DNA of 64,000 nt, taken from positions 1-64,000 of the forward strand of contig RHPI01002998.1 of assembly GCA_009103225.1 (NCBI GenBank), given 5' to 3'. The position numbers and the translations under genes were made by a program. Below, one piece after another: positions 1 through 64,000 of the stretch; the first letter of the stretch is position 1; every line of letters begins with the position of its first letter. The notes under the pieces are model-generated. The model saw only the letters and a list, made by a program, of their open reading frames with translations, did not search any database and was not told the DNA's origin. This stretch comes from Chlorokybus atmophyticus (Eukaryota > Plantae > Mesostigma and Chlorokybus algae).

Positions 1-1176
1 TAAATAAGCATATTTAAATACTTATTCATACAAAATGTGTTATTCAGGTAGCAATAATACCCCTATTATTATTGCTCTCGTTACATGGTTCCACTGTAGT
101 ATCCATTACATTACTTATAATTATGCATTGCGATGCAACAAAAGTATAAGAAGCGGCTTTGCTAAAATAAGGCCGATGTTCATACTTTTGTCGCATACAT
201 GTATAAAAATAGCAAGTACAGTAGCCACTAGGCTACTACAATCAATACTTGTACTCAAATAAGTATAGCATTATTACTTATTTTAATACAAGTATTTTAT
301 ATACACTTATTAATAAAATCAGAATGGTAGCCACCAAACTGCAATTTGTGTAGTATTGACCTATACTCGTGCCATATATGGTTGGCAGCAAAATATGATG
401 GCCTACATGAGAAAATCAACACGCAAATTCATTAATCTATAGTATAGCACCCCCAAATTTATAACGTCATACCAAAACTGCAACATACCAGTGGATAATC
501 ATAAAAGAACACATGCTACTTTTAGCACATCATGGCTACCGACCGTGCAGTAGCATCAATACATGCTAGCAAATTCGTGTTTATTTTACTTGCGCACACA
601 TTGCCAAGTTTGAGAGGTTGTTCAAGTGATAACACTATAGCACATTGCGCAAGCGCAGGCTGCATACTTATAAGCATGTTTGCACACTATGCTCATGTGC
701 CGATTAGCCCAATGAATAGAGGTCTACCATTTTTGTAGCATGTTGCTTAAGTTACATAAAAACATTTTTAAACCTCAAGGTGACTGACATGCCCATGCAA
801 CTGACAGGCCTCCACGATGAACAGAGGAAGCCAGAGGAGCAGATGTGGAGACCAAAGCGTGGGTGGTTGCGACCCACTTGAAGGTGAAAGTCGTGAGAAG
901 ACAAGCATCATGTGTGCACAGCATGCGTGCTTGCTCAACATGGTGACTGTGCTTCGGGTGCAGGTGTGCGAGTGTGCACAGCGCTGGTCGTCATTGCCAC
1001 ATTTGTGAACAACGCAGGGAGGAGTGGTGTAGATAGTAGTAGCAGTTGCTCTAGCCAGCTTGTTAAATATCCGTGCATGCCCTTAATGTTCTTGTTCTTT
1101 TTGTACCACGTTTGGCTGGATTGCATGTATGCATGCACCATGATATGTGCCACATGTAGCAACAGCAAAGCCCACC

Positions 1177-1480
1177 AAGCATGGTGCGGACTGAGCATAT
1201 TAAGCATGGTGCGACTGTTGCGCGCCATGATTGGTTACCTTGTCAAGGCAGGCAGCATTATCATGGAATGTGTGGCATGCACCAAGCATGGTGCGTGCCA
1301 CGCACTGTTGCGTGCCATGAATGGTTGCATGTCCAGGAAGGCAGCATTAGTCATGGCGTGAATGGCACGCTCCAAGCATGGTGCGACTGTTGCGCACCAT
1401 TCTTGGCCGCGGGCTTAGGGAAGGCAGCATTGATCATGGCGTGTGTGGCACGCACCACCCATGGTGCGCACCACCACGCC
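1177..1480. repeat. Degenerate tandem repeat, about 3.5 copies of a ~85-90 bp unit
   Basis: CAAGCATGGTGCG...CTGTTGCG...GGCAGCATT..TCATGG..TGTGGCA.GC recurs at ~1177/1201, 1283, 1373 and partially ~1458. Confidence 0.7.
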
Positions 1481-3422
1481 AGAGCTGGCTGTCATGTTCC
1501 CTAAAAAGGCTACTTTTATGGTCGGGAGCGTTGCGCCAAACATGGTGTGTACGGTTGGTTGCTAGTTAGGGGGGGGAAGTGCCCAAACTAGCGGTGACAA
1601 TCGAGGAACCGCAAACCATGGTTGGTGTTCGCGGTGATACGCCAGGTTTAACCCTAATTCGCGGGCTTCCACCGCTCGCTATTGCCCCCTAGTGCGAACG
1701 TCCGCACCATACATGGTTTTATATTTATTATTGTGGTGAGTACTACATCATGCACACCCATTTACTGTACACACCACGGCCTGTATTCTGAGTCACTATT
1801 TATGAAGTGCCGCGGGCCACATCCTCAGATAATGTTGATGCACCCGTGCTAGATGCATTTGCGTTACGCGTTACATTTAGACCTGTGTTTAAATAGCGCA
1901 TGCGTCAGTGCAGCGGTAGCATATAGTCACCAGCGCAACCAATATGCGATAATGAGATGGAGTGTTCAAGAGCACGAAAACCTTGGTCTGCAGCCCATGT
2001 CACTTGATAGTTCATCTCATGCAATGGAACAATCTTTGCACAAGGCTTTCATGTAACCGATAATGTCTCAATATGTGAGACGTGATTGATATGCACAAAT
2101 GTACAACTGTTGCCACTGCGGATACAGCTCATTATTGTAGCACGCCATATGCTTAAACACTCGACGCACACCCTCATGCACATCACAATCATTGGCTTAC
2201 TCATTGATGGTTAAAACGGCATAACCATTGTGAATTCAATATTCGATATTAAGAGTTTTAGCGTACATGCGCCTCCTAGCTTGCCATGCTGCACGTGCAC
2301 TTCCCGCTTGCAGAACGCGTGAGGTGTTGTAATCACGGTCATGAATTATTTATGTTCTAGCTCGGGTCTGCCATATTCGTACTTTCAATGTTTGTATGTG
2401 TCTACTTGTGGTTGTATAGTAGTAGGTGTGACTCTGTCTTGGCTCCCACTTCATCATGTTTTTGCTTGCTAGCTTGCTGGTGCACGGTGCTTTACACTGT
2501 TCTTCGGGGTTTGCTACATGCAACTCTTGTGTATTATGTGTTTCTTCTTAACAACAACAATGGCATGACGCCACTGTGCTTGCAGAAATGACAAAAGCCC
2601 TTGCATAAGACTAAATTCGTCATGCATCATGCCGTGAATGCGTGTATGGTGCCCCTCTTATGGGCAAGACATAATATGTTCTGCTCGTGCATTTTGTTGC
2701 TGCTGACTACACACATGCACGCACAGCTATAAGAAAGGCATTGCATGCGGTATAAAGGATTAATTATAACCTACTTAGGCATTCTGCAACGCAACATTGC
2801 AAGCAATCCACGCAGAGCAAGTAGGCGGGAAAGTCCTTTACAAATTGGCAGGGGAGTGCAGCTGACAGCCTTCAGGACTCTACTCATCCCAGCATTACAA
2901 CACATGCATGCATTTGAATGCAGCAGTGGGTGGAGACAGCTTGAGGTAGAGGGCAAGGGCAGGGGGACAACCTGCAGCAAGAGGGACAGGGATGCTGCAT
3001 GCACGCGAGATGAATGTCAGATTGCATTCTAGATACACCATCCTGTTGTGGAGCAGTAATAGGCTGCCTTCACAGTGCAGCTGGGAATGGCTCACAACTG
3101 AGTAGATGACGAATAGCTGTCAAGTGCATAAACTTTCACAGCACATTGGACCTCAAGACCCAACAGTACGCTGCTGCCTCAGTGGCTGGTGCATTGTCAA
3201 GTCACCACAGTGCACCGCAGGCTGGTATGAAATATTTTAAGCAAGTTGCAACTGGCACAACTGGAGCTATCTACCTAGGCAAATTGCCACAGGCAAGTTG
3301 CCTTGCAGCAGTGGTATAGACAAATAGAGCCAGCAAGACTTAGTAATGTCCTGCCTCACTATGCGCAACTAAATCAAGAAATCACATCTCTACCTCAACA
3401 GGGAAGTCTGTACGGGGATAAT

Positions 3423-5103
3423 CTAGGCTACTACAAGCTGCTGCACTGGTGCCATGGAATCATGGTAATCGCAATCCAATGCTTCTGCGTGTTCATCCTC
3501 CAGGCCGCTGTCATAATCGCTGCTGAAGGTGCCAAAGATGCTGACTTCCTCTCGCGTGCGGCAAGTGGCAAACCACTTGGACAACATGTACTCTCGTGAT
3601 CGCCACGGCGGGCAGTGCATGCCAGACTGTCCGAGGGAGCGCGTCATTGATGAGCACATAACCTCAACCTGCAGCACAAAGGTCACATCGCTTAGCGCAG
3701 TTGGGGGCACCGAACACAAGTGCGCACGCAGGCAAAGAGTCTTCAATGAAGGAGCAGAGCTTACCATGGAACAGAGCCTGGAAGGCCAGCCACTGAAAGT
3801 TCGCGGCAGCCGACAGAGAGTAGTGGTATACTCCAGAGTAGGTCGTGCAATCTCAAACTGCTCCTTGAGATAGACATCGACAATCATACAACGGTCGGAC
3901 GAGTAGTAGCTGCTACCGTCGTCCTGGTACACCTCAATAAACTCGTGAGACCCTGCAGGAGTTCAAGTTTAAAAGACCGCCCAGTCTAGAGGCAAGGAAG
4001 ACTGCAGGCGGACCAATTGTGCAGGGCACTCACCACCATGATGGTGGGTCCCATTCCCAAATCGGGTATGGCAAATGGCGACATAATATCCCATCTCCGC
4101 CAGCTGTGTCGCAACGCTATGTTGCAGCTGGCGTCGCTCAGCAGCTGCCCTTTCAGAAAACGACAGCTCAGCAAACTCGTCAGCATTGTTGGAGTAGCGC
4201 TCCCTTGTGCGCTCAGCCCAGTCCAAAGCCTCAGCAACGTCCGCTGTCAACTGAATCTCGGCATCGTCTGCCTGAGTTCCAAGCATCTGCACGAGTCAAT
4301 TTGTCAGCTTTTAGGCGGCAAGCACTGCACGAATTGCTGTGCCTGACAGGGCCGATTGTCCCTTCACAACAATGTTGCGCATGCACAACCTCGAAAACGC
4401 TGCACAGGCTGTTGAGCTGGAAGCTACGACTGACAAGACGTTGGAGACTGCCGTGGAACTAGGCATGCAGCAATGGTGACACGTGCTAGAAATCAGCCAA
4501 ACGACAAGAGCCATGCCAATGTAAAACTCAGCTCTACCTGCAACTTGTAGGCGTCCTCAACCTCGCCACCATCGTCCCAGTAGGCGGCGCGAGCGACCCA
4601 GCTGCGGCCGGTGCAGTCCAGCTCCTCAATGTCGGGTTGGTCAATTGCCTTGGGCCTGCCGGCGGAACCCTTGTAAGGGGTGTTACCGATAGCAATCGGC
4701 TGGCTGGCAGCTCGCTCAGGTGTGCGCTGGCTGCTGCTGCCGCCAGTAGGCAAAGACTCGCACTTGAGTGCCTGTGACGATTCCGGCACGGCCATCACCC
4801 GCTACAGCCACACTGGCAACACCAACCACAGGAAGCAGCGGTCGCTACGCGACCAATTCCGCTGTTTATCCTAAGCAACATCCCAGCCCAACAAGGCCGG
4901 CTTGCAGAACCTCCACACCGACCCAACCCAATCAAACCCCACACCTCAGGACACCCCCTCACCACCGCAATCACACACCCACCGACCCGCAAGCCCCGCG
5001 CCCCAGCACCCCGGCCGCCTGCTTCGCCACGTCCGCCTCCGCTGTCGCTGTCGCTGCCGCCGCCTCCGCCGCCACCACCAGCTTGCCGTAAGGCTTCTAG
5101 CAT
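3423..5103 (-). CDS. DUF506 (PDDEXK_6-like) plant-type protein, multi-exon
   Basis: Spliced exons give MGYYVAICHTRFG...GSHEFIEVY...IVDVYLKEQFEIARPTLEY...LPRTFSGWPSRL...MHCPPWRSREYMLSKWF, matching the DUF506 motifs (GYDAAICKS, EYIDV, DFRxQFEIARPT, GMHxPPWR..EYM..KW). GT/AG sites at ~4030/3957 and ~3761/3672. Stop at 3423. The 5' exons and start codon are less certain. Confidence 0.85.
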
Positions 5104-6447
5104 GCACTTCCTAGGGTTTTCCGCTCCCTAAGCTCAGCACAAGGCGATAATTATGATGAAGTCATTTAGCAGCCTACCCTGACTGCGGCAATGCCACTGC
5201 GCCCCCTACTGACTAGCAGTGCTAGGCGGCGCTCTGTAACTGCCGGTGCCAGTACGGCAAAGCCGCTACTTCACTGATATCGGCGGAGACAACCGCAGTT
5301 CCAGGCCTGAACTGCGGTTTCGTAACCGCAAACAGCGGTGGGCGGCGGTTGGTTAACGACGTTTTGCCGCCGTCTTTGCGTAAGTTAACTGCCGACGGTT
5401 TAACCGTCTCTACCGTAACCGTGGTCTGAGCTCTACAGCAGGGCTGCCCGGCCGCAATGCCCGTAGCGACGCGCTGCCCGCGCGCTGTTCAGGCATGACT
5501 GCCGCGCTGCGCGGCACGCGAATGGGCAAAATTGCATGGTTTGTAACGACCTGACCGTGCTTGCAGCCGAGGACAACATAGACAGGCCGCCTTCGTCCTC
5601 TCAATGTGCATGCGCTGGCTGAAACAACGCAGGCGATCACAACAAGCGTTGGGCAGCCCTTGCTGCCTTCTGGACGGCGGCGCAGCCTTTTGTGGTGGCG
5701 GCCGCCACAGGCGAAACAGGAACGCGACAGAAAACTACCACAGAGGACGCAGCCTCTGCTTCCCCTTTATAGCGATTCCGGCTGGATCCATGTGAATCAG
5801 GACCTGAGATTCAACTTTGGCCGCGCCAGCGGCCTTCAGCAATGCAGCGCATTGATGACGGCGTTGATTTGGTAGTTTCCTATGGCGGCGCACAGGACGG
5901 CGCGCCTTACGTGTCAGGCAGCTTTTTTCCTTTGCGTAGCCTGGGTCTCTCGCCCTTAGAGGACGCTATACAGACGGGGACGCTATCCTGACGAGTCTCC
6001 TCCTCGTGCGTGCCACTTTTGGGTCGGGCCCATCCAAACTTCTGGCCAGACCGGCGGAAATGTAAGTTACTTAACTCCCCGTCTCCTGTGATGCACTCCA
6101 AAAATTTTCAAGCAGCACAGCAAAAGGCGGAGGCGTGCACCACAGTGGGGCGTTTCCAGGTCAATTACCCGGTCTATTGCGAACTTTTGGCCCTTGTTCC
6201 TGGCCCCCGAAAACTGGTCAGCTGCGGGAAGCTGAACCGTCGCTGACGTCATTGCCGATAGCTCTGTGGATGGCCTGTTGCGGTAAAGGTATCACTCCAT
6301 TCACCAATGTTCATTCAGGTTTACCACTGCGTGTTGTTTCAACACTATGCAACCCCAACTGAAGAGTTGCATCATGTAGTTGTTGACCATGTCACTTGTA
6401 CTAGTATCAGGGGTGCACAACCCCCGAGAATGCTGCTTTACCCATCC

Positions 6448-6453
<6 letters not shown>

Positions 6454-6498
<45 letters not shown>
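6454..6498. repeat. (TA)n microsatellite
   Basis: Pure TA run of about 45 bp. Confidence 0.97.
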
Positions 6499-6500
<2 letters not shown>

Positions 6501-7189
6501 AACCCAAGCAGTAACCTCCTTCAACCCTTTTATACCTGTATGTGACATATATCTATTTATGCAATGATATAGTAATTCTATGATTAGATATATCACCAAC
6601 GCTGATTATCGTTAATATTATATTACAAATGATGGCACATGTTAAGTCAAGATTGCAATTGTCTGCGTGTGACACGTATGGTATTTAATACATTATCACA
6701 TTTTGTTTATATAAGATGTGATAACGTGACAGCCGCTGGATATATGCTTTCATACATGTACATATTAAAAGTAGCCACAATGTTGCGAAGGTCAAAAACT
6801 CAATAGTGTTACCCACTACAATAAAGTTGATGGTTGGTATTCTACACAATTTCTTGTATATATGCATTATTGCGACTCCAATCACTTATAATAATAACAC
6901 ATGAAAACGAAATGCTTTACTATTTTATGGTGTAACATATTACAAGCATACATAATGTTAGCATAGCAGCTCGCTTCACTATTATTATTGTACATAGTGT
7001 GATAGTGATTCCACTAATTTCACTAGTTACCTTTCGTATCATCATATAACTAGCGCATGCACAAATGTAATTTCAAATTCAATAGCAGTTATATAACTAT
7101 TGAATTTTGAATTTACAATTTTATAATCGTAAGCACATTATGCAACATCAATGTCGTACATACCATGATCACGAGCGTGTATACACGCA

Positions 7190-7465
7190 AATACGCGCAC
7201 ATGTGTATGTATACGTGCATACACTATGTATACTATGTATGTGATATACATGAGATGTATCATATCAAATTTATATAAACATGTATGTATTCATACAATG
7301 TATACATGCTTTGTACACTGTATGTATACATGCTTATATATGTATATGTGTATACATACATGTATACACATCTACATGTGTACACCTGTATATGTGTATA
7401 TATACATGTACACATACAAATGGCATGCGTATGTATACATGTATGCATACACAGTCACACGGCAT
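7190..7465. repeat. AT-rich alternating purine-pyrimidine low-complexity tract (TATG/ATAC/TACA)
   Basis: Directly visible. The ORF calls here (MYTMYVIY...) are artefacts. Confidence 0.8.
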
Positions 7466-8085
7466 GTGACTTGACTTGACAATTGCGTTTGATTAAGCGA
7501 ATATACTATTGACTATTTTCATGTTAACTTACATCACTTTAAGTATGCCACGGTCTACATGCGGCATGTAGTCTAATATGATGACAAATGGTTGGAAAAA
7601 GGCCTCAGGGACGCTTGAGTGTGACAATTTACAAAAAGATGTAATTAAGAATCATACATGCATCATACATGCAGCACCACACATACCATGTCATATGTGC
7701 TTGCTATTCGTCTCCACGCAAGCCTCTATCTGAGCGCTAACTGTTGCCGAACTTGTGCACCCAGGTTGGTTGGTTGATCGGTCGGTGTTTGCTGCTGCTG
7801 CTAGGCCTACTGCCTGCTTCACCAACGGCAGTGTATTGCACATTTGTCACTTAGCATACAGTAGTGTGATGGCCCCGGATGTAATGTACCGGTAGGTGTG
7901 TTGCCTTGCTTGTTGGCTCGAATGTTACCGTTATTGTTCGCTGGTGTGTGCACAGACTGCATGTTTGCAATATGACTCATACCTTATGAAAAATACCATA
8001 AAACCACTGATCTTTTAAATAAGACAAATTATTAACGATGGCAATATTGTTAGATTTATGCTACCTTATGACATATTGTTGCTCA

Positions 8086-8959
8086 TGTCACGTGGGACAC
8101 ACACTTACCTGCTCATGTATGTCACATACTTGTGCACACGCACAAGAACTTCTTCACAACATACCACGGTGCAGCACCTTGTTGAAGGAATGCCACAGCA
8201 CCGCAACAGGATGGAGAGGATGCACCACAAACCCTCCACTCAGCTCACACACACTCAAGCACACCCTACTCACGTGCAAGGCTGCCACTACACCCCACTT
8301 GGGATGAGAGGGAGAGCCCCTTGAACAACTGAACTAGGCACCCCACACACAAGAGTCGAGTATGCACATGCTGAGCTGCCTTAACACTTGTTGAGGCCAT
8401 TCATATACCCCCTCTTTGCTGCTCTCCGACCTAGAACAACCATGTCCAAGGCTACTTGCCTTGTTATGGCTGCGTTTACCTATACTCATGCCTAGGAGCT
8501 GCCACATCAGTCCTAGGACATCTTGTCAACGCCCAAGACTGATCACACATCAGCCTCGGACATTGTGAACGCCCAAGGCTGGTCACATCAGTCTAGGACC
8601 TCATACATATGCATACATATGCGGACATATGCATACACATGCATACATCACTCATATCCGCACATATGAACTCATATGCGGACACATGCATGCATATGCA
8701 ACCATATGCATATACATGCGGACATATGACACCGACCAGCTCTGTGCTTGCTAGTTGACAGTGCCTATGTGTAGCTACAACGCCCTTGCACACTAAGTGC
8801 ACAAGGCCAAAACTAAACAAAACAACTAAACAAAACTTCATGAGCACATATGCCAAGCACTACACAACTTGACTATACGGGATCCTCACTTAGTTCTTCT
8901 TACTTACCACATAAGTAAGGAACATGAGAGTGACTTTTGCCAGCCCTTTGGGCGTGACA
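8086..8959 (-). repeat. 3' LTR (874 bp)
   Basis: Near-identical to 14440-15294. Begins TGTCACGTGGG and ends GGCGTGACA on the + strand. Confidence 0.96.
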
Positions 8960-8970
8960 TTCCTCCCCAC
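8960..8970 (-). promoter_or_regulatory. Polypurine tract (GTGGGGAGGAA) of the LTR element
   Basis: Purine-rich run immediately 5' of the 3' LTR on the minus strand. Confidence 0.85.
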
Positions 8971-9229
8971 TTGCATTGCAACTCCCATGTTGCAAACAAT
9001 GGAGCTCATTGCCCCGCACGATGATTGCCAGCCAGGTTGGCCAAGCCTGCTGAACCACCGCACACTACGCGTAAAACAAAATGCAAGTCGCGGGAGTGAC
9101 AACCAACTCTGATACTAAGTACCAGTGCGCGCGTATTGGCATGTCACATAGAAGAGAAAGTTGCACGTGTTTGTACAACACCTATGTTGCAACCCGAGCA
9201 CATGCTCTCAAGTGGCACCTGTGGATTTG

Positions 9230-12200
9230 AGCTCACTCTCAAACTCACCCAACTTGTCAGCACAGTTTGTCAAGTTGAAAATAGGCTCCCAGGTATTACG
9301 CCATCACCAAGCCACTTGACAAGGTATTCAGTGCGGAAGGTCTTCTTGTACTTCCGGAACCTCTTGCCAACAACTGCCTCAACCTCATACTCGAGGTCTC
9401 CCTCTACCTCACATGGAGGTGGAGGAGGCTGCACCGGGCCATCACTTCTGTATGGCTTCAACAGTGCCTCATGGAACACACTGTGGATTCGCATGCTCTT
9501 TGGCAATTCAAGCCTAAAGGCACGGTCACCAACAGCTGCTGTGATTGTGAACGGCCCTAGCCACCTGGGTAGAAGCTTGCGCACACCACTAGTCTTAAGT
9601 CTAATGTTCTTAGAACTCAGCAAGACCTTGTCTCCTACTTTGAAACCAGCACCAGGCTTGCACAGCCGATCAGCATACATCTTTTGCCGATCTTGGGCTG
9701 CTCTCAAGCAGTCCTTGGCACTTGCCAATGCAGCATGCATCTGCTTTGTAAAGTCTCTAGCCGTTGGCACTTTGCTAAATGGCTGAACTTGCAGAGACAT
9801 TAGTGTCAACGGATGACGACCATAGTTGAGAAGAAACGGGATGCTGTGCGTTGACTCTTGCCATGCATTGTTTACAGCAAACTCGGCCAATGCAAGGTGC
9901 ACATCTCAGTCATCAAACTTAGGTGACGTGTAGTGGCGCAGCACGTTTTCAAGCACCTGGTTTGCACGCTCCGTCTGTCCATCACTCTGTGGATGGTAAG
10001 CAGTGCTCAAGCTCTGCTTAGTTCCCAAGTATTGGCACACAGCCTGCCAGAACTGACTGGTAAATCTGAGATCACGGTCTAATACCAACTCTATAAGTAC
10101 ACCGTGCAATTTAAACATCGTGTTCACAAAAGCATACGCAAACTCTTGCGCGCTCACATCTGTGCGACATGGCTCAAACCGGACCATCTTGGTCAACCGA
10201 TCAACAAAAACAATCATGGCATCATGCCCTTGTTTTGTCTCGGGCAGATCTGTGATCAGATCCATGCTTACACTCTCCCATTGATAGCTTGGGATAGCCA
10301 ACGGCTTAAGTAGCCCTGCTGGCTTGCGGTGTGAGGCCTTGTCACGTTGACAAGTGTCACAACTTTGCACATACTTGGTTGCATCAGCAACCAATGTCGG
10401 CCACCAGTACTGTCGCTGCAGTAACTGGATGCTCTTGATCATGTCCATGTGACCGCTGTATACAGCATTGTGCCTCAAACAAGCATTCTTGCCTAAGTCC
10501 GAGTGCATCTGGCACAATCAACTTGCCCTCGCGGTACCACAACCCTTTGTGACAAGTGATCTTGTCGTCTCCTTGCTTGAGCAGCTTGGCAAACCAGTTG
10601 TCAAATGCATAAGCCCGTGGTAGACGTGCCACAATGTCTTCAACATCAACAGCCAGTGGGTCCTCCCCACTTGCATTGCAAGCTACCATTGGTGCATCAC
10701 CGCTAGCTGCCTTACTGGCAACTGGCAACTCACATGTTGATGGCTGCGTTGATGTACTAGCACCTATGTCATCAGTGCCCACCCTTGACTGCGTGCACGT
10801 GCACGTGTCGTTGCTGCCAATAACAAAGGCGAGCGACTCAAGGGATCTGCCACATTCACCCTACCTGGACGATACACCCAAGTAAAGTTGAAACGCGACA
10901 AAAACTCAGCCCACCTTGCTTGTCTTTGGGACAGGGTTGGTTGGGTCTGAAAGAACACAAGTGGGTTGTGATCAGTAATCACCGTGAACCCACCTTCCAC
11001 CCCCTCCAGATAGCAGCGCCACTCCTGTAGCGCATGAACCACTCCCAACAACTCTTGTCCAGTTGTGGTATAGTTTTTCTCAGCAGGAGAGAGCTTCTTG
11101 CTCAAGTACGCAAGAGGGTGTCCGTCCTGAAGCAACACAGCTCCCGTGCCATCTAAAGATGCATCGCTAATCACCTCAAAGGCCTGGTGAAGTCTGGCAA
11201 CTGTAACACATGTGCTGACACCAGAGCCTCTTTGATAGAGTCAAAGGCAACATGTTGCCCGTGTCCCCACCTCCACACAACCTTGTCACGTAGCAAGTTT
11301 GTGAGAGAAGCAACTCGCGATGAGTATCCAAGGATGTACTTCCGGAAATACTTGCTTAGCCCCAAGAATGCTCGCAGCTCATGCACGTTCTTGGGTGCGG
11401 GCCATTCTTGGACCTTAGCAACCTTCTTGGGGTCAGGGCGCACGCCCTCCTTGCTTACAATGTGCCCCAAGAACTCAAGTTCCGTCTTCCCAAACTCACA
11501 CTTGGGCATATACGCAAAGAACTTGTTCGCACGCAGCGTTTCAAGAACCTCACGCATATGTGTAACATGTGACTTAGGGTCTTTTACTGACGACCATGAT
11601 GTCATCCAAGTACACAAGTATTGTCTTCCCAATCAGCTCGTGAAACACACTGTTCATTATAGCTTGAAAGGTAGCTGGCGCATTCGTTAGCCCAAATGGC
11701 AGCACTTTGTACTGAAAGTGTCCCACATGCGTTCTAAACGCTGTCCTGGCACATCTTCCGGTGTGATCCGGATCTGGTGGTACCCACTGATCAAGTCCAA
11801 GGAGCTGAACACTGAGGCCCCGCTCAGTTGATCAAGCAAATCATCTATCCTTGGCAACGGATACCTATTCTTAATGGTAAGCTTCTTCAAGGCCCTATAG
11901 TCCACGCACATGCGCAGTCTGCCGTCCTTCTTAGGTACGAACAGAATGGGTGCTCCGAAGGGAGAGCTACTTGGCTCAATCAATCCCTTCGCAAGCAAGG
12001 CCTTGATTTGCCTCTCCATGTCCGCAAACTCAGCTGGACTTAGCCTATACACAGGCCTAAATGGAGGTTGTCCTCCTGATACGAGAGGAATAGTGTGCCA
12101 CACTTCCCGCTCAGGAGGCAACTCAGGCAACTCAGCTCGAAACACATCACAATACTCATGCAGCAGAGCGTCAAGTGCATTGTCATGTGAGCTGTTAACA

Positions 12201-12775
12201 GTCTCTCACCGGGTGGAGTGGTGCCCTCATCGTTGGCAAGTGGCTTGACGAGGACCAGAAGAGGTTCAGCACCTCTCCGCACAGCTCTTTTCACCTGCAT
12301 GGCACTCAACAACAGAGGGAACACATCACTTGATGTGTCACCGTAAGTAGAGGGCATGACATCACACCCTTCAGCTCTCAGGGTCAGACGCCCTCGCCCT
12401 TTGCGCACGCTGCAAAGGCCTGTGTCTGCATCCGTGCGCAGGCCATTAGCACGCTCCCATCGAGCACCAAGAATGACATCAACACCTGGTACCTCAACTG
12501 GCACAACCAAGAACCTCAGTTGAGCATGATAGCCTTGCACGCAAAGACAGATGCACGGACCCTTTGACTGGGATCTCATGCTCATCAAGTGAGGTCACTG
12601 CCTCACTTGCCTTCTCAATATGAATGCCAAGACGCCGCACCAGAGACTCACTTACAAAGTTCTCCGGTGTACCAGTATCTAGTATCAGAGTAGCTGATAC
12701 TCGTGCAACTGACGCCTTGAACAACCATGTAAGGTCCAAGTGATTTCCCCGGTGGAGAACAGGCGGGTCATACAT
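9230..12775 (-). pseudogene. pol: Frameshifted pol: aspartic protease, RT, RNase H, integrase, GPY/F and chromodomain
   Basis: Protease LILDTGTPENFVS (12494-12775). [45 protein letters not shown]. RNase H DASLDGTGAVL..NYTTTGQELLGVV. Integrase WESVSMDLITDLP..YHPQSDGQTERAN. Chromodomain EYEVEAVV..EYLVKWLG, continuing in another frame as NTWEPIFNL. Split over many ORFs by frameshifts. Confidence 0.95.
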
Positions 12776-13124
12776 GACACGTACATAGCACCATATGCCA
12801 GTTTATGACTTGTTAATGCCCTGAATGACTTGCATACCCTTTGTAAAGGACGACCATGGTACTCTATACGCGGGCACAATGACACATGCACTTGTGTTAT
12901 GCGGACTTTGCTCTTGCACACAACATAGTGCTTGAGCATTGTTGACAACTTGTCAAAGGGCGCGTTGAGCAGCACTTGCTTGCTCACACAGTCATGCATC
13001 AGAAATTCGGAGTCAACAGGCACACCCACATCATTTTCCCACACAGCAACATCGCATGTCAACATAGAAGCATGTGGATTGCCAACAGTCATCTACTAGT
13101 AGGACAGCTCTCCACCCCGTGTTC

Positions 13125-14123
13125 CTATGGGACAGGCTTGTCGTTGGAGAGGTTGGGGCAGTTCGCCACGCGGTGGCCTTTCTCCCCGCACTTGAGACAC
13201 AGTCCGGCTTTGAAGCGTGCATTGCTCAGCTCCACGCAGACTCCGGGAATGCTGGTAGCGCTTCTTATTGACTGGCTAAAAGGGCTGCTTGCCCTTGCCG
13301 TTTGGGCGGCCGCGCTTGCGACTGTTGTTGCCACTGCCACTTCCCACAGCGGGAGTGGTCGAGCTCGAGGGCTGGTTGGCAACAATGGCCAACTTCTGTG
13401 CCTAATTGATCATTCGTTGGCTGTTGTCATACTGCACAGCCGTGCGCTTCATCAAGTCATAGTCAGCATGCGTGAAGGACTCCAGGCCCTCCTTGAAGGT
13501 CAATTACTTTGTCGTTTCCTCGGGCAAAGCCGCCCAGTACTTGTCCATCTTCTCTGCCTCTGACAAGGGCATGTCGGGGCCAACTTCGGCACACACCGAC
13601 TCGAAGTAGACAGTGAAGTCCTCAATGGACTGATTGGGCTTGACTTTCAAGCGTCTCAACTTGTTACGCGCCTTCTGTGACGGGTTTACACCCCCGTAGG
13701 CCTGCAACATAGCAGTCTCAAACACGTCAAGGCTTGCGACATCCTTGCCAGCAGCCTCAAGACGTGGGGAAGCCCCTTCCCACATGCGGGCAGCACTTCC
13801 CCGCAAGTAGGATGCAAAAAGCGACACCGCTTTGGCCTCAAGCCCAGGCAATACCTCAGCGGCATGCAACACACGCTTACAACCAGAAGGCAACCAGAAG
13901 GGTAGTCACGCACGGCAACACCAAGATCCTTGCCCTTCCCATTATGGGCACCGGAGAAGAACTCCAAGTGTGGCATCATCTTGTGGGTGTTTGCGGCTGC
14001 CATCTTGGCTAGCTGCTGCTCGTGTTGCTCCTTCATGGAGGCATTGGCCGTGACCATGGCTTGCACCTGGTTTTGCAGCTCTATCACTTGGGCCGCGAGT
14101 GCGTTGGCATCTGGATCAGTCAT
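13125..14123 (-). pseudogene. gag: Frameshifted gag with CCHC zinc knuckle
   Basis: Retrotrans_gag-like YLRGSAARMWE...SQKARNKLRRLKV..QSIEDFTVYF, plus CLKCGEKGHRVANC, in different frames. Confidence 0.9.
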
Positions 14124-14426
14124 TGTCGAAGGAAAATCTGCTCGTGCACAAGCACGTAATGAGTGTAGTGTTCAACACACACACGCGCGCACAAGTCCAG
14201 CTGTGCACGCAGCAAAACGCAGCGAAAATGCACACAACTAGTGCGCAAATCAGCGTGAATACAACCCACACCGTGCATGCAAGTGTGCGTGCAGCTGGTG
14301 CAACCAACTACATGCACAATCAGCGTGCAAACACTGCCATGTAGCGCGTGCAAGCAAAGAATGCAACACACGTACCGTGTAGCAAGTGTACAAGCTTATG
14401 GGCAAGCATGCAAGGCTTGAAAACAA

Positions 14427-14439
14427 GCTCTGAGACCAA
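14427..14439 (-). promoter_or_regulatory. Primer-binding site (TTGGTCTCAGAGC), initiator-tRNA-Met-like
   Basis: Directly follows the 5' LTR on the minus strand. One mismatch to the canonical TGGTATCAGAGC. Confidence 0.85.
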
Positions 14440-15294
14440 TGTAACGTGGGACACACACTTACCTGCTCGTGTATGTCACATACTTGTGCACACGCACAAG
14501 AACTTCTTCACAACATACCACGGTGCAGCACCTTGTTGAAGGAATGACCAGCACCGCAACGGGATGGAGAGGATGCACAACAAACCCTCCACTCAGCTCA
14601 CACACACTCAAGCACACCCTACTCACGTGCAAGGCTGCTACGGACACTACACCCCACTTGGGATGAGAGGGAGAGCCCCTTGAACAACTGAGCTAGGCAC
14701 CCCACACACAAGAGTCGAGTATGCACATGCTGAGCTGCCTCAACACTTGTTGAGGCCGTTCATATACCCCCTCTTTGCTGCTCTCCGACCTAGAACAACC
14801 ATGTCCAAGGCTACTTGCCTTGTCATGGCTGCGTTGACCTATACTCATGCCTAGGAGCTGCCACATCAGTCCTAGGACATCTTGTCAACGCCCAAGACTG
14901 ATCACACATCAGCCTCGGACATTGTGAACGCCCAAGGCTGGTCACATCAGTCTAGGACCTCATACATATGCATACATATGCGGACATATGCATACACATG
15001 CATACATCACTCATATCCGCACATATGAACTCATATGCGGACACATGCATGCATATGCAACCATATGCATATACATGCGGACATATGACACCGACCAGCT
15101 CTGTGCTTGCTAGTAGACAGTGCTTATGTGTAGCTACAATGCCCTTGCACACTAAATGCACAAGAACTAACTTCATGAGCACATATGCCAAGCACTACAC
15201 AACTTGACTATACGGGATCCTCACTTAGTTCTTCTTACTTACCACATAAGTAAGGAACATGAGAGTGACTTTTGCCAGCCCTTTGGGCGTGACA
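14440..15294 (-). repeat. 5' LTR (855 bp)
   Basis: Near-identical to 8086-8959, with TG...CA ends. Confidence 0.96.
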
Positions 15295-16617
15295 GCTCGT
15301 GCACATGACGACCACAATGGTGTTATACGTTATAACTTAAACTTTAGCACTTCATGGTGTTGTATGTATCTTATACATCATTTGATAATATAATAATAAT
15401 ATCATATATACCAAAACACTGTTTTGTATAATGTATAATCACGAAATTAACAACTCAAGAATTACAGATCTCTACTTGACAATAATGCTTAATGGGCTCA
15501 ACTTCGATAAGCATTTGAGATGCTATTTGCAATTATACAAATTCTTTATGAAAACTTACAACCCATTAAAGATGAACTTCACCCCAACGTTTATGTGATA
15601 TTCTGTGCTTACACACTGTGCAGCACAGTTGCTCTTGTAGATAAATATCATATGCTTTTTTAGTTTTCAAGTACATCATCATCAATAGTTGTATACGGCT
15701 ATGAGGCATTTATTAAAAAAAGTGTTGTGGTTGGTGAGTTGTCATAATCTTTAACATGGTATTTTGCAAAGAGCTTTAATTTCAACAACTTTCTCCTAGT
15801 GTTACTACATCTTTTCAATCAACAACATTGCTGTTTGGAACATTGTGCTCTACCACTAAATAGTTGTGACAACAATCATTACAAGTCAAACAAACATGTA
15901 TAATATGACATTGAGCTTTGTAATTGTATACTTGTCATCACACGCATATGTTTATAATGCATTTAGGGATGACACCGTGTGATATTTATGTTAAGATGAT
16001 CATTATGCAAATATACAATGATAAGGCAACAAGGTTGATAAACCATGATCTATTATTGGCGCAAAGCATCAGCTGATCTATTATATTTGAGTACTTCTTG
16101 GATAAAATGAGTGGTACCCTCTCATGCATGTGATAATATGAGTAATCTTTCACACGTGTACATTTGTGAGTTTTATTACAGAAAATGTCTGTAATTCATA
16201 CCATATGTAGTAAAAGGTGTAAAAGAGCAATATGTGTCAATTTTATTAATATAAAACGATTGAATGTGTCATGTGAACCTCGAGGTTCGTTTGTAAATGT
16301 TATCTTATTAATATGAGGACAACATTTGACTTATATAATTTATTATAAAGTCTCAGATAAAACAGTGGTTTACAAGATCCCTCTTCATGTACATGTAGGG
16401 TTGAGTCGTATGTAATACGTGCCGCATCACATCAAGTGGAAGTTTACGGAGCATGAGGCTCTTTGATGGTATGAGGTCACCTTGTCACACATACACATAC
16501 ACATAATTTGGTGCGTAGCATACAAGTTAGTTCAACTGCATGGCTCAGTTGCACCCATAAATGATACATACACATCATGTGTATATAAACGGACATCAGT
16601 GATGTCTTTGAGATATA

Positions 16618-19600
16618 GGGTCAAATGCTCTTATTTCGGCGCCTGCCCTTATATCGGCGATGGCGGTTTTTTGAGCGTTGTCTGCGCTGTTTTGATTGGA
16701 TTGGCTCTTGTGGGCTGTTAGCTACGTTCCATATTGACCGTCCAATTCAATTGGCATCGCATTTGAAGCAGTATAGCGGGAGATATGAAATTTCAAATAT
16801 ACATAGTTTAGGTAAAATGCATGTTAGCATCTTGTAACTGGAACAACTTTTGAATGGCAATGCCTTTTGGGGTGTGGTTTGTTGCAACGCTCGAGTTACT
16901 TAACAAAGCAACTTGTCATAGATTTTCAGCCTAATTGAATAAGATTTGAGCAAGTTAGTGTGGCAAGCCTATCGCGTGTCGTTGTAACATCTTTGGAATT
17001 TATAATAGCTATAACCCTTGAATGGGGGTAGCTATTAACGTGGAGTTTGTTGCATGGCTTTAGTAAATAGGAAATACAACTCATCACAAAGTTGCAGCCT
17101 ATTTAGATAGGAAACAAAAAAGTTAGTGTGCCACTCATAACGCAACCAATTGTAAAGTGCAAACTATCGTGGATGGGGGTGTTTGCTGCTTGTCGTAGCG
17201 CGTGTGAGTTGTTGGTTTGGCTAAATGTTAGTGTTGTGCTGAGTGTTAGCTGCTACTTTGCGTGGATGCAAGTAGTTGGGGACATTGCTGGCATGCAAGT
17301 TGCTGTGTGAGCACACGAACTTGGTGGGAGGGAGTTGCATTGCAAGGAGGCTATGCCTACACAAGTAAGTTGCTGTTTACTACGCTAGGCTGATGCTATG
17401 CTTGTCTACTATTGGGCTCAAAGGTCTTCTCATCCTCGCCCATGTGGTTCACCTATTGCCAGCATATTACTATGCCTTATCTCAAGCACTCTGTTGGCAG
17501 GTGAGAAGGACTGCAGGCAGTGCCAAACGCATCACCAACAAACAGGTTCAGCTGCGCGCAAAGGCACAGCTGAACCATTACAAGAGGGGGCCATACATGA
17601 AAAATAAGGAGACAAAAGCACTGCTGCCCAAGGTGCGAGAGGCCATCCAAGCTGTGCAGCAGGGCTGCATGTCTGCGTGTGAGGCTGCAAGAGAGGTTGG
17701 CCTGCCAAAGTCAACCATGAAGGACTACGTTGCTCACCCTGCACGCTTAGACAAATACAAGTGAGTTCTGGTTCTGTGCATGTCACCTGTTACATGCTTG
17801 TGAGTGCCATTGTGCAAGGGGTCATGCTTGCACATGTTATGTTTCAGATGAGCGGGGAGGCCTACCTTGCTTACTGTAGAAGAGGAGTGCAAAGTGGTGC
17901 AGTTACTTACATGGCAGAATGATAGTGGGTGTGCCATGACGCAGTTAGACATCCAGGTGCATGTAGGCAAATTGCTCTTCAACGATGCAAGACGACTGCA
18001 GCTCAAAGATGGCATACTTGGTGCAAGATGGGTCCGCCTCTTCATGAAGGGGCACAAGCTTAGCAAGCGTAAAGCAGAAGCTGTCGATGCCAGCAGGCGT
18101 CACAGCTTTCGAAGGTGGATTGTCAAGGATTATTTTAAGCGCCTGAAGGAGGTCCTTGACTTCATGAAGATTGGGCCTAACCGTATCATCTCCTGCGACG
18201 AGATAGGCATTAAGCCAGACTCCACCTTGAAAAACACACAAGTCATAGTGAAAAGGTTAGTGTTATGCACGTGGTGTAAGTTGCAGCTTGACTACTAACA
18301 CAACACATGACTGACACATACCTCTGTGTACAGCAATTCCAGATATGCACAACTGGCTATATCTGAAGCGAGGCAGCACATAACATTGATGGCAGCGTGT
18401 CACTACAGCTGGAGTTGCAATCCCTCCCACAACAGTCCTAACAGGCAAGCATATCTATCCAGAATGGGGAGACGCTTTTGACCTGCCTGTTGCTAGCCTC
18501 AGCTGCTAAGAAAATGCATGGATGACTACTGAGCACTTCTCCACGTGGATTGACTACCTGCAGCTCAACATGCCTGATGGTACTAATTCTTCTAATCCTG
18601 CTCTGCTGATCTGTGATGGACACGTTAGCCGGTACAATGTTAGTACGATAGACAAGTGCAAGGACATGGGACTGGAGATCCTTGTGCTCCCGCCACACAC
18701 GACACGCAGGCTGCAAATGCTGGACGTGGCATGCTTCAGCAGCTTTTAATTTGTGTACAAGAAGGAGTATCAAGCATGGCTCAACACGCACATGCATGTA
18801 AGAGGGCTACCTAACGAAGACTCTTGAGCATCTTTCTGAAGATGCTCAAGCCATGCTTTGTGCAAGGGCTGAGTGCAAGCAACATACTAGCAGGCTTCAA
18901 GGCATGCGGTAAGCATGCATGCAGTAACACATAATCGTGCATGCATGCATGCAACTCAACCTACATGTCTATGCAGGCATATCACCTTGGAATGATGCAG
19001 CAGTGGACAAGTACCTACCCAAAAAGCCACCAAAGGGGCTGCTTGATGTATTGGCAGCTGCACTGGACGAAGGCAGCAACGACCCTGCAGACATGGAGGA
19101 GGAGACCAATGCTAGTCTGGAGACAGAGGGTTCAGCTGCCAACGCCAGTCGATAACTGCAAAGAAGAAATGCAAAGTGGGGGTGAGGCCAGCAACGGCAG
19201 AATGGTTGACACATGCAGAAATACGCAACAGGCAGAACCAGCTTGAGGAGGAGAGAAGGCTTGAGAAAGAGGCCATCCAGCAGAGGAAGGAAGCCCGTGC
19301 AGCATCAGCAGAACAGCGAGCTCCTGCTGCAGCAGAGAAAGCTGAGGCTGCTGCAGCAAGGTGAGAGGAACAAGCCAGAGGCAGCAGCAGAGCATGCAAA
19401 CAAACAAGCAAGCAAGGAAGCAGGCAAAAGCAGCGTAGACAGCAGCAAGACAAGCTGCTGAAGCACAAGCACAAGCTGAGAGACATGAGGGTAAACGCTT
19501 GGAGGAAGAGCAGCGTGCAAGGATAAGGCAGGAGGCATGCGACTTGCTGGACAGGTGGGATTGGGACCCTATGCTGTGGGTGTTAGAGCATCATCTCCCC

Positions 19601-20263
19601 TTCCTCAACTTGGGCAAATGGATGCATGCATGCATCCTCCGCCCCCGCCCAAGCCCGGAGGGGTAGACTAGCAGGAACAAAGTGGCGGGCCAAGCGCGCA
19701 GCTCAACTCAAAAGATAGTAGCCTAGCTAGCATACATTGAAACCCTTGTACATGCAACACTCCAAACCCTACAACAGGCACGCCTACATGCTTACCATGC
19801 TACTGCTGTCGCCGCCCACCTCGCCCACGTGCACAACAAGATGCTACGCTAACCTTGCCTTGCATTGCAGAGAAGCTGTCACTCTCTTCCCACCATAACT
19901 GAGGCGAGAAAAAATGACAGCTGCCTCACTGTGGCAGCAAACAGGCAGCTGTCACTATCAGCACAACTGAACCCTCACATCAGCCGCCACTGACAGGCAA
20001 TGGCCGACGCCATTCCTATCGGTATACACCTGAATGTGCCGCCGAAATAAGGTACTGGACGATTTTGACCTGTAGCATTTACACATGCCCCTTTGGTGCT
20101 GCGACATAACCGCCGCGTTATTGGCTAGAATTCAATATAAATATCTACGTGTAGGCAACTTGATAAGCTATAACTCATTCACTCACATCACCGCCAAAAA
20201 ACAAACAACATAACCGCTGTGATGGCCCAAACCTTATTTAGCCGAAATTAGGGCATTTCACCC
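16618..20263 (+). mobile_element. pogo/Fot1-like (IS630-Tc1-mariner superfamily) DNA transposon
   Basis: 23-bp TIRs GGGTCAAATGCTCTTATTTCGGC (16618-16640) and its reverse-complement partner at 20241-20263 (20/23 identical). TA lies outside both ends. An internal transposase is present. Confidence 0.88.
17353..19461 (+). pseudogene. Intron-containing DD35D transposase (HTH-psq + HTH-CENPB + DDE_1), disabled
   Basis: MSACEAAREVGLPKSTMKDYV (HTH). GRPTLLTVEEECKVV..GARWVRLFMKGH (CENPB). CDEIG / LICDGH / LPPHTTRRLQMLDV give 35 residues between the 2nd and 3rd Asp. NILAGFKACGISPWN follows. Apparent introns at 17365-17500, ~17760-17848, ~18256-18333 and ~18909-18977. In-frame TAA at ~18508 and ~18747, plus frameshifts. 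Confidence 0.9.
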
Positions 20264-20852
20264 TAGTGCAAGCATGCGAAGACAATATGCTTGGGCAATA
20301 ACATAGCTTGATTCAGACGGCGGTGGTATGATAACAACATAGTATGTTGTTACCATAATGCGGGGTATCATGGTAACAACTGTTCGTATACCTTTGCCAT
20401 CTCACGATTCACATTAATTAACAATTAATAAACTGACAGCCATTTTTTGCTATACAGCAAGTCCATGGCCTAGCTATTCTATCATGCAAGTGCTAGCCAA
20501 CATGCAGTTACCAGGTAACTGCCGTTGCATCATTCTCTGTAGTTCGCTGGTAGAGAGACATGTGCGTGTTCTGGCTGGTGTCTGCTGCAAGTGTGTGCTT
20601 GGCGAGCACTGCTTTCTGCGCGTGCATGACTTATATATTGAATAATAAGCCTTTAAGGGGAGGAAGGCGGCCGCCAGCCCCCACCGTCATCAGACACAGC
20701 GTAACAGCGTTACGTCCCAGCACGAGTCAATTTTAGGCGGGGTGCACCAGCCCACTTGCTGAGCCCTGAGTCCATCCTCCAGCCCACCAGGCCGGAGCGA
20801 CAAGGGCGGGGAGGGCAAGCCAGGCCAGGCCAGGCCAGGCCAGGGGAGCACA

Positions 20853-22325
20853 ATGGCGATGAGGAGCGTGTCGACGTCATCCTCTCACCCTCCGGGCCGG
20901 CCGCTGAGAGTGCAGGCTGAGGCGGCGGGGGTAGCGGCTCCGGGGGTTGCTGAGCAGGAGGATGGGCTGCTCCAGCAACAGCAGCACAAGGAGCTGCCTG
21001 GGCCTAGGCCTGGGCCTGGGCCTGGACCTGGGGTTGGGCCTGGGGCTGGTCTTGGGAAGAGGCTGACCAGACGCTATCGGCGCCCTGGACGCCAGGCCGC
21101 CCTGACCAGGCCGGCCCTGCGGCGACTTGCACGCCGCGCTGGAGTCAAACGGATTTCGGCGGAGGTTCTGCATGCCGCCCGGATCGCCTTACACGTAAAG
21201 ATGGAATAACATGTGCACATGCCAGCGCCAGTACATGCACGCGCATAAGCTCCCCTCCATGCATGCATGCATGCGTGCATCCCTCCACTGGAGGGATGCC
21301 ATGCATGTGTCACCATGTGTCGCCGTGTGCATGCATGCATGCAAAGACATTGACACACACATGCTTCCGAGGCATACATGAGGCATGCAAGCACGCACCC
21401 TGCGTGGCACACAAGCCACCTGCATGCATAGAAGCGACAACTTCAAGCATGCATGCATGCTTGCATGCTTGTTGACCACGCCACGATACACACAATGTGT
21501 GCCCAATCGTGACCTGCCGCGATTGTTGCTTCCGTAACCGTGGTCGTGCCTCGCGTGTGTATCCGGCAGGATTTCCTCCTGGAAGCCGTCCGCGGCTGCG
21601 CCCTGTACGCCGAGTCCGCCCGCCGCCGCACGGTCCTGACGGCCGACGCCGTGCACGCGCTCAAGAGGATGGGGAGGACCATCTACTTCTATGAAGTGGA
21701 CCAGGGGGAACACTACCACCAGCAGCTGGCATGCAGACAACGACGAGGAGGAGGAAGACCAGGAGGACAGCATCAAGGAGGACAGGTGTGTATGTATGTC
21801 ATGCATCGGTGGTGTGCAGACCTGTGGTTGTTGAAGGGCTGTCCTTGTCTTGATGTGTGGTGTGTTGGGTTTGCGTGCATGTGCATGTGCAGCAGGAGGG
21901 GGAGCGACGTCAGTCCAATGCAAGGGAGGTGATTGATGTCGAGAACCTCCAGAACACCACCACCACTACCAACATTAACCACACCACCACCACCACCACC
22001 AACCACCACCACCACAGCAACAGTGGCGAGGGTCATGTGGGTCCCAGTGGGGCAGGAGGAGTCACAAGAGCTCCTGTTGAAGTCAGCCCAGAGAGAGAGG
22101 AGCTCATCCGTCGAGCGATGGGAGACCACATGCGGGGACGCGATAAATGCACGGTACGGTGAGAGTGTGTGTGTGTGGGTGTGTGGGTATGTGACTGTGC
22201 ATGTGTGTGCGTGTGAGAGAGTCATCAGTTGTGATGTGGTGATGTGTGTGCAGGTCGCTGCGGCGCTTGCGGGGTTGAATGAGAGGGTGGAAGTGACACA
22301 GGAAGAACTGCTGAGCGTGGTGAAG
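20853..22325 (+). CDS. Divergent histone H4-like protein with N- and C-terminal extensions (3' end unresolved)
   Basis: Exon 20853-21194 ends GLGKRLTRRYRRPGRQAALTRPALRRLARRAGVKRISAEVLHAARIALH. A phase-0 intron (21195-21569) joins it to DFLLEAVRGCALYAESARRRTVLTADAVHALKRMGRTIYFY. Further in-frame exons at 21893-22153 and 22254-22325. The stop codon was not identified. Confidence 0.85.
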
Positions 22326-23386
22326 GTGAGTAACATAAGGCATGCGGGCGTGTGCTAATGTGTATATGTGCGTGTGCATCATATTCTGCGTATGTGTGTC
22401 CGTGCACGCATGCATGCACGCACGCACGCACGCACGTGGAAGTGTGCTTGTTGTCCTGGCTGTTGTTGATGTTGCACATCAATGCATGCCGGTTCATCCA
22501 TGTACTGCACTCTGCACGTGTACGGTAATATGCGTGCAGACACATGTCCACAACAAGTTGAGCCAGTATGCACACAGATACTGCTATTGTTACTGATACT
22601 TCACATCAACATCATGCTGGCAGAAACTGGACGCAAGCAATGCCATCATGTACATACCCGAAACCAACACCATATACAATCTGGAGCTGTGAGAGCGTTG
22701 ACCCACTCCATTCGTGTTATTCTCGTCAAGTCCTTATGTGACACGTAATACTCTATATGTTGCAGATGTGACATAGCTTAGTGGCAACAGCCAGTCGTGT
22801 AGCTGCTGTAATGCATGTCAATGCAAGAACTGGGGTCATTGTCTATGCCTGGTGTATAGGCTTGACTTCTCAAAGCATGTATGCATTCCACCACCACGAA
22901 CTTTGTAGTCAGCACAAATCGCATCCCTCGAACACATGCACAACCTGCGGTGACTCGTATTGTCGGTTACTGCACACGTCATACGGTGCAGAAGTTGATG
23001 ACAGTGTTTGGGGTATAGTCATGGTAATAACACAGGCCGGAAGATGTCGCAATGATGCCCGCAATTGGCGCGCTCTGTAGGTGCCTGCGTGCCCAATCGG
23101 CATTCGTCCAGTGCATGTGTGCATGTGCGCACGCGTCCAAGTGCCCGAGTGTGTGAGGGCACTTGCATGTCAATGATGATAGTGTTGTGCACGTATGAGG
23201 GCGCTCATGTGTACGCGCATGTGTGTGGCACACACATGTACCTACGGCGGCCTTGACAAAGCCACTCGCAAGCATAACGCTTGCGAGTACGTCATCAACG
23301 TTGTCACAACCAACAATTTGGGAAACTCAAACTTCTTAGAAAAGCTAACACTACTTACAATGAGCTGAGGCATACGTGTGGGTTCA

Positions 23387-24857
23387 TCACGAAAGACAGT
23401 TGCTGTCTTCTAAGCAACTACGTATGCTGCCCGCCATCCGTATGGCTCGTAAGCTGTCATTGATAGGCCTGCTGAAACCGCCCTGACAAGAACAAACAAA
23501 ACACAGGACTCGTCAGCATTTCAGTAATGGTCGATGCAAGAAAGGCTCAAGTCAAGATCAATGAAGTAACGATAAAAAGAACCAGTGAGTGAACAGCTGG
23601 ATGTGTATAAATGGCATACAGAGAGGACCACTTAACGGTTGCAGAGTCGAAAAAGACTGTTCATGAGGAAAGATGTCTAGTTGAAAAGTGGTTTCACACA
23701 CACACGCACATGCAGAGAGAATGAGTCGTTCTTCCATACGTACCTCTGATCGCCACAAGCCGTCGTTTTTCCTCCGTGGGATGATGTGAAAATGCAGCTG
23801 CGCGCACACAACCACAAGTTACGTCTCCGTGACACATACACACGCACGCATCCCAATTCGTCTCATGCGCACACGACCACATACGTGGAACACCACTTGG
23901 CCTGCGCTGCGTCCGCAGTTGGCGAGCATGTTGAACGAGTCCGTGTTTGTGGCCTGCAGTATGGCCCGGGACACGCGCGGGACGGCAGCGCACATCGCCG
24001 CAGCAACCTGCATGATTGAGATGAAAGGTGGTATCCATGTTACTCACCTCATAACAACCAAACTACAATGTTCATTGCACGCGCGCTCGCGCCCACGCCC
24101 ACGTACATATCCATGCACATGTGCACCTACCGTTGGTGGAGCGGATTCTAAGGAGGGAAAATGTCGTTTGGGCAGCACGAGCGTGTGCCTGAGCACGCGC
24201 GCACGCACGCACGCACGCAATGTCAGTCTCAATCTGTGTTTGCAGCACCGACGCCATGCAACGTATGCTGTGCTGTTCTTACCCTGGGCATAGTGGGTTG
24301 CTGTCGAGTATGCAGATGCACTCCTCGTTCTCGTATACCTGTTGCAATATACCTTGTTGATGAGCTGCTCATAAACACGTACGCACACAAACAAATCTGC
24401 AGGCATACGCACATGCGCACACGCTTGACAGCGACGCATCAGCACATGCATCCCTGTAACAATGTGTGCGCAGCAATGTACAGAACTCTGTAAGCGCTTG
24501 GTGGTAAACCTACAGTTCTTGCACATACACTCATACGTCATGGGTACGTGTGTCCACATAGACAAACTCATCGTGCTTGCACACATGCATGCAGGAGGGT
24601 CAACGCACACTCGCGCACACGCACGCGTGCGCTTGCGTGTGCACGAGGGCGTGTGTCAGCGCAACCACGATGTGGTATGTGCGGTCTCTCCACCACTGCA
24701 GACACCCTGTAGAAGCAAAAGGCACACCGCACCGTACGCACCTTGTGACAGGGCGATCGTCCCTGCACGATGCGGCAGAACACGCAGCTGTCGTCCAACG
24801 CGCCCCAGTGAGCAGCACTGCCGTCGCGACCGCTACTGCTGACGCTACTACCTGTGT

Positions 24858-24891
<34 letters not shown>

Positions 24892-25555
24892 TCTGTCTGA
24901 CGTTGCATACAGCAGCAGCAGCAGTCTGGCAATGAACACACCCGTGCGCCACGCGAGTATGCGCAAGCGCGAATGCACATGCACACGCACACGCACATGC
25001 ACACCCTTTGTCACACAAGGACATGCACACGCGCACGCACCTACACATTCACGTACCCACACCCACACGCACACAATCCAAGTCCGTGTAGCACACACCA
25101 GAAGCACCACTTGGAACGCGTGTTTACACAATTGCATCAAGTCACACAACGACTTGACCCTCATACATGCTGTCCACTCTCACCGCTGCTGCCGGAAGAT
25201 GAGGCCTCTACCGCCAGGCCAGCCCGTGTTGCTGCTGCCGCCGCCGCATCCAGGCCTGGCTGCAGCCACAGCCACAGCAAGAGCAAGCTGAAGCCAATGT
25301 TGCTCTGTGCGTGTATGTGTGCGCACTGCTGCTGTGTTCACCAAAGCACAAGTACCGCAACAAGCTTACAGAGCTGCAGGCGGCGGCGTTGTGGTCGAGG
25401 GAGGCGGCGGCAGAAGCCTCCTCTTCCGGCGGCAACGCGCAGCAGCACTCGACCAGCAGCGAGCTACCAGCTCTCTGCTCCTCAGCCTCCTGCTGATGGC
25501 GCTCCGCAGCGACGTGGCCCGCCACCACCTCCAGCCGCCGCCTCCACGCCTCCAT
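23387..25555 (-). CDS. HINT3: HIT-family nucleotide hydrolase, plant HINT3/HIT3-like, with PTS2-like N-terminus
   Basis: Exons give MEAWRRRLEVVAGHV..., DSCVFCRIVQGRSPCHK, VYENEECICILDSNPLCPG, HTLVLPKRHFPSLESAPPT, VAAAMCAAVPRVSRAILQAT..SFNMLANCGRSAGQVVFH, LHFHIIPRRKNDGLWRSE. The HIT motif HxHxH is present. The last exon 23387-23482 is tentative. Confidence 0.93.
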
Positions 25556-25790
25556 GGCCACCGACCTCCCCCGCTCTATAGGCATAATCACGGTGGAGTC
25601 AGGCTCTATCTCTATATAACCCAAGCCGCACAAGCTTTGCACTTGTTGTGCGTTTGACCTTTGTACAAGCATGAACGTGCCCGGGTATAAGACACTTGGC
25701 ACAAGAGTTTGGCACTGCTTGTGCGCTGCCTTTCTTCTTATCCGCGGCTAATTGCATGTTGCATTGCATTGCACTGCATTGCTTTTCAGC

Positions 25791-25795
25791 ATGGC

Positions 25796-25826
<31 letters not shown>

Positions 25827-28180
25827 GTCGTCGTGGCGTTGCCGCAGGGCAGTAGTAGGCGCAGCCAGCAGAGAAGGAGAGCGCAGGTTGAGAGGGATAG
25901 AAACCCCTTTGAGTATAAGTCAGAAAACGAGGCACACGTCTGTGCGTGCTTGAGACAGCACCATGCTGCTGCTGTCTTAGCATGCTCCCATCCCACATGC
26001 TTTGCTTGCTTGCTTGACTTGGTCCGCTGGTTATAGTGACAATGCGTTAGGTTTGTGCAAGTATTACGCAATTTTGCTGGAAGAAGTCAGTTTGTTTGCG
26101 TGTGCAGAGCAATGGCAAAGCCTCCTCCCAGCAGCGGATAGCAATTTGCCAGGCCGGTAAGTGACCCTCTTGCCACGCACATAGACTGGAGTAGAGCTCA
26201 CTTTCCTAGTTGCTAGCTGTACATTAATTGAATCCGGTTTACTGTCACTCAGATTAAAAAACCTGCATTATCAATCAATGTCGCAGTGCACAGTCTATGT
26301 TGATCGTGCATAACTGCATGGTTTCTCATCACAGATTGCATCATGGGAGCATACGCACAAACAGATTATTGTGCACAGACACGAAAGCCCACGCACAGGC
26401 GCGTGCACATGCACGCACGCGCACACGCACGCACGCGCACACGGGGCGTCGTGACTCTGCTTGTTGCACACGTGTTGTTGAAACTTTCCAATGCTAGATT
26501 CAAGACAGGCTGATACTGAAAGAGATTATGCAACTGACCGCACATGCAATATGTTCACAACAGCTGACGTGAAGTTCTCGAGCCCGAAAACCGGCGCTGT
26601 CGGCATTGAACGCCACAAAGAGAAGGCCGAGCCGGGCACATACTGGGGAGAGCAAGGGTAAGGAAAAACAAACAGTAACAGACTTGCATGCTACACCATA
26701 ATACATAGACAAGTAACCTATACTGTGACTTTGTACTATTACACATTATACTATACCAACACTCTATACCACCACACACATGAGGCAGTACTATCATACA
26801 TTCACTCTGTACTACCACTCTATACTGGTACACATGACTACATTTAGTACAGCTGTTGCTTCTCTCAACTGTGGGTATGACATGTTGTGATGATCTGTTG
26901 TTATTCACGCAGGGCGGGGGGCGATGTCGTGTCGGTGACGTTTGACAACGGCGCCGATCAGGTGCAGATCACGGCCGAAGTCGGGGAGAACCTGCTTCGA
27001 GTGGCCGAGCGCGCGGGCGTGTTCTACGCTAACGACGTGAGCTCTGAGTTGTTGTGTCAACTCTGCTGAGGAAAGGCCATACTCTCTAAAGAGTCCTGTT
27101 TCCTACCTGCTGAGTTTGTGCATGCTGTTTGGTCAGGATTTTTGCTTTGAGGGCTCGTGCAATCTGTGCGAAATGGAGGTTGAAGGGGGAGCCCAGGAGG
27201 TAAGTTGAACCACAAGCTTGGTTCTCTTCCCCNNNNNNNNNNNNNNNNNNNNNNNNNNNNNNNNNNNNNNNNNNNNNNNNNNNNNNNNNNNNNNNNNNNN
27301 NNNNNNNNNNNNNNNNNNNNNNNNNNNNNNNNNNNNNNNNNNNNNNNNNNNNNNNNNNNNNNNNNNNNNNNNNNNNNNNNNNNNNNNNNNNNNNNNNNNN
27401 NNNNNNNNNNNNNNNNNNNNNNNNNNNNNNNNNNNNNNNNNNNNNNNNNNNNNNNNNNNNNNNNNNNNNNNNNNNNNNNNNNNNNNNNNNNNNNNNNNNN
27501 NNNNNNNNNNNNNNNNNNNNNNNNNNNNNNNNNNNNNNNNNNNNNNNNNNNNNNNNNNNNNNNNNNNNNNNNNNNNNNNNNNNNNNNNNNNNNNNNNNNN
27601 NNNNNNNNNNNNNNNNNNNNNNNNNNNNNNNNNNNNNNNNNNNNNNNNNNNNNNNNNNNNNNNNNNNNNNNNNNNNNNNNNNNNNNNNNNNNNNNNNNNN
27701 NNNNNNNNNNNNNNNNNNNNNNNNNNNNNNNNNNNNNNNNNNNNNNNNNNNNNNNNNNNNNNNNNNNNNNNNNNNNNNNNNNNNNNNNNNNNNNNNNNNN
27801 NNNNNNNCCCCGATCAATGTGTGCGCGCGTGTCCGTGTGTGCAAGCGATGAGTTGAAGTTGGCCAGTCAACTTCTTCACTCACTCGTCTAGTCATCTGTT
27901 CATCCACCATATCGTACGACCCAATGTTCTGGTTTCAAGCATCAGTTGTCAATGGAGTAATCCATGTGCAGGTTGGGTATCGTGCCATGGGCACCAATGA
28001 ACTCGTGCGCAGCTGTCTTTGCCCGGTAAGCTTGCTTGTAGTCAGTGACAAAATGTTGTGCACAGCTGCACTGTTGCATATGTGACATGCGCGTGCACAT
28101 TGCAGGTACCGCGCGACCGTCAAAAGGTCCAAGTGAACCTTATAAACAACGAGGACGTGTGGGGCGAGGACGTTGTGTGA
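25791..28180 (+). CDS. 2Fe-2S ferredoxin-like protein, probably plastid-targeted
   Basis: Exons VSVTFDNG..AEVGENLLRVAERAGV (26912-27054), DFCFEGSCNLCEMEV (C-x4-C-x2-C), ELVRSCLCP (4th Cys) and VPRDRQKVQVNLINNEDVWGEDVV*. Ala/Ser/Arg-rich transit-peptide-like N-terminus. One intron contains the N gap. Confidence 0.85.
27233..27807. other. Assembly gap (575 N)
   Basis: Run of N flanked by short C runs on both sides. Confidence 1.
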
Positions 28181-29255
28181 CAGGTAAAAGCCAGTCTGGC
28201 CAGGGACCCACGTTGATCCAGTCATGCATTGCGTGTGTGTGAGTGTGCGTGTGTGTGCATATGAACGTGTGCGTGAAGGCTTGTCCCAATAATTGATGTG
28301 TATCGCGTGAGATGAGAGCATTTTGTTGTGGGGTAACTATGTGTTCTTCTGGTAGGTACATGCTGACTTTCGCTTCTCTCAAGACAATGGCACGCAAGGG
28401 ACTTTGAGTGATGTTTCATCCTGATAGGCGGCAGCGTGTATGGCCAGTTCTCCTGGCTTGCGGCGAAGAGTTTCAGCAAACTTACACGCACAAACATAAC
28501 AGACAAAGTCGTTCAGTGTCATACATTAGTCATGCAAAGTGCACACAGAATGCGTGTGCTCAAACACACTCGCGCACGCAGTCAATATCTCCCAACTGCA
28601 GATGTCACCATCAACTGTGCAACGCAATGGTTGTAGCAAACTTTTTATTTCGTGTAGTTCGTCTACTCCTCTCACATGCATCTTACAACATACTACAGCT
28701 TATTTGGACAAGATTAAATTTTAAATTAATCGATTGATCTGGTTGAACAGATATTTCATGCAGGGTCGCAATTTTAAACTGAAAACGTACAAATAATTTT
28801 GTACAAAGCGTAGTAAAGAGCATCCCGAGACACTGCAGACCAAAAGTTTATTTGGTCTGTGGTAGTCATAAAACGTCAACATACGTGTTTGACCCCCACC
28901 CCCACCCACCTGCCTGGAATATCACCTCCCTTCCCAGCGACACTTTCCTGTGGATTGATGACCATGTGTGTTGCTCAGGTGTACATGATGTTGAGACCAT
29001 GGACGCTATTGCACCCAGCATAGTGCATTCTTTGCTATGACTTGTGCGTCAAAATCTACACTTGCCAAGTGGAATGCAGGCGCGATGCTGGAAACTCTGG
29101 ACTCTGCGCCTGACTCGTTGCTATTGATCGAATGGACCACTGAACCAGCTGCGCACGACTGTACGAAGTAAAGAATAATAGTTGTGAAGCTTTGGTCACT
29201 ACAGTAATGTACAACAACGACACAATGTGAAGGCAACACTCTATATATACCATGT

Positions 29256-32200
29256 CTAGGTTGAATCCCGTGCGGAAAGGTCTAGTAGTTGTTGTAGTTG
29301 TTGTGATGTTGATGAGTGCGATGCGTGTGAGGGTGTATTAGTTTCAGAAGCTTGCGAACTCTCCCTTACAGTGGGCAACCACTTGTCACCTTGCTCCTGC
29401 GACACATAACACTTTATTATCCAGCCTGCTGAGATGCCACAATGACCGGGCATGTACCACGTGTCAACATCTACGACATGTTGACAATGTCAATTGCGTG
29501 TGCACGCATGAGAGTCTGCGTGCCTGCGTGTGCTTGTGTGTGTGCACAAAAACGTGCATGAGCATGGTTTGTCCTAGTGTTTACGTGTGTGTATGTACGT
29601 GATTGCGCATGCATGTGCATGTCTTTGTGTTTGCGTGTGTCTGTCTTTGAGTGCCTGTGTGTGTGCGTGTATACGTGAACAATGATGCATGGCGGTATCA
29701 GCAAGATGTGAAGGACTCGCAGCAACTGTTACCTTGAGCAAGTCACTGACGTTAGAAGAGGGTGGCGAGAGCCCTGTTCTGGATGGTGTTGGTGACGGCA
29801 TGCCCCTGGCAGCATTGGTATGCTTTATTGGGAAGGAGGAGGACCGTCCAACGCGTGCGACGGCAGAGACAGCGTGCTGGAGTGGGGATGGGAAGTGTGT
29901 GGGCGTGGCGGGTGTCTGCTGATGCTGCGCGGGCATGGTGGCTGTGTTGTTGGCTGTGTTGTTGGCTGTCGATGGGGGTGGGTTTGCAACACTTGCTGGG
30001 GAGACCTGTGCTGTCAGCGGGTGCGTCCGAAGCGACGTGTTGGGTCCACTGTCGCTCTTGGGGAGCTGCAAAGCCCTGTCAATGTCCTCCGGCAGCCCGC
30101 GGTGCCTCCCGAGCAAGATAATGAGTATCAGCACCAGCTGCACATATAAATACAGTAAGCTGTCTGCTTGGGCTTGCATTGCAAGTAACCACAAGCACAC
30201 CGCACATGTTGGGTTGGAAGCACACCACAAGGATGGATGGATGGTTCCTCACCTTCGACAGCGCATGCCATGTGCCGGCAAAGGTATACACAACTGTAGG
30301 GTATCCAAGTGTGAGCCCGACGTTGCCGTAGGCGGAAATGATTTCAAAGAGGACGGCAAACACCTGCAGGCATGGTAGTGCTCATGCTTACGTTGGAGTG
30401 GTAAGTACAACAAGGTTTTCAACAGCGCAATGTACAAACATCCAACCTGGAAGTAGGGATCATGACGGTCAAATTGAGGCTTCTCAATGATGCAGATGAC
30501 GAATATTGACATGAACAAGAGGACAGTATCTCGGAGAAGTAGCTTCCGGCCTTGGACCCACACGTGGTCGGCTTCCGCCCTCTCTAACAGCGCCTCCTCA
30601 TGCGTCAAACCCAACTCCTTCAACTCGTACTCATCTGTTACCTGCATGAGAGGAAAACCAGAGCAGGCTGTGAGCGTGTGCCATCAAGGCAACCTCTACA
30701 CAAGTACATGAACGCGCAATCAATGCATGTTCACGCACCTGTGAGTTCTGCCGGGATATGTAGAGCGGATAAACGGCGAGATACATGAGGCCCGTGTAGA
30801 GCCACACCATGGCGGGACTGAGCAAAGCGACATTCACGGCATTGAGCCCCGCACTGCGTGTGGCTATTGACTGAAACAGCCCTGTTACCAGCTTGTGGCC
30901 TGGTTGCAACCCCTCAACAGCTGGAGAGTCCCAATCGAGGACTTGAAAAAAGAAGAACTCGACCGCGTTGATGACTGCGAGGGCCACAAATAGAATGCGC
31001 GTTTGTGCCGCCGGGAACAAGTGCGTGAAACACCTGTGTAGCAAAATGTGCTTAGGCTTTGCCCCCCAAGCCTCCAAGCCTAGTGTGCTGTATGTGAATC
31101 GCAAAACCAACCTGCGGGGGTACTTGAGGAGATAGGTGCAGGCATCCCGCTGCTCCGCAGAGTGTGCGTACCGGGACCTCAAACGGATGATCTCCCGTAG
31201 CACTATTGGGAAAGCAGTGTTTCCTACGAACAAAGGCTGTCAGTCAGGAAAAAAAGTCACGCTATGGGTGTTTGTTTGAGAACAACACAACTCTAATGGG
31301 GTTGTACCAAGAAGGATGAGAGCGGACATGACGAGGAGTATGAGCGTGGCGCGCTGGAAAGGTATCATGTTGGCGGACAGGAGGCTGAAGCCAGCGTTGT
31401 TGAACGCCGACACGCCCTGGAACACGCTGAACCACCACGGGTTGACAAAGTTCTGCTTCAACAAATTCGACGTGGTTGCGTCGTAGATAAACTCAATGCG
31501 GATTAGCAAGATCCCCACCAACTGTATGGCCAAAAAGTACAGCGGCACTAGCATGGACAGCTCCCGCAACGCATTGTACTCTATAGATTGTCTCAATCGT
31601 TTCGACGCTTCTGCAAGGTACGCCTCATCCGCCAGGTATTCTGCGTCAAACACAGAGCCATCTGTCCTTGGAGACTCGGCATCGCTGCCAGGAGCCTGTG
31701 ACACACCCACAAACAAAGTCGCATTGTTGGTTGTGCACACATGCACCCCCAGGCACGCGCATCCCTACGCGCGCGCACGCACGCATGCACGCACGCAAGC
31801 GCACACACACATGCACTCGCTTGCGATGTGCATTCTGCCTGCACTCGCTTGCGATGGCATACCACGCTGCGGGTGGCAGCACTTGCGGCCCGCGTGCGTA
31901 TACGCTGCAACTTCTCCATGGTTTCCAGGAGCTCTGTGCCGGTGATGGGTATGGGGTCTCCAGTGATTTGGGACAGTGAATTGCGGTGGTGCTGCAGGAT
32001 CTGAAGGGGGTCCTCCCCCCCGCTCCACGTGATGTTCGGGTCGAACTCGGACGTATCCGCTGGCGTATCTGGCACTCTCCATGAGGAATCCAGCGTGGTC
32101 ACTGCACGCATTAGATGAACCTTCTTCTTTGCTGGCTGCGGGGCCACTACACACGTCGTCACGCTCCGTGCCAGCTGCGGTCTTGCAATCTGAGATGAAG

Positions 32201-35149
32201 AACACTCAGCTGCAAGCTGGGCTAATGATACTTACTTTCGCATGCGCACTTGCCCCCATGTGCATACACACATGCGTGTACATCCAAACACATGCATGCA
32301 CAGGCGCGTGCACATGCACAAATCGCAGTATCATCTTGTCTGGTGGTGGATGCAGCTGGTATACACGCGTGCATACGCATGCACTCAGAGGCACACGTGA
32401 GCGCACACCCACGCGTACACACCGTGGGGTACTCTTGTGATGGCCGTGCGGCGTTTTCCTCATGAAGGACTTCAAAATCTGCTAGTGAAGCCGCCAAGTC
32501 TATGCTGTTGACAGAATGGATGCGGGGCCGGGTGGAACCTGAACTGAAACTGTTCTGAGCTGACAAACTCGTCGAAGGTTTGTCTGCTGCTCCTGTAAGC
32601 GAGCGCGACCGCACGAATCGCGACAACTGGCTCAGGTGTGGAGGCCGGTGTTGCGGGTCCATTTCCTGTGCAGTGCGAGGCTTAGCAGCGGTTGCAAGCA
32701 CCATATCTAATGTCAGACAGGAATACAGAGCAAATTGCTCATGACAATGGCAAGCGTTGTAACAAGCAGAGGGGTTATACAGCTAGAGTTACAAGGCTCC
32801 CCCTCAACTTCGCACAGGTTTAGAGGTGATACTTCTTGACCGCAAAAAGACCAGTCTAGCACTCACATCAACAAGTAGTCTGGACAAGCTTTCTCAAATC
32901 TAATCCAACTCAGATTCGAATGGGCTTTGCATTTATGAAACCAAGCTAGGACTTGAGTACAGTGCTGGAAAAAGAGTCAGATGCAGCCATGTGCAATGCA
33001 CTTTTCGCTGAATGTGTCATGTGCATGGTGCAGTAGCCAACCTGCAGAGTGCGCTGGATGAAGCGGAAGGCCTTTTTTGACGCCTTCGGCTGCACTTTCA
33101 CCACCACATCATCTTCCGTTTCAACTGCTGGAGTCAGGATCAGCGGGGCTGGTCGTCTCAGTTGCGGCCTGTTGAAGCGCTTGTCACCACATTTGAACAA
33201 TAATGATTTCAAAGACAATATTACCCCTCTCGTATTGAGCCGCCATTGGACTTTGTGTCTGTTCTTGCCAATACTGGCTGTGCGAGCGGTGGTACAGCAT
33301 AGGCTGACACAGATAAAGGCATGTCAAGTACGAGTGACAGTTTGAAAGGGTAGTCATCACCACAACGGCACGACAGGTAGCACGTACCTGGTGGTTCATG
33401 GAATGTCATCTCAAGCACCGCCCGCTTAAAGTAATAACGCCTGACCAGCACCGGAACCAGGCTCATGAACACCTGTGTTGGCACAGTGCACAAGGGTTTG
33501 CATGCGCACGTGTCTGAGAGTGCATAGGTGTGGCCACTTCTATATGTGACTGGCATTGTGTGAGCCCTTTTCACACAGCAGCCATGTGTGGAGTACCTGG
33601 GAGCCAGAGATCATCAACACGCAGATGATGACTTGGCTCATCACGGATAGACGAGCCATATCTATAGTTGTCATCCCAGTGACACACATCGCCGACGTGG
33701 CAATGAACAGTGCATCCACATAATCAAGGTGCTCCGTGCCTTCGCCCCAGTTACCCCATAAGAATATGGAAGTGATCAGAATCGCCACGGTGAAGTATGT
33801 GAGATGTATCCCTGGCACACAGTTGTGGAGTATGTTGGTAAGAGCTAGCTCGCACGATCAGCGCTCAGACGCACTTGCATGCGCAGGCACTCATGCACAC
33901 ATACACGCACACGAATGCGCACACGCACATGCAGATTGTCCGCTGCTTACTGTAGTACGTCAAGTGTCGCCTGAGCCATACTGGCACAAATGTATTTGAC
34001 TGCGGCTTGTCAACAACATTACGCCAAAAGTTCGTCAACCTCACAATGTACCTGCGGTACACGAGATCTCCGTTGGCACAAACAAGTGACACCCGTACAG
34101 TGCCACACGCACGCAAACAGCCCATTGCAAGCTTGGGGCTTGAGTGCCTCAACCGATGGGCTGTCTGGTCTTGCAATGCGATTGCCTTAACCAGAGGCAG
34201 ACAAGCACTGAGCCCTTGTGTGTGGCAAGCTTGTTGTTGCTGCAATCTAGCTTGTGAGGTTGCAAGCTCATTATTTGTGATAACCAATGGTTGAAGGCGT
34301 GAAACACTTGTAACATTGCCACGGCAAGCTAAACAAGCTTGCCACCCAGCTCCCGCATGCGCGTGGTGGTGGTGTGGGGGCGGGGGGCAACCTTACTTAA
34401 GCTTGATTGTTGCTGCAGCTTAGCAAGTACAGTTGTGATTTGCAGATCTTAGAAGGCAAGCTTGTTGCAATGTTGCTTGCTTGGCAGCAGCAACCAAGCT
34501 TGTAAGCTGCAAACTCCGTGATTGACTGCTTCAACCACTGCCCGAGGTAACCAGCACTGAGCTTGCAACCTTGCAAGCTTGATTGTAGCTACAGCAAAGT
34601 AAACAATGTTGCAAAAAGCTTGTCACGCAACATCTGCAATCTACAACAGGGGGCGGTTGCACTGCACCACAACGTGTCATATTTGCAAATTGTCGTGATT
34701 GGCAAGATCTGTCATCGTACTGAAGATCGGAATAGCTGGAAACTGGTGCATTGAGGTGCAGAGTGACCCGTCATGTGCGTACCCCAATCAGAGCTACTTG
34801 TTGTGTGCTGCAGCAGTGCTACAGGGCAGCGCTGCAGCAGAAAGACACCACTAAGAAAGCTCAAACATTCTAAGCTTAATATCAAGCACACACGATCACA
34901 CGTAAGGCTTATATAAGGCTAACAAACATCAACCCTTGAGCTCCGTTTAAGCTATGATTGCAGCTGCATTGCAAAGTTCACTCACCACCGCCGCAGTCGC
35001 TGCACCAGCCTCCTCCCCCCCTGCCTCCCAAGACCCGATTTTCGCCGCCCTAGCTCGCCTGCCGGCTTCTTCTTAGCCCCTGCTGAGGGGGAGGGCAGCT
35101 TGTGGGGGGCGGCAACGTCCTCGTCCTCTGCCGCCGCTGCCACCGCCAT
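29256..35149 (-). CDS. TRK: Trk/HKT cation transporter, paralogue A
   Basis: Four pore motifs: ATSAMCVTGMTT, SAFNNAGFSLL, SIATRSAGLN, SAYGNVGLTLG. Also IEYNALREL, KYPRR and LLGRHRGLPE. Exon-by-exon homology to the + strand paralogue. Confidence 0.95.
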
Positions 35150-35712
35150 GGTGGAGGCCAGCAGCTGCTGCTGGCCCAGCACGGCCTCCCTCCTGCTCTC
35201 TGCTTGTGTTTTGCTCTGCTTGCTGGTTGCTGCCCTGCGTAACTTGTCAATGCGGTCCAATGCACTACAGTTAATGCGCTGCCCTACTCGCGGTGAATCA
35301 ACCGGAGGTTTGTTGGAGTTCATCCCGAGCGGTGAATCACAAACCGTGATTCACGGAAAAGCACTCATGGAACGCTTGCCACTCAGCAACTGGACTCTCC
35401 TGTCTGTTACCGACGTGGAAAGCGTTTGTTTGGAACGCACATTTCCTCCACAAGTACATGACAAGTGGTACCTGCCATACCAGCTTACCACTCAAAGCAT
35501 GAAGTGGTAAAGCTATTCGCATTTTACATGCACGCTAGATTAGAGTTACAGGTAGTAGCGGGTTATCATTACTGTAGTAGCTAAATACTTTCACCATATT
35601 TGTATGAGTGTGCTCAAGACCTAAAATTGGCATGGAATAAAAATAATCGACTTAATAGACATATATTTGGTTTATTTCGTTAAGCGCATTACAATGCAAA
35701 GCAGAGTCCTTC

Positions 35713-35771
<59 letters not shown>

Positions 35772-35775
35772 TATG
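35713..35775. repeat. (AT)n followed by (ACATAT)n
   Basis: Directly visible. Confidence 0.85.
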
Positions 35776-36008
35776 TAAAGTGTTCAAATATGGAGCTCCT
35801 TCTTCTCTATGTTGAAATGTCATAATTGAAGGTGTCCATACGCGTAACATTATTCGTAGTTTTAAATGAATTCAAAATATAATATGTCAACATTGCGAAA
35901 TATTATACACGAGCACGAGTGCAATACATTTCATTTAAATATATACACATAGATATATGTATATGTATACATTGCATTTACATATATACACATGTATATA
36001 CATATATA

Positions 36009-36618
<610 letters not shown>

Positions 36619-38345
36619 GCGTTCAGTCTTCTTCACTCTCAAGCCATGCGACGAGGTAATCAATGTTCATGTATTTCAACCGCTTGCAAGCACAAGCTTC
36701 AACTCGATTAATACTTTTAATCTGCATAACTGTTGATATTAAGATTCTCGAGGTGGCGGGATTGAATTATGTCCTTAATAACTGCTAACCTCGAGATAAT
36801 GTTTATATTTATGCGGTTGAATGCTAGCTTTGATCCAATTTCGAGACAGCTGATTACATTCCAAACATGCGTGTTTAAAATAAAGGCTCTTAACCGCAAA
36901 GACGCCATCATGACATCACGGTAGCCGATTCATTGTCAAAGGCCGCTGCAATAAAGGTGACGCAGGTTACTTATGTTGTAAAACGTTGTAATCAAGACTC
37001 ATCCCGTGTGGATTGATGTGACTATAACATAAAGAAAACGAAACCTTGCCGGTCGCGGCGGCCTTAACAACTTCATGTGCCGCACTTAATCAAAAAATAT
37101 TTGCTTAAGTGTCACTCTTGCAATCCAACATTTTACTAATTAGCATTGATTGAGGTATTATAATAATATATGAGAATGTTAATACGAGATCGTGCATTCA
37201 ATGTTAAATAAAGTTATTACATCACACAATAACTTGATTAAGCCTAACATGTGTTTTTGTTGAGAGAGCGGCACCGGCTTGATTGTAGCAAGCCAGCTCG
37301 CTGTAAAAACAACGTTGCATGGATTGCATAATATGCGCAGGCTTCCTTGCACGACAATTTACTACAATCATAATGCACTAGTAATAACTGCGATACACCT
37401 TTAATATGTTTGCCGCTATGGGTCTAGTGGCATTCAACGTCCAAAAGCTATCGCACATTATATTATATACATGTGCTATGTTGTTTAAGTTGAGAAGTCA
37501 CTTACCAACCGACAGCAATGGTAATGTAGTGCAAAATGCATTACAAGCGTGGCTCTGATTATCATGTGTATTGCTTTAGATATTACGACTTGCAACTTTG
37601 TATGATATCAATTTACATGTGTTACACCGAAAGCTTGATCTCAATGATCACATAAAACAAAGTAATACATGAGCGGTGCATATCATTAACGATTTTCCCT
37701 CCGTACTCGACTGACATCGAGCAACTGATATAATACAAATCTTTGCGATCGAGTGCATCGATGCACACCAACTGCAAAGTAATATGCGAAGATATACCAG
37801 TATATGGTATGTCATTCACACTGCAGCATGCTGTTTAACAATGACTACACACTTACAGATGTGCTTCCCTTTATGGAGCATAATGATTGAACATCGGCAT
37901 CGTGCTTTACACACCAATAACCAAATTGTTTATGACATGGTGCACGAAACTTCAACATATAATTATTAAAGTTGATCACATAATGCCTTTTCATCTTTTT
38001 GCTTTTGAACTATCGTCATGCTTATGACAACTTTACTATAGCTTATGTACCATCAAATTATAGCTTTCACCATCGCATGTGGAGTATACTCCGGGTATAC
38101 CCAGTACACGCGTAGCATCAATGTATTGTGAATATGTGTACAACGCAGGCAAGATAGTGTTCTTGATGTATGGCTAACAACTTCCGGTATAAGAATCTTT
38201 GTCACACATTCTGTACATGAAAGTTGCAAAGCGGTAATCATGGCTCGTGGGTATGCCACGCGTCGGCTTAGTCAAGTAGTGCCATGCACGCATGCGCAAC
38301 TCTGTAGTGGCATGCCATCCACCCTGAATGGAGCGGGCGTCCAGC

Positions 38346-41300
38346 ATGGCTGCGGCGGCGGCGGAGGACGAGGAGAACGCCGCTCAGAAGCCGCCATCAC
38401 CTGCCGCAGCAAGGAGAGGGGACAAGAAGAAGTCTACTAAAACGTTTGGGCGGCGGCTGCTTCAGCGCCTGCGGCGATGGTGAGTGAGCATGCAATGCAG
38501 CTTGGCTTTGTAGTTTACGGGGGCAGCTCAGGGTTTGAACTCAGCTGTCAAACCCTATTTCCGCTGCTGATTGACATCAGCGAAGCTGTTTGACGACCAG
38601 CTTGGTCCAATTCGCGTGGCAATCACTTTGGTCTGTAGCCATGCAGTTGCGTACTCTTGGACCCTCTACTTAGGGCAAACACATTTGGCAACTAAATTGC
38701 CATTCCCAATCCTACCTGCACGGTGAAATCAGGATAGGTCTTGGCAACACACAGCGGACCCTCACAATCTAACGCATTGTCGCAGCACAAAGCCACTGCA
38801 AGCACGCCCTCTTGCTGTAATTCTGCAAACCTTGCGGTGGCAAGCTTGTCGGGTTGGTAGAGGCAATCACGCACTGAGACTCGGACTCAGGCTGTTTGCA
38901 TGCATGCAGGGCACTGGTGGTCACTGTCAGTTGACAGAGGTCGCATGCTTGTTGCAGGTACATTTTGCAGTCGACAGACTTTTGGCGTAAGGCTATCAAC
39001 GAGCCTTTGTCGCATACGTATGTGCCATTATGGCTTCGAGACCATTTGACATACTACAGTAAGCAGCAGACACTGTGCATGCATGCGCGGAGGTGTGTGC
39101 AGCTATCTCAGTAAACCAAGGTGATGTCATCTGCGTGTGTGTTGCAGGGCTACATCTTACATACTTCATTGTGACAATTTTGATCTCTTCAATCTTCATG
39201 TGGGGCAATTGGGGTGAAAACACTCAGCGGCTCCGTTACATTGACGCATTGTTCCTCTCCACTTCGGCCATGAGTGTCACCGGGCTGGCAACTGTAGACA
39301 TGGCCAGTCTATCCGTGCTGGACCAAGTGGTATTGACACTCTTGATGTTAGCAGGCTCTCAGGTACTTACATGGCTGTTATGGCAAAATCTTTTCTTTCA
39401 ATGCCAAACACATTGATTACCCTTGCACACATATATGCACGCGCACACATGCGCAAATGTGTGCACGCTGTGCTAATCCAGGTGTTTATGAGTTTGATTC
39501 CAGTGTTCGTGAGGCGGTACTACTTCAAGCGGGCTGTTCTTGAGATGACTTTTCGAGAACATCCACCAAGTAGGTGCTTGTGCTTATGGCCATCTCATGA
39601 CTTGACGACCATTGTGGTCCGTGATCGTCTAATGGGCTTCCGTCTGCATCAGCCTATTCTGCACCACTCTTGGCACAGCCGCATGGGCAAAAGTCGCCAG
39701 CAGCAGAGACCAACTCAACTGGCAGCTCGATTAGAGAGGGGTATGAAGCGACTCAATGTGCATTTTCTCATTTATTGGTGTACAACGTACATGCAATTGC
39801 AAGTATCCCAACAGGCCGCAACTGCGAAGACCGTCTGCAGTGGTCGTGTCTCCAATGCGGGAACCAGTTGACGAATCTGCGGTGAACTTGCAGCCAAGAT
39901 CATCGAAAAAGGCCTTCCACTACTACGTCCAGCGCACGTTTCAGGTTGGCTCTGGCACCACAGTGCGGCAATACGCTGAGTGCACTGCAGAGCGTTAGGT
40001 GAATCTGGTTCTGCTGAGAATCTGTGTTGCTCGTCAATGAGGTGCACTTCATTCCATGTGTGCAAAGTATGGTCAAGTAAGGTCTTGTCCACGTCTTGGG
40101 AGGCGTCATTTAATGATTGGTGGATGTAAGGGCTGGGGTTACCTACTACTGCTCATCCTCAGCAAAGTAACGTCCTTACTGTTGTATATGAACTTGGACT
40201 TCAGGCCATCCTAGCCTGACCAGAAACGTCTTAAAATTGAAGCTTTTAGGGGTCTCGTATGTTGTGTGGAAGTGTTTGCTGCAACACATGTTGCTCGCAA
40301 CACATGTTTTCACTTCTCTCACCAATATGTTATCCTCCCGCGACAGGAGTTCGACCCGCAACACCGGCCTCCACACCTTACCCAGCTGTCCAATTATGTG
40401 CGTTCGCGATCCCTCGCGGCAGGACGCTCGCCAAGTTTGTCGACTGGGAACAATTTCAGTTCACCCACATCCACCCAACGCCCCACCCAATCCTATGGCA
40501 GTCCAGTCGGTGTAACTGCGGCAGAAACGCCGGCCTTTGTTGAAGCTGACAACTCCTCTGGTGCACAGGAGTACCCAGCGGTGCGCATGCACACGCGCAC
40601 AGGAACCCACGCGCACATGTGTGCGTGTACGTTTCTGACCACCATGCAGGCTTGGCCTGATTGTTTTCATGGCAGATTGTGCGGCCGCAGTTGGCGCGAA
40701 GCGCGACAGCAAGTATAGCGGCCCCGCAGACAGGCCAGAAGAATGCTCACTTCATGCGCAAGTTGACTACTCTGGACTCCTCGTGGAGAGTGCCGGACAC
40801 ATCAACCAGGTTGGAGTCAGCCAATTTCGACCCCAACATAACGTGGAGCGCGGGCGAAGACCCGCTTCTGCTTCACATCCTGCAACAGCACCGCAACTCC
40901 TTGTCCCACATCGCGGGAGACCCCACACCCATCACCGGCATGGAGCTGTTGGAAACCGTGGAAAAGCTGCAGCGCCTACGTACGCGGGCCACTCGCAGCG
41001 TGGTATGCGTGTGCGCGCTTGGCTACACACCAAGAACAAGAGTTCACTCACTCACTGGCAATATTGAGATTTTGATTTGCTTGCTTGATTTGCAGGGTCC
41101 TTCAAGCGATGTTGAGTCGCCGAGGACAGATTTCTCTGTGTTTGATGAGGAGTACCTTGCGGACGAGGCATGCATTGCGGAAGCGTCGAAGCGATTGAGA
41201 CAATCCATTGAGTACAACGCGCTGCGGGAGCTGTCCATGCTGGTGCCGCTGTACTTTGTGGTCATACAGCTGGCAGGCTTCTTGCTGATCCGCATCGACT

Positions 41301-43421
41301 TTATCTATGACAAGAGCACGTCAAATGTGTTGAGGAAGCCATACCATATCAACCCGTGGTGGTTCAGCCTGTTCCAGAGCGTGTCCGCGTTCAACAACGC
41401 CGGCTTCAGCCTCCTGTCCGCCAACATGATACCTTTCCAGCGCGCGACGCTCGTACTCCTCGTCGCTTCCGCTCTCATCCTTCTCGGTAGATCCTCACTT
41501 GATTGGCGTGTGCATTTGCAAACCAGATGATTGCAACCGCGTTTCACGCGAGAAGCAGTCAACATGCGTCTGATATTGGTGATGTCTCTTATCTCTCTGG
41601 CAGGGAACACTGCCTATCCGATAGCTTTGCGAGCTATTGTTTGGTTCCGGGCGCGCTATGCGCGTTCAGACGAGCAGCGGGACGCATGCAACTACCTCCT
41701 CAAATACCCGCGCAGGTAGGTTTGGCACAGCTGCGCGTGTGCATGACGCTTGCGTAAAGTGACTCACAAACCAACCAGTCCCCGTCCTGCAGGTGTTTCA
41801 CTCACTTGTTCCCAGCATCCCAAACACGCGTACTGTTCATAACTCTCGTGGTCATCAACTCGACTGAGTTCTTCTTCTTCCAAGTGCTTGACTGGAACTC
41901 TCTCGCCGTCAAGGGATTGGGGGCAGGTTACAAGCTTTTGGTAGGGCTTTTCCAGTCGTTCTCCACACGCAGCGCGGGGCTCAATGCCGTCAACATTGCC
42001 CTGCTCAGTCCTGCAATGCAGTGGCTCTACACAGGGCTCATGTATGTTGCGGTGTACCCGCTCTACATATCGCGGCAGAGGTCACAGGTGTGTGAACATG
42101 TCCAAGCGTGTGCATGTGCGAGTGTGTGTGTGTAAATTTGTGTTGAGGTTGAGGGCCGCAGCAATGCACATGCTAACATAGTTCTCTGCTGCTTGTACTC
42201 TCATGCAGGTGACAGATGAGTACGAGATGAAGGAGTTGGGTTTAACGAAAGACGAGCTGCTGTTAGAAAAGGCGGAAGCCGACCACGTGTGGGTTCAAGG
42301 CCGAAAGCTGCTTCTTCGCGACACTGTGTTTTTGTTCGTGTCTATATTCCTCATTTGCATTATTGAGAAGTCGCAATTTGAGCTCCAGCCTTCCGATTTC
42401 CAGGTTGGACCTCTTGCAATGCGCGATCATTTACTTTTCATTCTTACAAATTCAACAATAACACCACCAATCGTGCATGCAGGTGTTTGCTGTCCTCTTT
42501 GAGGTGATTTCTGCCTATGGCAACGTCGGGCTCTCGCTAGGATACCCTAATGTTGTGTTTGCATTTTGCGGCACATGGCACACTCTGTCCAAGGTCAGTG
42601 TGCCTCGCACGCCTTCAACCCAACTTGTCCATCACGTAACCTTGTGTTGACACTTACCATACAGGCATGTGCATACAACTCACTGTATTGCTGGCGTGTG
42701 CAGCTGGTTTTGGTCGTTGTCATGTTGCTAGGGCGGCACCGCGGGCTTCCGGAGAACATCGACAAGGCGTTGCAGCTTCCGAAGAACGAGATGGCCAGTC
42801 CTAGTCGTACACACCGCATGTTTTCGGCGCACACCTCACCTGCAAGCGGGACCCACCCGCCCTCGGCCAACAACACGTTCACACCAGCCACTCAGCAGCG
42901 GCAGGCACCCACCCCTCCCACGCAATTCCAGTCCCACCTCGAGCGCGCCATGTCCAAGGCTGTCGCACGTGTCAACCGGTCCACTTCCTTCCCGACCAGG
43001 CCGGCAAGGGGCATGCCAGAACCAACATCATCGGTACCCAAGACAAGGCTCGCGCGACCTTCTTCAGACGTCAGCGAATTGCTCAGGGTAATAATGGTTC
43101 CATGATTACACATAATGCTGAGTACTGCATTTAGAGTTGTGCTGCACGCGCGCGCACATACGCATATGCACATGCACAAAAAACTAACCAGTTCGCACGT
43201 TTTACATGCATAGGCGCTATCTGTGTGAGTTTGGTACCTTACCAGGCTTGATGGCAAGGTGTTGTGTTTGGCAGGGGCAGAGTGACAGGTGGTTGCCAAC
43301 TGTAAGGGAGGGTTCGCACACATCGCTGATGGAAGCTGACACATCCACGCGCGCATCGCTCTCATCATCACAACAACAAGAACCACTAGACGTCTCAACT
43401 CGGAATGCAACCCAAACATAG
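38346..43421 (+). CDS. TRK: Trk/HKT cation transporter, paralogue B
   Basis: Pore motifs STSAMSVTGLAT, SAFNNAGFSLL, FSTRSAGLN, SAYGNVGLSLG, plus LLGRHRGLPEN. Start MAAAAAEDEE. Stop TAG at 43419-43421. Confidence 0.95.
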
Positions 43422-43783
43422 TAGATACGGAATGTTGCCTGCATAGTGTGACATTGTTGTGCGTATTGTATATAGTATAGAGTGTTGCCAGCACAGTGTG
43501 TCATTGCTAGGTTAGTCTTAGGCGCTGGACTACGCTCTACGCCACGCTTTGTATTGCTATTCATTGTAGAGGATTGCTCTCACAGTGTCTGCTCCCAACT
43601 GAGGTATGCAGATAACAAGTCCCAATTCTATTATGTTGAAACTCAGACACACCAGCGAGTAATCTCAAGCAGGCCGCTGAGTCCACGCGAGTCGCTCGCA
43701 GGCTAAGTGTCTGCTGCTGCCATGCTAAACATGACAAAGAATGCTAACAATAGTGTCAATGTGACTACTCATCAATATCAGTG

Positions 43784-46700
43784 TTACAACAGGAAAGCCA
43801 AAGCAGCAGCCGCTGCGAGTGCCACGGATATTGCCGCGAAGCCGGATACCGAGGCGGCTGCGCTGTTGCGGGGCGCAGGAGGACTCGTAGTCTCCCCGCT
43901 GGAGCGCGGACTCGGTGGAGGCGGTGAGGACGAGGTCTTTGCTGGAGGTGAGTTGGTGCTTGGTGTCGGTGTTGGTGTCGGTGAGGTGGTGTCGGGGGTT
44001 GGCGGGGGGATCTCCATCAACACAGGTGAAGGAGGTGAAGGACCGTCTGAGTACACCACGGGCGTGAGATGGTTGTGGTTATGTGTCCCTCACGCGTATG
44101 TGTATGTGTGTGCGCGCGCATTCATATGTGTGGGTGCGTGCAGCAGTGCACAAACGCATATAGTTGCGCGTGTGTGGTTACCTGTGGGAGGCATTGACAT
44201 GGAGGGTGTGGGTGCGTTGGTGATGATCGGCGGGGGGAACATGTTGGCTTGCGGCGTGGCATCGGGTGGAGGGGAGCTGGTTGGCAGTTTCATCGGCGGA
44301 GGGGGGGTAGGTGCGGTCTCAGGCGGCATGGGAATCTCCCCTGGCATGGTTGGCGGCACGTTGTCAACAGCTAAAACCACTATGCCGGCAAGATCCGCAT
44401 TGTCCAGCTTGGCGGTCAGTTGCATCTGCAACACAATACAATATTAATGGTTGTGCGCTCGTGCAGCGTTGTTGAGTATGTATGTATGCTCGTGTGCGTG
44501 TTTGCGCAAGTGCATGTGCACTTGGGCGCATTTGTATAAATCTTCATGGTATACATACCTGCATGCTGGTGTCGGTGGTGGTCACAGTGTAAGTCCTGAT
44601 GAGAGCCGCGTTCTTGCCGGCCAACTTGAAGATATCAACATCGGCGTCGACAACAGTCCCCTCAATGCTTACATCAAAGATGCGCTGCCCCACAGTCGTC
44701 CAAAAAGACTCCACAAAGTACAGCGAGACCACATACGCTCCGACACGTGGCAGCGGGAGCGCGTACGAGAAGCTTCCATACCGGTCGGTCTGGAAGATCC
44801 GTTGCCTTCCCTGAGTACTTCCATCAATAGCTTCCGCTGTGCCCGATGTGGCCCCGCCGACAAAGTACTCATCAGCACTCCACGTGACACCTGTAGTGTG
44901 TGCGTGTGTAAGCAGAGCGATTAGATGTGTGTGTGTGTGTGTGTGTGCATGTGTGGGCATGTGTGTGTACCTGTGACATCGGTGTAAGGTGCTCCCGCCC
45001 CCGCATCAATGTAATAAACAGCTGTCCCTGCAAAGGGCACGTACACAGCCACAATTGAAGTGTCATCCTCGGGCGCCAAGTATGTGTGTGCGGCGGCCCC
45101 GTTGTCGGTCCACCCCGCAAACTGATATATCCTTCCATCAGGTGAGGTGTATAGTTGGGGTGCGCTCAACGTGGTGCTCCCACCCTTGATCATGTTGAAT
45201 GCAAAGGGTGTTGTGCCCTGCGCGGGACCGAAACCCAACGTAACGCCCGCCACGGGTGAAGACAACACCGTCACAACACTTGTTTCGGGTTGGATGTTGA
45301 CTTGGGTTGTATCACTGATGCCACTCGTATCTGTCACAGTGAGGGATACAGTGATATATGTTGGCATTTCGTGCTCGGGGGCGAGAGCTGAACCCGTCGT
45401 TGCTGTCCCAACAAGGTGGGTGAGTCCGTGCGTGTGGCATGAGTCCACATCATCCGACACGCAATGATGCACAACCACATCCCATGTCAACGTATCACCC
45501 GCCTTGTTACCCGCACCCGCAAACTGTATGGTATCACCCACACGCCACTTCAGCGACGCCAACGGGGCCGATATCGTCGCCTTCGGTAGCAACGCAGCCG
45601 TGGCGACGATATTCACCGTGGCCGTGCCGACATCATCGTTACCGAGACTATCCGTCACGCGCAGCGATACAACATACTTCCCCTCCTTCTGATACACGTA
45701 AGAGGGAGCCACACTCGTTGAGTCCCCGAACACGCCATCCGCGTTCAAGTCCCACGAATACAACAACCCGCCCGCAGCCGTGCCGACACTTGAAGTACTC
45801 GCATTGAAGTGTATCGTTGCCGGCTTCGCTGCCGCCAAAGGTGAGGCGGATATCTTCGATGTAGGCCCCACGGGCACGAAAGATAGCCGATATACGGCCT
45901 GCTCGTCGTAATCGACGATATACATATCATTTCCAGAGGGTCCCGCCTCGATATCAGAGACAGAGAGAGCGTCAACTAATGTTACAATTGATGTTGGGTC
46001 CGGGTCCTTATTGCCGTTAAGACGCATGGCCCACACGCAACGTTGGGTGTAGTCACCGAATAAGAGGGAACCGGAGTAGTCTGCGGGGAAAGTGGAACCG
46101 GAGTAGAAGGCGATACCCGTCGTGGCGCCGGAATAAGCACGAGAGCAGCCTGAGAGAATAGAGGTGAGTGTTAGGTTGGGTCATGGAGTGTGAGTGCAGT
46201 TACTGAGCAGTCAGGGTGGGCAGTGTGGACACATGTGTGCGTGTGGTTGCGTGTGCGTGTGTGCGCGCGCACACAAAGATGGTTGCACCCCGCGCGTGCG
46301 TGCGTGCATGTGTGCATGCACACACATTGTGCACAGACTCATGCAGCAGACAAGGTCAACAAGCTGTTTCGTACCAACAGGGTTGGGTCTGTCGTTATGG
46401 GCATACGAGTAGAAGGGCGCCTGATAGTTGAGCGCAGCATTGTTGGCGTACAGTCCCTCGCACAGCGTGAACCCTGTATCTCTATAACTCCCTTGTGCCC
46501 CAAACCCTTCATAGCAAGGCCACCCGTAGTTCCTCACAGGTCCCACCCCATCCGTCACATCCCTGATGACGTTGATCTCCTCGTAGTTGCCCCACCCAAC
46601 ATCTCCAAACCAGAACTCCTTGCTGTTACCCCTAAACACCCCTCTGAAAGGATTTCTCATCCCGTGCGCAACGATGCGGGACCTATCCGCCTGCTCCGAT

Positions 46701-47858
46701 GCATAATTAGCATAATTCCCAGGCGCAGCCTTAGCAGTCTCAGGGTCGATGCGTAAAATAGAACCGTCATAAGATAGTTTTTGGCCTGGCATGGGTCCGG
46801 ACCCACGCACAGCCTGAGCCCTAAAGGACCCTCCCTGAGTCGTGGGTGGGGTGATTTGGGTCCCTCCAGGATAGTCTTTGCAAGGGTTACCCAACCCAGG
46901 GTTTGGGTTCACCATGCCATAATCCATAGTCCACCAAGCGGACCCGTCCCCAGTAGTTAGGTACAGGTAGCCATCAGGACCGAAGACAAGGGACCCAACA
47001 GAGTGGGAAGCCCACTCTATACACCATTGACCCTCCATCATGATGTTCTCACCCCCAACAAGTGTGTTGTCTTTGTTCACTGTGAAGCGGGAGAGGCGAG
47101 CGCTGACCACGCACACGTTGTCGGGGGTGCAGGTGTCCTGGAGCTTGTTGCCTGGGTCAGACGTGTAGAGCAGGTAGAGGTAGGGCTTGGTGGTGGTAAA
47201 TTGAGGGTGGAGAGCCATGCCCAACATGCCGCGGTCCAAGTTGTAGTCGACGTCGATCTCAACGTCGATGATCTTGGTAGCGGTCGTGTCGGAGATGGAG
47301 TCGAACACCTTCACGTGACCCTGCTTCTCGCCAACAAAGACACGCCCATCCGCTGCACAGGTACACATGATCACTTGTCAGCACATGGACACCTGTGCGC
47401 GCACACGCACACGCCCATGTAGCAGATGTGCACACGCACACACACGCACGCACACACGTGCACACACACACTCACAAGCACGCAGACAACTACACACGTG
47501 CTTACACGCCCCACACAGACTCACACACAGGCAATATGTGTGTGCGTGTATATGTTGGTTTATCCCAACATGACCAGCATAGGTGTCACAGATTTCTGCA
47601 AAGCACAATGCATATTTGTACTGCCTATTGTGACCGCCGATGATGTCATCCAACAAGCCTCACACTCTTCCACAACGACACAACACCAGGTCACATACCA
47701 GCAAATTTGACTGTGACAGGTAGGATGAGTCCACTGGCCACGTCCCATACTTTGTCCAGCCTGAATCCCTGCTCCACCGCCACCGCGGCCTGGGCCGGTC
47801 TCAGCAAGATGAGGAGAGGAAGCAGTAGGGCGCCCGCAACCACACACAGGCGGGACAT
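43784..47858 (-). CDS. Secreted GSDH (PQQ-dependent sugar dehydrogenase-like beta-propeller) + PKD + malectin protein with Pro/Thr stalk and GPI-type C-terminus
   Basis: Six exons: 47858-47699, 47352-46375, 46149-44971, 44890-44559, 44425-44182, 44046-43784. Signal peptide MSRLCVVAGALLLPLLILLRPAQA. GSDH motifs DRGMLGMALHPQF, HSVGSLVFGPDGYLYLTTGDG, GMRNPFR, DVGWGNYEEIN, NYGWPCYEG. PKD LYSWDLNADG..VSLRVTD. Malectin FQTDRYGSFSYALP..LYFVE..GQRIFDVSIEG. Hydrophobic tail. Confidence 0.93.
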
Positions 47859-48629
47859 GTGGCACTGCCCACTGCCCCCAACCCCGCCCCGACCCATCCC
47901 GCCGCCGCCGCCGCCGCCGTGGCCTGTGAAAGTGGCCTGGTGTGAAGTCCACCCCCCTGATTTAGGATTTAGTCTGAGTCCAATCTCAGAGCACAGCACA
48001 GTCTCAAGTCACGTGATCAAGAAAGCATCTCGGAATGATTATCGTTTGCTTCCGGTCATACGGAAGGAACTTACCATTCCAGTAAAACTGAAATACCTTC
48101 CCTCAATGGCTTGTTGTGTCTGCTGCGACATTATGTTCGTGTTGGTTGCCCGGTGTGTCACGTGAGCGCGCTTTCGGTTGCTGGTGGCGTGACGTAGCTT
48201 CCAAGCCGTTGGATGACGGGGTGGCTGAAGGGTGGGATGGTGACTCGCGCAGTTGTTGGCGGAAAGGTGACGAGACGTTTTCTTGCTTGCATGTTAGTTG
48301 TGTTGTGGCTTCTGCGTGGTGGAGGCCAAGTCTTACTGAATTGCGGCGGCGGCGGCGACGGCGGATAAGGAGGAGGAGGAGGAGGAGGAAGAGGAGGAAC
48401 AGATAAGAAGAGTTCTCAGGACTGACGCAAGAGGAGAGCCAGATTGATTGTTGTTGAGAAGCAGGCAAAGGTCAAGAGAGGGGAGGAGTTGCGGCGGAGA
48501 AGTGGTGTTGTTGTTAAGTGGTTTGGTTTGTGTATGTGCGTGTCACACACACACATACAGTGATCGTGTAGTACTCTGTGTATTGCTGTAACCCTTGGGT
48601 AGGACGGGGAGGAGGAGTTGGTGTAGGTG

Positions 48630-50584
48630 ATGGATGGATACAGGAAGCTCAAAGATGAGAGCGAGTACAGGGTGAGTAAATGATGATCGCGTGACTTGAT
48701 GATCAGATGGCCATGATCAGATGGCTGAATGATGTGGCTGTTCAATGTGCTTGTGGATGACCACGCACACATCTGTTGTTCACCGCAGAAAGATGGAGTG
48801 GAAGGCAAGCAGAAGACTGATGAGGAGAACGTCATCGGGGAGAAGGCACCCCTCATAGAGAAAGATGGTGCGCTATGTGCACTTCATGTCTGTGAGCTGT
48901 ATCAGTCATGTAGTGATGCGTTGGACACCCATGTGTGCTGTATTTCATCATGCATGCAGCATGTACAACAGGCACGCCTCACCATTCACCAACATAACAC
49001 ACACTCTACACCATCTCCTCAGGCTGATGTGCATCTGCTTGTTGTCAGGTGGAGCTTCCATGACAATCGCAGACTGGTCACGCAAGTAAGACTAAGAGGA
49101 GACATCATCTCATGTCTCTGACATAACTTGTCTCAAACTCTTCATAACACTCCTGTTATTCTTTTACCCAGGTCTGCGGTGACCCTGGCCTTGACAGTAT
49201 TAACCAGCAGTCAGGGCATCTTGATAGCCTATTCCAAGAAGGCCGGCAAGTACGATTACTCCGTCACCACCGCCAACTTGTGCGTGGAAGTGACCAAATG
49301 CCTCCTCTCTTTGCTCGCATTAATGCAAATATGGCGCAAAGAGGGTTTCACCGAAGACAACCGGTTATCCACTTCATGGTCCGAGATCTACGTGTACCCG
49401 ATCCCCGCCTTTCTGTACCTCATCAAGAATTTACTTCAGTATTACATATTCCTATACGTGGACGCGCCGAGCTATCAGATATTGAAGAACCTGAATATCA
49501 TATCGACGGGAGTGCTGTATAGGCTGTTTTTGCAGAAGAGGTTGAGTGGAGTGCAGTGGAGTGCACTGTCGCTGCTGGCGCTCGGATGCACTATCACGCA
49601 GATGACCAATCAGTAAGTTGTGCGTGTGCGTGTGCGTGCTCACGTTTGCGCATACGGGTGTGTGGGCGCGGCAGTGTGTTTGTAAGCGTGCACGCGTGTG
49701 CGAGTGTGTGTGTGCCCGCATGAAAGTTTGTGCGTGTATGTGTGTGTGCGCGCAGGTGCGTGCATGCGTGTCATATACGCGGACACTCACACACACATAC
49801 ACACACGCACACACACGTGTGCACGCATACATTTGCGTGCACAAACCCTTTCTTTGTCATTGTAGAACATATTGCACATGTTGGCAGTTTACCACGAACA
49901 CTCTTCGCTACAACTCCTATCTCTTTTACCCTCAGGTCCGACAGGGTGTTTGACACGGGCGTGACGGGTTGGGTCATCGCCGTCTTCATGGCTCTTCTGA
50001 GCGGTGCCGCTGGCGTCTACACCGAGCTTATCATCAAGAAGCGACCCGCCCGCAACATCAACGTACAGAACGTGTACCTGTACCTGTTCGGCATCTTCTT
50101 CAACGTCATCGCTATATTCGTGCAGGACTACGACCACGTTGCCAGCAAGTGAGGAGCAACTTGTTGTTGTTGTTGTTGTTGTTATTGTGTGTGGAATATG
50201 TCTTAATGTGTGGTTTGATAGGGGGTTCTTCTATGGGTACACGTTCATCACGGCTATCATGGTTATGAACCATGCGTTGAGTGGCATTGCGGTGTCGATG
50301 GTCATGAAGTTTGCAGACAACATTGTCAAGGTATTTTGCACCTAGGCGTGGGCGTGGGCGGATGCGCGTGTGCATACGTGTGCGTGTGTACATGTGCATA
50401 CAAGCCTTGCATTTGAGACCAACGTGTCTTTGTACAGGTGTATTCCACATCCGTGGCGATGTTGCTCACGACGCTGATATCCATCCCGCTTTTCGGCTTC
50501 ACTCTCTCGTTTCCTTTCGTTATGGGGACTTCCGTAGCTTCTATCGCTGTGTATCTGCACTATCAGAGCCCAAAGGCCAAATAG
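48630..50584 (+). CDS. Nucleotide-sugar transporter (SLC35A, plant CMP-sialic-acid-transporter-like)
   Basis: MDGYRKLKDE start. AGKYDYSVTTAN, YPIPAFLYLIKNLLQY, YQILKNLNIISTGVLY, LSGAAGVYTE, NINVQN, NHALSGIAVSMVMKFADNIVKVYSTSVAM. Seven exons with GT-AG boundaries. Confidence 0.95.
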
Positions 50585-51375
50585 AGAGGGACAAGTTGCC
50601 ACATTATGCACAATCGCAGAAGCCATGCAGTTTACTCAGTTGTATGACACACATTGTTATTATTCTTCCGTTATTGCTGTCTCTTTGTGAAATGCACGAC
50701 AACAAGTGCACACTGCTCACTATGCTGTCATCTGAAAAGCGGGTCACTAAATGCGGCTGCACACATTTGTCTGAACCATTCAAAAAATGGTCACAACTTA
50801 TTTAGCGCATGAGCTATGTATTTTCTATGTGTACAAAAGATGCAAGCTGCATCACGCACATGCAAAGCACACCGCATGCAAAGCACACTCACATGCCATA
50901 TACCAACTCAGCACACCGCATGCATGCATTTACATATAACACCACCGGGCTACATGTTAGCCTACTTACTCACTAAGCACGACACCAACTACCACTACCC
51001 CGTTAGACATCATGCAATGCATGCATGGGCAATTCACAGTCTTTACCTGCACGCATGTGCAGCTAGTTAGTCTTCCACGCGGTTGCCTCAGCCAGCAGGA
51101 TGAGCAGCACACGGACTCCCCCTCCCCCTCCCCCTCCCCCTCTCCTTCACCCACACCCTCACTCCCTCCGCTTCCTGGCACTGCTGCTGCTTCAAACCCT
51201 CGTCCAGGGCCCCTCTGCCCTGCCCCTTTGGCAGCGATGCTGTCGCCTCGCTTGGCCATGAGCTGGGTCACTGGCACGCCCTTGCTGCTAGTTAGGTGCT
51301 GCTGGTGGGGTTGGGTTATGAAAATGACAGTGCTACCTTGCACGCGGTGCTATTGGGATAAAGCAAGATACTCCA

Positions 51376-51405
51376 CATGACATGACATGACATGACATGA
51401 CATGA
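51376..51405. repeat. (CATGA)6
   Basis: Directly visible. Confidence 0.9.
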
Positions 51406-51622
51406 CAGACAACACCATGCAGGTGTTGTGCGCAATCATCAGGTCATCAACAGGTTAGGCCCGTATGAGGGTACATGTTGAATCTACCAGACAGTCAAGG
51501 GGAGACAGTCGAATAGAACTTGTCTACACAGGCACTAGGGCTAAGGAGACACAACAACACCACATTACAACAGCAGACTGCTGCTTTGCTTACACGCTAG
51601 TGGACTGTACACCCCCGGAAGC

Positions 51623-54600
51623 CTACGAGGACTGTTCTTCTTTCTTCGCGTTGAGTTCCTGTTCCAGATTGTCCGCATCATCGATATCCCATCCATCATC
51701 GGCGCCACCCTCCCCCTCGCCTTCGCCTTCTCCAACATCCTCACCATCGTTGTCATCACCAAAGATATCATCCGTATCATCATCAAGCGAGTTGGAAGGC
51801 GCTTCTGAAGCCGACTTCTCTGCTGCTGGTTTGGCTGCCGCATCTTGCTTAACCGCTGTTTTCTCCGCTGCTTCCGCTTTCGCCACAGACGCTTGCTCCG
51901 ATACGGCTTCCACGCGGGACTTAGCGGCATCGGTGAAGGACTTCGCTTTCGCTGCCAGCATGCCAGTGAAGGACTTTTCCTTCACTGGCGCAGCTTCGCT
52001 GGGCGACTTGGCTGCTGATTTCGCTTCTTCTGCTGCCGCAGCTGATGCAGCGGCTTCCGCTCTGGCTTCTGCTTCTGCTTCCTGCTGCGTAGGGACTTCT
52101 ATGACTGGCCTGGGAGAGGCCTTGAAGTCGCTTCGGAGCTTCTCCATCCCCTGCGTAGCGGCTTCGAATTGCTTTCTGGCTTCCTCAAACTGCGCCAGCG
52201 TGCCTGCCTGCCTCTCAGCTTCCAATATATCATCCACCTGCCCAACACAGGTGGGTGCTGAGCTCGTATCACAGCGTGCGACACCATATTGTGTGAACCC
52301 ACGTGTACCTCATCTCGCACTGCGTCAACAGCTGCAAACACGCCCACAAGCTGGCCTTCGACTTCAAGATACTTGTTCTCAAGCGCTCGGCGACTGCGCG
52401 TAAGATGGAACACCTCTTCTTCCATATTAAGCTCAGCCATCTGATTCCTGCACACATCCACGCACGTGCAAGTGCGCCAGGCATTGGAAGGATTGCACAC
52501 AACGCAGTACCATGTGTAGACCATTACTTGCGTGCGAGTAGTGTCTCGAGCTCTCCATTGATGAACTTCAGTCTGCGCAGCAGAGTCGAGGCTTCCTCAC
52601 AGCGAGCGGTGACGTGTATGGCGGCCGCCTTGAGGTGGTCCTCGCTTGCTGTGATGAGGGCCGCCCTGCCAAAATTCAAAGCATGAGTATCGAAACATCT
52701 GTCTGAACTTCAAAGGAGACTTGCTTTACAACTCGTACGTACTTGTTTGTGGCCGACAAAGTTGCCGCGAGCGCGCTCTGGTGTCGCCATGTGTCCTGCA
52801 TCGGTGTTCGTAACATCGCGACATCGGTGTATTGGGACAAAAGTGATTGAAACAACACTGCATGCTGTCACCACTTGACCACAGGTGTGCTCAAACACAC
52901 CTGCAAGAACTCCTCCCATTGGTGCACAACCTCCAGTTCAGTCATGTGATTAATTGTGGAGATGGCCATCTCCTTCTCCTGAAATAAGATTGTGGTATCA
53001 GCAAAGAACATGCATAACGATGATGATAGGTGGATGAATCACACAAAGTTGGCTTAAGGACGGTGCCAACCTTGAGCGCGAGCGACTTGATGAGTGCCGC
53101 GTTGGCGCCCTCAAACTCCTCTCTTTCTTCGCGCTGCTTTGCTTGTCGCGTGGTGCACACACCAATCTGCTCACATGCAGAGTTGCTTGCTATAGGTTGA
53201 GTAGTAACGCAACATGCAGTACATCCGCAGTACTGTTAAGGGCGAGCTTACACACGCACGCGCACACACATGCGCGCAAGCACGCACGCATGTACACATT
53301 TTTGCAAGCACAAACACACACGCCCACACACACACCTGTGCGTTGACTGCTGCGAGCTCCTTCTCCAATTCGGTGCGCTTTGCTGCCAATGTCTCCATCT
53401 CCCCTTGCAAAACCTGCAATCACAGCCAGTATGAAACAGAGAGCTATGGCTGAGCAGAACATCACAAGTAAAGTAAACACGAGCGATGTAAGCATACCTT
53501 TTCTGCCTCCGCCACTTCTTCCATGCGCCTGGCGCAGTAGTCTGCCGCCTCATCTTTGTGCTGCTTGTTGTCGGCACGCTTCTGATGCAAAGCTGAGATT
53601 CCCTCTTGCAGGGCAGCCGCCGCTTCGGCCACCCTCGCAAGCTTGTCCTGATACAAGCCGCCATGCATTGAGCGCCATCAATCAGCACACAAAGGACAAA
53701 TATACAAACAATCCCAACCTTGTGTATGTCCTCCCAAGCCTTCTCACTTGCACTTTGGTACCTTCTGTCCGCATGCGCGCGCACGCGAGTGGACAGCTCC
53801 AGCACCTCCTTCGTCCTCTCAGAACTCTGTGCGCAAACAACAACATCATCTTTGTTTTTCCAACAGGCATGCGCACATGCACGCACTCACACACATGATT
53901 ACGCACGCACGCACGCACGCAATGCACAGAAACCTGCACATGCACTGAGGAGGGGTCGAGAGGCTCATGCATGGAGCGTGGAGAGTCTGTGTACTCCGAT
54001 TGTTTGATGTTGCCATTGCTTGTTGCAGCGCTCGGACTCTTCAATGGCTTAACTAGAGCATCAATCTCAGCCTGAGCCCAAACCAACATCAGTCTATGCG
54101 CATGCAGGCGGTTGCTGGCAACAATGAACACATCAAAGGCTTGTGTCACCTTGGCTTTGTTAATCAGCGCATCAAGTCGTTCACGCTCAGGGCTGATCTT
54201 GAGCGCAGCAACGGCGCCGCATGCAAGATCAAGCAATTCTTGCTTTGAGATCTGCCAATCGCAATTTGGGGGTTCACACACATTAGCTCCACAAGCGTCA
54301 AGCATGTCATTCCCGTGCTGCTTACCTGAACCTCCACATCATGACCGCCGGAAACAGCTGAAAGCTTAACAATGCCAGTGAGAACCGCCTGCAGACAGCC
54401 GTATCAGAAGGACGCTAAGTCAAGTCCAAAACGCCAAATCTCTGCATGTGTGCGTTTATATGTGTGCATGCACGTAACTGTACACTTGCATGCAAGTGCT
54501 CAGTTACGTGCGCGTACATGTGTGCGCATGCATGTGACAGATTACGTGTTATACACACAACCGTGCAATCCTTGCACCTGATAAGCCTCTTCCCCGCCAA

Positions 54601-56061
54601 CCAGGCACTCTTCGAACAGCTCAAGCAGGAGTCTCCTCTCCTCATTGTCAGGGGCATCCTCGACAAAGTTGGTCACAAGAAGCTCGAGCGCACGGGATCG
54701 CAGGAACACGTCTTTGAAAGTGAGTGCCTCAGGACTGCCCGAGCGCGCATCATAAAACGCAAGACGCTGGATGGGAATTGACTGCGACGACTGCAGCGAC
54801 GATGCACGTGAAGCGTCACTCGCTGCGTCGTCCATTGCATCCTCCTTCTCTACTGTTACGGCATCCTCTGCAATGCACAACCCATCACAAGAGTGTCTTT
54901 ACCTGAGCCCTTTTGCCAAGGTTGCAATTGGGTACAGCTGAGAAGGTTGGCAGGCGGATTTGGTGAAAGTTTGGTTGTTGGTGGGTTTGCATTAGTAGTT
55001 GCTTTGAATCAAGCTACCATTTGTCTGCTGTTGTGTAGGTGCTTGTGGCACTGTGTGGAGTTGTACCATTCATTGATGAAACACATCACAGCCACTTTGG
55101 CAATGCTGTTTGGAGTGTGTACCTGAGTCCAGCACCTCGTCCGCACTCTGAGCCTCGGCCTGACTCTTCTCCTGTTCCTCCTGGCTTTGCTCCTTCTGCT
55201 GCTGCTGCTCTCCGCTTGCACCAGCAGAGCCATCTTCCTTCAAATTGCTGCTGTTGCTCTCACCATTGAGCTCCCTCAAAGCACGGCCCCATCTCATAAG
55301 AGCCTACAATCACACAGTTACAACTATCAACTACTCTCTCCTAGCTAGTTGTTATATGCTTAAATGCAACGACAACAACAATAATAACATCATGAACACC
55401 ATCAACTGCAATCAATCACCTGTGCGCGTTCGGGGCCTTTGGCTTGGCGCGCTACGCGTTCCAGGCGTTCAACAGCAGCGTGGAAGTCATTGTAGTTGCG
55501 GCCCACCTGAGGGCAATGCCGATTGTGTATTGCAATACGAATCACAAGCTGGATTGAGCATTAACCATGTTGACAATGTCCATCAGCACTCTGTAAGTTG
55601 CATTACCAGCCTACTGTGGACCGCTCTGGCTGACCCGAGCACTGCACCTTGCACCTGCATTTGCACGCACACAACCATCACATTCCTGAATCCAACACAG
55701 CGTTGCGCAACTGCAGGTTTGATTAGATCAGTTCAACTCTCTCAACTCCATGCAAGCTGCTGCAAGCTGGTGCTTGGCATTGTTGGGTCAAACGTGACGC
55801 AATGCAGCAGCTGGCTAGCAGCAATGCTGATTGACGTGACTTGGCACAACTCAATTGAAGGGAGCAATGCATTGATCAACACTTCACACGCAAACAGGCA
55901 CAGATCCAGCTGTTAAGCAGCATCTTATGCTTGATTGTGGCCTGGTCAGACCGCCCCATTGCCTGTGAGAAGGTGCCGGCGAGGTTCTTGCCGAAGGCGT
56001 TGAGCGGCGTGGGACCCGTGCGCCCCTCCGCCGCAGCCCGGAGCTTCCCAAACCACGACAT
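51623..56061 (-). CDS. Plant-type coiled-coil protein (At2g37370/At5g13560-like)
   Basis: MSWFGKLR start. GRNYNDFHAAVERLERVARQAKGPERAQ, FYDARSGSPEALTFKDVFLRSRALE..PDNEERRLLLELFEECLVGGEE and KQELLDLACGAVAALK resemble this land-plant family as recalled. Acidic, Ala-rich C-terminus. Confidence 0.75.
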
Positions 56062-56401
56062 CGCTGCTCCCCCTCTACCCCCACGACGGCGACACCGCCG
56101 CCGCCGTCGTCGCCGCCGCCCACCTCAGCTATGCCAAAGCTGCCCTCAGCGATGGCACAGCTGACGTCATGAACCTGACACTTCTGTCCTATTAGGGAGA
56201 CGCACTCCCCCGCTAAAACGGGGTATCTGCTCCTCATGTAACTAAAGCTTTCTTGTTTGACCGAGAGCGTTGTAGCGTTGTAGATTTACTGCAAGCGTTG
56301 GAGAACAAGGCCTTGGGCCAGGTCTTGCAGCGTTGTTGGTAGCGTTGCCGATCAGGCCACAAAGCCCTAACGCGCCAGGCCAGAAGCGTGGCTTTTGCTT
56401 G

Positions 56402-56885
56402 ATGGCGGCGGTGGCGGTGCTGTGGCCTGGTGGTGGCGTGGCGTCACATAGGCTGGGATGCTGGGGGGAGCATGCCAGGGCCAGGGCCAGGCCCAGGCCC
56501 AGGCCCAGGCGGGGGAAGGTGGCATTGACAGCCTGCGCTGGCGGCGGCGCTGCAATCAGGCCACGCGCCGGCGGAGGCGGCGGCGGCGAACATGCGAGCA
56601 AGGGTGGTGGTCCGGCCAAGGTGCTGTGGCTGGTAGACTTCATGTCTCTGTGCTATGACGGCAGCACGCCGGACGCCATGGCAGCTGTCAGGTGAGCGAG
56701 CCGGGCATGCTCTGTGCTTGCTTATGTTGCATGCAGCCATTGATTGGGAGCTTGGGTATTGCATGGAGATGTTGGACATGAACATTGTGACCAACACACC
56801 CGTTGAAGTTGCAGCACAGTAAGCCGCATTGCCACCCTGTTGGCTCCAGCTCACATGTTGCTTGCTGCATTGCATTGCAAGCCAC

Positions 56886-56920
<35 letters not shown>

Positions 56921-58807
56921 GCACTTACATGCACGCATTAAACACAAGTTTGCGCATGCATGTGTGCATGCTTGCACACATGCATGCGTGTGCGCATACA
57001 CACATAGGGACACAGGCATGCGCGCACGCGCATATACCGAATCACACGCTCACAGCCACACAAGTCCACACGCGTGAGGTTACATGTATGTGCGCGCATT
57101 GCAGCATACGTATGCGTGCATGCACACACTATTCTCGTTGTTCTGGCACGACTTGAGACAGGGCTCACATAAACTTCACTCTTTGTCTCCCCACTTGATC
57201 CAACATAACACCGATTGCGTGCTTTGATGCTGCAGGTGGATGCGGGACGTGCTGCATTCTTCACAAGCCCGCGACGGGTCGTTCGCACCCGTTGTTGCTG
57301 TAAGTACGCAATGCTGGAATGTTGCTTTGAAGACACAACATGCTGACACACAAGAATGGATTAGTCCACCGCAGAGTTGTGCACATTGGCATGTGCTGTT
57401 GGTCAGGTGTTTGATGGCGAGCGCGGAAACACTGCTCGACGCGAAATCTTTGCGGGGTACAAAGCGGGGCGGAGGTCTTACAAACCATTGCAGGTGGTTG
57501 TGGTTGTGGTTGTGTGTGTGTGTGCTTGTGTATTGTCACAATACCTGTGCGGCATGACACTGATGTTGGTTTGCGCGCGTGCGCAAAAAGCTAGGCCGCC
57601 TCGAAGCGATCCCAGCCGCTGGATCTCCGCCTGGTCCTCCCGATCCTGCGCTCCTGGCTGCCCGAACTCAATATCCCCGTAAGCACACAACAACACCCAC
57701 ACAACCACACACTAGTTCAACTCTAACCAATTCCATCTCCAGGTTGTTCAGATGGATGACAGCGAGGCCGACGATGTGATCGCGACTCTTTGCACGCGCG
57801 CGCGGGACCACGACCACACTCTGCGTGTGGTCGTGGTCTCCGGCGATACTGACTTCCGACAACTGCTATCGCCAGAGGCACGCGTGAATGTCCTTACTGT
57901 TGTTGTGTGGGATGCAGTGTGCGCAGATGAGCTGATGTTGTGTGATGCTCCCCGCAATAGGTGTGTTTGTGCGTGCCGAGGGGAGACCTGGATAGGCTGA
58001 GCTTTTATACGACGGAGCACTTTGTTAAGCAGCACGCGTACCCGCCGCAGCAGGTGCGTGTACACGTGGATCTCGGTGTCACTTGTTGTAGTCGTTGCGT
58101 GTGTTGGCGAGTTGAGCGATTCGGGAGTGACCAATCAGATGCGCGTCTTGCGTACAGTATGCTGGTATGAAGATCTTATTGGGGGATGCCACAGACCGCA
58201 TCCCGCGCATTCCAGGGTGAGTGTACTCTGTACTGTGTGTATCCGTGTGTGCGCGCGCGTGCGTGCGCACGTGTGCCGGCGCACATTTGCTCTCGCACGT
58301 GTGTGCGCACCCACATATGTGCGCGTGCGTGCGTGCGTGTATGCGTGCATGGCACCGCGTGCCTGCAGGAGTGCGTGTGCGCACTTGTGTGTATGTCGTC
58401 ACGTGTTGCATTGTCAACATGGATGCCAAGCGAACATGTGTGTATGTCCCATCAGCGTTGCAAAGTCAACGGCGTTGAAGCTCGTGGAGCAATTCGTCGG
58501 AAGCGACCTCGCGGGCGCGCTCGGGAAGGGCCATCGCGAGGCTATCGAGCGCAACGCCGCCCTCATCGTCATGAAAAGGCATGCACATGTTGGGTTGTGT
58601 GCTTGGGCTTATGCTGTACACTGACTTCCTTTTCATCACAGGGATCTGGAAGATGTGGACTTTAAGGCCGAATGGCTCACGCAGCGCGACGCGTCATGCG
58701 ACAAGGAGCTGTTTGATTTGATCACGCAGCGATTGAGAAGTATTGCTGAAGAGGACAGATTAGTTACTCACACTCAACATAATACCCACTCAAGGACACA
58801 AACTTGA
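56402..58807 (+). CDS. OEX2: Organellar 5'-3' exonuclease/flap endonuclease (OEX2-like)
   Basis: VLWLVDFMSLCYDG, VFDGERGNTARREIFAGYKAGR, EADDVIATL, VVSGDTDFRQLLS, SFYTTEHF, LLGDATDRIPRIPG (H3TH) and EWLTQRDASCD. Transit-peptide-like N-terminus. Confidence 0.88.
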
Positions 58808-58862
58808 TGCTGATAGGCACTTCGATGTATTCCAGTTGAGGATATATACAACTAGATTTATG

Positions 58863-61800
58863 TCAAAAAGCACGGATCCCAAACCCGCTCTTTTGCGACG
58901 ACGGCGACTGTTTTCGTGACTGGTTAGTCCCGGGAGAGGAAGAATTGGTTCTGGCTGAGGACTGCACCGATTCTGCGTGAAACAGGTTCATGTTGCTCAT
59001 GTTGTTGTTGTTGTTGGGTGTCCCGAGCATGCCTTTTGGTGAGCCTCCCGTTGAAAGCGTGCTGCGCGCGGTGTGGTTGAGAAGGTTGTTGCTGTATGAT
59101 GAGGAGTTGTTGAGAGTTAAGGAACTCTTGGACCAGCCGAGACCGCCGGCGGATCCGCTCAACTGAGATGTGATGCGGGAGTGCTCAGCACGAAGAGACT
59201 CCAACTTCTCCTGCTCACAGACACACAAACAGTGTTGGGTTGTGTGAGGTGGAATAGTTGTGTGTATGTGTGTTTGTTGTTACATGCCGGTGTTATTTTG
59301 TGTTGACTAGAAAAGGCACGTCTGTACGACTGTGCGTGTTTGTGTGTATGTGTGCGCGCGTGTGGTTATTTGCGTGTCATGTGTGCGTGTGTTTTCTCCC
59401 GTGCGTACATCAAGATGTGTGCAAGTGATAATTGTGAGTGCTGTCAACATGTTGCGCAACGTGCTAGCGAATCAACCAAACTCGCCTGCAGCTCCTCCTG
59501 CTTGGCCTTCTGCCCATCCATGTCCTCTAGCAGCCGCGGGTTGTTGACCAGACCATTCTGCATCTGCACAGCACAGAACACAACCCAAACTCAACCCTTC
59601 ATCACCACCTACCAACAACAACAACAACAACAACAAGCCCAACAAACCAACCTCGAGTCTTGCACGCCTTTTGCGCAGTATGTCCCTCAGTCTCTTCCCC
59701 CTCGCGAGTGCATCTCTTCGCCCCGCAGCCCCATCCTCAAGCTGGTCCACCTCTTTAGCCACAACCTAGCATGAACACATCGTGGGAATGTTGTGTCGTG
59801 CGGGTTGGGTTAGGTTGATGAAATGTGTCACACACTCACTTCGTTGGCTCGTGATTCAAACTGAAGCTTCTCGCGCAAATGCGTAAGACACTGAACGGTG
59901 ACTGTTGTCTGCTTTTTCAGTCTCAACAGCTCCTCGTTGCGCTCTTCGATCTTCTCGTGAAGGGACTGTGGCAGGGTGAGGAAAAAGTGTGGGTATGCAG
60001 TAATAGTTGTATCACCACCTCATGAGTGATACACAATGTGTCCTTGTGTCTCTTGCCTGGTTTTCGATCTTGAGTTGTTCAAAATCAATGAGGTGAAGTC
60101 CCTCTGCCAACTGCTCCTTGGCCTTGAGCACCCCCTCCAGCTTCTTGACCTGCGTCATGATGTGTGTGTGCGTGTGCACGCGCACGCACGCGCTTGTTAA
60201 GGATGTTGTTTTGGTACCTGCATCTTGAGTTGGATGTGTCTGCGGCGTATGCGCTCGACATCAGCGTCTTTCTGCTTCTCTTTGGCTTCAAACTGTGAGT
60301 AATGATGGTGCAGCAGCAGCAGCAGTAGCGATAAGGTTGCTTTGATGCAACTATTCATCCAACCACACACAACTATGACGCAAAACGTCCTCGCGCATGG
60401 ACACGCACCTGTCGAACGACCCTCTCGGGCATTCTCCTTCCGGTGTTGCTGTACTCGGCACTCCTGGCCACCTAACAGGTAATTTGTAAGAAATATTCAG
60501 TGACATGCTCGTGCACGTGCGTACGCACACGGGCACATCCAAGGCTACATGTGTTTTTGTGCGAAACTGTTCAAACAAGTTGTGCGTGCATCAACACCTC
60601 GGCCATGAATGTGAGGAAGGACTGGCGCGTTGTGGCTGCCATGTGCTCGCGATCCGACAACCGCTCCTGCATAGGATGTGTGTGTATGTGAGTGCGTGCG
60701 CGTGCATAAGTGTGTGGTGGGGAGTGTGTGCGCGCGCATATATGCGTACGCAACAAAGCACTTCACAGCAGACGAATGGACACATGCATGCACATGCGCA
60801 AAGTCAAGCAGCGTATTTGCATATATGTGTTTACAGTGCCGTGTGTTTGCACTCGTATGTACAGGTGCACCGACATCTGCAGGTTTGGTGCATGCAAGGA
60901 CACGCTGAACATGTTGTGCCAAACTGCACAAACATGCATGTGACGCTCACCTGCCAGTCTGCCAACCCAGACTCCATCTGCGCGCGCACGCGCTGCAGCT
61001 CCTCCTCATACTCCACCCACTGCCACACACTCTATACACAACAACCACGTTGAGAGGCACGTGAACACACCACCACCACAACAACAACAACAGCAAACAC
61101 GTTTCTACGCACTTGTTGATATCGCGTGCTCTCAGGTGAGTCAAAGATCCCCCCAACCGTATGCGTGTTCCCATCCTTATTGCTGCTGCTGTTCTTGTTG
61201 TTGTTGTGATTGCCACTGCTGTTGTTGGGTGTACTTGCGTTGTTGTTGTTGTTGTTCTTGTTGTCTTGCTTGTGTGGTGTGATAAGCATCGACAGTCTCC
61301 TCTGCAACGCCTGGCTCAACGCCTGCAGCCGATGCTTCTCCTCCTGCTCCTCCTGCAACAGCCTGCCCCAATCCTCCTGCGGTTGCGGCGGAAAGGCTGC
61401 AGGCGGTAGCTCCCCTAACGTATCACTCTCCTCCTCATCAACGATGTCAGCATCCTCATCGGCGATATCAACCTCATCGTTGAGGTCAACTTCGACGCCG
61501 GGAGTGTCTGCATGCCTGGGAGGAGGAGCGATATGCGTCCGACTGGCGGATATTTGCGCTACTTCTGCGGAGTCGGGTTCGGATATCAAAGAGTCAGGGC
61601 CGATATCTTCAATGTGGCCGTTCACATCCTCAGCGGCGTCAATGTCAACATCCTCGTCGCTGTTGTAAGCGTAGCCAGGGTTCGCCGCATCGATATCGGC
61701 CTCAACTAGCGATATCTGCCCTGCCTCCCCTTCTCCTTCTCCTTCTCCTTCTCCTTCTCCTTCTCCTTTTCCTGCCCTGGTAGCGTTGATATCGTCCCCA

Positions 61801-62542
61801 CCAACCTCCCCACCTCCCACCTCCTCGCTGTCGCCCTCCCCAGTGATATCAGCGAAGTCGCCCTCCCCCCGGGGAGTGAAACCACCGGACTCGCCTGGTG
61901 CGTCGAGGGGTGCGTCAGGGAAGGCATCCGGAAAGCCGTTCGGGTCTGGGGAAGCAGAAGGTGTGAGTCCAACCGTGAGAAGCGTGCAACAACAACAACA
62001 ACAACAAGACACCAGACTACCGACCATGATGACAGCAGCAATGTCAAAAAACATTGATGACAGTTGCAAAGGATGTTTGCAACAGTAGAAGCGACAATGT
62101 CAACAACCACAACAACGATGACAACAACACCAACTGATAAAGCAATTATCAGGAAAACAGCGACATTAAAGACAGCCTCAACAACAGTAACAGCACCAAC
62201 AACCCGTTTCTCACCATGTTCTCTGCTCGCGAGCTGCGCCGAATCCCGACTTTGGCTCCGCTGCTCTTCTTGCACATCAAGCACATCAAGCACATCACCG
62301 CCCTCTCCCTCCTGGTCCGTCGCCGCATCCCTGCCCACCACCACCGCCGCCTCCTGCAGTCCCGCCGCCTCCCCCTCTCCACCGCCCACTACAGGCGGCC
62401 ACTCCAGGCCCGGCTGATCCGCCGCCGCCGCGTCCTCGTCCACTCCAGCCTCCTGCGCCACCTCCGTCTGACCCTCCATTCGCTCCATCTGCTCCTCCTG
62501 CTCCGCCGCCGCCGCCGCCGCCGCCGCCGGCGGATCCGCCAT
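58863..62542 (-). CDS. CCDC96: Ciliary coiled-coil protein CCDC96 (CFAP184, DUF4201)
   Basis: Exons give KKLEGVLKAKEQLAEGLHLIDFEQLKIENQ and SLHEKIEERNEELLRLKKQTTVTVQCLTHLREKLQF, the diagnostic CCDC96/DUF4201 segment. Long acidic N-terminus. Asn/Ser-rich C-terminal exon ending FGIRAF*. Confidence 0.9.
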
Positions 62543-64000
62543 GGCCTGCTGCGGTTTGTGTCTATTTTTGGCGTTTCTGTGTGCTGCAACTTGTTTTGTA
62601 CAGCTCGCTCAGAATCGCTGCCCCTGTGTGCCATCAGACAGACGTGCGCAGCGCGCGGCACTGTTGATGTGTCACGTGACGTTTCCGCCGTGCAGGTGGC
62701 AGCTCTGCGGCGGCGGCGGCGGCGAGTTTGTTGGGTGTGTGGGGCGCAGGGAAGCAGGGCTGGGTGACGGTAGCAATCATGCTTGTAGGCGGCAACCATG
62801 CCAGGCCAGGTGAGGTACACAGCAAGCTGTGCGGTCGCCCTTGGTGCTGCGCTCGACGCTTTGAGCGACAACGGCGGCGGCCAGGCCAGGGCAGGCCAGG
62901 CCAGGCCTTGGCGGCGGGCGCGCGTGCTAGCCTTATTTTCCTTATTGCGTGCACTTACGCCAGGGCCTGTGCCAGCCGCTGACAGGGACCACGGCAGGTA
63001 GACTGTTCGCGCACAGTTGCACGTGCACGCACGCACTCCCGCACACACACAGAGAGGCGCGGAGACACGGGGGGGGAGAGACGCATGGGCGGATTCAAGC
63101 GTACGCGCACGCACGTACACAAACATGCACACACGCGGACCCCTAACCCACATGCATCCATCAGATGAGACGACACACGCGAGTGCATGCATTCCAGCGG
63201 CAGGCAGGAGCGCACACATGCGCATGCAACAGGTTGTTGCCATCCACGCGTGCGTTCGCTTCTCCGCAGATGCAGACGTGGAAGAGAGATCCAGTGTGCT
63301 TTGTGGCTGACTTGATAGTGGGTGCAGTCAATGGGTAGGTAGATTGTGCAGCATCATATATATATATATATAGCCCAGGAGTGGATAACCGGTTTCAATG
63401 GCGTCACTGTCTGCGCTAGTGTACTGGTGTGTATTGGTGTGCATTGGTGTGGAATCTTGTTGGTGGTAGTGTATGTTACGTGTGATATCAGTGGCATGCG
63501 TATACGAGGCAAGTCACATGAAGTGCATGGCAACCTTGCTGGATTGAATTCACAAACACTGTGTATGCACATGCATGACTTGTAGACATGCAACACATAC
63601 ACATATGTGCAATCAGATGCATATGCAGTCACACGAACAACACTGCTTCGAGGAGACAACTTCCTTCTGCACACATAACCATCCATAGTGGGCCCCTTTG
63701 CTGGCCCCTGCGTGCTTGTTTGTTGCCTTTAACCTACTGCCTGCTGTCTCTGCATGTCTACTGTATGGTACATTGTAATGGTACATATCGCCTAGTATAA
63801 ACACTCCCTTGGGTCCAAAAACAGCTTGAACACAAGGCAAGCAGGCAGCCAGGACTCATGCATACATGCATACCCTTGCACGAGGCATCACAGGCATCAC
63901 ACAGGCTCCTCTGCAGCCAAGCAAGTCAAGTCTCGAAGGGGTTGAAGATTTCGACTTGGCACTCATCCTTGAAACAAATACACAAAAAGCGTGTTGGTGG

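What the first reader, a model, noticed from the sequence alone, without database searches (positions are those of the whole stretch)
20853..22325. Highly divergent, intron-split histone H4-like protein with long N- and C-terminal extensions
H4 is normally almost invariant. Here the spliced fold is only about half identical to canonical H4 by manual alignment, yet keeps PA.RRLARR.GVKRIS, Y.E.ARR.TV and ALKR.GRT.Y. The tail keeps GLGK (K12-like), but K5/K8 are replaced by a PG repeat and K16/K20 appear lost. About 60 extra N-terminal residues and more than 130 C-terminal residues (Gly/Gln-rich, Thr/His runs, then a helical segment ending VTQEELLSVVK) are fused. H4 variants are rare (e.g. trypanosome H4V, hominid H4G), so this could be an undescribed variant or a histone-fold subunit of a chromatin complex.
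Basis: partly seen in the sequence, partly recalled or inferred. Interest (0 to 1): 0.78.

Follow-up and report, generated by a model that had tools for sequence, protein, structure and literature searches.

The report
Divergent histone H4 fused to winged-helix domain
A green-alga gene appears to encode a very divergent histone H4, normally one of the least variable proteins, joined by a floppy linker to a small winged-helix domain resembling the tail of replication factor MCM3. There is no RNA evidence or orthologue yet to show that it is used.

Summary
A clean five-exon reading (20853-22692, + strand, all GT-AG, all phase 0) gives a 319-aa protein.

- **H4 part.** Residues 57-155 are derived from H4. 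They are 50.5% identical to canonical H4 over 95 residues. They match only H4 among solved structures (E 6e-21). They fold as an intact histone fold (pLDDT above 90) whose 50 best structural matches are all nucleosomal H4. The DNA-contact arginines are kept. Of the tail lysines only K12 remains; K16 and K20 are arginine.

There is a fifth exon. The last 69 residues, spanning exons 3-5, form a winged-helix domain. Its only sequence-family match is the MCM3 C-terminal winged helix (Pfam PF23191, E 5e-5, just under the curated cut-off). Reversed and shuffled controls gave nothing.

- **Relatives.** An exhaustive search of 1.84 billion proteins with exon 1 found no protein of this architecture. 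Metagenome and viral scans found none either. No RNA run was listed.

- **Doubts.** Codon bias at the end of exon 2 favours the +1 frame. That frame has its own ATG and a donor 4 nt downstream, so the winged-helix part might be a separate ORF. Decay of a chimeric gene is not excluded.

Other notes of this scan report several other odd histone genes on other DNA of this genome, probably Chlorokybus.

The parts
20632..20639 (+). TATA-like motif about 215 nt upstream of the ATG (possible promoter element)
   Evidence: Pattern search; inference only.
20853..21020 (+). Exon 1, first part: 56-aa N-terminal extension. It has a Ser/Arg/Pro-rich start, a Gln run and a Pro-Gly repeat. The ATG has A at -3 and G at +4, with in-frame stops upstream.
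   Evidence: No family match.
21021..21194 (+). Exon 1, second part: H4 tail equivalent (GLGK, then RRYRR in place of K16-K20), helix alpha1, loop L1 and the first half of alpha2.
   Evidence: PDB phmmer hits H4 only; alignment to H4; AF2 model.
21195..21569 (+). Intron 1 (375 nt, GT-AG, phase 0), between the equivalents of H4 K59 and V60; rich in (TGCA)n.
21570..21692 (+). Exon 2, first part: second half of alpha2, loop L2, alpha3 and the RTIY C-terminal strand of the H4 fold; GC3 0.93.
   Evidence: PDB phmmer hits H4 only.
21693..21785 (+). Exon 2 tail: start of the linker, with an uncertain reading frame. Frame 0 gives a Gly/Gln/Arg-rich stretch (GC3 0.42). Frame +1 gives an acidic stretch from the ATG at 21691 (GC3 about 0.87). 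Two donors lie 4 nt apart: CAG|GTGTGT at 21785|21786 and TGT|GTATGT at 21789|21790.
21893..22084 (+). Exon 3, first part: low-complexity linker with Thr, Asn and His runs.
   Evidence: No family match.
22085..22153 (+). Exon 3, last part: helix 1 of the winged-helix domain.
   Evidence: Pfam PF23191 alignment covers it; AF2 topology.
22254..22325 (+). Exon 4: helices 2 and 3 of the winged-helix domain.
22624..22692 (+).
   Evidence: The Pfam alignment reaches profile position 75 of 77 inside this exon.
22807..22811 (+). TGTAA, a green-alga-type poly(A) signal candidate 115 nt after the stop. No histone 3' stem-loop is present.
   Evidence: pattern; Rfam: no match in the whole window.

Best explanation
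This is a lineage-restricted, intron-containing, non-stem-loop gene for a chimeric histone H4 variant, a 'macro-H4' in layout. Its parts, in order, are:
- a 56-aa N-terminal extension;
- a complete but 50%-diverged H4 tail and histone fold;
- a low-complexity linker of about 95 aa;
- a C-terminal winged-helix domain of MCM3 type.

Shown here: the H4 descent, the intact fold, the retention of the DNA-contact arginines, and the winged-helix topology with MCM3-type profile similarity.

Inferred: the fold pairs with an H3-type partner by the usual handshake and sits on DNA. The tail cannot be acetylated at K5, K8 or K16, or methylated at K20, because those positions are V, A, R and R. The tethered winged helix displays a protein-docking surface on chromatin. 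In MCM3 this domain binds ORC-Cdc6.

The gene probably arose by joining an H4 copy to the 3' exons of an MCM3-like copy in a transposon-rich region.
For: **Gene model.** Five exons, all GT-AG, all phase 0, 319 codons with no stop.

**H4 descent.**
- PDB sequence hits are H4 only.
- 50.5% identity with only two indels, both in frame.
- Every column that is invariant across 22 H4 and H4-like sequences is kept.
- The AF2 model has helices at 30-39, 47-74 and 82-91 with pLDDT above 90.
- The 50 best Foldseek matches are all nucleosomal H4, at rmsd about 2 A over about 72 residues.

**Winged helix.**
- PF23191 at E 5.1e-5 covers profile positions 4-75 of 77 across two splice junctions.
- Reversed and shuffled controls gave no hit.
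- The topology is H-H-H-E-E.
- Structural matches are almost all winged helices, at Z 5-6.

**Joining of the two parts.**
- Exon 3 has no ATG ahead of the domain, so it needs an upstream coding exon.
- The donor CAG|GT of the fusion model fits the usual consensus.

**Variant-type gene.** There is no histone stem-loop.

**MCM3 winged helix.** It is sufficient to bind ORC-Cdc6 (PMC7395460).
Against: - No RNA run was listed, so no junction is verified.
- No orthologue or protein of this architecture was found, so constraint cannot be measured.
- The last 31 codons of exon 2 have GC3 0.42 in the fusion frame against about 0.87 in the +1 frame.
- In neutral-drift simulations 15% of runs stay stop-free at 50% identity, and the observed replacements are only marginally more conservative than neutral ones (5% of runs reach them).
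- Long chance ORFs occur on the opposite strand of this same stretch, so openness alone is weak evidence.
- The Pfam hit is below the curated cut-off (23.8 against 27 bits).
- The winged-helix model has pLDDT of only 61.
Confidence: 0.47

Rival explanations
1. It is a non-functional or decaying chimeric gene. An H4 copy and MCM3-like 3' exons were thrown together in a transposon-rich region. They have drifted and remain open by chance or by recency.
For: - No relatives and no RNA.
- A broken chromovirus lies at 9.3-13.9 kb and a pogo-like transposase at 17.4-19.2 kb, just upstream.
- The frame-bias switch in exon 2 looks like a 1-nt indel.
- The substitution pattern is only weakly non-neutral.
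- Other notes of this scan describe decayed transposon-borne histone genes in this genome (not tested here).
Against: - About 100 substitutions in 291 nt are accompanied by only two indels, both in frame. By the usual indel-to-substitution ratios of pseudogenes (general knowledge) several frameshifts would be expected.
- All eight splice sites are intact.
- All invariant H4 columns and the DNA-contact arginines are kept.
- The fold is predicted with high confidence.
- The winged-helix profile match survives across three exons.
Confidence: 0.27
2. There are two products, not a fusion. A 166-aa protein with an acidic stretch, linker and winged helix starts at the ATG at 21691 in the +1 frame and uses the donor at 21789|21790. 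The H4-like ORF is a separate or overlapping cistron that, with that donor, stops in exon 3 near 21932.
For: - The +1 frame has an ATG at 21691, GC3 of 0.8-0.9, and a GTATGT donor in phase 0 with exon 3.
- An acidic stretch followed by a winged helix resembles the layout of the MCM3 C-terminus (my recollection, not tested).
- Another note of this scan proposes a bicistronic locus in this genome (not tested).
Against: - The ATG at 21691 lies about 460 nt of spliced mRNA after the first ATG, with other ATGs between, so it needs its own promoter or reinitiation.
- The exon side of that donor (TGT|GT) is poorer than CAG|GT.
- GA-rich repeats give a periodic GC3 signal in any frame.
- An H4 ORF that ends in out-of-frame exon 3 sequence would carry a junk tail.
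Confidence: 0.16
3. It is a histone-fold subunit of a non-nucleosomal complex of TAF6, CENP-T or CENP-S (MHF) type rather than an H4 derivative.
For: Weak Pfam hits to CENP-T_C (E 5e-4), Bromo_TP and TAF.
Against: - Canonical H4 gets the same Pfam hits with higher scores.
- All PDB sequence hits and the 50 best fold hits are H4.
- The H4 tail (GLGK and the basic patch) is present too.
Confidence: 0.03
4. Exons 3-5 are the real 3' end of the organism's MCM3 gene, and the H4-like gene is nested in one of its introns.
For: - MCM3-type winged helix.
- A nested H4 gene is noted elsewhere in this genome (not tested).
Against: - No MCM AAA+ motif occurs in any frame of the 64-kb window.
- Transposons fill the 20 kb upstream.
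- The profile score is lower than expected for a true MCM3.
Confidence: 0.03

Closest known systems
Canonical histone H4
   Same: The tail and histone fold are collinear over H4 residues 3-99. The alpha1-L1 block, the L2 RRxTV motif and the ALKRxGRTxY motif are kept. The predicted fold superposes on nucleosomal H4.
   Different: - Only 50.5% identity.
- A 2-aa deletion before alpha1.
- K5, K8, K16, K20, K31, K59, K77 and K79 are replaced, mostly by Arg.
- A 56-aa N-terminal and an about 165-aa C-terminal extension.
- Four introns and no 3' stem-loop.
Ascomycete H4E variant (PMC10878826)
   Same: Both are H4 paralogues with their own intron pattern, N- and C-terminal extensions and a changed Lys/Arg distribution. 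H4E binds H3 but has no detectable phenotype.
   Different: - As described in the paper's abstract, H4E differs from H4 mainly in its N- and C-terminal extensions; no added folded domain is mentioned there.
- It is fungal and conserved across a subphylum.
- No specific sequence relation to this protein was found: canonical H4 scores higher than any divergent H4-like hit.
Oryza H4.V, trypanosome H4.V, hominid H4G (PMC7617672, PMC13052989, PMC6895281)
   Same: All are lineage-restricted H4 variants encoded apart from the canonical genes.
   Different: Those variants stay close to H4 in sequence and size (general knowledge, not tested here). None has a fused globular domain.
MCM3 C-terminal winged-helix domain (Pfam PF23191; PMC7395460)
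   Same: The profile match covers the full domain length at E 5e-5. The topology is three helices plus a hairpin. The domain sits at the very C-terminus after a low-complexity linker.
   Different: - It is not attached to an MCM AAA+ core.
- Its score is below Pfam's gathering cut-off.
- It has no pairwise similarity to solved MCM3 chains.
- Binding to ORC-Cdc6 is untested.
macroH2A (core histone + linker + globular domain)
   Same: The layout is the same: a core-histone fold followed by a flexible linker and a non-histone folded module at the C-terminus (general knowledge).
   Different: A different histone (H2A) and a different appended domain (macro). MacroH2A is conserved widely and its function is established. 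This is an analogy only.

Membership tests
Histone H4 | Best sequence matches are H4 over the whole tail and fold | tested here: met
   PDB phmmer E 6e-21 over H4 residues 8-104, with all 60 listed hits H4. Each exon alone also hits only H4. Scores are 68-82 bits against H4 representatives.
Histone H4 | Intact histone fold (alpha1-L1-alpha2-L2-alpha3) | tested here: met
   AF2 with a 22-row alignment gives helices at 30-39, 47-74 and 82-91 with pLDDT above 90. The top 50 Foldseek matches are all nucleosomal H4.
Histone H4 | Near-invariant sequence (canonical H4 is above 90% identical across eukaryotes) | tested here: not met
   48/95 = 50.5% identity, so it is a variant or derivative, not canonical H4.
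Histone H4 | Modifiable tail lysines K5, K8, K12, K16, K20 | tested here: not met
   Only K12 is kept. K5 is V, K8 is A, K16 is R and K20 is R.
Histone H4 | DNA-contact and structural residues (R17, P32, R35, R36, R39, R40, G42, V43, R45, R78, T80, D85, R92) | tested here: met
   All columns that are invariant in the 22-sequence alignment are kept, and the others are seen in the pairwise alignment.
Histone H4 | Pairs with H3 and enters nucleosomes | not testable with these tools
   Needs multimer modelling, reconstitution or ChIP.
Replication-dependent histone gene | Intronless gene with a 3' stem-loop | tested here: not met
   Four introns and no Rfam histone stem-loop in the window.
MCM3 C-terminal winged helix (PF23191) | Profile score at or above the curated cut-off | tested here: not met
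   23.8 bits against a cut-off of 27, at E 5.1e-5 with full-length coverage. Reversed and shuffled controls gave no hit. This is a likely relative, not a certified member.
MCM3 C-terminal winged helix (PF23191) | Winged-helix fold | tested here: inconclusive
   H-H-H-E-E topology, but pLDDT is 61. Winged helices dominate the matches at Z 5-6, a level that can be generic.
MCM3 C-terminal winged helix (PF23191) | Lies at the end of an MCM AAA+ helicase subunit | tested here: not met
   No MCM motifs in any frame of the window. The upstream coding exons are H4-like.
MCM3 C-terminal winged helix (PF23191) | Binds ORC-Cdc6 | not testable with these tools
   Known for yeast Mcm3 (PMC7395460); needs a binding assay here.
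TAF6 / CENP-T / CENP-S histone-fold proteins | Closer to those families than to core histones | tested here: not met
   The Pfam hits are weak (at most 20.7 bits) and lower than those of canonical H4 to the same models. None of these proteins is among the 60 PDB hits shown (of 103 at E up to 1).

The most novel reading that the evidence does not exclude
A nucleosome-borne licensing module. This H4 variant would be built into chromatin with H3 and carry an MCM3-type, ORC-Cdc6-docking winged helix on a long linker. It would mark or tether replication-origin machinery, or act as a decoy for it, directly from the nucleosome. Its tail would be locked in the unacetylated, unmethylatable state.
Probability: 0.1. 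Interest if true: 0.88.

Novelty: new variant of a known kind. Interest (0 to 1): 0.6.

Why it matters
H4 is the least variable core histone, and only a handful of H4 variants are known. None of them carries an added folded domain.

A core H4 fold covalently linked to a replication-factor-type winged helix would be the H4 counterpart of macroH2A. It would give a direct physical link between nucleosome composition and origin licensing or another winged-helix-mediated process.

Other notes of this scan report several odd H2A, H2B and H3 genes in the same genome. Together they suggest that this early-diverging streptophyte alga is a natural laboratory of histone diversification, or of histone-gene capture and decay in transposon-rich DNA. 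Either reading can be tested with one RNA data set.

Tried and rejected
**Searches that gave nothing useful**
- Pfam on single exon pieces gave nothing; the pieces are too short.
- RNA runs: none was listed. Read laying could therefore not be used.
- The exhaustive representative search with exon 1 gave only ordinary H4, tandem-H4 mispredictions and N-extended H4. None matched beyond residue 160 of the model.
- The word search with the winged-helix domain found no candidate, but it sees only proteins of 38-120 aa.
- Metagenome scans found nothing with exon 2. With exon 1 they found two ordinary protist H4 genes. The viral scan found nothing.
- PDB sequence search with the winged-helix domain gave nothing.
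- Fold search 'atlas' failed three times.

**Ideas tested and dropped**
- A weak tblastn hit of the C-terminal domain at 50.7 kb contains stop codons and is chance.
- I looked for terminal inverted repeats that would make the gene transposon cargo. There were only (TGCA)n matches and one 11-nt core that does not extend.
- The idea of an H4 gene nested in an MCM3 intron was rejected, because no MCM motifs occur in the window.
- No micro-intron or phase-1 donor can bring the acidic +1 frame into the H4 frame (reading).

**Steps not taken**
- The full 319-aa spliced protein has no reference, so it was not handed to any search or fold tool. Only the 69-aa and 104-aa domains were typed in.
- The organism name (Chlorokybus) comes from other notes of the scan and was not tested here.

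Full report
**Gene model.** Reading the + strand from the ATG at 20853 gives five exons: 20853-21194, 21570-21785, 21893-22153, 22254-22325 and 22624-22692. Every intron starts with GT and ends with AG, and every intron is in phase 0. The joined reading is 319 codons and ends in TGA. The ATG has a good context (A at -3, G at +4) and in-frame stops lie upstream. A TATA-like motif sits at 20632 and a TGTAA at 22807.

**The H4 part is real.** Exon 1 alone and exon 2 alone each match only histone H4 among all solved structures, at E about 1e-6.
- The joined 104 residues (model residues 57-160) match H4 at E 6e-21 over H4 residues 8-104, and all 60 listed hits are H4.
- Against canonical H4 the identity is 48 of 95 (50.5%). 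There is one extra residue in the tail and a 2-residue deletion at the equivalent of N25-I26.
- In an alignment with 21 canonical and divergent H4 sequences, every invariant column is kept.
- AlphaFold2 with that alignment gives helices at 30-39, 47-74 and 82-91 with pLDDT above 90.
- The 50 best Foldseek matches are all H4 chains of nucleosomes, at about 2 A rmsd over about 72 residues.
- Pfam gives only weak generic histone-fold hits (CENP-T_C, Histone, Bromo_TP, TAF). Canonical H4 gets the same families with higher scores, so these hits do not point to TAF6 or CENP-T.

**Changes from H4.**
- K5 is V, K8 is A, K16 is R, K20 is R, K31 is R, K59 is H, K77 is R and K79 is R.
- K12, K44 and K91 are kept.
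- The whole protein has 7 Lys and 37 Arg.

**The C-terminal domain.** The last 69 residues are encoded by the end of exon 3, exon 4 and exon 5.
- They match Pfam PF23191, the MCM3-like winged-helix domain, at E 5.1e-5 and 23.8 bits (cut-off 27). The match covers profile positions 4-75 of 77.
- The reversed sequence and two shuffles gave no hit at E up to 10.
- A single-sequence AlphaFold2 model has low confidence (pLDDT 61) but a helix-helix-helix-strand-strand topology.
- Its structural matches are almost all winged helices: cullin WHB, Rpa2, Stn1, ESCRT-II and an archaeal MCM C-terminus, at Z 5-6.
- The profile alignment runs through two splice junctions, so exons 3, 4 and 5 are very probably joined as modelled.
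- Exon 3 has no ATG before the domain, so it needs an upstream coding exon.
- In yeast the Mcm3 winged helix is sufficient to bind ORC-Cdc6 and docks on Orc2 and Cdc6 (PMC7395460).
- No MCM AAA+ motif occurs anywhere in the window, so these exons are not the tail of a nearby true MCM3 gene.

**Is it one protein?** This is the weak point. The H4 part of exon 2 has GC3 of 0.93. From about 21714 the H4 frame falls to about 0.4, while the +1 frame reads an acidic stretch with GC3 of about 0.87. That +1 frame has an ATG at 21691. A second donor, TGT|GTATGT at 21789|21790, lies 4 nt after the donor of the fusion model and puts the +1 frame in phase with exon 3.

Three readings are therefore possible:
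- a fusion as assembled (frame 0, donor CAG|GT);
- a fusion with a 1-nt indel, from an assembly error or a recent mutation;
- a separate 166-aa protein with an acidic stretch and the winged helix.

I favour the fusion for three reasons. The first ATG of the transcript opens the H4 frame. The CAG|GT donor is the better one. GA-rich repeats give periodic composition in any frame. Only RNA can decide, and none was listed.

**Is it under selection?** No orthologue could be found.
- The exhaustive search of 1.84 billion representatives with exon 1 gave 58 hits, none better than 1e-8. All are ordinary or misjoined H4 with nothing matching beyond model residue 160.
- Metagenome and viral scans gave nothing related.
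- The window's own protein is not in those libraries either, so absence among close relatives of this alga means little.
- In a neutral-drift simulation from a GC3-rich H4 gene, about 100 substitutions are needed to reach 50% identity, and 15% of runs stay free of stops.
- The observed replacements are only marginally more conservative than simulated ones; 5% of runs reach the observed value.
- The stronger argument is inferential. That much drift should bring several frameshifting indels, yet only two indels are seen and both are in frame. All eight splice sites and all invariant H4 positions survive.
- Long chance ORFs on the opposite strand of this very stretch (244 and 187 aa) show that openness alone proves little.

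**Surroundings.**
- A broken Ty3/gypsy chromovirus lies at 9.3-13.9 kb on the minus strand, with gag, RT, RNase H, integrase and a chromodomain in different frames.
- A pogo-like transposase with an HTH_psq domain lies at 17.4-19.2 kb on the plus strand.
- I found no terminal repeats that would make the H4-like gene cargo of either element.
- Rfam finds no histone stem-loop or other RNA family in the window.
- Other notes of this scan, which I did not test, take the genome for Chlorokybus. They report canonical H4 genes elsewhere, plus several aberrant H2A, H2B and H3 genes, some beside Helitrons.

**Comparison with what is known.** The described H4 variants are Oryza H4.V, trypanosome H4.V, hominid H4G and ascomycete H4E. 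They are lineage-restricted paralogues without an added folded domain. H4E is the nearest in spirit, with extensions, a changed Lys/Arg pattern and its own introns. The nearest in layout is macroH2A, which is an analogy only.

**Verdict.** The most likely reading, at about 47%, is a real chimeric H4 variant carrying an MCM3-type winged helix. The serious rivals are a decaying chimera (about 27%) and a separate winged-helix ORF (about 16%). I class it as a new variant of a known kind.

Noticed in passing
window 9270-13893, minus strand: A Ty3/gypsy chromovirus-type retrotransposon. Pfam finds gag, RT, RNase H, integrase, an SH3-like domain and a chromodomain, split over several frames, so it is probably inactive.
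   Followed up: partly
window 17393-19155, plus strand: A pogo/Tigger-like transposase gene. It has an HTH_psq domain (E 9e-7) and an apparent (TGCA)n-rich intron near 18910-18975. Its stop lies 1.7 kb upstream of the H4-like ATG, in the same orientation. A Lys/Glu/Ala-rich stretch follows at 19163-19360.
   Followed up: partly
window about 27230-27850: A run of N (assembly gap). The assembly is a draft, which keeps a 1-nt indel error in exon 2 possible.
   Followed up: no
window 21189-21923 and 21773-22336, minus strand: Chance ORFs of 244 and 187 aa lie antisense to the gene and run straight through its introns. This warns that open frames are cheap in this TGCA/GT-rich sequence.
   Followed up: no
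window 20815-20845: A (CCAGG)n microsatellite lies directly upstream of the start codon, in the presumed 5' UTR.
   Followed up: no
window 20853-20918 (residues 1-22): The first 22 residues are Ser/Arg/Pro-rich, have no acidic residue and end in VQA|E. This resembles a short green-alga organelle transit peptide. I judged this by eye only and ran no predictor.
   Followed up: no
window 21785-21795: Tandem splice donors 4 nt apart (CAG|GTGT|GTATGT). Use of the second would end the H4 frame in exon 3 and open the +1 frame, so alternative splicing could give a fused and a truncated product.
   Followed up: partly
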